64,000 nucleotides of DNA from Candidatus Heimdallarchaeota archaeon (GTDB taxonomy: Archaea > Asgardarchaeota > Heimdallarchaeia > Heimdallarchaeales > Heimdallarchaeaceae). The notes under the pieces are model-generated. The model saw only the letters and a program-made list of their open reading frames with translations, did not search any database and was not told where the DNA came from. How positions within the stretch are numbered: position 1 is the stretch's first letter; every line of letters begins with the position of its first letter. The stretch is taken from contig JAUVXV010000011.1 in assembly GCA_030603365.1 (NCBI GenBank), forward strand, positions 32,001 through 96,000, read 5' to 3'. The position numbers were made by a program, and so were the translations under genes. Of the stretch, positions 1 to 64,000 are shown one piece after another.

Positions 1-85
1 CCGTTGAAACAGAAGAGAAGTTGTATATAAGTTCAGGACTTTTTCGTCATTATCTTGGTCTGTAGTTCTCAATTTTACATCTTTT

Positions 86-177
86 AAACCTTGTTGCAAG
101 GTTGAATTCATTTTCAAAGATATACCTTCTTGTCAAGAGGACTTTCCTAAGAAGATGCCTTCACAACAAGGTTAACG
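86..177 (-). repeat. attC-like imperfect hairpin (repeat copy A plus its inverted partner)
   Basis: Minus strand reads TAAC-CTTGT-TGTGAAGG...CCTTGCA-ACAAG-GTT. AACCTTGTTG (88-97) is the exact reverse complement of CAACAAGGTT (164-173). Confidence 0.5.
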
Positions 178-357
178 TTACCAAATAATAAGAGAACGAC
201 ATGAAAAGATTAGTATTGAAGAGATTAAGCAATATTCTTAAGAGTGATAAATTTATAACAGTCACAATAAAATAAATTATTACAATTTTATTTCTCATAT
301 TTTTAGGAGTGGTAACTGCAACTCAAAGAAAGAAACCATCCTAAAATTTTCTTTTTT

Positions 358-383
358 CAAACAGTATGTAGACAACGAGGTTA
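358..383 (-). repeat. 26-bp intergenic repeat, copy B (overlaps M28 stop codon)
   Basis: caaacagtatgtagacaacgaggtta aligns without gaps to consensus AAGAAGGTATGTTGACAACAAGGTTA. Confidence 0.7.
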
Positions 384-1589
384 TATAGGTGCCATTTTGT
401 TAAATTCAATTACTGTAGCTATTGTTGTTTGAGTAACCTTCTTGATGAAATCGAAGTCTAACTTATCAATTGTATCTGCTTTTGTGTGATGATATGGAGA
501 ACGGAAATTTGCTGTATCTGTTATCATCAATGCAGGGATGTTTTCTTTCCAGAAAGGAGAATGATCTGAAAGAAGTAAATCATATAACCATTTAGCTATC
601 TTCTCGAATTTGAAAGGTATTCTTGCCCACAGATAAGGAAGCTTAATGCCTTCGTTTTTACAGTTTTTGCAGAATATCTTTCCAAGTTCCCTAGAGTTTT
701 TATCACTCACAACAGCTATAAAATCAACAATTCTTTTACGAGCTTTTACTTTGTATGATGGTAATAACAAAGGGTTCAATAAAGGAGGGAAAAACTGAGT
801 GTTTTTTCTTTTAGTAGAATAGCCAATTGTCACTAAATTAATTACTCCTTTAATTTTCTTATCCACGTCTAAAGCTTTCTTAACCCAGTAGTCACTCCCT
901 ACAAGACCAAGTTTGCCTACACTAGATGTTCTGGTAATGTGTGATCTAGTTTTTATTATATACGCTATGTATTCTTTCTCAGAATCAGTAAGATTGTCCT
1001 TAACCACTTCAAATGCTTTTTGCCACACATCTACTATTGGTTGACCCTTTGCTAGACCTAAAGTAACAGAAGAATAGAATTTCTTAAACATTTTTTGAGT
1101 ATGATAAGAGGTATAACGATGATTTTCATCAACAATTCCGAGCTCTAAAGCTTTATTTCGATCTCCTTGATCAAAAGTAGGACCTAATTCCTCTAGCGTG
1201 AAACTGATAAAACGAACATTTCCTGAAAAGTTTCTAGAAGCTAATATTCTTGCTACTTCTAGCATTGCGGCTACAGCTGAACCACTATCATTTGCCCCAG
1301 GAGAATTGAATCCAGTATCATAATGACTAGTAACCAAAATTTCAGGTTTAGAATCATCTCCCATATATCCTTCTATATTTCTAAAAACCATATCTGTACC
1401 TTCAACTTTGAAAGTTTGTTCATTTGTTTTTATACCATATTTTTTAAATTCTGAACTAATATAATCTGCTGTTTCATTCAGTTTTTGAGGATCAAAAATA
1501 TGGTGTTTAACACCTTCAATAGATAAGACATGTTGGAAAAGTTTCTCCACATCTACTTTATAAGGTATATCATTCATTTTACTTCGCAA
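381..1589 (-). CDS. M28 family metallopeptidase, paralogue with degenerate active-site residues
   Basis: SHYDT, PGAND, FTLEE, SDH and HT motifs. Close paralogue of 9720..10916 but has NLV instead of NLE. Confidence 0.85.
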   Translation of the reverse strand: MRSKMNDIPYKVDVEKLFQHVLSIEGVKHHIFDPQKLNETADYISSEFKKYGIKTNEQTFKVEGTDMVFRNIEGYMGDDSKPEILVTSHYDTGFNSPGANDSGSAVAAMLEVARILASRNFSGNVRFISFTLEELGPTFDQGDRNKALELGIVDENHRYTSYHTQKMFKKFYSSVTLGLAKGQPIVDVWQKAFEVVKDNLTDSEKEYIAYIIKTRSHITRTSSVGKLGLVGSDYWVKKALDVDKKIKGVINLVTIGYSTKRKNTQFFPPLLNPLLLPSYKVKARKRIVDFIAVVSDKNSRELGKIFCKNCKNEGIKLPYLWARIPFKFEKIAKWLYDLLLSDHSPFWKENIPALMITDTANFRSPYHHTKADTIDKLDFDFIKKVTQTTIATVIEFNKMAPI

Positions 1590-1628
1590 TCTTTAGAAAT
1601 TAAAGTTTATATACTTTTTCTAGTTTTT

Positions 1629-1654
1629 TGATAGGTAGGTTGACAATAAGGTTT
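1629..1654 (-). repeat. 26-bp intergenic repeat, copy C
   Basis: tgataggtaggttgacaataaggttt, ungapped match to consensus. Confidence 0.6.
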
Positions 1655-1701
1655 TTTCAGTACTCTAGGTTCATTATTCTAAACTTCTCTATATTGCTTG
1701 T

Positions 1702-2637
1702 TTAAAGTTTCTTTTGGACTACAGATATTACAACATTCCCCTTTTTGTGCCCTTTATCGACATACTTGTGAGCTTCGACCATTTGCTCCAAAGGATAACT
1801 TCTATCTATGAATGGTTTAATCTTCTCCTTCTCAATTAGATCTCTAAGGAAAGTCATTTTTTCTGTTGTTTCAGAAGTCATAGATTTTGCTGTAAGAAAG
1901 ATACCATTTGGTTTAAGTGCGCTTTTACATTTTTTGTCTGAAACCTTAACTACTGTTTCAAAAACAACATCATAAGTTTCACTACTTTGTGTAAAATCTT
2001 CCTTGGTGTAATCAATTATTTTATCAGCTCCTAACGATTTCACCATTTCTATTTTATCGGTACTGCATACACCAGTAACCTCAGCTCCAAAGTACTTAGC
2101 TAGTTGTACTGCATAACTACCAATACTTCCAGAAGCACCATAGATAAGAACTTTCTGTCCTTTCTGGATATTGGCTTTTCGAAGAATATGCAATGAAGCC
2201 ATACCTGCAACAGGAACTGCAGCTGCTTCTTCGTATGTTAAATTGGCAGGTTTTATTGCCACAACTCCCATCTTCCATTCTTCTGGCAGACACACATACT
2301 CTGCATAAGAACCTTGTTTCAACATAGTGGTAGTTCCAAAAATTTGATCACCTTTTTTAAACAGCTTGACATCTTTGCCTACTGATTCAACTGCTCCTGC
2401 AAACTCATAGCCTAGTATAGGTTTTCTGGGTTTTCGAATACCATACATTAACCGCAACGCGAAAGTAAAGAATTTGGAATCTGGGTGTTTACCTTTTCGT
2501 CCGTTCACAACTGCAGCGTTTACTGTTGTCCCATAAACTTTTACAAGTAGTTCATTGTCCTTGGGAGTAGGCTTCTCTATCTCTCTTAGTTCAAGAACCT
2601 CTGGTGGTCCGTATTTTTCATAAACTATTGCTTTCAT
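1702..2637 (-). CDS. NAD(P)-dependent medium-chain dehydrogenase/reductase (quinone oxidoreductase-like)
   Basis: [16 protein letters not shown]-terminus, GASGSIG nucleotide-binding motif, GHKKGNVV C-terminus. Confidence 0.9.
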
Positions 2638-2702
2638 TATTGCTTCAACTTTGTTTAAGATTTTATGTTAAAAGCCTATATGCAAATAAATACTTAATGA
2701 TT

Positions 2703-3071
2703 TCACAAGAAAAATACCGTACTTGCATAGTAGATTGTTAGAGCATTAAAGACAAAGCTTACTGTGAGCAAAAATATGTCAAAAGGCTTATACCCTTTTA
2801 TTCCAGCAAGATTAAAGAGAAGAAAGAAACTAGCTATGACGATGTTTACTATACTATTAGCAGGAAATCCCAATATCAATGAAAGAAAAACCATAACTAT
2901 TGGAATCACCATTAATACTGCTATTCCAAACCACACTATCTGACCTACTTTCTTACCTTCTATTTCTCCAGGTGTTAATTCCCCTGCAAAAATTCTTAGC
3001 ACATCACCTAACAAATAACATAACATACAAGCTACCCATAAGATTGAAAGTATTATATTTAAATCTTCCAT
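2703..3071 (-). CDS. Small 4-TM membrane protein (DUF6326-like)
   Basis: LSILWVACMLCYLLGDV motif. Start moved to ATG 3071 behind a TATA-like box; the ORF-track extension overlaps sppA. Confidence 0.7.
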   Translation of the reverse strand: MEDLNIILSILWVACMLCYLLGDVLRIFAGELTPGEIEGKKVGQIVWFGIAVLMVIPIVMVFLSLILGFPANSIVNIVIASFFLLFNLAGIKGYKPFDIFLLTVSFVFNALTIYYASTVFFL

Positions 3072-3121
3072 ATTCCAATTTGGTAGGTTAAGAAATAAAA
3101 ACTTTTGTAATTTTCTTAAAG

Positions 3122-3147
3122 AAGAAGGTATGTTGACAACAGGGTTA
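3122..3147 (-). repeat. 26-bp intergenic repeat, copy D
   Basis: aagaaggtatgttgacaacagggtta, 25/26 to consensus. Confidence 0.75.
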
Positions 3148-3184
3148 TTTTTGGAACCTTTTACAAAAAAAAAGAAAAAATAAT

Positions 3185-4882
3185 TTACTCTATTTTTATT
3201 TCCTCTGGCAACACCATCCATACATGAGTATCCAAGAAGGGTTTTATCCAATCTTCTAGTGAGAAATTTATTTTTCCATCTTTATACCAAATAGGCACAT
3301 CAGGTTTAGCTTTGTAAATGTCTACAATTCTACATCTATCAAGATTAAGTTTCGCTATTTCTGCAGCTTTTTCAAAAGCTTTCTTTATACTTCCAAGTTC
3401 ATCAACTAGACCTATTTCTTTAGCATCTTTACCAGACCACACTCTTCCTCCGCAGTATTTTACAAATTCCTTTCTATCCATTTTACGGAATTCTGCTACA
3501 TGATCTAGAAATACATCATAGATTTCGTTTATCCCTTTGAAAACTATATTTCTTTCTTCTTCTGAAAAAGGTTTTTCTGAACTATAAATTCCAGCTCTTT
3601 CTCCTCTACGTAGAAAAACTCTGTTAATCCCTTGTTTTTTAAGACTTTCTTGAGTTATGAATTTTAAGTTAATTACACCAATGGAACCTGTTAATGTCAT
3701 AGGCTGAGATACAACCCAGCTTGAAGAAGTCGCAATATAATATCCTCCTGACGCAGCTACATCGCTGAAGTATGTAACAACTGGTTTCTTCTTAACTAGT
3801 TCTTTTATTGCTGATCTCATTGCTTCAGAGGCAACTGCAGAACCTCCACCAGAATTGACATGAAAAACAACAGCTTTGACTTTTTTATCTCGCTTTGCTT
3901 TTCTAAGAAGGTGTACAATAGTTTGATCTCCTGCTTGGTCATCACCAAAAATAGGGATGGGTAGCTTAATTGGAGGTTTCTTACTTTTACCATCTATTAT
4001 TAAACCTTCAACAGATATAACTGCTATTGTATTCTTAGCTGGCTTTGGTTTAGGGATTTTAAGCTTCTTTAGGGATTTTTCCCAAGTTGTTAATACTAGT
4101 TTCTTCCTTTTAGAATATTCTTTTTTTACATATTCAATTAAATCTTCTTCACCAATTATTGTGTGAACCAATCCTTTTACCAAAGAATCTTTAGCTGTAT
4201 AAGGAGCATTATTCACTAACTCAATAATCTCTTTTTCTGATTTATCTAGAGCCAAACTAACATCTGAAACGAAAGTGTCAAAAGCAGAATCAATGATAGC
4301 TTGATATTGCTCCCTATCTTCTTTGGAAATGCTACTCTTTGAGAACATATCCCCTGCAGATTTGTAAGGAGAAATTGGAACAGCATCAACAGATAGGTCT
4401 CTTTTTGCTAAAGCATCTTTCATAAGCAAACGAGATAACTGAAGACCTATTATGTTAAGATTTCCAGCTTGTTGAAGACAAATTTCATCAGCTGCAGTTG
4501 CTACATAAAATTTAAAGAAATCATATCCGTGAGCATAGACTATAACTTTTTTTCCAGTTTTTCTAAAATCTAGAAGAAGATCTCTAAGTGATTGCGTTTT
4601 AGCTAGTCCTTCAGGTTGTTTTCTTAAGTGAATAATTATTCCTTCAAATTTAGGTAACTTGCTTAAACGATTAAAATATTCTTCAAGAAAAGCAAGAGAA
4701 AGAATTTTGGAAGGGAATAATCTTTTTTGGATGAAATTCTTACGAGGTTCAGGTCTTTCATTCAGTGGTATATCTAAATCAAGATAAATCCATCGAAGTT
4801 TTTTTGATTTAATTCCTCTATGTAGGTTTCTAATCGTCCTTATAATGGATTTAAAAGCTCTATCAATTATCATTTTAGTCAT
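3185..4882 (-). CDS. sppA: Signal peptide peptidase SppA, 67K type (S49)
   Basis: YKSAGD, NSGGGS, AASGGYYIA, TGSIGV and GRVWSG motifs in two S49 domains. Confidence 0.92.
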   Translation of the reverse strand: MTKMIIDRAFKSIIRTIRNLHRGIKSKKLRWIYLDLDIPLNERPEPRKNFIQKRLFPSKILSLAFLEEYFNRLSKLPKFEGIIIHLRKQPEGLAKTQSLRDLLLDFRKTGKKVIVYAHGYDFFKFYVATAADEICLQQAGNLNIIGLQLSRLLMKDALAKRDLSVDAVPISPYKSAGDMFSKSSISKEDREQYQAIIDSAFDTFVSDVSLALDKSEKEIIELVNNAPYTAKDSLVKGLVHTIIGEEDLIEYVKKEYSKRKKLVLTTWEKSLKKLKIPKPKPAKNTIAVISVEGLIIDGKSKKPPIKLPIPIFGDDQAGDQTIVHLLRKAKRDKKVKAVVFHVNSGGGSAVASEAMRSAIKELVKKKPVVTYFSDVAASGGYYIATSSSWVVSQPMTLTGSIGVINLKFITQESLKKQGINRVFLRRGERAGIYSSEKPFSEEERNIVFKGINEIYDVFLDHVAEFRKMDRKEFVKYCGGRVWSGKDAKEIGLVDELGSIKKAFEKAAEIAKLNLDRCRIVDIYKAKPDVPIWYKDGKINFSLEDWIKPFLDTHVWMVLPEEIKIE

Positions 4883-4989
4883 TTAGTAAAACGAATCAAT
4901 GCTTATATTTATTTCTGTGTTTAAGAAAAAAAATTGAAAATGCTAGTTTTCAGAAAAATTTAAACATACTAATTAGGATAGTGTAAATT

Positions 4990-5664
4990 ATGTTCCGTCT
5001 TAAAAGCTATGAACCTCCTCTGAGGATTCAAATCACAATCAAGAACCTGTTTATTATCATGGCGTATGTTTTGAATCTAACATTCTTCTTAGCGATTGCT
5101 TATTATCCAGAGAAATATCAATTTTTTAGTGAACACATCAGTAATCTTGGTTCTTTCGAAAGTGCGTTGGGAGCAATTAACATTATTTCTATGAGGATAA
5201 TTATTGTTGGATTTGGAATATGTTCATTACTTCTTCTAGCTGTAGCAATACTGTATTTTACTAGAAGAGATCTATATCTTTGGCATGTTAAAGGAATTCT
5301 CTCACTAATAGTTGCTTTTGGTGTAGCTTGTGATGCAATACCTTCTGATCATCCAAAGCTTTGGGTTTTACATATAATTGGTGCATCCGCATTTATTGGT
5401 GGATTTGCAGCCTTTAACGCAGTATTGCAAATTTCTAGTACGATTAAGAAACGTAAAGATAAACAAGAAGAGGTTAACAAAGTAGATACTATTTGGGATA
5501 TATTCCTTTCCATTGTTTTGATACTTTTACTAATAGGATACTTCACAATCTTTGCATTAAATCTTGACAATTTAGGGATTAGCAATCTAGACGCAATATT
5601 CCAGAAAGTTATAATCTTTGCTGAGATTCTTGCGCTATACTTTATTGATAATAAAGATGTATGA
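4990..5664 (+). CDS. Multi-pass membrane protein (DUF998/Frag1-like)
   Basis: Six hydrophobic segments, ISNLG motif, His in a TM segment, FQK near the C-terminus. Confidence 0.6.
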   Translation: MFRLKSYEPPLRIQITIKNLFIIMAYVLNLTFFLAIAYYPEKYQFFSEHISNLGSFESALGAINIISMRIIIVGFGICSLLLLAVAILYFTRRDLYLWHVKGILSLIVAFGVACDAIPSDHPKLWVLHIIGASAFIGGFAAFNAVLQISSTIKKRKDKQEEVNKVDTIWDIFLSIVLILLLIGYFTIFALNLDNLGISNLDAIFQKVIIFAEILALYFIDNKDV

Positions 5665-5744
5665 AAGATTAAATTTAGTGAACTTCTCTTTTTCTTATTT
5701 TGATAAGTACTTTAGATTTTAGAAATCAATGATTCATTAATTAT
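5612..5744 (+). repeat. ~135-bp segmental duplication, copy 1 (3' end of 4990..5664 plus intergenic DNA)
   Basis: Near-identical to 8075-8209. Confidence 0.9.
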
Positions 5745-5924
5745 ACTCAAAATACTAGTTCAAACGATATAACAATAATCATATTTATCACAATTATAAT
5801 TCTTTCAGATTGACATACAGTTGTTTGAGAAAAACTAGATTTCAGATTATATTGCTTGAAATCCTCTTTGCAGAATTTACAAAGGAAACTAGTTGTCTCG
5901 CTTTTTCTATTATATCTAGGGCAT

Positions 5925-5950
5925 AAGAAGGTATGTTAACAGCAAGGTTA
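5925..5950 (-). repeat. 26-bp intergenic repeat, copy E
   Basis: aagaaggtatgttaacagcaaggtta; followed by gttacca as in copy A. Confidence 0.75.
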
Positions 5951-5954
5951 AATG

Positions 5955-6172
5955 TTACCATATCTTGTGATGATATTGTATTGTAGCAATGGTGACTTGA
6001 GTTATCTTCTTTATGAAATCGAAATCCAATTTGTCAATAGTATCTGCTTTAGTATGATAATAGGGGTAGCGAAAGTTCGCTGTATCAGTGATCATCAAAG
6101 CAGGAATGTTTTCCCTCCAGAAAGGAGCATGATCTGAACGTAGTGTATCCATTAACCATTTAACTATTTTCT
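5955..6172 (-). pseudogene. M28 peptidase C-terminal fragment
   Basis: KWLMDTLRSDHAPFW...YYHT...; 5' end fused at the stop codon of the beta-helix gene. Confidence 0.85.
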
Positions 6173-7762
6173 CTTTCTTTTATGGAGAACTGCAACAACA
6201 AACAGAAAGAGAATAGAGACAGAAAAGAGTAGAATAGGAGAGAGAGTAGAAAACTCAGGAACAATGGCAGAAACAGTAAAGGAGTAATAGGTACCATTGT
6301 TGTCGTTAGTAGCTTCATTGTGGCTTATTGAACTATCAATAGCTGTAATATAATAATCAATAACGCTACCAACAGTGAACGGACCAATAGTTGCTTGATA
6401 AATTGATCCAGTATAAAGAGTCATAGAAATAACTAACCATCCACCACCATTAATTCGATAATGTAGAGTAACAGAATCGATACCAGAAGAGTGGCTGACT
6501 GTAGCAGAAATGGTTATAGTATCAGAATTTGTGGGGGAAGAGGGATTGTGATTGACACTTTCGATAAGTGGAGGAGTTAGAATACATTCAGAAGGATACA
6601 AATCTGAGGAATTAGCAGAACCATCAATAGAATAATGTTCGCTTCCGTTCCAATCAGACCAACAGTTGCCTTGTAATAATAATTGATCATACCATAGGTT
6701 GTAAGTTCCATCTTCAAATCCTTGTGACGTACCACCAAAATTGTTATTATAGAAAATATTTCTGTAAATAAGATTGTAAGAGGTTGAACTAAAAATGTAA
6801 ACTCCATAAGCAACATTGTCTTGTATGAAGTTTTCATTAATAACATTGAAATTGGATTGGTATAGGTGGACACCATACAAGTCGTTGTTGCTAAAATTAT
6901 TAGCACTTAAAATGTTATTATGAGAAGAATAAAGCGAGATACCATATTGGTTGTTGCTAAAATTATTAGCACTTAAAATGTTATTACCAGAATTACTAAG
7001 CAAGATACCTTCCAAGTCGTTGTAACTACAATTATTGGCACTTAAAATGTTATTACCAGAATCACCAAGCAAGATACCCTCCCTCTGGTTGTAACTACAA
7101 TTATTGGCACTTAAAATGTTATTATGAGAAGAATCAAGCGAGATACCCTTCCTCTGGTTGTAGCTACAATTATTAGCACTTAAATTGTTATTACTAGAAC
7201 CACCAAGCAAGATACCCTCATACAGGTTGTTGCTACAATTATTAGCACTTAAAATGTTATTACTAGAAAGAGAAAGCAAGATACCTACCTCGCCGTTGTT
7301 GCTACAATTATTAGCACTTAAAATGTTATTATGAGAAGAAGAAAGATAGATACCATGATTGATATTTTTTTCACATGTATTGTTTGTTATTGTTGCTGTA
7401 CCATCAGCAATATTCAAAATATAAATACCATGATCTAGTGCATTAACATAACAATTATTGATAATAAAATGTTTTGTTGTACCTGAGATTCTAATACCTA
7501 CACTGCTAGTTGTTGTAATATTGTAACCCTCAATAATATAAGGATCTCCAGGTATTCCTGAACCGAGATAAGGGCTAAATCCGCTATCATCAGTAATACT
7601 TATTGGTCCATGTGCAGTTAGAGCTGAAACGAATATTTGCGTATTATTAGAGTTTTCTTGTATATAATTAGTTGAGAGAAAAGAAACTGCGAGTACAATT
7701 ATTACTGCTACTGTTTTTGAAATTTTTAATTTACTACTTTTTACTTTTTTCACTCTCATCAT
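6164..7762 (-). CDS. Secreted NosD/parallel beta-helix protein with Ig-like domain and PEF-type C-terminal anchor
   Basis: Signal peptide, GIxL..S.NN.L..N repeats, GNCWSDW, VPEF followed by TM and KRKRK. Confidence 0.85.
   Translation of the reverse strand: MMRVKKVKSSKLKISKTVAVIIVLAVSFLSTNYIQENSNNTQIFVSALTAHGPISITDDSGFSPYLGSGIPGDPYIIEGYNITTTSSVGIRISGTTKHFIINNCYVNALDHGIYILNIADGTATITNNTCEKNINHGIYLSSSHNNILSANNCSNNGEVGILLSLSSNNILSANNCSNNLYEGILLGGSSNNNLSANNCSYNQRKGISLDSSHNNILSANNCSYNQREGILLGDSGNNILSANNCSYNDLEGILLSNSGNNILSANNFSNNQYGISLYSSHNNILSANNFSNNDLYGVHLYQSNFNVINENFIQDNVAYGVYIFSSTSYNLIYRNIFYNNNFGGTSQGFEDGTYNLWYDQLLLQGNCWSDWNGSEHYSIDGSANSSDLYPSECILTPPLIESVNHNPSSPTNSDTITISATVSHSSGIDSVTLHYRINGGGWLVISMTLYTGSIYQATIGPFTVGSVIDYYITAIDSSISHNEATNDNNGTYYSFTVSAIVPEFSTLSPILLFSVSILFLFVVAVLHKRKRK
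6872..7354 (-). repeat. Seven ~69-bp in-frame tandem repeats (23-aa beta-helix rungs)
   Basis: NNILSANN(C/F)S(N/Y)N repeated with near-identical DNA. Confidence 0.9.
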
Positions 7763-7884
7763 CTTGCTTATTTTTTAATAGTTGAAGATAAAAGATTTTA
7801 AATCTTTCTCTCTCTTATTTCTTACTGTTCACTATCTTACTCCCTCAATGTCAATCTTTTCAAGCTCTAGTTGGGTGAAATCGT

Positions 7885-8068
7885 TAGTATAAATAGAGGC
7901 TAGTTTTGTCGAAAGCTTTGTTCGACCTTGAACTTCTTAGAGAAAGAAAAGAGGAAAAACAACAAAAATTTCTTATTTCAAAGCTTTAACTACATAACCT
8001 CTTTTTTTCTTAAGAACACACATTTGAAGTCGTATTTCCTTTTCGACAAAAAATTACTATTTATACTA
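7885..8068. mobile_element. MITE-like non-coding element with imperfect terminal inverted repeats
   Basis: TAGTATAAATAG...TTTTGTCGAAA (7885-7914) versus TTTCGACAAAA...CTATTTATACTA (8041-8068); terminal TA could be the target duplication. Confidence 0.6.
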
Positions 8069-8074
8069 GCAAAT

Positions 8075-8209
8075 TAATCTTTGCTGAGATTCTTGCGCTA
8101 TACTTTATTGATAACAAAGATGTATGAAAGATTAAATTTAGGGAACTTCTCTTTTTTTCTTATTTTAATAAGTACTTTAGATTCTAGAAATCAATGAGTC
8201 ATTAATTAT
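8075..8209 (+). repeat. ~135-bp segmental duplication, copy 2
   Basis: Near-identical to 5612-5744; starts about 7 bp after the MITE end. Confidence 0.9.
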
Positions 8210-8620
8210 CAAGTTGTTTCAGCAAGTTCTATAACAGCTGCAATAGTAGCTTGAGTTATCTTCTTTATGAAATCAAAATCTAGTTTATCTATAGTATCTG
8301 CTTCAGTGTGGTAGTATGGATATCGAAAATTCGCTGTATCTGTTATCATAAGAGCTGGAATATTTTCCTTCCAGAAAGGAGCATGATCAGACCTAAGTGT
8401 ATCCATTAGCCATTTAGCTATCTTTTCGAATTTTAGAGGTAGTTTTACCCACAAATAGGGAAGCTTAATTTCTTCTTGTTTACATTTCTTGCAGAATAAT
8501 TTTCCTAGTTCCTTTGAGTTTTTATCACTAATAACTGAAATGAAATCCCCTATTCTTTTACGAGCTTTTACTTTGTAAGAAGGGAACATTCGTGGGTGCA
8601 TTAGAGGTGGTAAAGTCTGT
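8209..8620 (-). pseudogene. M28 peptidase C-terminal fragment
   Basis: LPPLMHP...RSDHAPFW...YYHT; lacks the N-terminal two-thirds. Confidence 0.85.
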
Positions 8621-8665
8621 TCTAAGCACGTTAAACGGTTGAATTAAAGGAATGCATTTTCATAG

Positions 8666-9568
8666 TTATATTCCCAGTAGTTTTTTGGCATTATTACCTA
8701 AGATTGCTTTTTTTTCCTCCTCAGTAAAAGGTTGAACACCCATTTGTTTTAAAGGCTCGGGTACATTTAGATTCTTGATTCCTTGTACCCATTCTGATTG
8801 AGATACTATATGGGTGAACAGGGGCCAATCTGAACCGAACAATATTTTCTCTATTCCGCACGTCATTCTTGCATTTTGTAACATTTGTACGAAAATTCCT
8901 GGAACATGTTTAAACACAGATTCCCAAGCAGAGATGTCTAGATACACGTTTGGATTCTTTGCTGCAACTGCAAATGCTTGATCAGTGAATGGATTACCCA
9001 TATGAGCCATGATGAAATTAATATTTGGAAAATCAACTGCTACAGTGTCAATATAGATTGGTTGACAGTATTTTAGATAAGTATACTGTGGTCCTAAACC
9101 AGTATGTGCTAGTATGGGGACGTTAAATTCTTCAACTTTCCTGTAAAAATCATAATACTCCTTAGAATCTGGATAAAATCCAGTTAATGTCCAAAATTTT
9201 ACTCCCTTGAGACCTAATTCCTCAATACATCTTTCAAGCTCTACGATAGCCTCAATACCTCTTCGAGGATCAATCCCTGCAAATCCGATAATTTTGTCAG
9301 AATAGTTCTCAACAATATCTGCAACGTAATCATTATAAACTTTAAAATCCAACTTACTTCGGTATTTCAAGTAACCATCTACAGCAAGAATCACCGTTTT
9401 ATCGATACCTGCTTCATCCATTTCTTCCACTAAACGCTCCACAGAGCCATTAAGTACAGATTGAGGATCAGGACATTTCAAATTTCTAATTATACTTTCC
9501 AACAGTTTATTGAGATCTCCATCGATGATGGTTTCATCCCATATGTGACAATGAATATCAATTATCAT
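8666..9568 (-). CDS. Amidohydrolase family 2 protein
   Basis: IIDIHCH, AHTG, MAHMG and LFGSDWP motifs. Confidence 0.9.
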   Translation of the reverse strand: MIIDIHCHIWDETIIDGDLNKLLESIIRNLKCPDPQSVLNGSVERLVEEMDEAGIDKTVILAVDGYLKYRSKLDFKVYNDYVADIVENYSDKIIGFAGIDPRRGIEAIVELERCIEELGLKGVKFWTLTGFYPDSKEYYDFYRKVEEFNVPILAHTGLGPQYTYLKYCQPIYIDTVAVDFPNINFIMAHMGNPFTDQAFAVAAKNPNVYLDISAWESVFKHVPGIFVQMLQNARMTCGIEKILFGSDWPLFTHIVSQSEWVQGIKNLNVPEPLKQMGVQPFTEEEKKAILGNNAKKLLGI

Positions 9569-9644
9569 TTTCTTTCCTCAGAATTTTCCAATTAAGATAG
9601 TACTAAAATAAATGAATGATACATTTTAAGTATTTCTCTGATTG

Positions 9645-9679
9645 GGATTAATCGTTTGATTGGATCCAAACGATCATCC
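9645..9679 (-). other. Intergenic stem-loop downstream of the M28 gene
   Basis: Minus strand GGAT-GATCGTTTG-loop-CAAACGATT-A-ATCC. Confidence 0.5.
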
Positions 9680-9719
9680 ACTCATCATTGTTGAATTTTA
9701 TAGAAGAACAATTATGATT

Positions 9720-10916
9720 TTATTTTTCTCTCTCTTCGGAAAAATCTAATACAGTTGCAATAGTTGCTTGAGTAACCTTCTTAATGAAATCAAAATCCAG
9801 TTTATCTATAGTATCTGCTTCAGTGTGGTAGTATGGATATCGAAAATTTGCTGTATCGGTTATCATCAAAGCTGGGATGTTTTCTTTCCAGAAGGGGGCA
9901 TGATCAGATCGAAGCAAATCCATCAACCATTTAGCTATCTTCTCGAATTTTAATGATATTTTAGCCCACAAATAAGGAAGTTTAATATCTTCATGTTTAC
10001 AATTTTTGCAGAACAGCTTACCAAGTTCCTTTGAATTTTTATCACTCACTACAGCTATAAAATCACCTATTCTTTTACGAGCTTTTACCTTATAAGAAGG
10101 AAACAAAATTGGATGCATTAATGGAGGTAGAAATTGAGAGTTTTTTCTTTTACTTGTATAACCAATTGTTTCTAAATTGATCACTCCTATAATCTTCTTA
10201 CCTTCTTCAACAGCTTTCTTAACCCAATAACCACTACCAACGAGACCTGTTTTTCCTATCCAAGATGTTCTTGTAAAATAAGATCTAGTTTCTATTATGT
10301 ATTCACAATATTCTTTTTCTGTATCAGTTAGATCATCCTTAATCTCTTCAAATGCTTTTTCCCAAGACTCTAGCAAAGGTTTCCCCTTAGCTAGTCTGAC
10401 ATGCACTTTGGAAGAGAATTTCTTTAGTTTTTTCTGAGTTTGATATGAAGTATATTTATAATTCTGATTGAATATTCCCAATTCCAATCCTTTATCTCTA
10501 TATTTTTGACCTAAGATGGGATCAAATTCTTCCAGTGTGAAACTGATAAACCGAACATTACCTGAAAAGTCTTCAGATGCTAATATTCTAGCTGTTTCTA
10601 GCATTGCAGCTACAGCTGAACCATTATCATTTGCTCCAGGAGCATTTCGAACGGTATCATAGTGACTAGTAACAAGAATTTCCGGTTTAGAACCATCCCC
10701 CATATAACCTTCAATATTCCGAAAAGTCATATCTATACCTTTTATCTCAAAGGATTGTTCATTTGTGTTCAGACCAAATTTTTGGAATTCTGATTTTATA
10801 TAATCTGCAGTTTCATTAAGCTTTTCAGGATTAGCATAAGGATGCTTAATTCCCTCAACAGATAAAACGTGCTGATAAAGCCTTTCGACATCGACTTTCT
10901 TTATTGCATCATTCAT
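9720..10916 (-). CDS. M28 family metallopeptidase (intact)
   Basis: SHYDT, PGANDNGS, FTLEE, NLE, RSDH and YYHT motifs. Confidence 0.92.
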   Translation of the reverse strand: MNDAIKKVDVERLYQHVLSVEGIKHPYANPEKLNETADYIKSEFQKFGLNTNEQSFEIKGIDMTFRNIEGYMGDGSKPEILVTSHYDTVRNAPGANDNGSAVAAMLETARILASEDFSGNVRFISFTLEEFDPILGQKYRDKGLELGIFNQNYKYTSYQTQKKLKKFSSKVHVRLAKGKPLLESWEKAFEEIKDDLTDTEKEYCEYIIETRSYFTRTSWIGKTGLVGSGYWVKKAVEEGKKIIGVINLETIGYTSKRKNSQFLPPLMHPILFPSYKVKARKRIGDFIAVVSDKNSKELGKLFCKNCKHEDIKLPYLWAKISLKFEKIAKWLMDLLRSDHAPFWKENIPALMITDTANFRYPYYHTEADTIDKLDFDFIKKVTQATIATVLDFSEEREK

Positions 10917-11146
10917 AAGGTTATCAATCTTTTTTCATAGCACTGTATTTATATTTTCTCCAAATATCAATAATTGTAGAAGAAGAATTATAGAATTATG
11001 TTTCTTCATTTTATACAGTATTTCTTTTTTAGGAATTCTAGAATACAAAGAAAAAGAATATCACGATATCTTCTAAAATAAAGCTTTACAGATTTTTTTC
11101 AAAACCTTTTTAATTATCAAATTAAATGTTAATATTGGTGTACTTC

Positions 11147-11710
11147 ATGAAAAAAAGATATACGTACTTATTTTTTACTTCAATATTACTAATCCTTTCT
11201 TCATCTCAGATTTTTGCTCGTTCTGCTACTATGACCAGAACTGACCCGGATGGAACTAAATGTACTATGTTTGTTGGATCAGAAGAGTTTTACATAGTTG
11301 GTACTTTATTTGAACTGGAAGTACAATTGACAGCTGATATCTTTGGAACATTATCAGGTGTTGTTATTGTAGCTTTCTATGATATAACAATAAATGTCAC
11401 AATCTTAGGGGATACATATGTTACGACACAAAATACAACTCTCCCAGATATAGATACTGAAGGTGGGAGTAGTTCAACAACTGTAACATTTAATCTATCA
11501 GATATAACAGATGATGAATTTCAAGCTAAGACGCTATTTGACTTCAAGAAAAATAATACACAAGGTGAAGATCTAGATCATGGTGGTACTCTTCTTGGAA
11601 TGAGTGGAATCAGCGTCAGAGTGGAAGAAGAAGCAAATGCTAGCAATATTGCTCCGATTCTAGCAGTTCTAAGTATCGCACTTATCTTAAAAAAGAAAAG
11701 GAAGAAATAA
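11147..11710 (+). CDS. Secreted, C-terminally anchored hypothetical protein
   Basis: Signal peptide, C-terminal TM followed by KKKRKK. Confidence 0.75.
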   Translation: MKKRYTYLFFTSILLILSSSQIFARSATMTRTDPDGTKCTMFVGSEEFYIVGTLFELEVQLTADIFGTLSGVVIVAFYDITINVTILGDTYVTTQNTTLPDIDTEGGSSSTTVTFNLSDITDDEFQAKTLFDFKKNNTQGEDLDHGGTLLGMSGISVRVEEEANASNIAPILAVLSIALILKKKRKK

Positions 11711-11939
11711 GCTAATTCTAGGTTGACATAGAGATTTGAAAAACACCAGAATTAGTATTAACTGTGATTCTTTTGGTCATTGGATATAATGAACTTCTGA
11801 CTCTTGGATAGGGAAGTAGAAACTGCAAAACTTCGTGTGACTGTTATCAAGGACATTTATATCATAGAAAATCACTACTATCACAAAATCTTACTACTGT
11901 ATAAGGGACACATTAAACCTGAAGAAACATTCAAATAAA

Positions 11940-12086
11940 CTAGAGAGGAAGGAGAATTAGGAAATGCAGCATATCAACTTTCTCTGATTTAAGTGTAGGT
12001 TTTTCGAGCTTTGCCCCACAATATGTACAAAATTTATCGTCAACTAGATTGGTTTGACCACAGTTAACACAGAATGTTAAAGACAT
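11940..12086 (-). CDS. Short or truncated zinc-ribbon protein
   Basis: FCVNCG...FCTYCGAKL; start moved to ATG 12086. Confidence 0.55.
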   Translation of the reverse strand: MSLTFCVNCGQTNLVDDKFCTYCGAKLEKPTLKSEKVDMLHFLILLPL

Positions 12087-12168
12087 TTTAAAGCCTAGTA
12101 TCATTCCATGAAATAAAAGTGTTCTCAATGAAGGAATATTTTTTAATAACTACTAGAATATTTAAAGT

Positions 12169-13197
12169 ATGAAAGTAGGTATTTTAACCGGAGGAGGAGA
12201 CTGTCCAGGATTAAATGCAGTTATCAGAGCTATAGGAAAAAAAGGGATAGTTCACTATGATGATGAATTCATAGGTCTTAAAAATGGTTGGGCAGGATTA
12301 ATGTCTCTTGATTATATTCAATTAGAGAGACACAATTTTTCTGGTATTCTCCATCTAGGTGGAACTATTCTAGGTTCTTCACGAACCAATCCTGAGAAGG
12401 AAGAAGGAGGGTATGATCTTGCTATAAAAAATTTCAAGGAGCTTGGGCTTGATGCACTTATAGTGATTGGGGGGAATGACACACTAGGAGTTGCAGTGAA
12501 GCTTCATGAGTTAGGTATACCCATAGTAGGTGTACCCAAAACAATAGATAATGACATTTGCGCAACAGATATGACTTTTGGTTTTGACACAGCTGTATCA
12601 GTAGCTACTGAAGCAATCGATAGATTACATACAACAGCTGAATCACATCATAGATGTATAGTTGTTGAAGTGATGGGTCGACATGCAGGATGGATAGCTA
12701 CTCATTCGGGTATAGCTGGTGGAGCTGATTATGTACTGATCCCTGAACAACCATATGAAATAAAGGATATTACTGATAAAATTCAACTTAGAATGAATAG
12801 AGGAAAATTTTTCTCAATTGTAGTAGTAGCTGAAGGTGTCGAACTCAGAGTAGAGGGATATGATATTCAGACAAGAGAAACTGATGATTTTGGTAATATT
12901 CGTTTAGGGGGAATTGGAGATCTCCTAGCAAGAGAGATAGAGAAAAGAATTGGTATTGAATCTCGTGCTGTTGTACTAGGACATGTACAACGTGGTGGGA
13001 CTCCTACTGCATATGACAGAGTACTTGGAACAAAGTATGGTATAGCAGCAATTGATATGGTTCATGAAGGAAATTTTGGAATGATGACTGCACTACATGG
13101 AACTAAAGTTGTTCCTGTTCCAATAGAAGATGGAGTGAAAGAATCTAAGATTGTTGACAAAGATACTTATGAAATAGCTAAAGTATTTTTTGGATAG
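12169..13197 (+). CDS. pfkA: 6-phosphofructokinase, PfkA family group III, probably PPi-dependent
   Basis: GGGDCPGLNA, GGNDT, PKTIDND, EVMGR and LGHVQRGG motifs. Confidence 0.93.
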   Translation: MKVGILTGGGDCPGLNAVIRAIGKKGIVHYDDEFIGLKNGWAGLMSLDYIQLERHNFSGILHLGGTILGSSRTNPEKEEGGYDLAIKNFKELGLDALIVIGGNDTLGVAVKLHELGIPIVGVPKTIDNDICATDMTFGFDTAVSVATEAIDRLHTTAESHHRCIVVEVMGRHAGWIATHSGIAGGADYVLIPEQPYEIKDITDKIQLRMNRGKFFSIVVVAEGVELRVEGYDIQTRETDDFGNIRLGGIGDLLAREIEKRIGIESRAVVLGHVQRGGTPTAYDRVLGTKYGIAAIDMVHEGNFGMMTALHGTKVVPVPIEDGVKESKIVDKDTYEIAKVFFG

Positions 13198-13219
13198 TAT
13201 TTTCTTATTAAGCTAAATC

Positions 13220-13624
13220 TTAGAAACAATCACATAAACCTAAGCATTGCAGAAATTTGAACCAGGTTTTTCTTTGGTCAACATAGAATCTTCTAAAGTA
13301 GTAACCAGCAATTAAAGCGGTTATTCCAAAAATACCAGTAACTATGTATGCCCAAATTTCGTAATAGTCTAATCCTGTTATGAGATAAATCATTACAAGG
13401 GTAGCTATGGCTGATACAACCCAAGTAGTTACAATTAGTATCATCTTTCTTTGTTCTTTCTTTTTAGTTTCTTCCTTTCCTTCAGGTTCTATTTGATATT
13501 TAACAGGTAAATGTTGTTGTTTTAGTGCAAGTATCTCATTTTCTAGATCACCACCACAAAATTTGCAGAATTGACCATCAACAACTATTTTTTCTTTGCA
13601 ATGAGGACAATCTATTTCAAACAT
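13220..13624 (-). CDS. Zinc-ribbon membrane protein with Cys-containing tail
   Basis: CPHC..FCKFCGGDLE..LPVKYQ, two TM segments, ends CLGLCDCF. Confidence 0.75.
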   Translation of the reverse strand: MFEIDCPHCKEKIVVDGQFCKFCGGDLENEILALKQQHLPVKYQIEPEGKEETKKKEQRKMILIVTTWVVSAIATLVMIYLITGLDYYEIWAYIVTGIFGITALIAGYYFRRFYVDQRKTWFKFLQCLGLCDCF

Positions 13625-13705
13625 TCCAAAAAACTGATTCTCATAAGAAATTATAAGTATTGTGAAGAAATGATTTACCAGAAAAAGAAGGGGATGAAGT
13701 TTGGT

Positions 13706-13882
13706 TTAGTCTTTCTGCAGAAATGCATATAATGCAAATGTTTCTTGGTCGCAGTTTATAATTTTCCAGCCTTCATTTAGGTACTTCTGAACTTCATCTT
13801 CAAAAGCTTGGATAAATTCAGCAATTGTGTTATATCTTGTTGGTCTTTGATTAACCATTCTAATTACTTTAAATTTGAACAA
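13706..13882 (-). CDS. Small protein (58 aa, DUF1737/DUF4177-like), not in ORF track
   Basis: TTG start; MFKFKVIRM...FEDEVQKYLNEGWKII...FLQKD; TATA-like box upstream. Confidence 0.55.
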   Translation of the reverse strand: MFKFKVIRMVNQRPTRYNTIAEFIQAFEDEVQKYLNEGWKIINCDQETFALYAFLQKD

Positions 13883-14066
13883 AGAGTTGAATTAGACTTG
13901 TTTCATAAAATTTTTTCCCTCCTAAAAGAAGAAATATTTTTCTATGCTTACAACAAATGTCAAACTTAAAAAAGGAGAATATTCTTCTATTTTAAGAAGA
14001 GTCTCTTATGCCATGTTTGTGAGGAAAGGAAAAAGGTTCCTAAAAAAAGAGTCTGGGGTTAATGCA

Positions 14067-14675
14067 TTGAAACAACTGATACTAATTAAAAATAAGGATA
14101 AAGAGAAAGCTGCTGATACCCTTGCAAAAGCATTCATGAATGATCCTTTGAGTTGTTGGTTTTTTGAGGATGAAGAAACAAGATATAGTTATCTTTTAGA
14201 TTACTTCAATTTCAGAGTTAGTTATGGAATGAGATATGGAGAAGTTTATGCAACATCTTACAGATATGAAGGGATAGCTATTTGGTTACCAGGGGAAAAA
14301 GCAGAAGTAACTAACTGGAGAGGGATGAGAAGTGGAGGGATGAAACTATATAATAAAATAAGTAGTGATATAATGACACAGTTTAACCAAGTTGGTCATT
14401 ATACAACTGAGTTCAGAAACAATTTGATCCAACCTCCATATTACCAATTATCTCCTATTGGAGTAAAACCTGAATTTCAGGGAAAAGGATTTGGAAGTAA
14501 ACTATTAAAACCAATGCTCGAGAGATTCGATGAAGAAGAGATAACTTGTTTTCTAGAAACTCAAACTGAATCAAATCTACCGATTTATGAAAAACTAGGT
14601 TTCAAAATAATAAAAGAAGGTAAAATTCCAAAAGCTAATTTATCTCATTGGGGAATGATTAGAAAACCAAAATAA
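14067..14675 (+). CDS. GNAT N-acetyltransferase
   Basis: LAKAFMNDP, IGVKPEFQGKGFGS, FLET, NLPIYEKLGF; start estimated at TTG 14067. Confidence 0.88.
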   Translation: MKQLILIKNKDKEKAADTLAKAFMNDPLSCWFFEDEETRYSYLLDYFNFRVSYGMRYGEVYATSYRYEGIAIWLPGEKAEVTNWRGMRSGGMKLYNKISSDIMTQFNQVGHYTTEFRNNLIQPPYYQLSPIGVKPEFQGKGFGSKLLKPMLERFDEEEITCFLETQTESNLPIYEKLGFKIIKEGKIPKANLSHWGMIRKPK

Positions 14676-14756
14676 AACAAAGAACAAGTAATAGTAAATT
14701 GTATTTTACAAACGGAAAAAGAAAAAGAAAAAGAATTATTTTATAAAACAGCGATA

Positions 14757-15734
14757 TTATAAGAAATCTCTTGATAATGCTTCTATATCATCCATTTCAG
14801 TTTTAGTTAATTCAATTCTCATAGCTTTGCCATTTTCTTCTGCATGTTTAGGTTTGGTAGCGCCAGGAATTGCTACAACAGTTTCACCATGATAATTAAC
14901 TAACCAATTCAAAGCAACTTGTGATATAGTAGCTTGATGATTTTTGGCAATAATATCCATCTCTTTGACAAGTTCCAAGCTTTTGTTAAGATAACGTTTG
15001 ATCATAATTCTCTTTCCCATAAGTTTGCTTTTCAGTACATCAGGTTCAAAATGGAATATTCCAGTTAGAACACCCATTTGCAATGGAGACCAAGCTATAA
15101 TTGTTATTCCTAATTCTTTAGCAGTTTCAAGAACTCCATTGCTCTCTATATTTCTATGAACAAGACTGTAGTTAACCTGATTAGAAGCAAGAGGAATTCC
15201 CATTTCAGCTAAAACATCATGAGCTTCCCTCATCTTATCTGCTGAAAAATTACTTATTCCTATAGATTTGATTTTGCCATTCTCAATTAACTTAACCATA
15301 CCATAAAGTTGCTTCTTTAGTGACGAAACGGACATAGGATTGTGAATCTGATGAAGGTCAATAGAGTAAGGTTCAAGGTATTTTAATCTATCATCGATAG
15401 TTTTTGTTATTGATTTAGCTCTACGGAATATTGGGCTCCATTTGGTAGCGATGACTATGTCTTTATCAGATTTTCCAGCTGCTTGAAGACCTTTAGAAAG
15501 TTTAGTTTCAGAGATTCCTGACCCATACGCTTCAGCTGTATCAAACCAATTGATATTATTATCAAGAGCTGCTTTTATAATACTTTTAGCTATTTCATCT
15601 TCTAACTCGGGATATAAAAATTTCATAAAGGTGTGACCACCTGCAAATTGCATTACACCTTGACCAATAGGAGAAATTTTGAGGTTAGTTTTCCCTAGTT
15701 TCCTTTTAGAAATAGTATCATTCTTTTGGCTCAT
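14757..15734 (-). CDS. Aldo/keto reductase
   Basis: FDTAEAYG, IATK, DLHQIH, IGISN and AWSPL motifs. Confidence 0.92.
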   Translation of the reverse strand: MSQKNDTISKRKLGKTNLKISPIGQGVMQFAGGHTFMKFLYPELEDEIAKSIIKAALDNNINWFDTAEAYGSGISETKLSKGLQAAGKSDKDIVIATKWSPIFRRAKSITKTIDDRLKYLEPYSIDLHQIHNPMSVSSLKKQLYGMVKLIENGKIKSIGISNFSADKMREAHDVLAEMGIPLASNQVNYSLVHRNIESNGVLETAKELGITIIAWSPLQMGVLTGIFHFEPDVLKSKLMGKRIMIKRYLNKSLELVKEMDIIAKNHQATISQVALNWLVNYHGETVVAIPGATKPKHAEENGKAMRIELTKTEMDDIEALSRDFL

Positions 15735-15820
15735 ACTCCGTTTTTAAAAAATCAGATAATAAAGTTAATGGAGTAACAAATGTAAGAAGTCAGATTAGAA
15801 ATGGAAGTGGTATAAGAATC

Positions 15821-16324
15821 TTAACAATCACATCCACCACAATCACCACAATCACAACCTCCACAATCACTACTACAGTCTGCACAACTGCAACCACCAC
15901 AATCACCACAACCAGAACAATCTGAACTCCAACATCCTGTTCCTGTTGAACGACTTGGAGAGATGATTAGGTTAGTAATAGAGGCGATTATAAATAAAAC
16001 ACCCAATACACCCATTAGAATAAAGTGCCAAAGTTGGTAATTTCTAAGGAATACGAAGAGTAGAATCAATGCTACTAATAGCAAAAGAGTAGAAATTCTA
16101 AAAAACAGTTGTACTGGTTTTTGTTTTTCCTTTTGTATTTTTGCTATAGGTTGACCTGGATGAGGTTGATAAGGAGGTGCTTTAGGTTCGGTTTGATATT
16201 TTATTGGTAGTTTTCTCTGTTTATATCTAAGGATTACCTGTTCTAAATCTGTACCACAGTATTCACAAAATTTACCTTCGGCAGCATGCTTCTTACCACA
16301 ATTTGGACAAAAGACTCCAGACAT
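15821..16324 (-). CDS. Zinc-ribbon membrane protein with Cys-Gly-Asp-rich tail
   Basis: FCPNCG..FCEYCGTDLE..LPIKYQ, Pro/Gln linker, two TM segments, CGDCGGCDC tail. Confidence 0.8.
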   Translation of the reverse strand: MSGVFCPNCGKKHAAEGKFCEYCGTDLEQVILRYKQRKLPIKYQTEPKAPPYQPHPGQPIAKIQKEKQKPVQLFFRISTLLLLVALILLFVFLRNYQLWHFILMGVLGVLFIIASITNLIISPSRSTGTGCWSSDCSGCGDCGGCSCADCSSDCGGCDCGDCGGCDC

Positions 16325-16620
16325 ATCAAAATATATGTTCTACGAAGTTATATATAAATCTAGAATGTAAAACTTAGTTTGTAGAGAGAAATTTCACGTT
16401 TTTTTTAACAGTATAATATATTACAGTAGAAAAAGCAAATTATCTATTGATTCAGAGAAAACAGAAAGAATCTATTTTGTTTATCTATTTAGACAATAGA
16501 TTTTCATTTAAATTTTAAAAATCCTATTGAGAAAGATTAGAATTGATACAGAAATGACTTTCCTTTGGTATGCGAATTACTTAATAAGCCCTTAGATATA
16601 TAGTTAGTTTGGTGTAGTAA

Positions 16621-18324
16621 ATGAGGAAAAAAATAGGTTTATCTTTACTAATTATTTCGATGTTTTTAATTTCGATAATGTTCAGCCAAACGAGATCAGA
16701 AATTGACAATGTTGATAATCAAGATTTAGAAACAAATTATACAATATCATCACCAATCTTAATAGAAAAAGACTTGGATTTTGGACCAGATGGGTATAAT
16801 TTTCCTGGATCAGGATTTGCAGCAGATCCATATCTTATTCAAAATCTAAATATAACTGCTCCAGGCACTTATGGAATAAAAATCAGTGATGTTTCTGCAG
16901 CAGTGCACTTTGAGATAAGAGATTGCTATATTCTAGCTGATGATCCTATTATTCTGAATACTATTTTAAGTCCAGAAACAGTAATTATCAATAACACATT
17001 AATTGCTGACTTCTATTCAGGAGATGGAATATATGTTAACAACACCGATGATCTTACTATTGACGATAACTATATCTCTGAATGTATAAATGGAGTATAC
17101 ATTGAAAACTCAAACAATCTGAATATTGTAAATAACCATTTTAATGAGAATATTTATGCAATTCAAGGTTATCATTTTACGGGATCTTTAATTGAATTCA
17201 ATACATTTGAAAAGAATAGAGAACTTTATTTTGGAAGTAGTGGAAATCTAGATTTCTTTGATAATACTTTCTTAAATAATGATCATGGTCTCCGATTTAG
17301 CTCTGTAGATTTCACAGTAATTACTGACAATATTTTCATAGACAATATCGGTTATGCAATTAAATTTCTATCAGGAACTGATTGTAAAGTCTATCATAAT
17401 TACTTCATAAGAAATGGAATATCCTTCTTATCACAAGTATATGATGAAGCTCATTTAGGTGGAAATGAATGGGACTATGGAGGAGTAGGGAATTTCTGGC
17501 TTGATCTAGGGGATAAAATATACTATCCCATTGATGGAGATGATTCTACATTTGATTACTATCCCTTCTATAACTCTGACAGTGATAGCCTAAATGATTA
17601 TGAAGAAATAATACTATACAACACAAATCCTTACTCTGAAGATAGTGACTCAGATGATATTCCTGATGATTTTGAAGTGTATAATGGTTTAGATCCTCTA
17701 ATAGATGACGCGAGTGATGATCCGGATACTGATGAATTAACTAACATATTTGAGTATTATTACGGTACAATCCCCCTTAACCCAGATTCAGATGGCGATC
17801 TGATGCCTGATGGATATGAAGTTTTTCATGCACTTAATCCACTAGTAGATGACAGCTCTTTTGATTTAGATGGAGACGGTTTTTCGAATTATCAAGAATA
17901 TGTTTTAGGACTTATGCCTAACAAAGTTGATTCAGATTCTGACGGAATGGATGATTATTGGGAACACTATAATGGTCTTAATCCTCTTATAAATGATGCT
18001 TGGGAAGATCCTGATGATGATAAATTGAATAATTTCCTAGAATATATCTATGCTTGTGATCCTCAAGACAGTGATTCTGATGATGACGGTCATGATGATG
18101 GCTGGGAAATCCTTCAGGGAACAAATCCAAATGATCCAACAGATTATCCATTAACAACATATGAACCTCAACCGACTGAAACTGATACTTTTCCAACAGA
18201 AGAGAGTACATTCTTTCTTATAGCAAGTTTACTAGCTCTACTAATATTTACTGGATTTTCACTTAGAAAGAAACGAAGAGAAACTAAGAAATTAGAGGAA
18301 ATCTTAAAACTATATTTTCCTTAA
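16621..18324 (+). CDS. Surface protein: parallel beta-helix plus thrombospondin type-3-like Ca-binding repeats and C-terminal anchor
   Basis: Signal peptide, NosD-like repeats, multiple DSDxDxxxDxxE motifs, TM with basic tail. Confidence 0.85.
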   Translation: MRKKIGLSLLIISMFLISIMFSQTRSEIDNVDNQDLETNYTISSPILIEKDLDFGPDGYNFPGSGFAADPYLIQNLNITAPGTYGIKISDVSAAVHFEIRDCYILADDPIILNTILSPETVIINNTLIADFYSGDGIYVNNTDDLTIDDNYISECINGVYIENSNNLNIVNNHFNENIYAIQGYHFTGSLIEFNTFEKNRELYFGSSGNLDFFDNTFLNNDHGLRFSSVDFTVITDNIFIDNIGYAIKFLSGTDCKVYHNYFIRNGISFLSQVYDEAHLGGNEWDYGGVGNFWLDLGDKIYYPIDGDDSTFDYYPFYNSDSDSLNDYEEIILYNTNPYSEDSDSDDIPDDFEVYNGLDPLIDDASDDPDTDELTNIFEYYYGTIPLNPDSDGDLMPDGYEVFHALNPLVDDSSFDLDGDGFSNYQEYVLGLMPNKVDSDSDGMDDYWEHYNGLNPLINDAWEDPDDDKLNNFLEYIYACDPQDSDSDDDGHDDGWEILQGTNPNDPTDYPLTTYEPQPTETDTFPTEESTFFLIASLLALLIFTGFSLRKKRRETKKLEEILKLYFP

Positions 18325-18425
18325 TTCTTATCTTTTTTCATTCTAAGAACAAAGACAACTCATTATGTTAATTTGTAAGCAAAACAATTTAATAATAGTA
18401 ACTTTGTAAATATAATGATGTATAA

Positions 18426-18656
18426 ATGAAAAGGAAATCAGTTTTTTCTTATTTATTTATAATTTGCTTGTTATTTTCCTTTCAACTGGTTCAAAAAACA
18501 TCCTCTAGCACAGACAATTTACCAGCAGAAGAGACTACTTACTATTATCTAGCAAGCTTACTAGCATTGTTAGTATTTGGAGGTATTGTCTATATTTGGA
18601 GGATGAAAAGAAGAAAGAGAGTTAGAGAACTCTTAGACGATTACTTCCCCAAATGA
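18426..18656 (+). CDS. Minimal paralogue of 16621..18324 (signal peptide fused directly to the anchor)
   Basis: PAEETTYYYLASLLALL...LDDYFPK versus PTEESTFFLIASLLALL...LKLYFP. Confidence 0.65.
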   Translation: MKRKSVFSYLFIICLLFSFQLVQKTSSSTDNLPAEETTYYYLASLLALLVFGGIVYIWRMKRRKRVRELLDDYFPK

Positions 18657-18736
18657 AGAATCAAAAATGCAATTTGGATAAAAGAAGAGCACTATTTTTC
18701 CTTCTACAATTTCTTTTATTATATCAAAGGATAAAA

Positions 18737-19036
18737 TTACCTACAATCTGGACCACAACACATCCAGAAGAATAATATCCCAAATAATGCATCCCAGAAA
18801 CCTCGATCACTTCTATGAGGTCTGTCATCATAATACTCGTCAGAACGGCGCTGTTGATATTGGGGTTGTTGTGCTGTTGGTCCACTCTGAGCAGTTGCTT
18901 GATATCTAACTGGTAATTGTTTATTCTTGTATTTGAGGATAACTTCTTCTAAATCTGTGCCACAATGTTCACAATAACGACCTGAAGCTTTATGATTAGC
19001 TCCACAGTTTGGGCAAAAAACGCTATCTTCAATCAT
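18737..19036 (-). CDS. Zinc-ribbon tail-anchored protein
   Basis: FCPNCG..YCEHCGTDLE..LPVRYQ, Gln/Pro linker, GFWDALFGILFFWMCCGPDCR. Confidence 0.75.
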   Translation of the reverse strand: MIEDSVFCPNCGANHKASGRYCEHCGTDLEEVILKYKNKQLPVRYQATAQSGPTAQQPQYQQRRSDEYYDDRPHRSDRGFWDALFGILFFWMCCGPDCR

Positions 19037-19097
19037 ACAAGGAAACTATGTTCTTTCATGTATATAAAGATAAAGAAATAAAAAGAGGAGAAGGAGA

Positions 19098-19481
19098 TTA
19101 TTTTCTCTTTCTTAGAATTGGTAAAGCAACAAATAAGAATACAACAGAAGCCAGAATTAGCCATAGATTGAGAGTATTCATTGATAGCTCGGGAATGATG
19201 ATATAAGGTCCTAATAGAGGATAGAGATCATAATTGTCAACGGGAGTTCCAGGAATTGTATAATTTCCAGTACCGATGTAATCTTTCCAGTAATTCCCTC
19301 CCAGAGTTACATTGTTATACCATAGATTCTCAAAATTTTCATTGTGACCTTCATCAAATGCTTGGTAACCTGAGCTTTCACCATTGTCGGTGAAATTGTT
19401 CCAGTATATCTTACAATCATAACAATTATCTAGATAGATACCTCCTTGCGAGTTATTATAGAAGTTATTTTTTCTTATGTT
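19098..19481 (-). pseudogene. 5'-truncated NosD-like beta-helix gene with PEL-type anchor (not in ORF track)
   Basis: Open frame NNFYNNSQGGIYL...QAFDEG...GGNYWKDY...DLYPL...IPELS-TM-RKRK*, with no ATG/GTG/TTG start for the beta-helix portion. Confidence 0.75.
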
Positions 19482-19593
19482 TTACTATATATCTGATATT
19501 TTCTTAAAAAAGTATCTCAAAAACTTACATACTAAAAAAATGTGTTATTAGAGAAGACTTACAAAGAAAAGAGAAATTTTACTATAGAGAAGT

Positions 19594-20241
19594 ATGTCCT
19601 TACTAGATGAATTTAGACAGCTTTCAGAAGAAATGGCTTACATACCACTATATTTGAAAGAAGTTACCCAAGAAGCTATTCTTGAACAGCCCCTTTTCTT
19701 TCATCTGAGTAAATACCCTTTGTTACAATGCATTGATGTTTACAAATTCCTTTATCAGGGTAGTTGTGGTTGGGCACATCTATCTAGTTTAGGAGATGAA
19801 AAACAAATCAAAGATTATTTAGTTAAAGAACTTACTGAAGCAGAGAAACAACTTGAGATTGACGAGATTTTTGAATTACTAGATAATAAAACCAGGTTAG
19901 GGAGAGTTAATCTTAGATCTTGGAAAGAGCATGTAGGAATGGATAGTGAATTACTTCTGAATTTGATGATGAAAGCACAACAAAATACACCAGGAACTCC
20001 TGAATTATTTATTGAAAGGTGGGAAGAGTTTAAAGAATGGCTACAACAAGGGTTGATAACTTATCCAGCAGGTGCTAAGAAATCCATGAATCGTTGGCTA
20101 GATCTTATTTTTGAAATAGCTCATGAAACAGTATTATCTTCTGATCTACCTTTGGTATCACATTCACCTATGTTCAAGAAATCCTATAATCCAACTTATA
20201 GAATCATTAGAGAGGAAGATATCTTCCAAGAAAAAAAATGA
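19594..20241 (+). CDS. Hypothetical protein
   Basis: 215-aa ORF, DVYKFLYQG..H and HS..FK..Y.P.YR conserved-looking motifs. Confidence 0.7.
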   Translation: MSLLDEFRQLSEEMAYIPLYLKEVTQEAILEQPLFFHLSKYPLLQCIDVYKFLYQGSCGWAHLSSLGDEKQIKDYLVKELTEAEKQLEIDEIFELLDNKTRLGRVNLRSWKEHVGMDSELLLNLMMKAQQNTPGTPELFIERWEEFKEWLQQGLITYPAGAKKSMNRWLDLIFEIAHETVLSSDLPLVSHSPMFKKSYNPTYRIIREEDIFQEKK

Positions 20242-20245
20242 AGGC

Positions 20246-21019
20246 TTAGAAAAGATAAGGTACAATAGCCTTTCTCTTTTCAGGATAATCTTCAAATGTT
20301 TCTTTATACCAGTTATGATGAGATTTTGCTCTAGGTACTAAATTTGCAATTGTCCAAAACACAAACAGTAAACCTGCCCAATTCCAAACCATTAATCCCC
20401 AACCTATCCAGATTAAAATTTCACCAAAATAATTTGGACTCGAAATAAATTTATACAATCCTCCAAAAGGTATTTTGTATCCTTTTTCTCCAGGTTTTCT
20501 CAAATCTCTTAAGACTATATCTGCGTGACGATTAATAATGTACCCTACTATGAAAATTATAACTCCAATAATAAATCTTGGATCTGTCAACCAAGAAGAA
20601 GTATATTCTGATTCAGCAGCGAAATGAAAAATCCAACGTGCTTGAAGGTAAGTGTTGGAAGTCTGAAAAAGCATCCCGAAGAAAATTATCAGTAAAGGCA
20701 TTCTTTTATTTGTTCTAAGGAAAAATGGAAAAATCAAATCTCTTTGAACATAATGAAGTAACCAGAGAACAAGTAAAACAATTGGAACTAAATCCTTTCT
20801 TTCACTCATAGCAAAGATCACTGCAAAGATAATTACTGCAGGGATTTCCATGATTATCCAACCCAACTTTGAACTGATAGATGGACCCCATCCTTTGCGA
20901 ATGTGACGCCCGTACGGAGCACTAATAAAGAATAATAATATAAACATAGCAAGAGCAACTACCGCGGAAGCGATAAGCAAACCCCTATAGATAACAATCT
21001 CTTCCATTACAGAGAGCAT
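20246..21019 (-). CDS. 3-oxo-5-alpha-steroid 4-dehydrogenase (SRD5A/DET2-like)
   Basis: APYGRH, WIIMEIPA, HY..R, LR..GEKGYKIP.GG, PNYFGE and RA..HH.WY motifs. Confidence 0.9.
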   Translation of the reverse strand: MLSVMEEIVIYRGLLIASAVVALAMFILLFFISAPYGRHIRKGWGPSISSKLGWIIMEIPAVIIFAVIFAMSERKDLVPIVLLVLWLLHYVQRDLIFPFFLRTNKRMPLLIIFFGMLFQTSNTYLQARWIFHFAAESEYTSSWLTDPRFIIGVIIFIVGYIINRHADIVLRDLRKPGEKGYKIPFGGLYKFISSPNYFGEILIWIGWGLMVWNWAGLLFVFWTIANLVPRAKSHHNWYKETFEDYPEKRKAIVPYLF

Positions 21020-21115
21020 TATCTAGCTTTTTTTAAAATGTTTCCCACTATGCGGGTGAGAAATAACTTTAAAATATGTCTAGAAAGTAAAGAAGCAAAA
21101 GGAAGGATATTACAA

Positions 21116-22339
21116 ATGTCTTCTAGAATTGTAGAAAAAGATAAGACAAGACTCTTTTGGAATGTTCAGTTCATTTATGAGCTTGTTCTTGCAAAAAAAG
21201 AGTTAGAAGCATTTGCGATAAAATATGAGGTTGATAGCAATTTCAGAGGTATAGAAATTCTAGAAATTCCAAGTGAAAAGAATTTCAGTAATAGAACATC
21301 TTATTTTGAAAAAATAAATGGATTACCAACACTTTATTCTAAAATAACTAAAGCAAACATCACTCGTTCTATAAACCAATATCTTACTCATTGGTTTTAT
21401 CCTTACAAAGGAAAATACCACCCCCAGATGATCAGAGCTCTAATCAATATAATGAAGATTAATCCAGGTGAAATAATACTTGACCCATTCATAGGAAGTG
21501 GAACTACAGCATTGGAAGCACAGTTATTAGGTATTGGTTGCATTGGTGTAGACATCTCAGAGGTATGTTTTAGAGTTTCTAAAGCAAAAACTGAAACAGT
21601 AAAGCATACAATTGAGATTGAAAAAGAATTTGAAATAATCTTGCAAAAACTAAGAAATATAGATGAGAATAATAATGAAAAAGTAATTCCTCAAATTCAG
21701 CAATTAATCAGTGATATAACTAATGAAAGTGTTCAGAATTTTTTTCAAGTTGCAGATCTAATTGCCCATAGTGATAAGGCAAGAAGAAAGAAGAAAAATT
21801 TCCTAGAATCGTTTATTAAAAATTCTGAAAAAATGCTCACTTCAGTAAAAGATTATAGTCGAGTTATTCAAGAAAATAATCTGACTCTTGGTGAGGTAAA
21901 TATTCATCTAGGAAATGCAAAGAATCTACAGATAGAATCAGAAACAATCGATGGTATTCTATGCTCACCACCATATTCAATAGCATTAAATTATGTTGAA
22001 AATGATAAGCATGCACTTGAAGCTCTAGGATATAATACTACTGAGATAAAAGAGGATTTCATTGGAGTTAAAGGCTCCGGAAACAAGAAGATTGACTTGT
22101 ATAATAGAGATTTGATACAATCATATTTAGAAATGGATAGAGTACTAAAACCTGGCAAATATTGTTCAATAGTTATTGGAAATGCTAGAGTTAACAAAGA
22201 GGAAGTTCCTACTGTAGAAACAACCATTAATTTCTTCCTGGATAAAGGATATACATTGGAAATGAATGTTGATAAAATAATATTTGGATTGTATAATGTC
22301 ATGCAAAAAGAAAATATACTAATTTTCAAAAAGCCTTAA
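21116..22339 (+). CDS. Orphan amino-DNA methyltransferase (probably N4-cytosine)
   Basis: H..YPYKGK, DPFIGSGTT (motif I) precedes SPPY (motif IV). Confidence 0.85.
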   Translation: MSSRIVEKDKTRLFWNVQFIYELVLAKKELEAFAIKYEVDSNFRGIEILEIPSEKNFSNRTSYFEKINGLPTLYSKITKANITRSINQYLTHWFYPYKGKYHPQMIRALINIMKINPGEIILDPFIGSGTTALEAQLLGIGCIGVDISEVCFRVSKAKTETVKHTIEIEKEFEIILQKLRNIDENNNEKVIPQIQQLISDITNESVQNFFQVADLIAHSDKARRKKKNFLESFIKNSEKMLTSVKDYSRVIQENNLTLGEVNIHLGNAKNLQIESETIDGILCSPPYSIALNYVENDKHALEALGYNTTEIKEDFIGVKGSGNKKIDLYNRDLIQSYLEMDRVLKPGKYCSIVIGNARVNKEEVPTVETTINFFLDKGYTLEMNVDKIIFGLYNVMQKENILIFKKP

Positions 22340-22344
22340 TCTCT

Positions 22345-23436
22345 TCACTTCTTTATTTTTGAGAAAGTATCAACTATAAGTTTTGAAATGTCTTCAGGCA
22401 AAATTCCTGGGAGATCAATGTTATTAGAGATAAAGAAATCTGACAATTTTTCTGAAATAATAGTTTCATCTATCTGTGTATTCATCAAAATTTTCTGCAT
22501 TTCTTCTAGAATGAATGGTGGAGAAAGCGAGAAATCACCAGAGATAACGATATCTACAATCTTTCCACTATCAAAATGAATGAAGAGTTGCATCAATCCT
22601 CCAAGAAATTTCTTTTCAGAAAAGACGAAATAAGTATCTCCTTTGATTTTCTGTTGGAATAAATCTGTTTTATCCTTATCTACATAATAAAGCCAATCTT
22701 TCTGTTGATATAGATCTTTAATATCTGCTAGTTTTTCTTCTTCAATGTTTGAAAGAGATCCTTCAATCAATTTTACATCTAATTCTTTCTGGAAGTTTTG
22801 AATGTATTTTTCAACTACTTCTTCTTTTGTAGGAATTTCAGCTAGAAGAATTTTGAAACTTCCCATTCTTTCTTCCAAAGATTTAGCAATTTTATCTCTG
22901 AATTTCTCATCAGGGACCTTAAGGATTTTAGACATTTCTACTGAAGGAAAATCAAAAATGAAATTGCCAACTAATACTCTAGAATTACCGTAGGAAACGG
23001 CACCATTTCCACTAATTTTTCGTCCTTTTGCAACAATATCATTGATTGGTGAGTATTCTGCAGAGATATTAAATTCTTTATAGGTTTGAATCACAGGTGT
23101 AAGAAAATACTCGTAAAATTCTCTCAGTTTTTGATTATAGTCTTTCTTATTGCAGATTATTTGATAAAAAAGTTGATTGCTATCAAGATATACAGATCCT
23201 CCACCAGTTCCTCTCCTGACAATTGGGAGTTTTTGTTCTTGAATATAATCCAATTCAACAGATTGCTCCAATACTTGATGTAATCCAACACAAACTAATG
23301 GTCGATCTGGCCATGTTAGAACTAAAGTATTTGGAGTTTGGGATCCATTTTGGACTAAAGCTAGCGCATGATAAATTGCTTGCGTATCTAACCAGTTCTG
23401 CTCCCCTATATTCAATAAGCGCCATTCTTTTTCCAT
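22345..23436 (-). CDS. lplA: Lipoate-protein ligase A family
   Basis: RRGTGGGSVY, NDI...RKISGNG, C-terminal ISGDF domain. Confidence 0.88.
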   Translation of the reverse strand: MEKEWRLLNIGEQNWLDTQAIYHALALVQNGSQTPNTLVLTWPDRPLVCVGLHQVLEQSVELDYIQEQKLPIVRRGTGGGSVYLDSNQLFYQIICNKKDYNQKLREFYEYFLTPVIQTYKEFNISAEYSPINDIVAKGRKISGNGAVSYGNSRVLVGNFIFDFPSVEMSKILKVPDEKFRDKIAKSLEERMGSFKILLAEIPTKEEVVEKYIQNFQKELDVKLIEGSLSNIEEEKLADIKDLYQQKDWLYYVDKDKTDLFQQKIKGDTYFVFSEKKFLGGLMQLFIHFDSGKIVDIVISGDFSLSPPFILEEMQKILMNTQIDETIISEKLSDFFISNNIDLPGILPEDISKLIVDTFSKIKK

Positions 23437-23462
23437 GATTATCCCCCAAAAAAGATGAGTGT

Positions 23463-24158
23463 TTAAACTACTGACCACTCAATCTCATCTGTTATAAAGA
23501 ATACCACTTCACCAAAGTCACTGAAGCATATCAATCTAGAAAACTGAGTTGTCTTTTGAACCCCATCAACTTCAATATTAGCATAGAAATTTACAGATAT
23601 TTCATATTCAATTGTCCATGATGAATATATTGTTTCAATAGTATCGTTAATACTAGGATATGGATAGGTAGGCTGACTTACATGAGATGAATTCCATTCA
23701 TCAAAACCCCACATCCAAGAAAAGAAACTGCCGTTAGAGGTACCAAATAGATTAGCATAGGAATCCTTGGCTCCTGCTGCACTTAATGGTGCTGTACTAA
23801 TTGTCATTTCCAATTCAAAGACATGAACTTCCTTACTCAATCCTTCATAATCAGATAGAGAAACATTTTCCATGAATTTAGCTTCATCTATCATCAGTTG
23901 TGTTATGTTATTTAGATGAGATAATTGTGGTAATCCAGTGATTTGATCCCAGTAATCTAAACTACTCCCATTAATCAAGGCCGTATTATCCATTACAAGG
24001 GCACTTTGAGAATCACCATCAATAGTATTGATAATTATTGAACTGTTGAATTCATCAATCCCAGCAGGAGCAGTTGTAACAGAGATGAGAATAATTGGCA
24101 ATCCAAGTAAACAAAAACCAAAAATAATCAGAAATATATTGAATATACTATTTGCCAT
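23463..24158 (-). CDS. Secreted hypothetical protein
   Basis: N-terminal hydrophobic segment, 231 aa. Confidence 0.7.
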   Translation of the reverse strand: MANSIFNIFLIIFGFCLLGLPIILISVTTAPAGIDEFNSSIIINTIDGDSQSALVMDNTALINGSSLDYWDQITGLPQLSHLNNITQLMIDEAKFMENVSLSDYEGLSKEVHVFELEMTISTAPLSAAGAKDSYANLFGTSNGSFFSWMWGFDEWNSSHVSQPTYPYPSINDTIETIYSSWTIEYEISVNFYANIEVDGVQKTTQFSRLICFSDFGEVVFFITDEIEWSVV

Positions 24159-24216
24159 GTCTGTGAAATAGTAAGAATATTATTTATAGGTTTTGAATTA
24201 AAAATAGAGGGAAGAG

Positions 24217-25545
24217 TTATTTCTTACCCTTAAATTTCTTCGAATATAATAGGTGTGATGGATAAACTACAGCAAAAAGACCCACTGTACCAATTACGAA
24301 GTAAGAACCAAGATTTGCAAAGAAAGTGTATTCTCCTAAGAAATTATTAGTCCAAACATCACCATCTGTTGAAAAAGCAAAAGCTACACTAGGCCAACCT
24401 CCTCCACCGAATCTACCCCCTCTTCCTACTACAAAAGTGAGGAAAAGTCTTTCTTCATAAATAGAGAGAGATGGGTCTTTACGATAGTAACCGTCAAAAT
24501 TATCTTGGTTTTTAATTATAATATGAGATTTAATAGTACTTGAAATAACTTGTAATCCACTAATAATTCCTGGTTCTACTTGAAATGACTTACCCCACAA
24601 GAATGTCTCTTTCTTGAGAATACCTTGAGCAACATCATATGCATCAGTAAGATTATCTTGAGCTACCATGAAAAATTGTTCTTTCCAGTAGATAACTGTG
24701 GGTTTTGTTAAATTCAGTTCATCATTTGGAGGATCAAAAGTAACAATATTACTCTCAACTTCATAGGTATCATCCAGATTGTCAAAAGATACGGTATGAG
24801 TAATCACATTCCTTAGAAGTTCAAGATCAAATTCTTCTTCCCGAAGAGTATGAATTAGTAAGAAATCACCATCGTGATAATATAATTCGAAATCTTCTCC
24901 ATAACCAGGAGAGAAGTAAACCGAATCAGTAATTTCCAGTGTATCAGGATCTATCTCTAGTATTTCATTACCACTATCGGTGGAATTGACATCAAAAATT
25001 GCATTGTTGAAACCATATGCTAAAATCAGTTTAGTATCATCATGAGTCACAAAAAAGCTGTAAAAGCTAAACCCTTCGTTATCATAAGGAACTGATGTGT
25101 TGTATAACAAGAATAACCCTCCCCAAGTAACACCATTATCTATAGATGTTCTGATAAAGAAAGTCATATTATTAGTGGTTTGGTCCTGTGTTACGAGGAA
25201 TAAGTAAGCTTTTTCATTAAAATAAACTAAACCTGTCTGGTTGGTGTAATAGTTAGTTGAGTTAATAGTGAAAGATTCATCTTGAATAACAGTATCATTA
25301 ATTTCTTCTATTTGAAATTCTGTTGGAAGTCTCCTCATGGTTCGAGATCTAACTGTTTGTTCAACTGATTCTTCATTAGCAATTCGATCTTGGACAAAGA
25401 CCATAATATATTCACCGTTACTACCTTCAACTGTTGAAGGACCATAATCTGCATAAGTTGTTATTGCATAGGTATAATTGGGAATTGAAGTAAGTACTAT
25501 TGAAAATACAAAAATAAAAATTATCCATTTTTTCTTAAATTGCAT
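24217..25545 (-). CDS. Membrane-anchored Asp-box (BNR) beta-propeller-like protein
   Basis: SIDNGVTW and STDGDVW Asp-boxes, signal peptide, C-terminal TM. Confidence 0.65.
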   Translation of the reverse strand: MQFKKKWIIFIFVFSIVLTSIPNYTYAITTYADYGPSTVEGSNGEYIMVFVQDRIANEESVEQTVRSRTMRRLPTEFQIEEINDTVIQDESFTINSTNYYTNQTGLVYFNEKAYLFLVTQDQTTNNMTFFIRTSIDNGVTWGGLFLLYNTSVPYDNEGFSFYSFFVTHDDTKLILAYGFNNAIFDVNSTDSGNEILEIDPDTLEITDSVYFSPGYGEDFELYYHDGDFLLIHTLREEEFDLELLRNVITHTVSFDNLDDTYEVESNIVTFDPPNDELNLTKPTVIYWKEQFFMVAQDNLTDAYDVAQGILKKETFLWGKSFQVEPGIISGLQVISSTIKSHIIIKNQDNFDGYYRKDPSLSIYEERLFLTFVVGRGGRFGGGGWPSVAFAFSTDGDVWTNNFLGEYTFFANLGSYFVIGTVGLFAVVYPSHLLYSKKFKGKK

Positions 25546-25640
25546 TTAGGAAACTCCTATTATTTTTCTTCTTGAAAAACTTGGTTGAGATATATATAAA
25601 TGTTGCCAAGAGAGAATGAAATTCATAGCTCTTCCACACC

Positions 25641-26156
25641 TTATTCTAGTTCTAGCGAACTTCTGATATTTCTTAATTCCTGCATAGTTTTACCTTTCGA
25701 ATCTTTTTCTGTTGTAGAAATATCCAAGAGGAGAAGAAAATCATTATGTTTGAAAGCTATTAGTTCAAAAATCCCTCTCATACCTTCTTTAACATTATTC
25801 CATGTACCAGATATGAATTGGTTTTCTTTATCTTTGAAATCCATAATATAGTATTCGTTTACTTTCATTATATCTCCGATATAGTATTTATGCACTAAAC
25901 GAGAACGTAAATCAGTAAGATACTCTAATGTTAGGGATTTTTCAGTATAAGGCTGCCAATAAATAAAAAACAACCTGTTCGGTTTTAATCTAATAAATGG
26001 AAGAAATGTAGTATAATCTAGACCAGGAAGTAAATGAGCAAAGTAACCAGATGGAAAGCTAAGAGAACCTATAAATTCTATGTGGGCTTTTTTCTGTTTA
26101 TTAGCTAAATCTAGAGAGATACTTATCATCATAACACTAAATGTTGAAACACTCAT
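25641..26156 (-). CDS. Hypothetical protein
   Basis: 171-aa ORF filling the gap. Confidence 0.6.
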   Translation of the reverse strand: MSVSTFSVMMISISLDLANKQKKAHIEFIGSLSFPSGYFAHLLPGLDYTTFLPFIRLKPNRLFFIYWQPYTEKSLTLEYLTDLRSRLVHKYYIGDIMKVNEYYIMDFKDKENQFISGTWNNVKEGMRGIFELIAFKHNDFLLLLDISTTEKDSKGKTMQELRNIRSSLELE

Positions 26157-26226
26157 ATAGCTTATGTTAAATCATTCTATTTATTGATTTAAAACTTGAA
26201 AAGATTAATAAGTGCTCAATTTTTGA

Positions 26227-28581
26227 CTAGTTTCTTAGTGTTATTTTCTTCTCTTTTTTTATGAAGGGATTTTTGTATCTTTTTAACAAAAGGGAATTAG
26301 TTACAACTGAGACTGAAGACAATGCCATGGCTAAACCTGCTATTTCAGCTGGCAACAAGACACCTAATGGGATCAGAATACCAGCAGCAATGGGTATTCC
26401 AAGAGTATTATAGATTAGTGCCCAGAATAACCCCATCTTTACTCTTCTAATAGTTTTCTTGCTTAGATCAATTGCGGTTGCAACATCTCGTAAATCATCC
26501 TTAACAAGAACTATATCACCTGTTTCGATTGCTACATCAGTTCCAGAACCTATAGCAACACCTACATCAGCTTTAGCTAATGCAGGAGCGTCGTTAACAC
26601 CGTCTCCAACAAACAAAACCTTAGAGTTCTCTTTTTGATATTTATTAACAACTTCAACTTTTTGTTCTGGTAAAACTTCTGCATGTATCTCATCTATTCC
26701 TACTTGTTGTGCAATGGATCTTGCTGCTCTTTCATTATCCCCACTTACCATCACTACTTTGATATCCATTTCTTTTAATGTATCGACAGCTTGTTTTGAT
26801 GTGGGTTTGATTGTATCTGCAATTGCAATAATTCCGATGACATCTTTATTCTCAACAATCAACATCACAGTCTTACCTTGTTCCTCTAGTTGAACCATTT
26901 CATTCTCAATTTTATCCGAGATATCTATGTCACCTAATTGAGCTATTTTTCGACTTCCAACGAAATAGTTCTTTCCGCTTAAGGAAGCTTCAATACCCTT
27001 TCCTGGATGAGCTTTGAAATCATGTATATCAAGAAAATCGACTTTTTCCTCTTGCGCTTTCATAACAATAGCTTTTGCAATAGAGTGCTCTGAACCTTTT
27101 TCTAAGGAAGCTGAAATTTGAAGAAGATAATTATTTGTTAGCTCATTCTTTTGTGAAATTATATCTGTAACCTTAGGTGAACCTTGTGTAATTGTACCTG
27201 TCTTATCTAGCAGAACCACATCAGTTTTTCTTGCAATTTCAAGTGCATCACCGCTTCTAATTAGAATACCATTTGATGCTCCTAATCCAGTTCCAACCAT
27301 TATAGCTGTTGGTGTTGCTAATCCAAGAGCACAAGGACAGGAGATTACTATTACAGTAATAGAAATCAAGAAAGCAAAGAGAAATGTAGATGAAATTCCT
27401 GTAGCTATGTTGTTAGGTAAAGCTGAAAGTTGAATTACATTTGTTTCTAATAGTGAATACCAAATAGCAAAGGTAATCAATGATATTAAAATGACTGCAG
27501 GAACAAACCATGCTGAAATTCGATCTGCTAATTTTTGAATAGGTATTTTGGAAGTCTGAGCATCATCAACCATAGTAATTATTTGATTAAGAGTTGTGTC
27601 TGCCCCTATTCTTGTTGTTTGCATTTTTAGAAAGCCATTTTCATTAATGGTTCCACCTATAAGCATGTCACTTTCTTCTTTGAATACTGATACACTTTCT
27701 CCAGTAATCATACTTTCATTAACATATGATTGTCCTTCCTTAATCACACCATCGACTGGAACACTATCTCCTGGTTTAATGAGACAGATATCGTTTATTT
27801 CAACATCATCAATAGGAATCTCAATCTCCTCCCCATCTCTTTCAACTAGTGCAGTATCAGGACGTAATTCTATGAGTTTTTTAATTGCTTCAGAGGTTCT
27901 TCCTTTCGCAATTTCTTCAAGATATTTTCCTAAAAATATGAAGGTGAGTAGTATTGCAGAGGTTTCAAAGAAAACAGCTACTGGATATGCAGGAGCCACA
28001 TAACTATAAATGATTGAAAACAAACTATAGAAATAAGCTGCACTTGTTCCTAGAACAACTAAAACATCCATTGAGGTACTTTTGTTTATCAAACTCTTCC
28101 AAGCAGCTTTGTAAAAAGTAAATCCTATGATGAATTGTATAGGTGTAGTCAGAACTAATTGTAAGAAATTTGATAATAACATCCCGCTGAAAATCTCTTG
28201 AGACATTAACCAACTAGCAAAGTTTGGGAACCAGTTATTGAATGGAAACATGTGTCCCATTGCAAAAATAAATACTGGGATAGTTAGAACTAAACTAGCA
28301 AAAAATCGATTCCTCATATCAATGAGTTGCTTATTCTGCATGAATGCAAGTTGATCAACTTCAAAAGATGCTTTATATCCAGCTTTTTCAACAGCTTTAA
28401 GAATTTCTTTTTCTTTGACTAAAGAAGGATCATAGATCAGTTTAGCATTATGGCTAATTAGATTAACAGAAGCTGAATCTACTCCTTCAACAGAATTTAT
28501 AGCTTTCTCTACTCTACCTACACAAGTTGCACAATGCATACCTTCAATAGATATGGTTTTTTTTTCCGTACCTTCATTCAT
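26227..28581 (-). CDS. copA: Cu(I)-translocating P1B-type ATPase
   Basis: GMHCATC, TGES, CPC, DKTGT, SEH, GDGVND, YN and MALSS motifs. Confidence 0.95.
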   Translation of the reverse strand: MNEGTEKKTISIEGMHCATCVGRVEKAINSVEGVDSASVNLISHNAKLIYDPSLVKEKEILKAVEKAGYKASFEVDQLAFMQNKQLIDMRNRFFASLVLTIPVFIFAMGHMFPFNNWFPNFASWLMSQEIFSGMLLSNFLQLVLTTPIQFIIGFTFYKAAWKSLINKSTSMDVLVVLGTSAAYFYSLFSIIYSYVAPAYPVAVFFETSAILLTFIFLGKYLEEIAKGRTSEAIKKLIELRPDTALVERDGEEIEIPIDDVEINDICLIKPGDSVPVDGVIKEGQSYVNESMITGESVSVFKEESDMLIGGTINENGFLKMQTTRIGADTTLNQIITMVDDAQTSKIPIQKLADRISAWFVPAVILISLITFAIWYSLLETNVIQLSALPNNIATGISSTFLFAFLISITVIVISCPCALGLATPTAIMVGTGLGASNGILIRSGDALEIARKTDVVLLDKTGTITQGSPKVTDIISQKNELTNNYLLQISASLEKGSEHSIAKAIVMKAQEEKVDFLDIHDFKAHPGKGIEASLSGKNYFVGSRKIAQLGDIDISDKIENEMVQLEEQGKTVMLIVENKDVIGIIAIADTIKPTSKQAVDTLKEMDIKVVMVSGDNERAARSIAQQVGIDEIHAEVLPEQKVEVVNKYQKENSKVLFVGDGVNDAPALAKADVGVAIGSGTDVAIETGDIVLVKDDLRDVATAIDLSKKTIRRVKMGLFWALIYNTLGIPIAAGILIPLGVLLPAEIAGLAMALSSVSVVTNSLLLKRYKNPFIKKEKKITLRN

Positions 28582-28641
28582 TACTTGTATCCTTCTTTAC
28601 ACTTTGTTTTAAATCATTTTAACTGTATAATAAGTACAAAA

Positions 28642-28863
28642 CTATGCTACAGATGCTTTGTATCCAGCTTCTTCAATAGCTTTAATCAATTTTTCATCAC
28701 TGGTTTTTCCAGCTTTGAATTGAACTAATGCTGAGTTTGTTTCAAGATTAACTTCTACTTCCTTGACACCACTTACTTTTTTTAGAGCATTAGCAACTGT
28801 CATTTGACAATGACCACAAGTCATTCCTTCAACATTAAGAGTAATTTTTTCCATAATAACCAA
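28642..28863 (-). CDS. copZ: Copper chaperone (HMA domain)
   Basis: GMTCGHC; directly upstream of copA. Confidence 0.9.
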   Translation of the reverse strand: MVIMEKITLNVEGMTCGHCQMTVANALKKVSGVKEVEVNLETNSALVQFKAGKTSDEKLIKAIEEAGYKASVA

Positions 28864-29001
28864 ATAAAGATTGTCAAATTATATATTTAATAACTATCGT
28901 TGGACAAAAATCTACAGTAAATCGTAAACCAAATATAAACATGGATGAAATTAAGTAAAAAGCATCTTTTTCAAGAAATAGATGAAACAGATTGATTTGT
29001 A

Positions 29002-29229
29002 TCAAACTAACATTGCTGAAAAACCCAAAGCAACTATTATTGCTTTGATTTTATTTGTGGTAATTTTGTCTGGGTTTATATCTACTGTTGCAGTTTTTTC
29101 TTTAAAACTAACTTCTGCAGAATCAATCCCACATGTATACCCTAAAGCAAGACTAATTTTCCTTGCGCATTTAGTACAATGCATATCAGGAATTTCATAA
29201 ACACATAGCATCTTAAACACTCTAATCAA
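29002..29229 (-). CDS. Second HMA-domain protein
   Basis: DMHCTKC...LGF. Confidence 0.75.
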   Translation of the reverse strand: MIRVFKMLCVYEIPDMHCTKCARKISLALGYTCGIDSAEVSFKEKTATVDINPDKITTNKIKAIIVALGFSAMLV

Positions 29230-29316
29230 TTAGTAATATATACCCTTTTTAAACTAGGTATTCCACCATAATTCAAAAAAGTAGCATTTTTAGAATGATT
29301 TTTCATATAATTATGA

Positions 29317-31098
29317 TTAGATTCTTAGACTTCTGTTAAGTGCTTGAATTTTCTCTTTATTGAATTTCAAAACCTCTCGATCATAAGATAATAAACCGTT
29401 TATTTCTCCTTCTACATCAGTAGTTTGAGTATAAACTGCTGAGCTCAATCCTTCAGGGATGAGTTTTTTAGTTTCTTCTATTATTCTTTCATAATTCAGC
29501 CAGAGTTCTTCCATTGTTGGGTATTTCTTATAGGACCATTTGAATTTCTTATTCCACATATGGTCCTTAACACTCAGCCCTAAACCTCCAAATTCTCCTA
29601 GAACTGCAATTCTATCATCGTTTTCTAGATTTGGGATTGTTGGGCCTGGATAAAGATGAATATCATTCATATCACCAGTCTTCTTATCTAACCATCCACT
29701 AGCACTATTGATCAAGCGAGTATTATCCAGCGCACGAATATAATCGGTCACTTTTCTGGTTTCAAACTGTCCCCAACCTTCATTAAACGGAACCCAAGCA
29801 GCGATAGAGGGATGATTATAAAGAGAATCAATCATCGATTTTAATTCAGAGTAAAATTGATTTTTTACTGATTTCTTCTTTCTACCATTTCTTAGTTTGA
29901 ATTTACCTCTGAATAGAAGGTATCCGAAAACCCCATAGAATTCATGACCTCCATTTGGCATGTCTTGCCAGACCATCATTCCTAATCGATCACAATGATA
30001 GTACCATCGAGCAGGTTCTGTTTTAAGATGCTTTCTTATCATATTAAAACCAAGTTCTTTAGTTATCTCTATGTCATACACCAAAGCTTCTTCAGTTGGA
30101 GCTGTATAGAGACCATCAGGCCAATAACCTTGATCCAATGTTCCAAACATGAAGATAGGTTCTCCATTAAGAAGGATGCGAGGGATATTATTTTCATCTT
30201 TACCATAAGCAAATTCTCGCATAGCAAAATAGCTTTCAATCCTATCAATTAGTTCTCCTTTCCTTTCTAAAGACAAATTAAGATTATAGAGAAAGGGTTT
30301 ATCAGGTTGCCAAAGTGTAGCTTCAGGGATGTCTAGAATTATTTTCTCATCAATTGCACTTTCTACTTTTGTGATAACTCGATCACTTGTTCTTACAGTA
30401 GCATTAATAATATCATCAGATTTGTTTTTTATTCCAGTTAGGGTTAAGATGAGTTTTTCATCATGAATATTAGGTATCATGAAAACCCTATCAATTCTGC
30501 TTCTAGAAACAGGTTCAATCCATACAGTTTGCCAAATACCGGAAACAGCTGTATAAAATGCTGCAAATGGTTTTAATACCTGTTTTCCTCTTTCTTGTTT
30601 TCCTCTATTAGTTGGATCCCAAACAGAGACAACAATTACATTCTCATCTCTAAATCTAGCATATTTAGAAATTTCAAAATAAAAAGGAACATAACCACCT
30701 CTGTGTTCTCCAACAAATTGTCCGTTAACCCACACTCTAGTTTCCCAATCAACTGCTCCAAAATGAAGAAGAAGATCTTGTTCTTTCCATGCTTCAGGCA
30801 GTTCAAAAGTACGACGATACCATAATTTCTGATTTGGTTTGAGTTTCTTTTTTACTCCAGATAATGCTGATTCAACAGCAAATGGTACTAAAATTTTTCC
30901 TTCAAAAGAAGAAGGTTTATCGTTATTTTTTGGTTGAATAGAATAATCCCATAATCCATTGAGGTTCAACCATGCATCTCGTTTAAATTGAGGTCTTGGG
31001 TATTCAGGCAAAGGTGATTCTGGATTAACGTCTTTACTCCACTTAGACATAATTTCTCCTTCAACAGGAACCCAATCTTCAAACAGCTTTTCTGACAT
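29317..31098 (-). CDS. Glycoside hydrolase family 2 (beta-galactosidase/glucuronidase-like)
   Basis: EYPRPQ, LHFGAVD, SGIWQTVWIE, LDQGYWPDG, FNEGWG and GEFGG motifs; start at ATG 31098. Confidence 0.92.
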   Translation of the reverse strand: MSEKLFEDWVPVEGEIMSKWSKDVNPESPLPEYPRPQFKRDAWLNLNGLWDYSIQPKNNDKPSSFEGKILVPFAVESALSGVKKKLKPNQKLWYRRTFELPEAWKEQDLLLHFGAVDWETRVWVNGQFVGEHRGGYVPFYFEISKYARFRDENVIVVSVWDPTNRGKQERGKQVLKPFAAFYTAVSGIWQTVWIEPVSRSRIDRVFMIPNIHDEKLILTLTGIKNKSDDIINATVRTSDRVITKVESAIDEKIILDIPEATLWQPDKPFLYNLNLSLERKGELIDRIESYFAMREFAYGKDENNIPRILLNGEPIFMFGTLDQGYWPDGLYTAPTEEALVYDIEITKELGFNMIRKHLKTEPARWYYHCDRLGMMVWQDMPNGGHEFYGVFGYLLFRGKFKLRNGRKKKSVKNQFYSELKSMIDSLYNHPSIAAWVPFNEGWGQFETRKVTDYIRALDNTRLINSASGWLDKKTGDMNDIHLYPGPTIPNLENDDRIAVLGEFGGLGLSVKDHMWNKKFKWSYKKYPTMEELWLNYERIIEETKKLIPEGLSSAVYTQTTDVEGEINGLLSYDREVLKFNKEKIQALNRSLRI

Positions 31099-31153
31099 TG
31101 AGCAAGAAAAAATAAACAAGTTGAAAAGTCTTATGGAGGAAAGTTTTTGATAT

Positions 31154-31498
31154 TTATTCGTCTTTAAAACTGAATTCAAGATCCATACTGCCAGTAAATA
31201 GATTTACAAATTGAGTGCTGCGTTTATCTTCGGGAACGTTTTCTCTATCCATTTCATCCTTGATTTCTTCTTTAAGCTCCGCTAACTCTTTATTGGTGTT
31301 AAATATTATTTCATTTAACATTAAGATGTGGCGTAGTTTACTAACTTTTACTGTGGACACATAAACGCCTGTATCTAAAGGAGGAAGAACAATTGAATTG
31401 ATAATTTTCTCATGTACTTCTTTTTCTTCATTCTTTTTATTGTTACTTCTAGAAATTTCTTTATTGATATCATCTCCAAATTGGCTTTTAAAGCAGTA
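31154..31498 (-). pseudogene. Probable 3' remnant of a gene (possibly a regulator C-terminus)
   Basis: Frame stays open upstream of GTG 31360 to about 31498 with no ATG in that upstream part. Confidence 0.35.
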
Positions 31499-31699
31499 TT
31501 AGTTTTCATCTCTCAGCTTTAACCTTTCAGCTTAAACTATTCACTTTTCACTTTCAATTTTCTACTTCGAAATTTGACAATTCAAAGACATCATTTCTCC
31601 CTTAAACTTGCATTTCAGCCTCTTAAACTGATGATTTTCAAAATTCCTTAATAAAGGTGAGTTTTACTGTAGTTCAACAAATAAGGTGAAGTGAAAAAA

Positions 31700-31822
31700 A
31701 TGAAAATAATCTCAAAACCCAGAAAAACCCGAACTGAAAGAATTGAATATTGGTCATTTGGTGGTCACTTTTTCTCATCACTCTCTAATAAGGTGACCAG
31801 TAATAGTTCAATTAGAAAGTAA
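31700..31822 (+). CDS. 40-aa upstream peptide preceding the MFS gene
   Basis: AGGTGA SD-like site at 31684-31689; MKIISKPRKTRTERIEYWSFGGHFFSSLSNKVTSNSSIRK*. Confidence 0.4.
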   Translation: MKIISKPRKTRTERIEYWSFGGHFFSSLSNKVTSNSSIRK

Positions 31823-31841
31823 AAGTGCTTAAGGTGCTTAA

Positions 31842-33296
31842 ATGGAAAATAATCAGGCAGATACTGAAATTCAAAATGATTTAAGCACTGAGAAAAAGAA
31901 AACCAACCCTTTGGTTCTTCTGAAGAGTTGGGATTTCTCAGCATTATTTCTTGGTGGTTTTATTAGTAATGTAGGCTCATACTTTACTAGCGTTGCAATA
32001 ATTTTCTTAGGTCTTGCTTTTACTAGTGGTCTAACTGAAAACGAGGCAACCAGAGCTATTGCTCTAATGACCACCTTCACATTAGCTCCAATGTTAGTTT
32101 TAGGACCAATTGCTGGTGTCTTAGCAGATAAATTTGATAGAAAGAAAGTAATGATAGTAGCTGATGTACTAGGAGCAACTGCTGCTTTTGGTTTGATATT
32201 TACTACACAGATGTGGCATTTGTATCTTTTTGCTATCTTCAACTCATCTGTGAGACAGTTCTTTTATCCAGCCAAAACAGCCAGCATTCCAAGAATCGTT
32301 AAGCAGGATCAGTTACTCTCAGCAAATGGCTTTATTCAAACGACCAGTCAACTTTCTAGATTGATTGGTCCATTACTAGCTGGATTTCTTATCGCAGCTT
32401 TTGGATTCGACATTGCATTCATTATTGATGGATGTTCATATATCGCATCAGCAATTCTATTATTTACAATAAGAAGAGATCTCAAACCAGAAAGAACTGA
32501 AGAAAAAATTACAATCAGAAGTGTTGGAACTGGATTAAAGGATGGCTTCAGATTAGCTTTTGGAGATAAAATCATTACCTTCGTCATCATACTATTCTCA
32601 TTTACAATACTAATGATAGGAATGGTAGATCCCCTTATTGTTCCTTACATGAGCTTTGAATTTGGTATAGGAGAAGAGGAATTTGGTATGATGATGAGTT
32701 TTGCTGCAATCAGTGGATTGATACTAGCAATTTTTCTGTCAATTAAGGGGCAAATAAAAAGAAAACTGACCTTCATGTCGGCTACAATTTTAGTAGCAAG
32801 TATCTGCCTAGCTTTTCTTGGTCTAGCCCCTTATTTACCTGGAGGATCAGCATGGATATGGGCAGGAATGATCTTAGTAGGTTGCATCAATGTTGGGTTC
32901 AACTTACCATTCGCTACTCTCCTCCAGCGTATTATCCCTGACAAAGATTTAGGGAAAATATCTGGTGTAATTGATACTGTAATTACTGCAGCATCTGTAA
33001 CAGCTTCTGGAATTGCAGCAGGTTTAGCAGGAGTTATTTCTACAAGCTGGATATTTCTCACACTCACCATAGCCATAGCAGTTGGTGGAATTGTAGGATT
33101 ATTAGTAATAAAATACAAGAAACTTGATAAGATTGCTCAACTCCGCGAAGAAGAAATGAAAGCAATCAAAGAATTAGAAGAAAAGGAGAAGAAATCTAAA
33201 GAGAAAATCGTTGATTTCGATGAACAGGTACAGCTCACCTTAGACAAACTAAAATCCGAGGATCCTCTCCAGGTTCCTTATCCCACTTTAGACTAA
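31842..33296 (+). CDS. MFS transporter (DHA3/MefA-like)
   Basis: GVLADKFDRK motif A, FFYPA...IP, 12 TM segments. Confidence 0.9.
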   Translation: MENNQADTEIQNDLSTEKKKTNPLVLLKSWDFSALFLGGFISNVGSYFTSVAIIFLGLAFTSGLTENEATRAIALMTTFTLAPMLVLGPIAGVLADKFDRKKVMIVADVLGATAAFGLIFTTQMWHLYLFAIFNSSVRQFFYPAKTASIPRIVKQDQLLSANGFIQTTSQLSRLIGPLLAGFLIAAFGFDIAFIIDGCSYIASAILLFTIRRDLKPERTEEKITIRSVGTGLKDGFRLAFGDKIITFVIILFSFTILMIGMVDPLIVPYMSFEFGIGEEEFGMMMSFAAISGLILAIFLSIKGQIKRKLTFMSATILVASICLAFLGLAPYLPGGSAWIWAGMILVGCINVGFNLPFATLLQRIIPDKDLGKISGVIDTVITAASVTASGIAAGLAGVISTSWIFLTLTIAIAVGGIVGLLVIKYKKLDKIAQLREEEMKAIKELEEKEKKSKEKIVDFDEQVQLTLDKLKSEDPLQVPYPTLD

Positions 33297-33365
33297 TCAC
33301 CTCTCTTCTTTTTTCTTTTTTAAATTAATATACAACAAAAAAATAGTAGGGAGGAGAATTTAATT

Positions 33366-34682
33366 TTAAGATCGTTCGGGTTGTTTTTTTAGTCCCAGTA
33401 TATCTGCATATCCATCCATATCTAGAAATCCATGCCCACTTATGTTGAATAGGATAGTTTTCTTTTCGTTATTTTCTTTACATTTAATTGCTTCATCTAT
33501 TGCACAGGCAACACTATATGCTGATTCAGGTGCAGGTAAGAATCCTTCAGCTTGAACAAACTCTCTAGCCTTTTGGAAGACGTATTTTTCATCAGCAGGA
33601 TAAGCAATTGTGTCAATATATCCAAGATGTCTTAAAAGACTCAGAATTGGGGCACTTCCATGATACCTAAGTCCATCTCCCCTTATTGGGACCATAGTTA
33701 CTTGGTGACCAAGAGTATACATTTTCAACATGGGTGTCATTTCTGCATGATCAGCAAAGTCATACTTGTACTCTCCTTGCATGTTAGCAGCTGCTTCACT
33801 TTGTGCAGCAATAAACTGAATATCTTCTTTCTTTGTTAAAACATCCTGCATCCAAGGTAAGGCAATACCTCCAAAGTTGCTTCCTCCACCAAGGCATGAA
33901 ATAACCACATCTGGGTATTCTCCAGCGATTTCCATTTGTTTCTTAGTCTCTAAACCTATTATAGATTGGTGTAACATTACATGATTCAAAACAGAACCAA
34001 GACAATAAACAGCTTTTGGATCTTTTTTAGAATCTTCTAATCCTTCAGAAATAGCTATACCTAATGATCCATTATGGTCAGGATTTTCAGCATATAATTT
34101 CTTACCAAATTCGGTTTGTTTACTTGGAGATGCATATACATCCGCACCAAACATTTGCATGAAGTTCAATCTTTGAGGTTTCCATCTATAAACTGCCCTA
34201 ACCCAATACACAGTACATTCTAGTCCAACTAAACTAGAAGCATAAGCAAGTGCATTACCCCATTGTCCTGCGCCTGTTTCAGTTGTAAGGCGCTCAAACC
34301 CTTGTTCTTTTGCATAATAAGCTTGTGCAAGAGCAGTATTTACTTTGTGACTACCTGTAGGACTGTAAAATTCTGATTTGTAAAATAGTTTTGCAGGAGT
34401 ACCTAATTTCTTTTCTAGATTCTTGGCTCTGAAAAGTGCTCTAGGTCTACCCGCGGCTAAGTACAACTCCTGAATTCCTTCAGGAATAGGGATCCATCTC
34501 TCTCCAGACATTTCTTGTTTTAGACATTCACCAATCAGGAGATTGGGAAGATCATCAACTCTAGAATAGCCTTCAGGAGGATCCATCGGGGGTGGAAGAG
34601 GTTCTGGTAAATCAGGAATGATATTATACCATTTTGTAGGTAGTTCATCAGCTTTTAAAATTATACTTCTATCATCTGTCAT
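33366..34682 (-). CDS. trpB2: Tryptophan synthase beta chain type 2
   Basis: WYNI..DLP, GSHKVN, TETGAGQWG, GGGSNF and SGHG motifs. Confidence 0.92.
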   Translation of the reverse strand: MTDDRSIILKADELPTKWYNIIPDLPEPLPPPMDPPEGYSRVDDLPNLLIGECLKQEMSGERWIPIPEGIQELYLAAGRPRALFRAKNLEKKLGTPAKLFYKSEFYSPTGSHKVNTALAQAYYAKEQGFERLTTETGAGQWGNALAYASSLVGLECTVYWVRAVYRWKPQRLNFMQMFGADVYASPSKQTEFGKKLYAENPDHNGSLGIAISEGLEDSKKDPKAVYCLGSVLNHVMLHQSIIGLETKKQMEIAGEYPDVVISCLGGGSNFGGIALPWMQDVLTKKEDIQFIAAQSEAAANMQGEYKYDFADHAEMTPMLKMYTLGHQVTMVPIRGDGLRYHGSAPILSLLRHLGYIDTIAYPADEKYVFQKAREFVQAEGFLPAPESAYSVACAIDEAIKCKENNEKKTILFNISGHGFLDMDGYADILGLKKQPERS

Positions 34683-34792
34683 TTTCTAAACCTTGTTTTT
34701 CAACTAAATAATTCAAATAACTGAAATTATAAATCTTCCGTAGATATTTTAACAAAGAAAAGTTTAAATTTTTCGAGTGGTTATCCAACAAC

Positions 34793-36535
34793 ATGGGTGG
34801 ATTCTTCCTTACAGACAACGAATCTAGCAATTTAGAAGAAAAAATCAAACATATTTTTCTTGCTAAGGATATGGAAAAATATGACTTGTTCAATTTTGGT
34901 AAATTCAAAGTCTTTTATTTTCATAAGATAGGTCACTCAGAATTCAACCATGTATTCAAAAAAGGTCAAGATTACATCATTGGAGTAGGAGTATTCTTCT
35001 ATAATAATCAATTTGGAATTAAAGCTCTAGAAGAGATTTATGTTAATTTAAAGAGCAAACAAGATTTTTCTATCTTTAATCAAGTTCTAGGTCACTTTAA
35101 TTTTATTTTTTACATAAATGGAGAACTGAGAGTAATTACTGATAAAACTGGAACATATCATTCCTATTACAGTTTTAGTGATGGATACCATTATGCTTCA
35201 ACTTCATTCTATTCAATTATTGAATTTCTAGAAAAAATAACCATAAGTAAACAAGAACTTATAGAATTCATGATGATTGAAGCTTTTATCGGACCAAAAA
35301 CAGCTGTCAAAGAGATAAACTTCTTAGAATTTGGTCAGATTCATCAGCTAGTGTCTAAAAGTGAGAAGAAATCCCTTCAATACTTCATCGAAAAAAGAAT
35401 AGACAAACCCACTGATTTGAAACTTATAACTGAAAAAATAAACAATTATTTCGAAATATTCAAAGACCTTGATTACTCTGTTTCATGTGATTTATCTGCT
35501 GGTTATGATACAAGACTTATCTGTGCAATTTTCAAGAAGTTGAATCTAAAACACATCCTGAATACTAATCAGAACGTAGAAGATCCCATAGATTCAGCAA
35601 TACCATTAGAAATAGCTAAAAATGAAGGTTTAGAAATAGTATCATTTACTAGAGAAGAGGAAAAATATGATCAAGATAAGCTCTTGAATGAATCTTTCGA
35701 TAAGAACGAACTCATGAGAGATAACTTCACTGCTAGATATTCTGCAAAATACTTCGAAGATAAGTCACAAAGGTTTGATATGATAGTAGGTGGATATGGA
35801 GGAGAACTCTATAGGGATATCAAGTATAGAAATACTAAGAATTACAATTACCTATTTACTAAACAATATACTGAATATAATGCGAAGTTAATTCTAAAAG
35901 GAAAAGATTGGTCAAAATATACTCGTAATTTAAGAAAGAAATTCAATACATTTCTAAGTACTAGTGGAAATAAACCATCTAAAGAAGATTTAGAAAAAAT
36001 CTACTATTATCTAAAAATGATGTACTGGGGGTGTACTAGAGTTACATACTTTAACCAATACGGTTATCGATTTCACCCTCTTCTAGATTATGAAATAGCA
36101 GGATATACATTTGATATCCCAAAAGAAGTAAAAGATGAAGAGAAATTCAACATGGAATTAATTGAAGAATATGACAGTAAATATGCTAGTTACAATTCTA
36201 ATTATAATTACAATTTTATATGGGATGAAAGTAAAAGAAAGATAATAAATCCACCTGTAGCCACTAAAACAAAAATCAAAAGAATAATTGGTAAAATAGT
36301 TAGATTCGTTATCAGAGATGAATACTACCTATTCAAATTAAAACAACTTATAGGTAAGAGACCAACTCAGAAAAAAGAAACAAAGGGATGGAGAAAACAT
36401 CTGGATGAAGAATTACTTTTCACGAGGTTTTTTGGTAATCGTATTCATAAACTTGAATTAGATGAAAAGATGCTAGGAAGAGTTTATACTGTCGAGAAAT
36501 TTCTTGAAAGATACAAAGAGAAATTAAAAAGATAA
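34793..36535 (+). CDS. Asparagine synthase-like (Ntn plus ATP-pyrophosphatase) protein
   Basis: DLSAGYDTR PP-loop variant, GGYGGE, PLLD. Confidence 0.65.
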   Translation: MGGFFLTDNESSNLEEKIKHIFLAKDMEKYDLFNFGKFKVFYFHKIGHSEFNHVFKKGQDYIIGVGVFFYNNQFGIKALEEIYVNLKSKQDFSIFNQVLGHFNFIFYINGELRVITDKTGTYHSYYSFSDGYHYASTSFYSIIEFLEKITISKQELIEFMMIEAFIGPKTAVKEINFLEFGQIHQLVSKSEKKSLQYFIEKRIDKPTDLKLITEKINNYFEIFKDLDYSVSCDLSAGYDTRLICAIFKKLNLKHILNTNQNVEDPIDSAIPLEIAKNEGLEIVSFTREEEKYDQDKLLNESFDKNELMRDNFTARYSAKYFEDKSQRFDMIVGGYGGELYRDIKYRNTKNYNYLFTKQYTEYNAKLILKGKDWSKYTRNLRKKFNTFLSTSGNKPSKEDLEKIYYYLKMMYWGCTRVTYFNQYGYRFHPLLDYEIAGYTFDIPKEVKDEEKFNMELIEEYDSKYASYNSNYNYNFIWDESKRKIINPPVATKTKIKRIIGKIVRFVIRDEYYLFKLKQLIGKRPTQKKETKGWRKHLDEELLFTRFFGNRIHKLELDEKMLGRVYTVEKFLERYKEKLKR

Positions 36536-36544
36536 AAAGAGAAT

Positions 36545-36733
36545 TTACTTCTTGTAAGAACTAAAAGAGTAAGAAATTACACTCTTTGGACAGATATCTG
36601 CACATGTGCCACATAATATACACTCTCTGTGCTCAAATTTTCCTCTGTTAACCATTTCCTCAACTGGCAAGCTCATTGGACATGCTCTATCATATCTGTG
36701 ACAGTTGATACAAGCTTCTTTGTCAGCTTTCAT
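36545..36733 (-). pseudogene. 4Fe-4S dicluster domain, probably a 3' remnant of a membrane ferredoxin
   Basis: CINCHRYDRACP (third Cys replaced by Tyr), CILCGTCADICP. Confidence 0.6.
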
Positions 36734-36749
36734 TCTTCAAATAGAATCC

Positions 36750-37178
36750 TTATTTCAGTTTCTTTATTATACCACAATAACTACAATTTGGACAAAATTG
36801 ATAAGTTTTAGTGAAACTACTTCCGCACCTTGGGCAAAATGAAGCAGCTAATTCATCTACCTTCAGAGAACCCTTAGGTCCTTGTCTAGTAGATTTGTCA
36901 CTTGTTGTTACTGGGACATTTTCAAAAATATCAGCGTCAAAATCTATAGACATAAGTTGTTTTATTTTTCTAGCTTTAAAATAGAATGAAAAGGTTTGGT
37001 AAATAATAACAAGAAAACCAATGGTAGAATAAAATGTAAAATCCATCCAACTAAGGTATTCTCGCAGGGGAACAAAAATCCCAAATATTATTCCTCCAGA
37101 TACAATAAGAAATGATAGTAGAGATAGTTTGATTACTTCAGTCTTAATTGCTTTTTTAGCTAATATATCTGGTAACAT
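36750..37178 (-). CDS. Membrane protein with C-terminal zinc ribbon
   Basis: Two TM segments, FCPRCG..FCPNC. Confidence 0.7.
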   Translation of the reverse strand: MLPDILAKKAIKTEVIKLSLLSFLIVSGGIIFGIFVPLREYLSWMDFTFYSTIGFLVIIYQTFSFYFKARKIKQLMSIDFDADIFENVPVTTSDKSTRQGPKGSLKVDELAASFCPRCGSSFTKTYQFCPNCSYCGIIKKLK

Positions 37179-37264
37179 TAAGGAATATTTTTGTTAGACA
37201 TTTATTTATTTTTACATTCATTGTTCTTCAAAAATTATTTAAGTGTGAGAGAGTATACCTTATT

Positions 37265-39106
37265 TTGAATAAGATGAAGAGAAGAGAAATATATTGTTTG
37301 ATAGCTCTATGTATTATTGTATTTCCTGCGAGTATGATTGAAGTTCAAAGTGTAGAAATACCTGAAATATTTTCGATTAGTTTACTCAGAGCAAATGTAG
37401 CTGATCCTAGACAAAATTGGGCTTTGCTAATGGAGCTTCAGCTCCCAAAGATAGGTATAGTTGTAGATTTTCATGAATCAACAAGTTGGTCGAATGTAGC
37501 TTTACGCACATGGGATTATCCACTAATAGATTTCGATTACATACCCACATACGCTGAGGGTGGATTTGATCTCCTCTTCATGAATTACCTTTGGGACCTT
37601 GATTGGAATCCATCACGTTTATTTGACACAGGTTATCCAGTTACTATTGGAGGTAATTTTTACCAATATGCTAATCCGGTTTATGATAGTCTCTTAATCA
37701 ACTATCTCAGCGAATTAGATCAGAACACTCATATTAACTATGGGAAACAATTGCAAGCTATCCTTTATGAAGACCTACCTAGTATCGCTACTTTGTACGA
37801 AAGATCACTTTATGGTTTCAAAGAAGGATTAACTGGGATAGATGCACTTTTACTAAGTACTGGAGCAGACAGATATGAATATTGGGATGCCCCCTCAGAC
37901 CATATAATAAAATACGCAATTCCTACCGATTTAGATGAGTACAATTCGTATATACAAGATAATTTCTATGATAAGTTATGGATGCAAGGTATTTATGGAA
38001 GTTTATTCAAAAGGGAACAGACAACTAGATTATGGGAACCACAAATTGCTTCTGATATCTTCATCAGTGAAGATAATCTAAATGTAACAATAAATCTAGA
38101 TCCCAATGCAAAGTTCAGTGATGGGAGTCCTGTACTAGCTGAAGATGTAGAGTATTCTTATGAACTGCACATGACACCAGCTGTAGGTTCTTCTTATTAT
38201 TGGAACCTCAATAAATGGTTAGCAAGTAACGATTCAATATCAACAGTTGGTGCAGATACCGTAACTTTTAATCTAAGTCAAACAAACGCTTTTATGTATA
38301 ACTTATTTTCCTATGGGATTGTTGATAAAAGCGAGGTTCAACCCGCAATCTCTACTTACGGATATAGTATATTTAATGAAATCCCTTTAACAGGAAATGT
38401 TTCTGATACATTAGTAAAATCATGTGGCCCTTTCAAATTAGATACTTATAATCAAACAACTAGTACAGTAAAATTAGTACCTAATACCTATTATAGTGAG
38501 TTATTGAACTACGATTCCCCATTGCTTGATGAATGGCAAATGATGTTTATTTCTGGTAAAGATACAGCTGTAGCTGAATTGATTACAGGAAACGTAGACA
38601 TTGTAGATGCTCAATACTACCCAACAATAGCTGATTTTACTCCTACTGGTGTAAAAGGAGTTTTGGTTAAAGGCCCACTCTATCAAGAAATAGCTGTTAA
38701 CATGAGACATCCTGTTTTTGGAACAGGAGAACTTACTCCATTAGGTACTCCTGAATCTGCTAAATATGTTAGAAAGGCCATCAGTCATGTAATTCCACGT
38801 ACCATAATTGCTGATGAAGTTTATGACGGTCTAGCTGTACCAGCTACAACTGCTTGCCCAGATATGGCAGTAGTTTATGATGATACTCTCCAACCTTATG
38901 CATATGATTTAGATTTAGCTCTTGAATACATGGACTATAATTGGGATATACTTGATCCACCAACAACGACTACAGGAACACCTTCAGAGACAAGTAATGG
39001 TTTTACAAAAACAATAGGTGATAATTGGATAATAAGCATAGTTCTACTCAGTCTTATTGGTTTAACTATAACACAGATTATTAGAAAGAGAAAAATGAGT
39101 TCATAA
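37265..39106 (+). CDS. ABC peptide-binding protein (family 5), circularly permuted, membrane anchored
   Basis: AKFSDGSPVLAEDV, VRKAISH, C-terminal TM. Confidence 0.88.
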   Translation: MNKMKRREIYCLIALCIIVFPASMIEVQSVEIPEIFSISLLRANVADPRQNWALLMELQLPKIGIVVDFHESTSWSNVALRTWDYPLIDFDYIPTYAEGGFDLLFMNYLWDLDWNPSRLFDTGYPVTIGGNFYQYANPVYDSLLINYLSELDQNTHINYGKQLQAILYEDLPSIATLYERSLYGFKEGLTGIDALLLSTGADRYEYWDAPSDHIIKYAIPTDLDEYNSYIQDNFYDKLWMQGIYGSLFKREQTTRLWEPQIASDIFISEDNLNVTINLDPNAKFSDGSPVLAEDVEYSYELHMTPAVGSSYYWNLNKWLASNDSISTVGADTVTFNLSQTNAFMYNLFSYGIVDKSEVQPAISTYGYSIFNEIPLTGNVSDTLVKSCGPFKLDTYNQTTSTVKLVPNTYYSELLNYDSPLLDEWQMMFISGKDTAVAELITGNVDIVDAQYYPTIADFTPTGVKGVLVKGPLYQEIAVNMRHPVFGTGELTPLGTPESAKYVRKAISHVIPRTIIADEVYDGLAVPATTACPDMAVVYDDTLQPYAYDLDLALEYMDYNWDILDPPTTTTGTPSETSNGFTKTIGDNWIISIVLLSLIGLTITQIIRKRKMSS

Positions 39107-39189
39107 ACGTCTATTTATCACTTGTTTTTCAGTATATTCTTTCTTTTTTTATGCAAAAAACATATTAAGTATTGTTACTAAGGTAATAT

Positions 39190-41103
39190 TTGATAACTAT
39201 GAATAGAACAAAAATAGTTAGTTTATTTATATTCTGTACACTTATCTTTACACCAAGTATGATGAATGTTCAGAGTGAAGAAATAGTAGAAGTTTTTTCT
39301 TTATGCTTCTTGAGTTCAAATACAAGTGCTGCCAGAAATCAATGGGCTTTACTTATGGAAAATCAATTACCAAAAATAGGTATAGGAGTAGATTTTCATG
39401 AATCTACCGGATGGGCAAATATTGCTCCTCGTACCTGGGCTTATCCGTTGATTGAATTTGATTACATCCCAACTTACCCAGAAGGAGGATTTGATATTCT
39501 CTTCGTCGGCTGGGGTTGGGGACTTGATTGGGATCCAACTGGTCTATTTGACTCAGCAAGTTTAGTACCTTTTGGTGATAACTTCTATCAATACATCAAT
39601 CCAACATTTGATAACGTACTGAATAATTATCTCACTGAATTAAATCAAGCACAGCAGATACTATATGGTCACCAATTGCAAGCTATTCTCTATGAAGATT
39701 TACCAAGTATAGCCCTTATCTATCCAAAATCACTCTTTGGTTTCAAAGAAGGTTTAGTAGGAATAGACGGACTCTTGTTAGCTGAAGGTGCTGCTCGTTA
39801 TGAATTCTGGGATGATCCAGCAGATCACATCATCAAATACGCTATACCAGCAGATTTAATTGAATGGAACATCTATGATCAAGAATCCTTCTTTGATGGG
39901 TTATGGATGCAAGGAGTTTATGGGAGATTATACCAAAGAGCTCAAATCACTAACGTATTTGAACCACAGATTGCTGCAGATTTACCTGTTTTCAGTCCAA
40001 ATGGGCTGGACATTACAGTTAATCTTGATCCAAATGCAAAGTTTAGTGATGGAAGCCCTGTACTTGCTGAAGATGTAGAATATTCTTGCGAGTTACATAT
40101 GACACCAGAGGTTGGTTCAAATGATTACAGTTACTATTTTAACTATCTAGCATCAACTGATTCAGTTACAGCTGTGGGTTCTGATACAGTAACCTTTAAT
40201 CTTACTCAAAACCATGCTTTTGTACACAATTTACTAGACTTTGGTATTGTAGATAAAAGCACTGTTGAACCATTGATTTCAGCTTATGGTTATGATATAT
40301 TCACTGAAGTACCATTAACTGGAAACGTTGGAGATGGTCTAGTAAAGTCATGTGGCCCATTCATATTGGACACATTTAATACTATGAGTAATGTGGTTAA
40401 ACTAGTACCAAATTCATACTATAGTGACCTTATAGGATATAGTAGTCCTTTACTAGCTGAATGGTATCTAACCTATATCTCTGGTAAAGATACAGCTGTT
40501 ACTGAATTAATTGTTGGTAATGTAGACATTGTTGATGGACAATACTTCCCACAAATAGCTGATTTTACATCAGCTGGCGTAGAGGGTATTCTAGTTTGTG
40601 TCTCATCTTATCAGGAAATAGCCATGAATATGAGACATCCTGTCTTTGGTACTGGTGAATTAACACCTGTTGGTACTCCTGAAGCTGCTAAGAATGTAAG
40701 AAAAGCTATCAGTCATGCAGTTCCACGTGGAATTATCGTTGACCAAATCCTTGAAGGACTTGGTCAACCTGGTGTTACTGCTTGTCCAAATTCAGCAGTT
40801 GTTTTTGATGAATCACTTGATCCATATGCTTACGACATAGAATTAGCTTTAGACTATATGGAATTAGCAGGGTTCGATGTACGATATACAACACCAACGC
40901 CAACGCCAACACCAACGCCAACACCAACACCAACGCCAACGCCAACGCCAACGCCAACAGATACAGAAACTCCAACTCCATCTGAAACCGATACAAATGG
41001 AACTACGACAATAGCGGGAGATAATTGGATAATAAGCATAGTTCTAATCAGTCTAATAGGATTAACAATAACTCAATTATTTAGAAGAAGAAAAAGAAAT
41101 TGA
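39190..41103 (+). CDS. ABC peptide-binding protein (family 5) paralogue with PT linker
   Basis: Same motifs; (TP)n stalk. Confidence 0.88.
   Translation: MITMNRTKIVSLFIFCTLIFTPSMMNVQSEEIVEVFSLCFLSSNTSAARNQWALLMENQLPKIGIGVDFHESTGWANIAPRTWAYPLIEFDYIPTYPEGGFDILFVGWGWGLDWDPTGLFDSASLVPFGDNFYQYINPTFDNVLNNYLTELNQAQQILYGHQLQAILYEDLPSIALIYPKSLFGFKEGLVGIDGLLLAEGAARYEFWDDPADHIIKYAIPADLIEWNIYDQESFFDGLWMQGVYGRLYQRAQITNVFEPQIAADLPVFSPNGLDITVNLDPNAKFSDGSPVLAEDVEYSCELHMTPEVGSNDYSYYFNYLASTDSVTAVGSDTVTFNLTQNHAFVHNLLDFGIVDKSTVEPLISAYGYDIFTEVPLTGNVGDGLVKSCGPFILDTFNTMSNVVKLVPNSYYSDLIGYSSPLLAEWYLTYISGKDTAVTELIVGNVDIVDGQYFPQIADFTSAGVEGILVCVSSYQEIAMNMRHPVFGTGELTPVGTPEAAKNVRKAISHAVPRGIIVDQILEGLGQPGVTACPNSAVVFDESLDPYAYDIELALDYMELAGFDVRYTTPTPTPTPTPTPTPTPTPTPTPTDTETPTPSETDTNGTTTIAGDNWIISIVLISLIGLTITQLFRRRKRN
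40891..40956 (+). repeat. ACRCCA hexamer x11 encoding a Thr-Pro stalk
   Basis: Direct reading of the sequence. Confidence 0.9.
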
Positions 41104-41198
41104 TAATCTTTTATCTTCTCATTTTTTATTACAAATAATGTCATTGTTTTTTCTCTTTTATACAAAAAGTATATTAATTCTTACGAGAAAACGATATT

Positions 41199-43052
41199 TT
41201 GATAACTATGAAGAGAACAAAAATAGTTAGCATTTTTATATTCTGTACACTTATCTTACCACCAAGTATGGTAAATGTTCAGAGTTCTGAAATAGTAGAA
41301 GTTTTTTCTTTAAGCCTTTTAAGTCCAAATACAAGTGCAGCCAGAAATCAATGGGCCTCACTGATGGAAAATCAATTACCAAAAATTGGTATTGGTGTAA
41401 ACTTCCATGAATCTACAGGATGGGGAAACATTGGTCCTCGTACCTGGTATTATCCATTGATTGACTTCGATTACATCCCAACTTACCCAGAAGGAGGATA
41501 CGATATTCTCTTTGTCGGTTGGTCTTGGGGACTTGATTGGGATCCAACTGGTCTATTTGACTCAGCAAGTTTAATACCTTTTGGTGATAACTTCTACCAA
41601 TACATCAACCCAGTGTATGACGCATTATTAACAAACTATCTAACTGAATTAGACCAAGTAACACAGATAATGTATGCTCAACAGATGCAAGCAATACTTT
41701 ACGAGGATTTACCAGACATTGTCCTTATCTATCCAAAATCACTCTTTGGTATGAAAGAAGGATTAACTGGTATTGACGGACTCTTGTTAGGTGCAGGTAG
41801 TGCTCGATATGAATTCTGGGATGACCCAGCAGATCACATCATCAAATACGCTATTCCAGCAAATCTTGCAGAATGGAATGTATTTATCCAAGCATCCTTC
41901 TATGATGGTTTATGGATGGATGGAGTCTATGGTGCATTATTCCAAAGAGCACAATACTCTAATGTATGGGAACCACAGATTGCAGCAGCTCTACCTGTTT
42001 TCAGTCCAGATCTAAAGAGTATGACTGTTGATATTGACCCTAATGCCAAATTTAGCGATGGTAGTGCTGTTCTTGCAGAAGATATAGTATATTCAATGCA
42101 ACTATATATGACTCCAGCTGTAGGTTCAGGCGATTACAGTTACTATAACGCCTGGTTCGCAACAAACGCTTCAGTTTGGGCTGTTGATACAGACACAGTT
42201 GCTTTCAACATGACTGACGTCAATGCTTTTGCATTAGGAACAATCTCATTCTCAATTATCGACAAAAGCACTGTTGAACCATTGATTGGCTCATTTGGAT
42301 ACGACATTTTCAATGAAGTACCATTAACCGGTAATGTAGGTGATGGGTTAGTTATGTCCTGTGGACCTTTTGTTCTAGATTTATTTAATTCTGTAAGCAG
42401 TACTGTCGGACTAATACCTAATACATACTATTCTGATTTAAGTGGTTATTCTGCACCTCTTCTAGATGAATGGTATCTAACCTACATCTCTGGTAAGGAT
42501 ACTGCTGTATCTGAATTGATTTCTGGAACTATAGACATTGTAGATGGACAATACTTCCCACAAATAGCTGATTTCACTCCAGCTGGTGTAGAAGGTATTC
42601 TAGTCAGTGACCCATCTCATCAAGAAATGGCCATGAACTTGAGACATCCCGTCTTTGGTACAGGTGAATTAACACCCGTTGGAACACTTGAAGCTGCTAA
42701 GAATGTTAGAAAAGCCATTAGTCATGCAGTTCCTCGTGATATCATCGTTGACCAAATCCTTGAAGGACTTGGCGCTCCTGGTGTTACTGCTTGTCCAAAC
42801 GTAGCAGTCTCCTTTGATGAATCTCTTGACCCCTATGCATATGATATAGACTTAGCTTTAGACTATATGGAATTAGCAGGTTTCAATCCTAGAGACATAA
42901 CACCTACACCTAGTGAAACAGAAACACCTACTGGAACAGATACAGATGGTACTACGACAAAAACTGGTGATAGTTGGATAATTAGTATAGCTCTACTCAG
43001 TCTAGTTGGATTAACAATAACTCAAATAATTAGAAGAAGAAAAAGAAATTGA
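41199..43052 (+). CDS. ABC peptide-binding protein (family 5) paralogue
   Basis: Same motifs. Confidence 0.88.
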   Translation: MITMKRTKIVSIFIFCTLILPPSMVNVQSSEIVEVFSLSLLSPNTSAARNQWASLMENQLPKIGIGVNFHESTGWGNIGPRTWYYPLIDFDYIPTYPEGGYDILFVGWSWGLDWDPTGLFDSASLIPFGDNFYQYINPVYDALLTNYLTELDQVTQIMYAQQMQAILYEDLPDIVLIYPKSLFGMKEGLTGIDGLLLGAGSARYEFWDDPADHIIKYAIPANLAEWNVFIQASFYDGLWMDGVYGALFQRAQYSNVWEPQIAAALPVFSPDLKSMTVDIDPNAKFSDGSAVLAEDIVYSMQLYMTPAVGSGDYSYYNAWFATNASVWAVDTDTVAFNMTDVNAFALGTISFSIIDKSTVEPLIGSFGYDIFNEVPLTGNVGDGLVMSCGPFVLDLFNSVSSTVGLIPNTYYSDLSGYSAPLLDEWYLTYISGKDTAVSELISGTIDIVDGQYFPQIADFTPAGVEGILVSDPSHQEMAMNLRHPVFGTGELTPVGTLEAAKNVRKAISHAVPRDIIVDQILEGLGAPGVTACPNVAVSFDESLDPYAYDIDLALDYMELAGFNPRDITPTPSETETPTGTDTDGTTTKTGDSWIISIALLSLVGLTITQIIRRRKRN

Positions 43053-43146
43053 TAATCTTTTATCTTCTCACTTTTTTTCCATGATAGAATACTATTTTAA
43101 AGATTAAATTAAAAAAATATAAGAAAGAATAAAGGAATTTTAGTTC

Positions 43147-43311
43147 CTATTCATAAGGTTCAAAATCAGCTTTTTCAGCACCACACTCGGGACAAACCCA
43201 GTCATCAGGCACATCTTCCCAAGCTGTACCTGGAGTAATTCCAGCGTCTGGGTCACCGATTTCAGGGTCATACACATATCCACAAAGGGTACATATCCAT
43301 TTTCCACTCAT
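43147..43311 (-). CDS. rub: Rubredoxin (54 aa, not in ORF track)
   Basis: [21 protein letters not shown]...[15 protein letters not shown]. Confidence 0.95.
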
Positions 43312-43396
43312 TTTTTATCCTCTTTATTGATTTTAGCTAGTGTTTTTTTGATAAGTATATATGTTTTACCCATTTAGCTATCTTATTAGCTATTGT

Positions 43397-43735
43397 TCAA
43401 ACCAATCCAGCTGCAAGGATTTTTTGAAGCTGTTTTACTGTTATTTTATCAGGATCCCAAACCATTTCATTGTTATCCATAAACAGATCGAATAAGTTTC
43501 TAACACATAATATCTTGCCTTTCGAATCCTCTAATACAATTTGATAACTTGTCCAAAACCCACAAACTTGACAGAAAAATTCTGGGTTACTGTTTAGATT
43601 TTTTTTAACATTAAGAAGAAAGTCTGCTAAATCCTCTGTTGATTCAATTTGATAATTCTCAACAACTTCTTGCTTCTGCCCTCCTGCTTGGTTGTCAATG
43701 TAATTATCAAGTTCAACTATCGTTAGTTTCCACAT
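43397..43735 (-). CDS. Hypothetical protein
   Basis: 112 aa with CQVC. Confidence 0.6.
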   Translation of the reverse strand: MWKLTIVELDNYIDNQAGGQKQEVVENYQIESTEDLADFLLNVKKNLNSNPEFFCQVCGFWTSYQIVLEDSKGKILCVRNLFDLFMDNNEMVWDPDKITVKQLQKILAAGLV

Positions 43736-43812
43736 ACATTCTCCCTTCTAAGGATAAAATTTCTTTAACTTATTATGAAAAAAATGACTTAAAAACTCGT
43801 GAAATAAGTTGT

Positions 43813-46797
43813 TTATTCAAAATCGAAATCTTCTAAATCTTCTTCTTTTGGTTTGAACTCTTCAATTTGTGGATTAAGTGTTTCTTCTTCACTGTCCAAG
43901 GAGATAGAATCGTCTTCAAGAAGAATATCATTATCATTAGATAGGATTATTTCATTATCATTAACAACTACTTCTTCCTCTTTTTCTTCAACAGTTTCTT
44001 CTTCAACAGTTTCTTCTTCAACAGTATCTTCTTCTTCATCAACTTCGACTTGATCAGGTTCTGGAATAGATTCTAAATCTTCTTCTGTATCATCTGCAAC
44101 TTCTTCTTCCTCCAGTTCTTCCTCTTCTTCATCTTCAGAGGGTTTTGTTGCTGGGATAGGTATAGAGAGTTCCTCAATTGTAGATTCAGATACTAGTTCT
44201 CCTTCCTCTCCAAGAGCCATCTCTTCAGTTTCAATAATGACTTCTTCTGACTGCAAAATCACTTCATCAGAGGATGTATCAATTGGAGTTAATTCTTCTG
44301 TCATGCTTTCAGTTTCATCCATATCCTCTAAATCTTGCTCTATTTCCTTCAATTCCCCGTCCAGTTCTAAAACATCATCAGGGTCTTCTTCAATTGCAAC
44401 ACTCATATCTGCTAAGTCTTCAACTCTAAGTGGTAATTCATGCTCGAAACCAGCCATTTCAACTTCCTCGCCATGCAGTTGAACTTCATCTGCATTAAGG
44501 TCGACTGTTTCTGTTTGAGTTAGTTCAAAAGTCTCATATGAAGTTTTAGCAATTGGAATACCATAAGTTTCGATATAAGCTAATAGATGAGGATCTTTGC
44601 TTTTCAATAGAGTGTCAATTTTCTTCAATTCTGCATCTACTTTTTCAATGATTTGAAGTTCATCCTCTAACTCCTCCAATGCTAGCATTTCTTCTAATTC
44701 TTTCTCTACTCTCTCCAACATTTCACCAAGTTCTTTCAGACTTCTCTCTAAATCTAGTTTTTCTGTCTTTGCTCTTTCTTCAAGTATTCCTTCCTGTAGG
44801 AAATATATATTTGTAACTTTGTCTAAAACTTCTTGGTGTGTTGCCCTTACTCCTAGAGGTTCAATTTTAGGCATTAGTTTACGAAGAGATTCAACATATT
44901 TTCCAAATTGTTTTTTCAGATTGAAAGTGATTTTTTCAGTTATTGCAATAATGAGATATTCTCCTACGTTATCAATAAGAAGATCTCTTCCATGTTGGCT
45001 AACTTCAGTTAAAACTAAGTCCTCTTCCAAAACACTTTGGGAGAAAATATTGATAGCCGCAACTAACATAGGAACTAATGATGCTTCGTCTTTGTATTCG
45101 TGTTTTGTTGTGAAACGATATTTCATGACAGCAGAATCTGCTTCAACTATAGCTACTCCGTACAATTTTGATGCTACAAGTTTGGGTGTTTTTACAAACT
45201 TAAATCCTTGATATTGCTTCACAACTTCAGACATCTTACTAGTCTGCTGGAAACCTTTTTCTTCAAGTATAGAAGCGAATTTTTCGATTTTTTCATCCTT
45301 GCTTATTTCTTTAATTATTGCTTGAGCATCTCTTTGAACTTTAGGATAATTGAATTTTTTTGCTAAATCGTCAGCTTCTGAAAATGCTTCTATTGCCTTT
45401 TTTGTTTTTCCACCATGGATAAGTAACAGTCCTTTTAGTAATTGAATATCACACATTAATTTTGGAATGAATTGTTCCTCAGAAAGATAAGTTAGATTGT
45501 TTAGATAGCTTAAAACAGCTGAATAATCAATTAGTTCATTAGTATTATTGAACTTATCCAGATGTAAACTAGCAAGCTCAAATTGTGCTTTGATAAGAAA
45601 TTCAATATTGTTCATATCGGAAGCAGCTTTATTTGAAATTTCAAATGCTTGAATTGCTTCATCAATTTGATCTCGTTTCTTGAAAAGCATTCCTTCATAG
45701 TAGTAAATACTTGGTTTAACTCTCAATTCTCCTACTTCATCTAATCTTTGTTTACAAAGTAGTATGGATGCTTCTGCGAGTTTGAAATTTGACCTCTCTA
45801 TTGCAATCCAAGTTGATAGAAGGTAAGGTTGGATTAAATTTAATTCATACTTCTCTTCTAACTCTAAAGCTACATCTAGCATTTCTTTGGCTTCTTCATA
45901 ATTTTCAAGTAAAAGACTCAATTCTGCTATATTAGTCGCACTTACAGCTTTTGCTCGTGGATTCTTTGATACAAGTTGATGAATTTGTCTTAAGAGTCTA
46001 ATAGACCTTTCGTAGTCTCCCCTTGCTATTTCAAGCTTTGCAGAATTGTTGAGCAAGCTTGCACGATCAGCTGCTAAACCTGTCTCTTCTGTTGGAATGA
46101 TGGCAGCATTTAGCATTTTCTTTGCTTTTTTAAATTCACCTTTGTTTATGAAAACATTTGTAATTAGATTAAGAGCAACGGATTGAAAATAGGGGTCATT
46201 TTGTTTTACAGCACTCTTAAGAACATTTCTAGCTAATTCCTCAACTTTGCTAAAATTGTTTATTAATAAAAATGCTTGAGCAGCAAGTGTGTAAATTAGA
46301 AAAATATAAAGTTGTCCTTCAAATTGTTCAAGATGTAAGTTAACGTGACTCTCTAATTCTTCTACAGTTGTTAGAGCCATAGGATAATTTTGTTCACCAT
46401 ACAGTAATAGGAATTCTAATCCAGCGGTAATAAAGAGATGTAACGGCATATCTAATGATTCACTATACTTCTGTTGAAATTGTAATTTTAAACTAACAAT
46501 TTTGTTTGTTTGATTTAATCTCGAAAATGCATAAGCTCTATAGAGGAAATATTCAGGACGAGAAAATGCTGAAGTTAAATCTAGAACTGATTTGAAATCA
46601 CGTGTACAAATTGCTATATCTAATGCTAAATCTCGTATCTCTGTTGAAGCTTCGTAATTCACTGCATAATTGATACATTGTTTTGTAAAAATATCTAAAG
46701 CCTTCTTGTCGTTCTCAGGAATAGAATTAATTATGGTAATTATGGGGTCTTGTTCGAATGTTTTCTGGTGACGAACACTGAAAGGAGCAAACATCAT
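43813..46797 (-). CDS. TPR protein with longin/roadblock-like domain and long acidic tail
   Basis: Helical TPR-like repeats; LYGVAIV..LV..LVAAINIFSQSVL..LTEV..LLID..YLIIAI segment; E/D-rich C-terminus. Confidence 0.75.
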   Translation of the reverse strand: MMFAPFSVRHQKTFEQDPIITIINSIPENDKKALDIFTKQCINYAVNYEASTEIRDLALDIAICTRDFKSVLDLTSAFSRPEYFLYRAYAFSRLNQTNKIVSLKLQFQQKYSESLDMPLHLFITAGLEFLLLYGEQNYPMALTTVEELESHVNLHLEQFEGQLYIFLIYTLAAQAFLLINNFSKVEELARNVLKSAVKQNDPYFQSVALNLITNVFINKGEFKKAKKMLNAAIIPTEETGLAADRASLLNNSAKLEIARGDYERSIRLLRQIHQLVSKNPRAKAVSATNIAELSLLLENYEEAKEMLDVALELEEKYELNLIQPYLLSTWIAIERSNFKLAEASILLCKQRLDEVGELRVKPSIYYYEGMLFKKRDQIDEAIQAFEISNKAASDMNNIEFLIKAQFELASLHLDKFNNTNELIDYSAVLSYLNNLTYLSEEQFIPKLMCDIQLLKGLLLIHGGKTKKAIEAFSEADDLAKKFNYPKVQRDAQAIIKEISKDEKIEKFASILEEKGFQQTSKMSEVVKQYQGFKFVKTPKLVASKLYGVAIVEADSAVMKYRFTTKHEYKDEASLVPMLVAAINIFSQSVLEEDLVLTEVSQHGRDLLIDNVGEYLIIAITEKITFNLKKQFGKYVESLRKLMPKIEPLGVRATHQEVLDKVTNIYFLQEGILEERAKTEKLDLERSLKELGEMLERVEKELEEMLALEELEDELQIIEKVDAELKKIDTLLKSKDPHLLAYIETYGIPIAKTSYETFELTQTETVDLNADEVQLHGEEVEMAGFEHELPLRVEDLADMSVAIEEDPDDVLELDGELKEIEQDLEDMDETESMTEELTPIDTSSDEVILQSEEVIIETEEMALGEEGELVSESTIEELSIPIPATKPSEDEEEEELEEEEVADDTEEDLESIPEPDQVEVDEEEDTVEEETVEEETVEEKEEEVVVNDNEIILSNDNDILLEDDSISLDSEEETLNPQIEEFKPKEEDLEDFDFE

Positions 46798-46932
46798 TTT
46801 TCCTCTTAGAACTCTAGTAAGTTATGTGTTATATACTTATATAGATAGATGCACTAGTAAATCTAATAGTTTTATACGAAAAAAGAATATTTAAACCTTC
46901 ATTTAGAAACGAGATTAAACAAATAGATATTT

Positions 46933-48273
46933 CTAATAATTTTCACTTTCTGGAAGTGGAGGTTCAGCTTTTTCTATTTCTCTATTTTTCTTCAAAAATC
47001 GTTGCATAATGATAGGAATCATAATTGCTATTGGATAAGCCAGAGTAACAACTGGAAAAGTCCAGGGAAGAATTCTACCAGCTGAATCATAAATAATTCC
47101 TCCTATAGTCGTGCCTAGAGCTCTAGTAAGTCTTCTTCCCGCTGAAACAAAACCCGTTGAAGACCCTCTATATTTAGGAGGTAACCAACTGTAGAAGAAA
47201 GAATTCCAAGCAGGTCTAGACATATTCGCCGATGAGCTGCGAAAAACGAAGAAGACAGAACCCAAGATCAATCCTGGACTCAAAGCCAGTCCAAGTGCTA
47301 ATGCTGGTACAGCAAAATGCAATATTGCAAGAATCTTTTCATTACCTATCTTTTTACTAAGGGGAACAATAGCTAAACTACCAAGAGCTATACCCGCATT
47401 TGAAGCAGCTAATATTATAGCCCATTGCATGTCAGAAGCAGACAGGTCGTCAATAATGTATTTCCGAATGAAAGGAACTGCAATCCCAGACGTAAAACCA
47501 ATTATAGATTCACAGAAAAAGAAAGCTAATAGCTGGAAACCAATTGGTTTTTTACTTTTCTCCTCATATTTCTTCCAATCTTCTCCTTTAGAAATCTTTT
47601 TTGCTTCTTCCTTTGAAGCTTCAGGAACAGGAAATCTAAAAGAAAGAAACATAGTTACAATCAGAAAAATAGCAATAAATAGGATCATGTTCATGTAGGG
47701 ACCTTTATCTGCGATAAGATGAAAATAACTAAATTCCCCTCCTTGAAATGGAGTAAAGACCCCTTGATGAGTCCTATAATTAGCATAAATAGAAAGATAT
47801 ACCCCTCCCAATAATGGTGCAATAACTCCTGCCATATTCCAGAAAAAATGCATAAAGCTAAAGAACCGGGTTTTCTCTTCCTTTGATGGAGTTATATCTG
47901 CCAGTAGAGTAGTTAGAGAAATCTGAGTTAGTGATCTAGACACACCAAATAATGAATAAGCAGCGATCATCCACCCTTTCAAATCAGTAAAACTAGTTGC
48001 GTAAAATAAGAACATGGAAATTCCAGCTGCTCCCAAACCTACAATCATAGTATACTTTCTTTTTCTAACATCTGTTATGTATCCAAGACCAATGATAAGA
48101 CCTGAAGCTAAATATCCAGCTACTGCAAAAATCAATCCATAATAGAAGTCATTCCAATTGAGAAAAATGATGAATAAAGGGATAACATACTGAGTCAACC
48201 TATTGCTCAAACCAATCAAGGTTCTGTAGAATATGATCGAATAGGCTTGCTTATTTTCATCAAGATTGAACAT
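46933..48273 (-). CDS. MFS transporter
   Basis: GYITDVRKRK motif A, about 12 TM segments. Confidence 0.85.
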   Translation of the reverse strand: MFNLDENKQAYSIIFYRTLIGLSNRLTQYVIPLFIIFLNWNDFYYGLIFAVAGYLASGLIIGLGYITDVRKRKYTMIVGLGAAGISMFLFYATSFTDLKGWMIAAYSLFGVSRSLTQISLTTLLADITPSKEEKTRFFSFMHFFWNMAGVIAPLLGGVYLSIYANYRTHQGVFTPFQGGEFSYFHLIADKGPYMNMILFIAIFLIVTMFLSFRFPVPEASKEEAKKISKGEDWKKYEEKSKKPIGFQLLAFFFCESIIGFTSGIAVPFIRKYIIDDLSASDMQWAIILAASNAGIALGSLAIVPLSKKIGNEKILAILHFAVPALALGLALSPGLILGSVFFVFRSSSANMSRPAWNSFFYSWLPPKYRGSSTGFVSAGRRLTRALGTTIGGIIYDSAGRILPWTFPVVTLAYPIAIMIPIIMQRFLKKNREIEKAEPPLPESENY

Positions 48274-48323
48274 AGAATAACCACTGCAGATATTTCCGTT
48301 TAAAAAATATTTTGAAAGTGGCT

Positions 48324-49148
48324 TTATTCATTCTCTAATTTCTCGATTAACTCAACTAGAGGAAGGCTATGTGCTGCGATATTTGTCCCGAGATCGTAGT
48401 ATTTTGAACCTTCAACAGCCTCATGAATTCCACTGGTTATTTCAGCAGCATGAGCTTTGTCTTTTTCAGCTGCTACAAAGATGCAATTTCCTTTCACTTT
48501 ACTTAGTTGTTCATCAGTTATTTTGAATTTTCTTTGGATAAGCATGGTTTTCCTGACACGACGGATATTATAACTATCAAAATATCCCCAGTATTTTTTT
48601 GCTTGTTCCTTTTGGCTTCTATCTAGGTAGATATAACGAATAATGAATTTAGCTATTGGTTTGACGAGTAAGTGCCAAACAGGACGGGTATTAATATAAA
48701 CAAATGGCCAGGTATAACCTGGAACTTCAAGTCTAAGAACAGGTCCAATCATATAAATTGATTTGGGTGACATGAGACCCATACTCATGGCTAGCAAAGT
48801 AAAACCTGCTCCATAACTTGAAGCAATCATCAGATAATCTTTCAACTGTAGGAAGTCGATAACTTCAGCTATATCACGAGCAAATCTTTCAGGTGAAAAA
48901 TCAGGCTTTTTACCTAACTGAGCAGTATGCTTTTCTCTAGTTTCAATAACATAAATTCTATAATTCTTCATCATCTCTAGAAGTACTTTATCCCATGCAC
49001 TTGGTAAACTACCAAAACCAGGTAAGAGAACAAGAGTATCTTTTATTTTACCTTCTGGTTCATAGAAATGAACCTTAAGTAAATCTGTCTCAGTATCACC
49101 TACCTGAACATATTGAGAAGTCGCGTATTGCTCAAATTCGGAACTCAT
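48324..49148 (-). CDS. Alpha/beta hydrolase
   Basis: LLPGF oxyanion motif, ASSYG nucleophile elbow. Confidence 0.8.
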   Translation of the reverse strand: MSSEFEQYATSQYVQVGDTETDLLKVHFYEPEGKIKDTLVLLPGFGSLPSAWDKVLLEMMKNYRIYVIETREKHTAQLGKKPDFSPERFARDIAEVIDFLQLKDYLMIASSYGAGFTLLAMSMGLMSPKSIYMIGPVLRLEVPGYTWPFVYINTRPVWHLLVKPIAKFIIRYIYLDRSQKEQAKKYWGYFDSYNIRRVRKTMLIQRKFKITDEQLSKVKGNCIFVAAEKDKAHAAEITSGIHEAVEGSKYYDLGTNIAAHSLPLVELIEKLENE

Positions 49149-49255
49149 ACATTTGTTTTTTATTAGTCTTTTTTAAATTTATACTTATTTTCGAGAAGGG
49201 AAAGGTTATTTATTGTCTTTTGATATGTTCATGAATAGAACAGATCAAGTGAGGA

Positions 49256-50416
49256 TTGCTTGTGTCTTTGAAGAATATTGAACAAACAATACAGTTTTTT
49301 GAAAATAGTAAGAATACAATTCAAGATATATTTGATTCAGGATTTTGCAATTTTTGTGGAGCATGCATACACAGCTGTCCTGTGGATGCGATTGAATATT
49401 TAGATCCTCAAATATTAGTTAAAGAAAACTGCATCCAATGTGGAAGTTGCTTGGAACTATGCTCTCAAAATCAAGAAGTAAGGTATTCCAAACAAATGAT
49501 TAGTATTGAGAAAAATGACCAAATTAAGGATATTCATTCAAAAATTGCCGAAGTTCCTTTAGGTCGTTTCAAAGAAATCTGGAATGGTTTCTCTAGTTCT
49601 AGAAAAACGAGAAATGTAACTATGGTGGGGGGAGTTACAACTAGCCTATTGCATACTGCTTTATCAGAAAATGTAGTTGATGCAGTTCTTATTCCAGAAT
49701 TTACTGAGAAAAAACAAAATCCTAGAGGAAAGTTAATTTCAAATCCAGAAGAATTACTTCAATCAGGAGGAAGCAAATATTTACCTACTCTTTCTCTAGA
49801 TAGACTTGATGAAATTGCGAATAACCAAGATATAGATAGAATAGCAATCACAACATTACCATGTCAAGCATATGTGATTAAGAAAATGTTTCTCGATACT
49901 CAATATGAGAAACTTGTTAAAAAGATTCATCTAGTATTAACATTGTTTTGTGGGAGTGGGATTCCCTATAGAGATGATGTAGAATTCTTTCTGAAAGCCA
50001 AAGGAGTTACAGAAAGTTTATCAGAATTGAAAGTGATTCGAAGAAGAGAAAAAAGGATATGGCGAATTAATCCTCAAGACATTGAAAGATATATCTTTAT
50101 TACAAAGGATGGTAAGGAAGTAAGTATCTCATCTAGTAGAATTCTAAGATGCAAAACTAAATCTAATTGTAGTACAATTTGTCCTGATTATACAGGTTAT
50201 TTTAGTGATGTTTCAATAGGGGCATCTCACATATCTTCAAACATAATTATTGCAAGAACAGAAAAAGGAAGAAAATTAGTTAACTTGGCTATTGAAAAAG
50301 AAATTATCAAAACAAGAAATTTCTCGAAAATTAACAACTTTTTAATTAATTTCATGGGCAAAAATAAAAGGGATCTAAAAAGAAAGTCATATCAAAAATT
50401 TTTCAAAAACAAGTAA
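49256..50416 (+). CDS. Coenzyme F420 hydrogenase/dehydrogenase beta subunit-like (FrhB family) with ferredoxin domain
   Basis: CNFCGACIHSCP, GGVTT, GSKY, LPCQ, LFC and DVSIG motifs. Confidence 0.85.
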   Translation: MLVSLKNIEQTIQFFENSKNTIQDIFDSGFCNFCGACIHSCPVDAIEYLDPQILVKENCIQCGSCLELCSQNQEVRYSKQMISIEKNDQIKDIHSKIAEVPLGRFKEIWNGFSSSRKTRNVTMVGGVTTSLLHTALSENVVDAVLIPEFTEKKQNPRGKLISNPEELLQSGGSKYLPTLSLDRLDEIANNQDIDRIAITTLPCQAYVIKKMFLDTQYEKLVKKIHLVLTLFCGSGIPYRDDVEFFLKAKGVTESLSELKVIRRREKRIWRINPQDIERYIFITKDGKEVSISSSRILRCKTKSNCSTICPDYTGYFSDVSIGASHISSNIIIARTEKGRKLVNLAIEKEIIKTRNFSKINNFLINFMGKNKRDLKRKSYQKFFKNK

Positions 50417-50493
50417 GTTTAATATAACTCAATACATGTGGAATTACTAGTTTGCTAAATAGAAAAGGACTAAAAAGCTACTATTGATTTTTT

Positions 50494-51798
50494 TTAGTCC
50501 TTCTTCAAGTCTTCAGGTTTTACACTTGTTTCAGCTAGAATTTTTTCTTCTACTAGCAAAGCTAATTCAGGCTCTACACTCTTCTTATCGTGAAAAACTA
50601 GCTTAAGAAGTAGCGGTGCCATAATGACTGTCACAAAAACAAGCATGATTGCCATAGTGTAAATGTTTGAATCAAATATACCACGTTGAACACCAATTCC
50701 TGCTATTACAAGTACAATTTCAGCTCTTGGAGACGTTCCTACAGCAATTTTTAATGCAGATTTATTGCCGAAACCCATGATTCTTGAACCTGCAAAAGTC
50801 CCAATACCTTTAGAAAGTATTGCTAGAAGAATAATTAGTACCATAATAAAAGAGATTCCTCCAGAACTAAAATCAAAATTGCTTCCTACTGAAAAGAAGA
50901 ACAACGGAATGAATATCCCTTCTCCGAATTTGATTATGGGTTCTTTGATTTCTCCTATAATTAACTTATTTTGCTGCAGAGATAAGCCCAAAAGAAACGC
51001 CATAACAACTCCAGAGAAATGAAGGGCTTCTGCAAAATAATCAATCAAAACTAATAAACCAAAAACTATTCCTAAGGCAAAATAAGGCGTTTTTGCAGAA
51101 GAGAAAATATTGTAATTGTTTTCAAGAAATTTTAGAATTCTCGGTAAGATGAACATAATAACAATTATAAACAATGCTAAATATCCCAGATCTTTTAATA
51201 GAGTAATAATCCAGTTCCCTTCTTCCGGTGCAAAAAGAGCACCAGAAAGAACTAATACAAGGATTAAGGCAATAAAATCATCAAATACAGCAACAGAAAG
51301 CGTAGTCTGCCCCTCTTTTGACCCTAATTTACCTAAGGAATTTAAAGTTCTAACTGTTACACCTATACTAGTAGCTGTGAAAAGAGTACCGAAGAAAATT
51401 GCAAAAAGAATATCTTTCTTAATTAGGAAATAACCGGTTAATATTCCTCCAATCAATGCAATGGAAACCTCAATAAGTGAAATGAATAAACTATTTTTTC
51501 CAATTTTCCTTAAATCTCCGATGTTTATCTCCAAACCAACAATAAACAATAAAAGAAGAATGCCAATTTGTGAAAATTGCTCTAAAATCTCACCGTCCAT
51601 AAATGTGCTTAATACTTCACTTCCCTTATCGCCAAATAATAGGAATATAGGCCCACCAATGAGAACTCCAGCAAGTAGTTCACCTAGAATGGATGAAAGT
51701 TTTAACCTTTCGAATATTTCTCCTAAAATTCGTGCACTAAGAAGTCCGATTCCAATAAACAACAGTATGCGCAGAACTTGATCACTCATCTTCTCCAC
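50494..51798 (-). CDS. Cation:proton antiporter (CPA2/NapA-like)
   Basis: GELLAGVLIG, ATSIGVT, AVFDD and PRAE motifs. Confidence 0.9.
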   Translation of the reverse strand: MEKMSDQVLRILLFIGIGLLSARILGEIFERLKLSSILGELLAGVLIGGPIFLLFGDKGSEVLSTFMDGEILEQFSQIGILLLLFIVGLEINIGDLRKIGKNSLFISLIEVSIALIGGILTGYFLIKKDILFAIFFGTLFTATSIGVTVRTLNSLGKLGSKEGQTTLSVAVFDDFIALILVLVLSGALFAPEEGNWIITLLKDLGYLALFIIVIMFILPRILKFLENNYNIFSSAKTPYFALGIVFGLLVLIDYFAEALHFSGVVMAFLLGLSLQQNKLIIGEIKEPIIKFGEGIFIPLFFFSVGSNFDFSSGGISFIMVLIILLAILSKGIGTFAGSRIMGFGNKSALKIAVGTSPRAEIVLVIAGIGVQRGIFDSNIYTMAIMLVFVTVIMAPLLLKLVFHDKKSVEPELALLVEEKILAETSVKPEDLKKD

Positions 51799-52300
51799 GC
51801 TCGAGTTCTAAGATGAGCATTTTAGAATCAATACTAGTTTCCTTCCATATGTTTCGTACAGAAAGAATTATATCATTTATTGAGATTAGACCTTCAACAG
51901 GGTCATCTTTTGTCTTAGCTCTTGGCAAGACAGTAGATTCATATTTTGTCATACATTCAGTAACACGGGAGATTTTGTCGTCATCTACGATAATAGGCAA
52001 GTTTTGATTAGCTAAATCTCTAGCTGTAGTACTGGAAAAAGCCTTTGCTTTTGAAAGAACATTAGATATATCTGTATGAAATGTCGAAAATAGTACTACA
52101 AGGTCTTTTGGAGATATTAGTCCATAATATTTGCCTTCCTCATCTACAACTATCAGAGTTTTTGAATCCTGATGGAAAGATTCATCCAGAATAAAAAAAC
52201 AAGCAGTTGTTTCAACAATTGAAGGAACTTTGAGTATTGAAAAGTCTCCAGCTTTCATTTCTTTAATTTTGGAGATGAAAATATCAAATAAGGTTTCCAT
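51782..52300 (-). CDS. CBS-domain protein, coupled to the antiporter
   Basis: VVDEEGKYYGLISPKDL, GLISINDI. Confidence 0.8.
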   Translation of the reverse strand: METLFDIFISKIKEMKAGDFSILKVPSIVETTACFFILDESFHQDSKTLIVVDEEGKYYGLISPKDLVVLFSTFHTDISNVLSKAKAFSSTTARDLANQNLPIIVDDDKISRVTECMTKYESTVLPRAKTKDDPVEGLISINDIILSVRNIWKETSIDSKMLILELERGEDE

Positions 52301-52581
52301 ATAAAAGATTAGTTGGTAAAGAATAAATAAAGCTTACGTAACTTTAATCTAGCGTATAAAAAGATAAATAACTCTAAGTTATAGAACTATGTTTTAGTAG
52401 CAGCAACAGATTTCTCTGCTTTTAATGAGAGTACAGTTGCTTTTGGAGATGATTTGTATTCAGTAGTTATACTATTAGTTTTAGTAATTGTGTTACGAAC
52501 ACTGATACTTTAGAGATTTGTTTCCAGAACTCCAAAAAGTAAACAAAAATAAATAGAATTAGTAGAAAAAAAAGAGAAAAA

Positions 52582-53001
52582 TTAATCCTCTTCTTTCTTT
52601 ATTAGATAACGATCAGAAAAATGTTGGATGAGTTTTCTTGCTGCTTGATAATCTAGGTTCAGTTTATCCCCCCACATTGATTTAGCTCTTTCTAGTTTTC
52701 CCATCAACAACCCTAATTTCAATCCAGTAACTGTATTTCTAGTGAATAATTCATTTCCTCTGAAGTTGACTACACCATATTCTTGCATGACTTTTCCAAA
52801 TTGTTGGCATATCTGATTATATTCTTCAGTTGTTTCGTCTACAGATTGATCAAAATTCTTTATCTTCTTTATACCTACAAAATCTATCAATGATAGATAA
52901 GGATAGAAACTAATTAACTGGGTTACAAAATCATCTAAATCTAGAAAACTTTCAGCAATTTGATCAGGAATCCACACATTATACTTTGTTTTTTCGCTCA
53001 T
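52582..53001 (-). CDS. Hypothetical protein
   Basis: Third gene of a tight operon. Confidence 0.7.
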   Translation of the reverse strand: MSEKTKYNVWIPDQIAESFLDLDDFVTQLISFYPYLSLIDFVGIKKIKNFDQSVDETTEEYNQICQQFGKVMQEYGVVNFRGNELFTRNTVTGLKLGLLMGKLERAKSMWGDKLNLDYQAARKLIQHFSDRYLIKKEED

Positions 53002-53009
53002 ATAAGCAC

Positions 53010-53360
53010 CTACAGTTTATTTAAAGACTCAAGAGCTTTTCCTAGTTCTACAATAGCCAGGTAATCATCTTCATACTCTAGAAGCATTTCAGTTTGGATC
53101 TTTATTTTCTTTTTTGTTTCAATCAGATCATCAGATTTCTGTCGAATTCTATCTTCCAGTAATTTAAAATTAAGCATTGCCAATATTGAATGCCATGATT
53201 CTAGTGTAATCATTTCTGTAGATTCATCTAAGAATTGCTCAATTTTATTGACAATTGTATCTGGATGACTGTCTAGCTTTTTTGCTAATTGAATGACCTT
53301 TCGCTTCTGATTATAATTAAGCTCATATTTCACATATTTTTTCTTCTTTGAAAATACCAT
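53010..53360 (-). CDS. Hypothetical coiled-coil protein
   Basis: Operon member. Confidence 0.7.
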   Translation of the reverse strand: MVFSKKKKYVKYELNYNQKRKVIQLAKKLDSHPDTIVNKIEQFLDESTEMITLESWHSILAMLNFKLLEDRIRQKSDDLIETKKKIKIQTEMLLEYEDDYLAIVELGKALESLNKL

Positions 53361-53362
53361 AG

Positions 53363-53878
53363 TTATCCCTTTTTACCTAACCAATTTTTTTCTATAACAT
53401 AAGTATCAACTGCTGATAGTGTCATAACTTCTATAGTCTTAGCAATCGTCACATCATCATTGAAGTCAGGATCCAAACCTGCTACACCACTTACATGGAC
53501 TATCTTGTAGATTGCGAGAGAAGATCCTTCGTTAAAGTCTATTGTACGCTCTAATATCGCTTCAAATGAGATGACCGAATTAACATAAATAGGAGCATTA
53601 ATCTTCACTCCTTTTTGTAAATTGTTCTTATCTAATTGCTCTTTGGAGTAAGCAGCTATAAGTATAGAATCCTCTCCTCTCCTTAAGAGGTTGAAGCTTA
53701 TTTCATTTGGAGCTGAAACTGAACAAATATCCACTATAAGCTTAGCTTCTTTCAGTGCAAAATAATTTGTTATAACATGGAGATTATGTGCTTCTAAATT
53801 CCCACTAATTCCAAGCATTGGACTTATAGAAACTAAATATCTTGATAGCTCAGGAGATAGTTCAAGTCTATCAAACAT
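53363..53878 (-). CDS. Hypothetical protein, possibly flavin-reductase-like barrel
   Basis: APIY..SVISFEAIL..ID..EGSSLAIYKIV resembles the flavin reductase C-terminal pattern. Confidence 0.5.
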   Translation of the reverse strand: MFDRLELSPELSRYLVSISPMLGISGNLEAHNLHVITNYFALKEAKLIVDICSVSAPNEISFNLLRRGEDSILIAAYSKEQLDKNNLQKGVKINAPIYVNSVISFEAILERTIDFNEGSSLAIYKIVHVSGVAGLDPDFNDDVTIAKTIEVMTLSAVDTYVIEKNWLGKKG

Positions 53879-53945
53879 AAGTCATAGAGAAAACATCCAT
53901 TTAAGAAAGTTACTCATCGGTTGTTTTCTTTGGTCTTACTTACGA

Positions 53946-54422
53946 ATGAGTTATATGTCTTGTTACGCAATGATATTTATGGAAGAACTTTCTTTTAAGC
54001 AGTTTATTGAAAAATCTTCTAACGTTCTAGAGAAGTATCGTGCAAATATTGCAAGATTAGGTAAACTAAGAGAACAAATGGAAAAGCAGTTTTTCTCTCC
54101 AGCTGAAATGGTTGAACACTTCTATGCAAATAAGAGTGAGTATTTTGCTTGGCAAGAATTTCAAGACTCGATAATAAATTTAGAGGAAGCATATAATGAA
54201 CTTGTGGGGAATATGATGGATGCAAATGGTGATCCTGAAGCTTATCAATATTTCCTTAGAGATAAAAGAATCCCTGTTCTAGTCTATCCTGAAAGTGATT
54301 CAGAAGATTCCGATGAGGACGAATTATTTGATGAAGAAACAGTTGATCGAATAGCTCAAGAAATCGTGGATGAACTTGCGGGTGAAACAGAGAAACAAGA
54401 AGATCAAAAAGCAAAGAAGTAG
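53946..54422 (+). CDS. Hypothetical acidic protein
   Basis: 158-aa ORF. Confidence 0.65.
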   Translation: MSYMSCYAMIFMEELSFKQFIEKSSNVLEKYRANIARLGKLREQMEKQFFSPAEMVEHFYANKSEYFAWQEFQDSIINLEEAYNELVGNMMDANGDPEAYQYFLRDKRIPVLVYPESDSEDSDEDELFDEETVDRIAQEIVDELAGETEKQEDQKAKK

Positions 54423-54423
54423 A

Positions 54424-54975
54424 TTATTCTTCTTTCAACAAATTTAGGAAGTTGGATAAAATCTGTTGAGTTAACCCCCATATTTTGTATTTTCCCACTC
54501 GATAATATTTACGAACTCCGCCCTTGTAAAAGCCAGTTTCTAATGTACTGGGCTCTAGTAAATGTGATAAATCAGCTTGAAAATATTCTTGAACTTCAAG
54601 AGGATTGATCTTAATAGTAGGGTTTCCCTTGATAAATCCAACAAAAGGGTACACATAATGATGGCTTGTTGAAATTATAGGTTTAAGTCGTCCTTTTAAT
54701 TCAATAAATTCACTACTTATACCTATTTCTTCTTCTGTTTCCCTTAGAACTGTTTCAGAGAGACTAATATCTGATTCATCATGTCTTCCTCCAGGGAAAG
54801 CGATTTGTCCTTGGTGATGCTTCAGATTTTCTGTTCTTTTTGTAAATAAGATTTTATTATTGCTTTGAAAAATCGGAATTAGAACTGCTGCAAGTTTAAG
54901 ATGAGGTTTATGTGAAACTGGATTTTCTAGAGGCTCTAAAACATTCTCCAATTTACTCAGCAGTTCCATAATCAT
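54424..54975 (-). CDS. CoA pyrophosphatase (Nudix, NudL-like)
   Basis: LFTKR..L.HH.GQIAFPGG, LRETEEEIG and IWGLT motifs. Confidence 0.9.
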   Translation of the reverse strand: MIMELLSKLENVLEPLENPVSHKPHLKLAAVLIPIFQSNNKILFTKRTENLKHHQGQIAFPGGRHDESDISLSETVLRETEEEIGISSEFIELKGRLKPIISTSHHYVYPFVGFIKGNPTIKINPLEVQEYFQADLSHLLEPSTLETGFYKGGVRKYYRVGKYKIWGLTQQILSNFLNLLKEE

Positions 54976-55040
54976 ACAAAAAACGATTGCTATTTCAATT
55001 CTTCGAAAGTGACTTTTCAGCAGAAAGAAAATTTGAACTC

Positions 55041-55610
55041 CTAATCATTGTTTTCTTCATCTGGATCATATTCTAAAGAAAATGTACTTTCTATCCATCC
55101 ATGCATATCCTTTTCTTCCATTGATTTAGGTCTTGCACCTTCATCTGGATTCTTCTCTCTTTTCTTCTTCATTTTAGGAGAAAGATCTTTCTCAGAGATA
55201 AATTTTCCATTCTCAAATTTTAATTCAAAAACAGTTTCATAAGCAGATGTTCTCTGAAAACCCATATGGATATACATACTATCAATAAAGTCCTTAGCGA
55301 TAATAATTTTACCTGAAAAGTCGAGTTTGAGATTAAGATCCTGATAATGAAGTCTTAGACTCTCCTTTCTTACAACAGGTTTTACAGCGTTTATTTCTAT
55401 TTCTTGCTCATCATTAACTTCCATATCTACAAGAGTTAGATAGTCATTTGTAATTGTAAAGTAAAGAACATAACCCCTCCAACATGCAGTATGTGGTGAG
55501 CGTGGAACTAATCCATAATCTAATGGCGAAAAAAGCTCTCCCTTAGAAATTCCAGAAACAGAATATACTTCACCTTTATAGAGAAATGAATCAGATATTT
55601 GACCAGTCAT
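55041..55610 (-). CDS. Conserved hypothetical protein
   Basis: MTGQISD, TACWRGY and YIHMGF motifs. Confidence 0.75.
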   Translation of the reverse strand: MTGQISDSFLYKGEVYSVSGISKGELFSPLDYGLVPRSPHTACWRGYVLYFTITNDYLTLVDMEVNDEQEIEINAVKPVVRKESLRLHYQDLNLKLDFSGKIIIAKDFIDSMYIHMGFQRTSAYETVFELKFENGKFISEKDLSPKMKKKREKNPDEGARPKSMEEKDMHGWIESTFSLEYDPDEENND

Positions 55611-55667
55611 TAAAAATAATAAACAATAAAATAATAAAAAAGTGTTGTTAAATTAAAAGAAGAAAAA

Positions 55668-56297
55668 CTAGAATGTGGCTTTGATTTCCTCATCAAGTTT
55701 TTTGACTTTCTCTTCTACACCCTCAATTAAGCCTTCAAGTTCCGCATGCATCTTCTCGGCATATTCTGCATCTTTATTCTTGATCCAACCGAGATTGATT
55801 TCTACATTATGCATAGCACTTTTTAGACCAGTTAAAGCACAAAGAGCACCAACACCGATATCAGAAAGAGCTTGTTTGTTACCTTTGGTTCCCATCTCAA
55901 GATGTAGTTCAATCACTTTTCTACAGTCTTTAACTGTTTCAAGGGGAACTTCAGCAGCAACTTTGTATTCAGCTAAGATTTTTGCTGAACGAGCAGCTTT
56001 TTCTTCTTCAGTGTCTTTTGGCATTCCAAACGCCTTGATTACACCACTAAAGGCATTAGCATCTTTATCAGTAAGTTCGGTTAATTTGATTCGAAGTGCT
56101 TCTGTTTTTTCTAGTTTTGCTTTAAAGAATTCTTCTACATCTTCATAGCCTTGTTTACCAATAGTTAATCGAGCAACCATACTACCAAGGGCAGCTCCCA
56201 TAGCTCCAGCTATACAAGCTGCAGATCCACCACCTGGTGCAGGAGCATCACTAGCTAGTTCATCTAAAAATTCTGTTATTACTTTCTCAATAAGCAT
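55668..56297 (-). CDS. Formiminotetrahydrofolate cyclodeaminase/cyclohydrolase
   Basis: FLDELAS..PAPGGGS, GN..ALSD, NVEINL. Confidence 0.92.
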   Translation of the reverse strand: MLIEKVITEFLDELASDAPAPGGGSAACIAGAMGAALGSMVARLTIGKQGYEDVEEFFKAKLEKTEALRIKLTELTDKDANAFSGVIKAFGMPKDTEEEKAARSAKILAEYKVAAEVPLETVKDCRKVIELHLEMGTKGNKQALSDIGVGALCALTGLKSAMHNVEINLGWIKNKDAEYAEKMHAELEGLIEGVEEKVKKLDEEIKATF

Positions 56298-56298
56298 T

Positions 56299-57219
56299 TT
56301 ACTCATCTTGTTCATCTTCTGTAAAAATTCTTTTTTCTATAATCTGATTTCTGTCAAAATTGTTCAATTGTAAAGAGCTTTCAGCAGCATCAAGGAGTGC
56401 ATCTAAAGGTAGCATACCATAGATTTCTGACTCAGTTACTGCAACTCCGTATCGCTCAGCTTCTCTTTTAACCATATCAAAAACTCTGTGTAAAGGAGTA
56501 CCTGTATAATTAGTCACATTCATCGATACCTGAACTACTCCTCGTTCCTCAATATTCATAGCACCTGCTTGAATATATCTCAAACCACCACCTGAGTGTC
56601 TTATGTTTCGAGCAATTGCTTTGGCAATATCCATGTCGTTAGTATCAAGATAAATGTTGTACGCAATTAAGAAGTTTCTCGCTCCGATATTTATTGCACC
56701 AGCTGTTTCATGGGTTTGTCTTTTACCAAAATCTGGTATATAATCATCGTTTGTAGCTATCTCTTCCTTCAATTGTTCATACTGGAAAGATTTTGTTCTG
56801 TAATTCTGAAGAACTGCTCTATTGGGATTTTCTGTAGCATCACCATACAAATAAACTGGGATTTTCAAATCTTTTGCTATTTTTGCACCAAGTTTCTGTG
56901 CAAGTTTTGCACACTCTTCTAGAGTATAGTCAGAAACAGGTATGAATGGAATAACATCTGTAGAACCAAAACGATTGTGCTCTCCTTCATGTTCATTCAT
57001 ATCTATTAATTCAGTAGCTTTTATACATCCTGCAAAAGCAGCTTTATAGCATTCGTTGGGTTCGCCAATAAATGTAATTACGGCTCGGTTATGATCAGGG
57101 TCCATTCTACTATCTAAGAGAGTAATCTTACCTGCTTTCTTAATAGATTCAAGAATTTGATCAATAACCTCTTGCCTTCTACCTTCTGAAAAGTTAGGAA
57201 CACATTCAACTAAAGGCAT
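56299..57219 (-). CDS. ftcD: Glutamate formiminotransferase
   Basis: LVECVPNFSEGR, DHNR, DVIPF, GAR..LIAYN and QVSMN motifs. Confidence 0.95.
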   Translation of the reverse strand: MPLVECVPNFSEGRRQEVIDQILESIKKAGKITLLDSRMDPDHNRAVITFIGEPNECYKAAFAGCIKATELIDMNEHEGEHNRFGSTDVIPFIPVSDYTLEECAKLAQKLGAKIAKDLKIPVYLYGDATENPNRAVLQNYRTKSFQYEQLKEEIATNDDYIPDFGKRQTHETAGAINIGARNFLIAYNIYLDTNDMDIAKAIARNIRHSGGGLRYIQAGAMNIEERGVVQVSMNVTNYTGTPLHRVFDMVKREAERYGVAVTESEIYGMLPLDALLDAAESSLQLNNFDRNQIIEKRIFTEDEQDE

Positions 57220-57311
57220 ATTTTCACCTTGTGTTAGCAACAATAAAATGAATATATATATCTTAGCATGAAGCTTTGAATCATTTAAAAAGAATGAAAA
57301 GAAGGGGTAAG

Positions 57312-58616
57312 TTAGAGATTTTTGATAATTTCTCTGAGAAGATTCATTCCTTCATCGATTTCTTCTTTATTTACATTCAGATAAGGTCGAAATCGAATAG
57401 TCTTTTCACCACAACCAAGAAGCAGGAATTCTTTGTCATAAGCTTGAGTTAGTATTTTATCTCGCATTTCTGAAGAAGGTAAATCAAAAGCAATCATCAA
57501 ACCTAAACCACGAGCATTTGACACCTTATCAGGAAATTCTTCTTGTAGCTCGTAGGTTTGTTTAAGCATATACTCACCCCTTTTTGCTGCATTATCAACG
57601 AGCTTTTCTTTCTCTATAATTTCAAGATACTTATTTGCTCGAAACATATCTACAAGATTTCCACCAAAAGTACTATTAATTCTACTACTCTCCTCGAAGA
57701 CATTATTTTCTATTTCTTTTACTCTGTTTGAAGCTAGTATTCCACTGACTTGCAACTTTTTACCAAAACTGATTATGTCAGGATTAGCTTTTTCAAAGTG
57801 CTCAAATGCCCAAAATTTACCAGTCAATCCTACTCCTGTTTGAATTTCATCGTAAATTAAAAGAAAGTCATGCTTATCAGCCATTTCACGTAATTTTTGG
57901 AAGAATTGGGGACGAAGATGATTATCTCCACCTTCGGATTGTATGGGTTCGACTATCAAGCAAGCAATATCATCACCATACATGTCTATCGCATCATGTA
58001 TTTCTTGACAACTTTTTTCCTCAGCCATTACAATTTGTTCAAAATTATCTTCAATAGGGAAAGTAACTTTAGGGCTGGAGACTCGAGGCCATTTGAATTT
58101 TGGAAAATATTTTATCTTTCTAGAATCGAAGGTATTAGTTAAACTAAGAGTATAACCTGAACGTCCATGAAAAGCTTGCTCAAAATGAATTACCTTACTC
58201 CCAACTTCATCTTCAAAACCTTTCTTGAAATTATTCCTAACCTTCCAATCAAAAGATGCTTTAAGTGCATTTTCAACAGCAAGAGCTCCTCCACTAATTA
58301 AGAACAAGTTAGGGAGAAAATCAGGTATTCCAACTCGACCAAAAGTTTCAACAAAATCACCCATCTCGTCTGTATAAAAATCTGAACTGCTTGGTTTATT
58401 TACAGCTACAGATGCAAGTTGATTCAGAAATTCTTTCTCAAGCATATCTGGATGATTAAACCCAACTGGAGATGAAGCAAAGAACGAAAAGAAATCTAAG
58501 AATGATTTACCAGATTTCTTATCAACAAGTCTACATCCTTGACTTTTTTCTAAATCAACAATCATGTTAAAACCGTCAGCAAGCATATATTTTCCTATTT
58601 TCTCGATAGCATCCAT
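57312..58616 (-). CDS. lat: L-lysine 6-aminotransferase (class III PLP)
   Basis: LADG..VDLEKS.G, NKPS.SD, GALAVENALK..FDWK, FHGRSGYT.SLTNT and SRINSTFGG motifs. Confidence 0.9.
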   Translation of the reverse strand: MDAIEKIGKYMLADGFNMIVDLEKSQGCRLVDKKSGKSFLDFFSFFASSPVGFNHPDMLEKEFLNQLASVAVNKPSSSDFYTDEMGDFVETFGRVGIPDFLPNLFLISGGALAVENALKASFDWKVRNNFKKGFEDEVGSKVIHFEQAFHGRSGYTLSLTNTFDSRKIKYFPKFKWPRVSSPKVTFPIEDNFEQIVMAEEKSCQEIHDAIDMYGDDIACLIVEPIQSEGGDNHLRPQFFQKLREMADKHDFLLIYDEIQTGVGLTGKFWAFEHFEKANPDIISFGKKLQVSGILASNRVKEIENNVFEESSRINSTFGGNLVDMFRANKYLEIIEKEKLVDNAAKRGEYMLKQTYELQEEFPDKVSNARGLGLMIAFDLPSSEMRDKILTQAYDKEFLLLGCGEKTIRFRPYLNVNKEEIDEGMNLLREIIKNL

Positions 58617-58689
58617 TTACAGAACTCTCCTATGAGAGCATAAAAATTTGAATGTTTATAAATTGAACTGAATGACATCAAAAGGTGGT

Positions 58690-58792
58690 GGAAAATGCCG
58701 ATATGAAAGAGGAAATTTGAGTGGCTTATCAAACGGAGCGTTCGACCACTCATCCATCCTCTAGGGCAAGGGGTGCCTATCGGCAGTTACAC
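58690..58792 (-). ncRNA. Candidate structured RNA (riboswitch-like leader or sRNA) upstream of lat
   Basis: Nested helices 58696-58703/58778-58785, 58708-58713/58757-58762, 58718-58724/58746-58752 and 58765-58768/58774-58777; G-U wobbles favour the minus strand. Confidence 0.6.
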
Positions 58793-58803
58793 AATGATTT
58801 TTC

Positions 58804-58811
58804 TTTTTAAA
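58804..58811 (-). promoter_or_regulatory. TATA box candidate for the structured RNA
   Basis: TTTAAAAA about 20-25 bp upstream of helix P1. Confidence 0.4.
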
Positions 58812-58897
58812 TAGATTCTAATAGTTCTATCCGCAATTGTTAGAAACATTTTAGAAGTTCTTTTGGCAATTTTTTATACTTAAAAAGTTCTAAACGG

Positions 58898-59761
58898 ATG
58901 AGTACTATGCGAGAAATCAAAATGTATGTTGGTTGTACGGGTTTTAACTATGAAGATTGGAAAGCACAGCATGGTTCTTTTTACCCACCTAAAATTGACA
59001 GATTTGATTTACTTGAATTCTATTCTACACAATTCACTACTTGTGAGATTAATTCTACGTTCTATGCATTTCCAAAATTAGAAACTACTATTAGGTGGGC
59101 TAAATCACTTCCTGATGATTTTGTTCTAACCGCAAAAATACCCAAATCAATATGTCAAGCTGATCTTCTTTCAGGTGTTGAGAAACCTCTAAATGATTTC
59201 TTAAAAATTTTGCATCCTTTGAAGAAGAATTTAGGACCTCTAGTTATGCAACTTAAACCTAGTTTTGAAAAGAATGAAACAAATCTAGAACAAATTGTTG
59301 ATTTCATCGATTTTTTCCCTCATAATAACTATGAATTAATAATGGAGTTTAGACATTCAACTTGGTTCAATGAAGAAACATATGACTTACTCAATGAGAA
59401 GAAACTTGGAATCGTTAGTTCTTATCTTCCTTACATTAAATTTAATCTCTTTGAAGAAGTAAAAAAAGAGCATTTCTATCTAAGGCTGATAGGTTCTCAC
59501 CAACAACAAATTGGGTTAGGTAAGGAACTTAAAGACAGAACAAATTACATGGAAGAAACAGCTGATAATCTTCTACAAGCTTACCAAAACAATTCTAACA
59601 AATCAACAGGATATGTGTTTATCAACAATCATTTTTCAGGGTATGCACCACCAGCTGCTAGAAAATTCAAAGAAATGTTACAAGAAAGGGATATTTCGAT
59701 AGTTGAACCAGCAAACACTGTGTTTAAGGGACAGCAAAAACTAGCAGATTTCTTTGGTTAA
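58898..59761 (+). CDS. DUF72 family protein
   Basis: VGCTGFNY.DW, EINSTFY, EFRH.TW, YLRL.G and FINNH motifs. Confidence 0.9.
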   Translation: MSTMREIKMYVGCTGFNYEDWKAQHGSFYPPKIDRFDLLEFYSTQFTTCEINSTFYAFPKLETTIRWAKSLPDDFVLTAKIPKSICQADLLSGVEKPLNDFLKILHPLKKNLGPLVMQLKPSFEKNETNLEQIVDFIDFFPHNNYELIMEFRHSTWFNEETYDLLNEKKLGIVSSYLPYIKFNLFEEVKKEHFYLRLIGSHQQQIGLGKELKDRTNYMEETADNLLQAYQNNSNKSTGYVFINNHFSGYAPPAARKFKEMLQERDISIVEPANTVFKGQQKLADFFG

Positions 59762-59929
59762 GCTTGATAGCACTTTTTTTTAATATGTTTCTTAAAAAGT
59801 TAGATAGACACTCTTCATTATCCCTTTGTATATCTCTAAATTCAATGTCATTTTCTAAATAATATTTCTATATGCTAAAGTGTAAATTTGTTTTTGAAGT
59901 AATTTTATGACAAAAAAAAATGCTTGTTA

Positions 59930-60538
59930 TTATTCATTATGTGAATCCACAAGGATTTGAAATCCACAAAATGTGCAGAATTTATTTTGAACCAATTGTT
60001 TTGTTCCACATTTACTACAGAAGAAAAACCTTTGTTGTTTTAAGAAAGAATGGGTTGTAGTAGATGAACCATACTCTATTTCTCTCTTAAAAGGTTTAAC
60101 TTTGAATCCTCCTGTTATCGCTCCTCCTGCAATTATACTTGCCGGAAGAAGAAAGGTATACAAGAACCAAAGGATAATCACAATCCAACTCCAAACAATA
60201 TACCAAGTAGAATACCAACCCCAAATGATAGAATAGTAGATCATTAAAGCTAATCCTCCTCCAAATGTGACTATTGCGTTTGGTGCGATTATCATAACAA
60301 CATCTCCTTTCTGTCTAACAAATAATCCTGAAACTAAACCAGAAATGAGAAAGATAATTAGTCCAAGAATTGTGAAAAACCAAACCCAAACCCCTGCTTC
60401 ATAGCTAGTTGCATAGCTGAAAAACCAAACCATAGCAACAAAGTACGTACTAGAAATCGCTAGACCAATTATTATCCCCAAGAAAGGATAGAGAAAACTT
60501 TTGAAGGATTTTTCATTTTGTTCTGTTCTTCTATTCAT
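59930..60538 (-). CDS. Membrane protein with C-terminal zinc ribbon
   Basis: Four TM segments, FCSKCG..FCTFCG. Confidence 0.75.
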   Translation of the reverse strand: MNRRTEQNEKSFKSFLYPFLGIIIGLAISSTYFVAMVWFFSYATSYEAGVWVWFFTILGLIIFLISGLVSGLFVRQKGDVVMIIAPNAIVTFGGGLALMIYYSIIWGWYSTWYIVWSWIVIILWFLYTFLLPASIIAGGAITGGFKVKPFKREIEYGSSTTTHSFLKQQRFFFCSKCGTKQLVQNKFCTFCGFQILVDSHNE

Positions 60539-60760
60539 ATCACTTCACCTAAAATTTCCTTTTTCTAAACTGTTAAGTGTCTTCTTGAAACTATATAAGG
60601 TTTTTTTATTAATCAAATGATAGTGTTAATTTAACGTATTAAAACCTCTAGAACCATTCTGTAACAACTATAATTTCGCTTTTAGGCAAAAGTTTCTTCG
60701 ACAATGAACTTTAAATAAAAAAAATGGAAAAGCTAATGATTTGAAGAAAGAGGTTTTTTA

Positions 60761-62167
60761 ATGAAAAAAACTAGAAAAAAAGTCTCATTAGTATTAGTTT
60801 TAGTTCTTTTAGTTCAATTCCTTACAATATCTATTCAAGCATCTCAAATACTGTATGAGCGTGGTGAATCGTCTGAAGATAACAAAATCTATTCGTATAC
60901 AATATCAAGTATATTAGAAATTGATGAAGATAATGATTTTATTTCATATGGTTTTAATGGTTCAGGAACAGAAGTAGACCCTTATCGAATTGAAAATCTA
61001 AACATTACAACATCAGAAGACCATTGTATATTTATCAATAACGTCTCAAAATATTTTGTAATCCAAAATTGTTATCTGGATAGTGGTAGAAGTGCAATTC
61101 ATCTGTATTATATAGCTCATGGAATAGGGTTAATTTTCAATAATACTTGTTGCAATAATTATGAAGCAACAGGAAGTTATGGGGAAATATACGGATACGG
61201 TATGGAAATCCAGGGTGCTCCTGGAACAACAATAATTGAAAATACTTGTTACAGTAATGATATATTCGGAATTCTAATTAGTGAATCACCGAATTCAGAA
61301 ATCCAAAATAATCATTGTTATAATAACACTGAATCAGGTATTCTTGTTTTAACTTCTGATGAAACATTGGTAGAGGATAATATTTGTCATAATAATACTC
61401 TATATGGTATAGAACTATACGGACGTTACGGTTATTCATACTGGGATACATCCAATGATTGCACAGTTAAATCCAATATATGTTATGATAATTCAGCTGG
61501 AATTTCAATGTTTGGGGTGAATAATACAATTGAAGGAAATTTATGTTATGATAATGAATATGGTATAACTATACTTAGTGATAAAAGCTTAATCCTGAGT
61601 AATACTTTGAGAAACAATGAATATGGAGCTTATCTAGATGGACGAGCTTTAGTGGTATATAATAATACGTTTGATTCCAATAATATTAATGGTGTTTATT
61701 GTTATTTGTATAGGTCAATAATTCTCTATAACACAATTAAAAATAACATAGATTATGGATTTTTATTTGAGGCAGCATTAAAAAATACAATCTACTATAA
61801 CTGTTTCACTCAAAATAATTTAGAGAGTAGTTCTCAAGCATACGACTCAAGAGATGACAATGATTGGTTTCACGAAGATTCGAAAATTGGCAACTACTGG
61901 GATGATCTTGGTGATTCAAATGAGTACCTAATAGCTGGTTCCGGAGAAGCTAAAGATGAATATCCTTTAAACTCTTGTTTCTCTGAATTAGGACCGATTC
62001 CACCAATTCCAGAAATACCAGATATATTTGAAGACATCGATAGGATCATGAAATTCATCCTAAATGTTCTTTATAGTGTTATTGGAATATCAGTTATTGT
62101 TGCAATAATTGTTGGCTTAATCGTGCTAAGAAAATATTGGAAAAGAAAAAACAAAGACAGCATTTAA
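60761..62167 (+). CDS. Secreted NosD/parallel beta-helix protein with C-terminal anchor
   Basis: GSGT..DPY.IE, beta-helix repeats, GNYWDD, TM with basic tail. Confidence 0.85.
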   Translation: MKKTRKKVSLVLVLVLLVQFLTISIQASQILYERGESSEDNKIYSYTISSILEIDEDNDFISYGFNGSGTEVDPYRIENLNITTSEDHCIFINNVSKYFVIQNCYLDSGRSAIHLYYIAHGIGLIFNNTCCNNYEATGSYGEIYGYGMEIQGAPGTTIIENTCYSNDIFGILISESPNSEIQNNHCYNNTESGILVLTSDETLVEDNICHNNTLYGIELYGRYGYSYWDTSNDCTVKSNICYDNSAGISMFGVNNTIEGNLCYDNEYGITILSDKSLILSNTLRNNEYGAYLDGRALVVYNNTFDSNNINGVYCYLYRSIILYNTIKNNIDYGFLFEAALKNTIYYNCFTQNNLESSSQAYDSRDDNDWFHEDSKIGNYWDDLGDSNEYLIAGSGEAKDEYPLNSCFSELGPIPPIPEIPDIFEDIDRIMKFILNVLYSVIGISVIVAIIVGLIVLRKYWKRKNKDSI

Positions 62168-62321
62168 TAAAAATCTAGTCTTAGCAATTTGTTTATCATT
62201 TTCCGGAATATTAATTTTTTTAAATCCATTAAGAAAAATATAAAAGGTGGTCAAAAAAGATTAATCTAATCTAGAAGATGTTCATATAATCTAGAAAGTA
62301 AAATATACAGGATGATAAATT

Positions 62322-63431
62322 TTGACAGAAAAAAGTGTTTATTTGCATTCAATTGCAACAACTGTTCCTGAGAAATACTATACTCAAAAATTCGCTCTTA
62401 AGTATATGAAAAAAATAGTCGCAGATACAGCTTATAAAAAAGTATTTCTGAATAAAGTATACAAAGGGACTGAAATCAGAAAGCGACATTCTGTTATTGA
62501 TGATTATGGAAAAGACCCCAGCGAATTCACTTTTTATCCCAAGAACAAGACACTTAGACCTGAACCTACAACTAAACAAAGAAACGATCTTTATGCAAAG
62601 GAAGCACTTAGGCTAGGAAAACAAGCTGTCGAGAAACTATTCAAAGCAAACCCTAAGTTTGACAAGAGTAAAATCTCTCATGTTATAACAGTTACATGTA
62701 CAGGTTTTGATGCTCCAGGACTTGATTATTTTATCGTTAAAGACTTCGATTTAAACCCCAGAATGGACAGATATATCCTTGGATTTATGGGATGTCAAGC
62801 TGCTATCAATGCCTTGAAGCTAGCAAAGGATTTATGCCATTCAAATCCTGAAGCACGAGTTTTGATAGTCAATGTTGAATTATGTTCAGTACATCTACAA
62901 CAACCATGGAATACAGACCAAGTTATTGCTAATGCCATCTTTGCTGATGGTATTTCTGCTGCTCTTGTTTCCAGTGTTGAAAATGACTGTGAGGGAAGTA
63001 AATTTGTCTTACATGATTTTGCTACTGAAATTGTTCCAGGTACTGAAGAAGATATGGCGTGGAATATAGGTGATACTGGATTTGGAATGAAACTTACCTT
63101 AAATGTACCAAGAGTTGTTAAAGCAAACATTGCCAGTATTCTTGAAGAGATTCTAGATAAAGCTAATAAAACTAAAGATGATATAAAAATTTGGGCAATT
63201 CATCCTGGTGGAAAAACTATTCTTACTAAATCCCAAGAAGCTTTAGACTTAACTCCTGAAGATCTTGATGCTTCATATCATGTCATGCATGAGTATGGTA
63301 ATATGAGTTCAGCGACTATCATGTTTGTATTAGAACATATTTTGAAAGACAATGAGAAAAAAGGTCTAACTTTTACAACATCTTTTGGTCCAGGAATGAC
63401 TATTGAATCTGCATTGATGGAGAAAATATAA
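62322..63431 (+). CDS. Type III polyketide synthase (chalcone/stilbene synthase family)
   Basis: GFMGC (Cys), IHPGG (His), YGNMSS (Asn), ELCS, FADG and FGPG motifs. Confidence 0.9.
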   Translation: MTEKSVYLHSIATTVPEKYYTQKFALKYMKKIVADTAYKKVFLNKVYKGTEIRKRHSVIDDYGKDPSEFTFYPKNKTLRPEPTTKQRNDLYAKEALRLGKQAVEKLFKANPKFDKSKISHVITVTCTGFDAPGLDYFIVKDFDLNPRMDRYILGFMGCQAAINALKLAKDLCHSNPEARVLIVNVELCSVHLQQPWNTDQVIANAIFADGISAALVSSVENDCEGSKFVLHDFATEIVPGTEEDMAWNIGDTGFGMKLTLNVPRVVKANIASILEEILDKANKTKDDIKIWAIHPGGKTILTKSQEALDLTPEDLDASYHVMHEYGNMSSATIMFVLEHILKDNEKKGLTFTTSFGPGMTIESALMEKI

Positions 63432-63458
63432 GAAAAACAAAGAAAAAGGAGAAAAAGA

Positions 63459-64000
63459 TTAAACCTTTATTTTCTTCCAGAATTTTTTAGCTGACTTGTT
63501 ACCACCAAATCCTAACATCCTCCCAACATATGGCCAGAGTGGATTGAAGATTGGAAGGTACATAACTATCCAATTAGCCATCTTATGCCACCAAGATGGT
63601 TTGTGATTATATTCACAATCTGAAATGCAAACAGAACAATCACCAGCATTTTCTAACCAGAACAGATAGCATGTTTCAACATTGACATACCATTTTTTAG
63701 CACCTGGATTATTACTAATACCTGTTGTTTTATAAGAAGGATATTTATCAAAGGGAATAGAGGCACTTGGACACTTCTCTGCACAGGTCATGCATGTTCT
63801 GCAGAATTTTTCTACTGATTTAGCAAATTTATAATCAGGTTTATCAAGAGCAAGAGGAATATCAGTCAGAATTTTTGCTACCCTTACCCTAGGACCATAA
63901 TCTCTAGTGATCAACAATCCATGTCTTCCCCATCCTCCCAATCCAGCTTCAACTGCTAGGGGGACCGAGATTCCTAGAGAATTTCCTGCAGGTATTGCTT
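63459..64000 (-). CDS. Reductive dehalogenase-like cobalamin/Fe-S protein, C-terminal part (runs off window)
   Basis: AVEAGLGGWGRHGLLIT..YGPRVR, FCRTCMTCAEKCP, C..FW...DCSVCISDC. Confidence 0.8.
   Translation of the reverse strand, partial: AIPAGNSLGISVPLAVEAGLGGWGRHGLLITRDYGPRVRVAKILTDIPLALDKPDYKFAKSVEKFCRTCMTCAEKCPSASIPFDKYPSYKTTGISNNPGAKKWYVNVETCYLFWLENAGDCSVCISDCEYNHKPSWWHKMANWIVMYLPIFNPLWPYVGRMLGFGGNKSAKKFWKKIKV

Follow-up and report, generated by a model that had tools for sequence, protein, structure and literature searches.

At one locus in the genome of a Candidatus Heimdallarchaeota archaeon (GCA_030603365.1), gene modules are separated by co-oriented copies of a short motif, M, which is the 5' part (the first 15-29 nt) of a single-copy element of ~90 nt. 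We suggest, with about an even chance of being right, that this element is a polar recombination or insertion hotspot at whose junctions partial copies of M are kept. Comparison with related genomes establishes the anatomy and polarity of the locus, the differing relatives of its modules and two exchange-block limits that lie at M. The window analyzed is a 64,000-nt stretch of contig JAUVXV010000011.1, and its relevant features are the following:

86-174, minus strand: full composite element (type 1), its M portion being copy A; it aligns with single-copy elements of 10 other species
Parts of this element in minus-strand order: M (174 to 149), hairpin box, H arm (142 to 124), AT-rich spacer, P (AACCTTGCAACAAGGTT, 103 to 87)
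175-357, minus strand: B-to-A interval (209 nt), with a sole ORF of 45 codons
358-383, minus strand: copy B, M-only, 73% identical to copy D and the most decayed copy
381-1628, minus strand: M28 peptidase module (gene at 381-1577 plus promoter region)
1629-1654, minus strand: copy C, M-only, 52 nt 5' of the M28 start codon
1655-3121, minus strand: module of DUF6326 (2703-3071) and MDR zinc-dehydrogenase (1702-2637)
3122-3147, minus strand: copy D, M-only, 37 nt past the sppA stop and 50 nt ahead of the DUF6326 start
3122-4939, minus strand: SppA (S49 peptidase) block, sppA (3185-4882) with ~57 nt of promoter before it and 37 nt between it and M
4990-5664, plus strand: membrane protein gene, on the opposite strand within the E-D interval
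5925-5950, minus strand: copy E, M-only, directly 3' of an M28 3' fragment

The repeat search returned one family with exactly five copies (149-174, 358-383, 1629-1654, 3122-3147 and 5925-5950), recovering precisely those that the first-pass annotation had listed on one strand. The copies are co-oriented and have 69-100% identity to copy D. Copies B-E had been described as lying just downstream of minus-strand genes, and for each of them such an ORF ends 0-47 nt to its 5' side; copy B indeed supplies, with its TAA, the stop codon of M28 (ORF 381-1589, minus strand). Scanning the 3.65-Mb genome with the 26-mer consensus at up to 6 mismatches gave 5 matches, 4 of them at this locus, with copy C more diverged than the other copies. 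A PWM scan scored the five copies at 28-38 bits and the next best site at 18 bits, the matrix being derived from the same five copies that it scores; independent support for the motif comes from its conservation in other species. The genome-wide search that the annotation had called for finds the motif confined to this 6-kb locus and not scattered over the genome. Copies B and E are not independent, since both terminate copies of one duplicated M28 3' segment (411-605 versus 5979-6173, 79% identical).

Only copy A belongs to a complete element in the window, while B-E are M-only. The element runs from M through a conserved hairpin box and a variable spacer to the palindrome AACCTTG-N3-CAAGGTT. 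The inverted partner claimed for copy A is present, with H at 124-142 and the palindrome P at 87-103; the M and H arms are 13 nt long and 23 nt apart, and the P arms 7 nt and 3 nt apart. The M-only copies carry no inverted repeat, and the right halves described as weak or missing in B-E are not detectable at all. Folded as a single strand, the element forms a hairpin within a hairpin (z = -3.4 to -4.6), and among the copies in the window only A folds. No remnants of H, P or the box were found within 100 nt of B-E and of 7 M-only copies from relatives (all p > 0.19). Resemblance to the full element is gone past nt ~28-29, reaching nt 29 (...CTTATG) in copy E, and we discarded the idea that the M-only copies are decayed full elements.

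The element is specific to one genus: M is conserved in 12-16 of its 25 genomes, against 0 of 16 in other families, and in 15-16 of the 25 species it forms the 5' part of the single-copy element. Its first ~56 nt are nearly invariant across 11 species, where both flanks are unrelated and the neighboring genes differ in almost every one. The hairpin box has 2 changes in this genome (AGG replaces ATG). A paralogous type-2 element, found after an M20 peptidase gene, occupies a stable syntenic site and has no array. The metagenome scan for further copies yielded one more type-2 element, three chance matches in coding sequences and nothing else. A 153-aa protein adjoining the type-2 element was considered as a candidate binding factor and set aside, having no Pfam or PDB match; its model is an alpha-solenoid (confident, pLDDT 84) with no informative fold match. 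A replication origin was also dropped, the GC skew of the contig being uninformative.

As annotated, the intervals between copies hold M28, DUF6326 plus MDR, and SppA plus the membrane gene. Module sizes range from 0.2 to 3.4 kb. Each module seems to have a promoter of its own, with a BRE/TATA-like stretch ~25-35 nt 5' of the start codon, judged by eye. The B-to-A interval looks like an empty or eroded module, and no M28 remnant was found in it. Terminal inverted repeats did not exceed the shuffled control in any of 11 modules. The region is also rich in M28 fragments, 133-bp repeats and MDR paralogues.

Adjacent modules differ in the species of their closest relative, and their histories are incongruent. 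The comparison was made at the nucleotide level with other genomes (G-numbers), all of them fragmented MAGs, against a genome baseline of mostly 65-83%. The sppA gene is 98% identical to that of G013 and 97% to that of G018, versus 71-72% for the other sppA orthologues of the genus, while M28 has 95% identity to G011 and 91% to G017, both more distant species. For the membrane gene the identity is 91% to G023 and ~72% to other species, and the best matches of the DUF6326 plus MDR module reach 82-83% (G001 and G003). The 98% sppA block common with G013 stops at 3122, the 3' end of M in copy D, and the 95% M28 block common with G011 has its 5' limit at copy C. Several other block limits (sppA 5', M28 3' and both of the membrane gene) are away from M. 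The sppA flank of G013 meets the full element directly; the same flank in the window is followed by copy D and then ~3 kb of other modules. Related genomes show presence or absence of modules and different neighbors exactly at the motif, which bears out the earlier claim that the copies are module boundaries. On these sequence comparisons, modules at this locus have been swapped between species.

The array is found in other genomes as well, among them G003, G007 and G011. M-only copies bound unrelated gene modules in five genomes. Of a genus-wide 16-mer search, only matches at 0-1 mismatches were used, since the search at 2 mismatches was no better than its control. All 11 M-only copies in these genomes are 5' of the full element and co-oriented with it. 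The cargo includes M28, S49, M29 and C45-like peptidases and a family-5 solute-binding protein. Copy C and its G011 counterpart are ~80% identical, compared with ~94% for the adjacent promoter, and in G017 the copy ahead of the M28 orthologue is decayed; M-only copies are thus less conserved than the adjacent promoters, which fits junction scars. Their resemblance to the full element breaks at nt ~15, ~21 or 26-29, with most breaks clustered in the hairpin loop around CTT/ATG. The element of G016 is interrupted by a 1.8-kb insert that carries a defence-like ATPase and has a duplicated H segment at its bounds. The variable break point and an insert bounded by H are unlike one precise crossover.

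Under the hotspot reading, gene modules (a promoter and one to three genes) would be joined at M, and every junction would retain a co-oriented partial copy, giving the order M-module-M-module-...-M-hairpin-palindrome. Strand exchange would take place at M, and what we see as M-only copies would be scars of junctions rather than working sites. The actor could be a recombinase supplied in trans that recognizes the conserved hairpin and the palindrome; it could also be the host's own recombination, using the short conserved sequence as an anchor. As the first-pass annotation had said of the window, there is no integrase, and no tyrosine recombinase anywhere on this contig (C12). The PF00589 profile has one match in the genome, on contig C11, none on the array contigs of the genus and zero in 12 of 24 other genomes, these being incomplete MAGs. 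No recombinase, transposase or Cas1 was found near any array. This speaks against the hotspot reading, as do the variable break point, the block limits away from M, the arrayless type-2 site and the placing of most M-only copies ahead of start codons.

Several known mobile systems were examined and rejected. The genome has no Cas1 match above the cut-off and the modules lack terminal inverted repeats, which does not fit casposon or CRISPR-type integration. Hairpin-end elements of the IS200/IS605 type do not fit either, the genome having no match to the Y1 HUH transposase TnpA (PF01797). There are 18 TnpB genes in the genome, the nearest ~10 kb off. No tRNA or known-RNA target was found by Rfam (positions 1-6500, no match) or ARAGORN (1-12000, no tRNA or tmRNA gene). 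By inspection, the element does not fit a dif/pdif site, with its 28-bp layout of 11-bp inverted arms around a 6-bp center. The Aloposons of Heimdallarchaeum (PMC8813620) are unrelated, as these have giant genes and tRNA targets. In tandem islands at tRNA or tmRNA genes, among which are cis-mobilisable elements without an integrase, as here, a single-copy conserved target remains intact at one end and co-oriented partial target copies separate successive inserts. However, the target at this locus is not a tRNA or Rfam RNA, it is the 5' end that is repeated, and the inserts of 0.2-3.4 kb contain no integrase. The pdif modules of Acinetobacter plasmids and IMEX share with the locus the absence of a recombinase, the bounding short sites and the need for a host enzyme. 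On the other hand, pdif modules have 11-6-11 Xer sites in alternating orientation where we find direct repeats, and many genomes of this genus show no tyrosine recombinase.

The first-pass annotation had proposed either a degenerate integron cassette array or a new recombination-site array. The second part agrees with modules that vary at the motif; this variation, and the lack of genome-wide scatter, make it a better fit than an operator spread over the genome. On the features examined, the attC identity is not supported, since B-E have no R'/L' halves, the consensus is not matched and the contig has no integrase; we regard a canonical array, that is, a degenerate attC cluster without integrase (CALIN), as extremely improbable. 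Integrons and CALINs are reported in ~8% of Asgard genomes (Ghaly et al. 2022, PMC9668308). The co-oriented array, the overlap of stop codons with the site (in copy B and also in other genomes) and one hairpin-forming copy would all suit a CALIN. However, B-E lack the inverted right half, copy A misses RYYYAAC...GTTRRRY (its heptamer ending in AAC is CGTTAAC and its 3' end GTTTAAA) and has strongly asymmetric spacers, and the elements of other species do not match the R''/R' consensus either. There is also no IntI nearby, and the modules apparently bear promoters and reach 2.8-3.4 kb. When examined as promoterless co-oriented ORFs, most genes are co-oriented and one is on the opposite strand, with TATA-like stretches seen by eye. 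The locus does resemble an integron or CALIN in its polar co-oriented array of small gene modules parted by a recurring site, in the stop codons that run into this site, in the independent horizontal histories of the modules and in one distinctive terminal site adjoining the array, comparable to attI. It differs in having internal half sites of 15-29 nt with a single arm and a consensus unrelated to R''/R', larger modules apparently with their own promoters and no IntI, and a complete site that closes the array on its 3' side instead of adjoining an integrase gene.

The main rival is that M could be an upstream site for a local transcription factor acting on a peptide-degradation cluster, with P as the full operator and M serving also as a recombination anchor. 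The exchange-block limits at M would then be a by-product of its conservation, which makes it a short stretch of homology for recombination. In favor of this, co-oriented start codons lie 73-116 nt 3' of nine of the 11 M-only copies, with BRE/TATA-like stretches in between. Peptidases and a family-5 solute-binding protein are prominent in the cargo, and an M20 peptidase precedes the type-2 element. This genome has HTH genes (ArsR-like, HxlR) at a distance of 1.7-2.5 kb, and a 7-3-7 palindrome is a typical dimer site. A comparable case is the Thermococcales glycolytic motif, an archaeal upstream operator motif bound by TrmB-family regulators, which like M is short, partly palindromic and upstream of the promoters of functionally related genes. 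That motif is regulon-wide and non-polar, whereas M is found at one locus, always co-oriented, and decays where gene and promoter persist. M28 orthologues in G017, G002, G008 and G003 keep the promoter with M absent or decayed, M-only copies evolve faster than the adjoining promoters, and the spacing between M and the TATA-like box varies from ~25 to ~88 nt (by eye). Copy E is followed by no co-oriented gene that it could regulate, the full element is between convergent genes in G003 and antisense to both neighbors in G020, and the reading does not account for the strict polarity that the copies keep with respect to the full element. A genome-wide regulon motif is ruled out by the restriction of M to this locus, and the local form of the operator alternative, weakened by these observations, seems unlikely to us.

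Another reading, improbable in our view, takes the ~90-nt element as a gene for a small RNA or as a structured 3'-UTR. Its M-only copies would be duplicated 5' fragments, like the partial tDNA repeats beside islands that an integrase acting in trans places in tRNA genes. The nested hairpin fold would suit such an RNA, as would several substitutions that G-U pairing on this strand tolerates and an outer pair altered on both sides in two species. By eye, there is a TATA-like box ~24 nt 5' of the element start in type-2 copies and a GGTTCCAAA flank ahead of M in G013, G003 and copy D. However, no Rfam or tRNA match exists, the conservation is at the sequence level with covariation in 1 of 23 pairs, and a C-to-A / G-to-T change in the type-2 stem is not consistently compensated. 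Many copies abut a stop codon without their own promoter, and no integrase is present. We consider it very improbable that the M copies are left over from ordinary segmental duplication, in a region full of paralogues, and have no role of their own. The position of B and E within the duplicated M28 3' segment and the abundance of M28 fragments, 133-bp repeats and MDR paralogues are consistent with it. On the other hand, copies A, C and D have unrelated flanks; the genes that M bounds in five genomes are unrelated too, and M is conserved across species with unalignable flanks.

The locus, a sequence-defined place of accessory-gene exchange, bears on how genes are gained and shuffled in Asgard archaea, the closest known relatives of eukaryotes. 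The unrelated accessory genes that species otherwise only ~70% identical exchange there encode peptidases, oxidoreductases, a solute-binding protein and, in one species, a defence-type ATPase, and the junctions lie at a short conserved sequence. Should an enzyme act on the element, this would be a new recombination system; if no dedicated enzyme is involved, a short conserved sequence can organize gene exchange between species. It is possible, though doubtful, that the locus represents a previously undescribed Asgard gene-capture platform, with a ~90-nt landing pad (half-site, conserved hairpin box and palindrome), a non-integron enzyme that recognizes it and promoter-bearing modules that are inserted there in fixed polarity and traded between species. 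Such a platform would do the work of an integron with sites and chemistry of another kind.

Five co-oriented copies of a 26-bp motif (M) had been described in the first-pass annotation, and we recovered them at the same coordinates as a single minus-strand repeat family, with copies A (149-174), B (358-383), C (1629-1654), D (3122-3147) and E (5925-5950) showing 69-100% identity to copy D. That annotation also proposed a genome-wide search for its consensus, which, allowing up to 6 mismatches, detected only 5 sites in the whole genome (3.65 Mb, 17 contigs), 4 of them within this locus; copy C is slightly more diverged from this consensus. The PWM scores were 28-38 bits for copies A-E and 18 bits for the next site, but since the PWM was trained on these same copies, the independent conservation in other species is the stronger support. 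The intervals contain what had been claimed, that is, M28, DUF6326 plus the MDR dehydrogenase, and SppA plus a membrane gene (opposite strand), and the M28 gene indeed terminates in the TAA of copy B.

Other repeats and paralogues surround the locus. Two M28 3' fragments (window 5955-6152 and 8209-8601) and a second full M28 paralogue (9720-10916) lie upstream, and a 133-nt segment with the membrane-gene 3' end and spacer is present at 5612-5744 and 8075-8209 (95% identical). The NosD/beta-helix protein gene at 6164-7762, with a CBM_56 match, contains tandem repeats (6879-7423) of 6-7 units of 69 nt, 69-100% identical. Left of the window, on the same contig (C12, 4-19 kb, partly locus L001), MDR zinc-dehydrogenase paralogues and fragments are dense, the paralogues being 68-82% identical to the MDR gene of the window, and no M was found between them.

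Copy A and the "inverted partner" attributed to it together form a full composite element, and a paralogous one is found on another contig of this genome (C1):

Window 86-174, minus strand: full element, type 1 (copy A with its inverted partner; hairpin arm at 124-142, palindrome at 87-103)
Contig C1, ~607,560-607,640 (L052:7547-7640), minus strand: type-2 element (palindrome AACCTTGCGGTAAGGTT preceding a degenerate hairpin box)

With up to 3 mismatches, M is present in 12 of the 24 other species of the genus (25 species in GTDB) and in 0 of 16 genomes sampled from the order's other families. In the 12 species with M, it makes up the 5' portion of a ~90-nt composite element, which starts with TAACCTTGTTGTCAAC-nn-ACCTTCTT-ATGAAAGTCCTC-TTGACAAGAAGGT, continues with ~20 variable AT-rich nt and ends in AACCTTG-N3-CAAGGTT. 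The central box detects the element in 15 of 24 other genomes, essentially once per genome. In the 11 species compared, almost no variation is seen over the initial ~56 nt or in the palindrome, and neither the spacer nor the two flanks can be aligned. Our literature search found no description of this composite element, and aloposons (PMC8813620) are unrelated to it. In type 2, the palindrome comes first and the box ACCTTATTATGAAAGTCATC second. The element is flanked on one side by an M20 peptidase gene and on the other by a conserved 116-153-aa gene, whose product belongs to no known family and is predicted by modelling to have an alpha-solenoid fold. This site is syntenic in at least 5 genomes, including the present one, with no arrays in any of them.

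Copies B-E, first described as having only weak or no right halves, have none, and the DNA after them contains no trace of the palindrome, box or hairpin arm. Such M-only copies are also found in G003, G011 and G007 (two each) and G005 (one), genomes of other species of the genus. All 11, B-E included, share the strand of the full element and are located on its 5' side, 0.2-3.4 kb apart. Their likeness to the full element ends at nt ~15 in solute-binding-protein modules, at nt ~21 in M28 modules and at nt 26-29 in copies D, E and both G003 copies. The array genes are mutually unrelated (M28, family-5 solute-binding protein, NosD-like beta-helix proteins, flavodoxin, zinc-ribbon proteins and others). 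On both sides of the full element, the adjacent gene is a different one in nearly all species, while synteny is present 2-5 kb downstream in several genomes, which indicates a fixed locus with changing content. Convergent genes enclose the full element in G003. A 1.8-kb insert lies within the element in G016 and is flanked by two copies of the hairpin-arm segment (contigs C144 and C200 of that genome, overlapping at the element; L022/L023). It encodes an unannotated 159-aa protein and a 334-aa AAA_15/AAA_21 ATPase of defence type, with best PADLOC matches to NsnB, AriA, AbiLi and GajA-type ATPases, and may be a defence cassette. Near arrays in five genomes (L012, L021, L022, L051 and window 11126-11710), the opposite strand encodes members of a recurring protein family of 170-194 aa, with a signal peptide, a C-terminal anchor ending in KKRKK and no Pfam match.

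For ordinary syntenic DNA, identity between this genome and G013, G011, G017, G018 and G023 is mostly 65-83%. Compared with this level, the sppA block (window 3122-4939) shows 98% identity to G013 and 97% to G018 (71-72% for the remaining sppA orthologues in the genus), the M28 block 95% to G011 and 91% to G017, both among the more distant species (at most 77% for the remaining M28 genes), the membrane gene 91% to G023 and ~72% to the rest, and the DUF6326-MDR module 82-83% to G001 and G003. Therefore, the closest relative changes from one module to the next. The contig of G013 is also a mosaic, its non-sppA genes being 72-77% identical to this genome. The 98% sppA block stops at the final base of copy D, past which G013 runs on into the remainder of the full element and the window into the DUF6326 promoter, and the 95% M28 block starts at copy C. 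The gene order in G018 is M28, M, ~130 nt and sppA, so that sppA is downstream of M there too. Several other limits are not at M: the sppA block has its 5' limit within the sppA promoter, the M28 block has its 3' limit within the conserved 3' segment of M28, and neither limit of the membrane-gene block is at M. The C-terminal tails of M28 diverge past this conserved 3' segment, where the 95% block also stops. Elsewhere, window ~49,300-52,400 is 88-92% identical to G013, G018 and G023 at once, amid DNA of 65-77%, which points either to strong conservation of a gene there or to a further exchanged block.

The cassette-like partition by M is thus real, being backed by comparison with related genomes. 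We favour, at about an even chance, a polar hotspot of recombination and insertion centred on the conserved element, with partial M copies kept at the junctions. Joining at M would be carried out by a dedicated recombinase or by short-homology recombination; the end-points in M are variable, and the enzyme is missing. No recombination enzyme was found near the arrays, and the modules have no terminal inverted repeats. This genome has 18 TnpB genes, of which the closest is ~10 kb off, as well as 5 serine recombinases, and profile searches found neither Y1 transposase nor Cas1. Asgard archaea do have integrons and CALINs (PMC9668308), but the attC identity first suggested for M is not supported, since B-E lack the hairpin arm and the only tyrosine recombinase is on contig C11; among the other genomes of the genus, half show none, and no array contig has a match. 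A canonical integron is very improbable. Copies B and E are not independent, as both terminate a duplicated M28 3' segment, and it is unlikely that the copies in general are plain duplication relics.

The main rival, which we consider possible, is that M is a local operator doubling as a recombination anchor. Against an operator, and as would fit junction scars rather than working sites, M-only copies are less conserved than the adjoining promoters (~80% between copy C and its G011 counterpart vs ~94% for promoter and leader), the M copy upstream of the G017 M28 orthologue is decayed, and other M28 genes retain similar promoters without M. It is also possible, with slightly lower probability, that the element is an RNA gene serving as a target in the manner of tDNA islands: its single-strand fold is better than shuffles (z = -3.4 to -4.6), Rfam and tRNA searches of it gave no match, and its conservation is in sequence, with 1 of 23 predicted pairs altered on both sides.

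Returning to the hotspot, M copies within one genome have variant bases in common, CAT in B, D and E and CCC in 3 of 3 copies in G003, a sequence pattern which suggests that the resident element was the source of these copies or was homogenised with them. The ATGA(A/T)AG of the conserved box is retained in nearly all other species, and in this genome its ATG is gone from both type 1 (window 109-159; AGG) and type 2 (L052:7547-7597; ACATAG). The element system may be decaying in this lineage.

Follow-up and report, generated by a model that had tools for sequence, protein, structure and literature searches.

A candidate trans-acting small RNA sharing a promoter box with its predicted targets in one Asgard archaeal family

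Upstream of lat, a GC-rich island within an AT-rich intergenic region is predicted to fold on the minus strand. The question raised by this locus is whether the island belongs to the lat leader or constitutes a gene of its own, with targets elsewhere. The first-pass annotation of the window, that is the whole 64,000-nt stretch of DNA that was analysed, offered two readings, a ligand-responsive switch or a separate small RNA blocking the lat ribosome-binding site. We propose that the element is a small RNA gene within a three-locus circuit of one Asgard family: a winged-helix activator would drive its own gene, a TPR partner gene and the small RNA, and the RNA would silence both mRNAs by way of a seed of 8-9 nt, itself co-evolved with the site where ribosomes bind the activator mRNA. 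We assign this reading a probability of roughly 0.55. The features under discussion are collected in Table 1.

Table 1. Features of the small RNA locus (window positions) and the two protein genes carrying the same promoter box (positions in genome G000).
Feature	Position	Strand	Remarks
lat, L-lysine 6-transaminase	57312-58616	-	TIGR03251, 638 bits, above cut-off
lat Shine-Dalgarno region, GGAGAGUUC	58622-58630	-	from sequence; not conserved across the genus
lat own promoter, GTTCAATTTATAAA	58655-58668	-	contains the TATA-like box 58655-58662
Pyrimidine/U-rich 3' tract	58680-58695	-	from sequence; pure U runs in several relatives
Small RNA gene, ~90 nt	58696-58785	-	predicted start near 58785; 3' end within the U-rich tract
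Long irregular hairpin, GAGG/CCUC and GUG/CAC cores	58708-58762	-	from pair counts in homologues
Apical segment complementary to lat Shine-Dalgarno region	58735-58743	-	possible second, subclade-limited pairing site
Seed, CCCCUUGCC	58765-58773	-	complementary to winged-helix and TPR leaders
TATA box of RNA gene	58806-58813	-	spacing to RNA start fixed in all homologues
GCGGA box, TTGCGGATAGAACTATTAGAA	58816-58836	-	just upstream of BRE/TATA of RNA gene
Degenerate second GCGGA box	58849-58869	-	33 nt upstream of the first; weak score, significance uncertain
DUF72 gene	58898-59761	+	PF01904, E 8e-49; divergent neighbour of RNA
Winged-helix regulator, 71 aa	G000 C1:499045-499260		two GCGGA boxes 33 nt apart
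TPR protein, 266 aa	G000 C3:68546-69346		GCGGA box

The 90-nt element has a GC content of 51%, against 25-30% in its flanks. On the minus strand, the segment 58690-58790 folds at -38.9 kcal/mol (z -5.74) and none of 200 shuffled sequences was equally stable; the z-score of the plus strand is -3.81. Every helix named in the first-pass annotation is present in the sequence. The TATA-like box described before the structure lies 20 nt ahead of the first helix, and the U-rich tract described after it recurs at the ends of homologues and is, judging from its composition, probably an archaeal terminator.

A sequence-model search found one homologue of the RNA in each of 21 of the 25 genomes of the genus (the Heimdallarchaeota AB_125 group). 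Among the named records with the element, which include AB_125, almost every one bears the label Candidatus Heimdallarchaeota. Of the four genus genomes without the RNA, three have a completeness of 76-82% and are missing the DUF72 neighbour as well. The element is thus conserved in relatives, but the architecture first described for it is not: the 8-bp basal helix P1 and the three-way junction are confined to a subclade of four genomes (G000, G016, G020 and G023). Outside this subclade the 5' UGCC closes a small hairpin and the RNA 3' end pairs beside the seed, with a basal pairing that differs by clade. The conserved structure is the long arm, whose GAGG/CCUC and GUG/CAC pairs occur in 20 of 20 homologues and whose flanking positions show several pair types. 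These pairs were counted by motif anchoring, because RNAalifold on a MAFFT alignment was mis-registered and the apparent covariation that it gave was discarded. Folding z-scores of the homologues range from -1.2 to -7.5. The long hairpin, the sequence of which is not conserved in sister genera, probably provides stability or a protein scaffold. Two homologues (L015 and L016, in G006 and G003) carry an extra hairpin inserted just 5' of an intact seed.

No known RNA class accounts for the element. As the first-pass annotation had anticipated, no Rfam family covers it: neither the element nor seven homologous loci reached the gathering score of any family, and a match to mir-1829 (E 5e-4) falls on the AT-rich promoter, far below that score. 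ARAGORN called no tRNA or tmRNA on the contig. The RNA is single-copy in this genome, and in each genome that has a homologue, which excludes a dispersed repeat or mobile-element end. An rRNA guide or chaperone RNA (C/D, H/ACA or U3-like) was rejected since there are no invariant C/D boxes or ACA tail; in addition, a 7-nt seed complement is absent from the 12 kb of rRNA region that were read in this genome.

The position of the RNA relative to its neighbours is variable on one side. The DUF72 gene is the divergent neighbour in most genomes and in four of the five genera discussed below. The distance to lat is at most 130 nt in nine of the 21 genomes and 0.35-5.3 kb in ten, and a contig end intervenes in two. 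In the distant cases a transporter-like gene, large secreted-type proteins or a transposase-like gene lie in between. The TATA-like box that had been thought able to drive lat alone lies within a lat promoter, found as GTTCAATTTATAAA or a variant upstream of lat across genomes and retained even where the RNA is kilobases away. The RNA, for its part, has a promoter and a U-rich 3' end that are, as sequence signals, independent of its neighbours: its 5' UGCC begins 49-50 nt past a GCGGA box in all 21 homologues. Read from these signals, the small RNA is a stand-alone gene with its own conserved promoter that moves independently of lat.

This promoter defines a very small class. In the 3.65-Mb genome, a weight matrix of the GCGGA box scores 35-41 at three places, 19 at a tandem copy and at most 16 elsewhere; the three loci are the small RNA, the winged-helix regulator gene and the TPR gene, an assignment that the rest of the genus shares. 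The box precedes the TATA box by 21-22 nt. Searched with one strict pattern, 27 of the 30 other family genomes contain the box, and none of 52 other genomes of the class does. In all five genera it is present at the RNA gene as well as at the regulator gene. The regulator gene keeps its tandem boxes across the genus and has a single box in each sister genus, and the spacing of the degenerate second box at the RNA gene equals that of the tandem pair. The regulator itself is 94-100% identical within the genus; it has a predicted winged-helix fold (pLDDT 89) and resembles the DNA-binding core of MarR proteins.

The two protein genes selected by the promoter box are also selected by the RNA. CCCCUUGCC is the sole 9-mer invariant in all 21 distinct homologues. 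When the 25 nt ahead of each start codon were searched for its complement, one mismatch being allowed, three of 3398 leaders matched: those of the regulator, the TPR protein and a Rab-like GTPase. The chance of finding both promoter-selected genes in this set is P ~5e-7, for a seed that was not hand-picked and with gene calls that are crude predictions. By duplex energy, the regulator and TPR leaders rank 1 and 4 among the 3398. The earlier suggestion of a separate small RNA that blocks a ribosome-binding site therefore holds as to kind; as to lat being its main target it does not, because lat ranks 2191 and it is the regulator and TPR leaders that match the seed.

Both sites lie over the Shine-Dalgarno region of leaders with a predicted length of ~25-40 nt and end 6-10 nt before the start codon; they overlap the G-rich stretch to which the 16S tail pairs. 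All 24 of 24 genomes have the regulator site GCAAGGGGA unchanged amid variable flanking bases, and the TPR site GGCTAGGGG is found in 16 of 18 distinct leaders. Among control leaders, the Rab-like gene keeps AGGGGA with variable upstream bases, the paralogous regulator keeps AGGTG, and the E2-like gene and lat have no conserved stretch longer than 3 nt. The Rab-like control also weighs against the proposed circuit, since the AGGGG part of the match is Shine-Dalgarno-like and could be conserved for that reason alone. Cofolding with the RNA yields a gain of -6.7 kcal/mol for the regulator leader, -9.6 for the TPR leader and 0.0 for the lat leader. In G000 the CCCCU of the seed is predicted open, with an opening cost of 0.0 kcal/mol; in one clade part of the seed is buried in the predicted fold. 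From this complementarity, we consider it likely that the stand-alone gene encodes a trans-acting RNA of ~90 nt and that the RNA pairs in trans with the regulator leader.

Further targets were considered and set aside. The Rab-like leader keeps only AGGGGA and shows no co-variation in sister genera, the E2-like leader is not conserved, and most of the other GCAAGGGG..ATG matches that were checked fall inside coding sequence. The Rab-like small GTPase gene (L252, G000 C1:23152-23718) has AGGGGA in all genus genomes and the full GCAAGGGG in two, and its mRNA is possibly a weak third target.

Sister genera offer a comparison in which the seed and its site can change. In four of them the same GCGGA box, near DUF72 and lat, is followed at the same distance by a structured RNA of 60-100 nt, the body of which is unrelated in sequence and differently folded, with the pyrimidine seed kept. 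The seed and regulator site are CCCCUUGC/GCAAGGGG in the AB_125 genus, CCCCUAGC/GUUAGGGG in G041 and AGCCUCUU/AAGAGGUU in G043; in G045/G046 they are CCCCA/UGGGG, and pairing there may continue beyond a bulge. Each of the last three represents a double change, at a different position, and the duplexes of G041 and G043 depart from Watson-Crick pairing only by G-U wobbles, as expected for RNA. Seed and regulator leader thus change together in three of the four sister genera. The exception is G044, where CCCCUAGC faces AAAAGGGG and only 5-6 pairs form with its own regulator leader. Accessibility-corrected energies of cognate regulator pairs are about -7 to -13 kcal/mol. The cognate assignment of seeds to leaders ties for best, in the top 2 of 120 permutations by pair count and in the top 3 of 120 by energy; with five genera only and a register anchored by eye, the resulting P of ~0.02 is modest and supports the pairing without deciding it.

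Not all observations favour the proposed circuit. Apart from the short regulator pairing in G044, the TPR gene of G041 pairs weakly although its box is kept. Within the genus, G001 (L188, G001:C206, 1-141) keeps the promoter box and an intact regulator site and has lost the RNA body; a lat orthologue was not found in that genome. In favour of the circuit, on the other hand, box and site are both missing from the TPR gene of G045/G046.

We hypothesize the following sequence of events. The winged-helix protein would bind the GCGGA box and activate its own gene, the TPR gene and the small RNA, which would be transcribed from its GCGGA-box promoter; we infer an activator because the box sits just upstream of BRE/TATA. 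Pairing would nucleate at the open CCCCU, extend by unzipping the short stem, and cover 8-10 bp across the ribosome-binding site, blocking 30S loading. The RNA would in this way cap synthesis of the regulator and the TPR protein, so that positive autoregulation is restrained by RNA-based negative feedback, and the outcome might be a pulse or a tightly buffered level of both proteins. Proteins of the Lsm family, for which the genome has three genes, could assist the RNA. Comparison of genomes carries the independent gene, the shared promoter box, the seed complementarity over the Shine-Dalgarno region and the co-variation of seed and site; binding and activation by the winged-helix protein are read from position and analogy, and the full activator-feedback loop is graded only a little better than an even bet. 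As for the signal, a thioredoxin-reductase-like gene (L062, G000 C1:497897-498919) adjoins the regulator in three genera, downstream in G000 and G044 and divergent in G046, and hints at redox stress, a guess from gene neighbourhood.

The alternative that survives best, improbable as we judge it, keeps the pairing and changes the logic: the RNA may stabilise the 5' end of its partners, the leaders may sponge the RNA, or the box may be a site for some other factor, or for the winged-helix protein in a repressor role, giving feed-forward co-regulation and not feedback. It draws on the fact that protein binding to the box is argued from position and analogy, on the presence in the genome of a second small protein, a paralogue 48% identical to the regulator, and on Methanosarcina mazei sRNA154, which both stabilises and represses targets (PMC5867862). 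Yet the sites cover the Shine-Dalgarno region in short predicted leaders, so that no inhibitory fold is left to open. It is also the regulator's own gene that keeps the boxes described above, tandem or single, and neither the paralogue nor an extra 67% copy in G006 has a GCGGA box in the upstream DNA that was read. Finally, sites upstream of BRE/TATA activate in two described cases, OxsR (PMC9426492) and Pyrococcus TFB-RF1, a small autoregulated regulator with a two-locus regulon and a palindromic site, TCTG-N5-CAGA, from which activation was shown in vitro (PMC5937170). The winged-helix regulator resembles TFB-RF1 in being small, archaeal and, as proposed, autoregulated, with few target loci and a box just upstream of BRE/TATA, and differs in that a small RNA is part of the system here and activation is inferred only.

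Much less likely is a main role for the RNA in blocking, through its apical segment, the ribosome-binding site of lat, whether in trans or in cis. The first-pass annotation had noted that this segment, GAACGCUCC, pairs at 8 of 9 positions with GGAGAGUUC, and in this genome it does. Moreover, the RNA is near lat in most genomes, and the apical 13-mer matches its own lat leader better than >99% of background leaders in G000, G023 and G016 (fractions 0.008, 0.006 and 0.003); G000 and G016 differ by two double changes, and G023, where lat is 4.2 kb away, keeps 8 of 8 pairs. Against this, the pairing is weak in G020 (0.37) and mostly at background in other clades (0.05-0.75, except 0.009 in G015); the segment is buried in a stem that costs 6.0 kcal/mol to open in G000, with no net cofold gain with the lat leader, and it is absent from the sister genera. 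The conserved pairing site is instead the CCCCUUGCC loop. Because the apical pairing is kept with compensatory changes in three of the four subclade genomes, lat may be a secondary, lineage-limited target; that the pairing is a recent, secondary site of this subclade we regard as possible, though less likely than not.

Slightly less probable still is that GCAAGGGG/CCCCTTGC is a protein's DNA site downstream of the start site, in which case concerted change would mimic covariation and the hairpin would merely be a terminator or insulator. All three copies do lie at about +8 to +19 of promoters with the common box. However, the orientation is inverted in the RNA gene only, the position follows the start codon and not the start site, partner-copy differences in G041 and G043 are of the type that G-U pairing tolerates, and the seed is predicted single-stranded in G041, G044 and G045/G046. 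Least probable of all is a riboswitch in the lat leader responding to lysine, PLP or pipecolate: the strong fold and the short same-strand distance in nine genomes would suit it, but it is unsupported because RNA and lat are separated, often by whole genes, a separate promoter serves lat and the junction is unconserved, and, furthermore, the only long invariant stretch has a partner in trans and the sister-genus RNAs keep the seed and not the fold. The likeness to the bacterial lysine riboswitch and other Rfam riboswitches is limited to a position upstream of a lysine-metabolism gene in some genomes; unlike them, the RNA here has no Rfam match, no fixed cis position and no conserved junction.

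The preferred reading, a small RNA that represses the mRNA of its own activator, has bacterial parallels in its logic. In Vibrio, the Qrr RNAs repress the mRNA of LuxO, the regulator that activates them. For Escherichia coli OmrA/OmrB, ompR is named both as the activator and as a target (PMC6443205). These systems differ from the present one in being bacterial and Hfq-dependent, with two-component regulators and larger regulons, and share no homology with the RNA described here. Among archaea, the trans-acting sRNA162 of M. mazei uses a single-stranded region to mask the ribosome-binding site of the ArsR-type MM2441 mRNA; it is described as constitutively transcribed and has a second domain for a second target (PMC3510493). 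The present RNA is similar in acting, as proposed, in trans on the ribosome-binding site of a small transcription-factor mRNA in an archaeon. It differs in sharing a promoter box with its targets and in having a seed that co-varies across genera, and the two are unrelated in sequence or by Rfam. The candidate is therefore known in kind, as an archaeal RNA masking a ribosome-binding site wired like OmrA/OmrB-OmpR, and is homologous to neither.

Few archaeal small RNAs have known targets. A literature search, mainly of papers open without subscription, found no small RNA described for Asgard archaea and no archaeal small RNA feedback loop. If correct, the proposed circuit would provide both an Asgard example of a regulatory RNA that base-pairs with assigned targets and an archaeal negative-feedback loop based on a small RNA. 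It would also mean that seed pairing on Shine-Dalgarno sites in the bacterial style, arranged as feedback, is in use in the archaeal lineage most closely related to eukaryotes. Since a promoter, a probable regulator, two predicted targets and compensatory mutations provided by nature accompany the RNA, short oligonucleotides and a single 71-aa protein would suffice to test the loop in full. The combination of a shared promoter box, an invariant seed and a co-varying leader may serve as a search recipe for uncultured lineages.

Beyond the family, the sequence model and the promoter pattern gave nothing convincing in the 52 other genomes of the class, and inspection by eye of the DNA next to lat in six of these revealed no similar RNA. 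One Paracoccaceae match and two metagenome matches were rejected as chance. A record labelled Thorarchaeota (L109) has the same locus as G002, which groups with the Heimdallarchaeota genus; a discrepancy in labelling or binning is the probable reason. Another family of the order has genes of the same small winged-helix family beside or near lat (L234, L235 and L236, in G035, G036 and G032), with no RNA evident near them. Within the window, two adjacent genes downstream of lat (55668-57243) encode glutamate formimidoyltransferase and cyclodeaminase. Near 10078-10115 on the minus strand of G000 C8, the 16S 3' end has an extra ~30-nt hairpin between helix 45 and the anti-Shine-Dalgarno tail, an expansion segment or intron. 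Lastly, a conserved two-hairpin leader precedes a paralogous small winged-helix gene in 19 genus genomes (L214-L232; L226 at G000 C1:347135-347230). Its pairs are ACUCUUAGA/UCUAAAGAGU and CAACCA/UGGUUG, the latter with CAGCCA/UGGCUG and CAAUCA/UGAUUG variants, and it ends at the Shine-Dalgarno sequence, which makes it a candidate for a separate cis-regulatory RNA.
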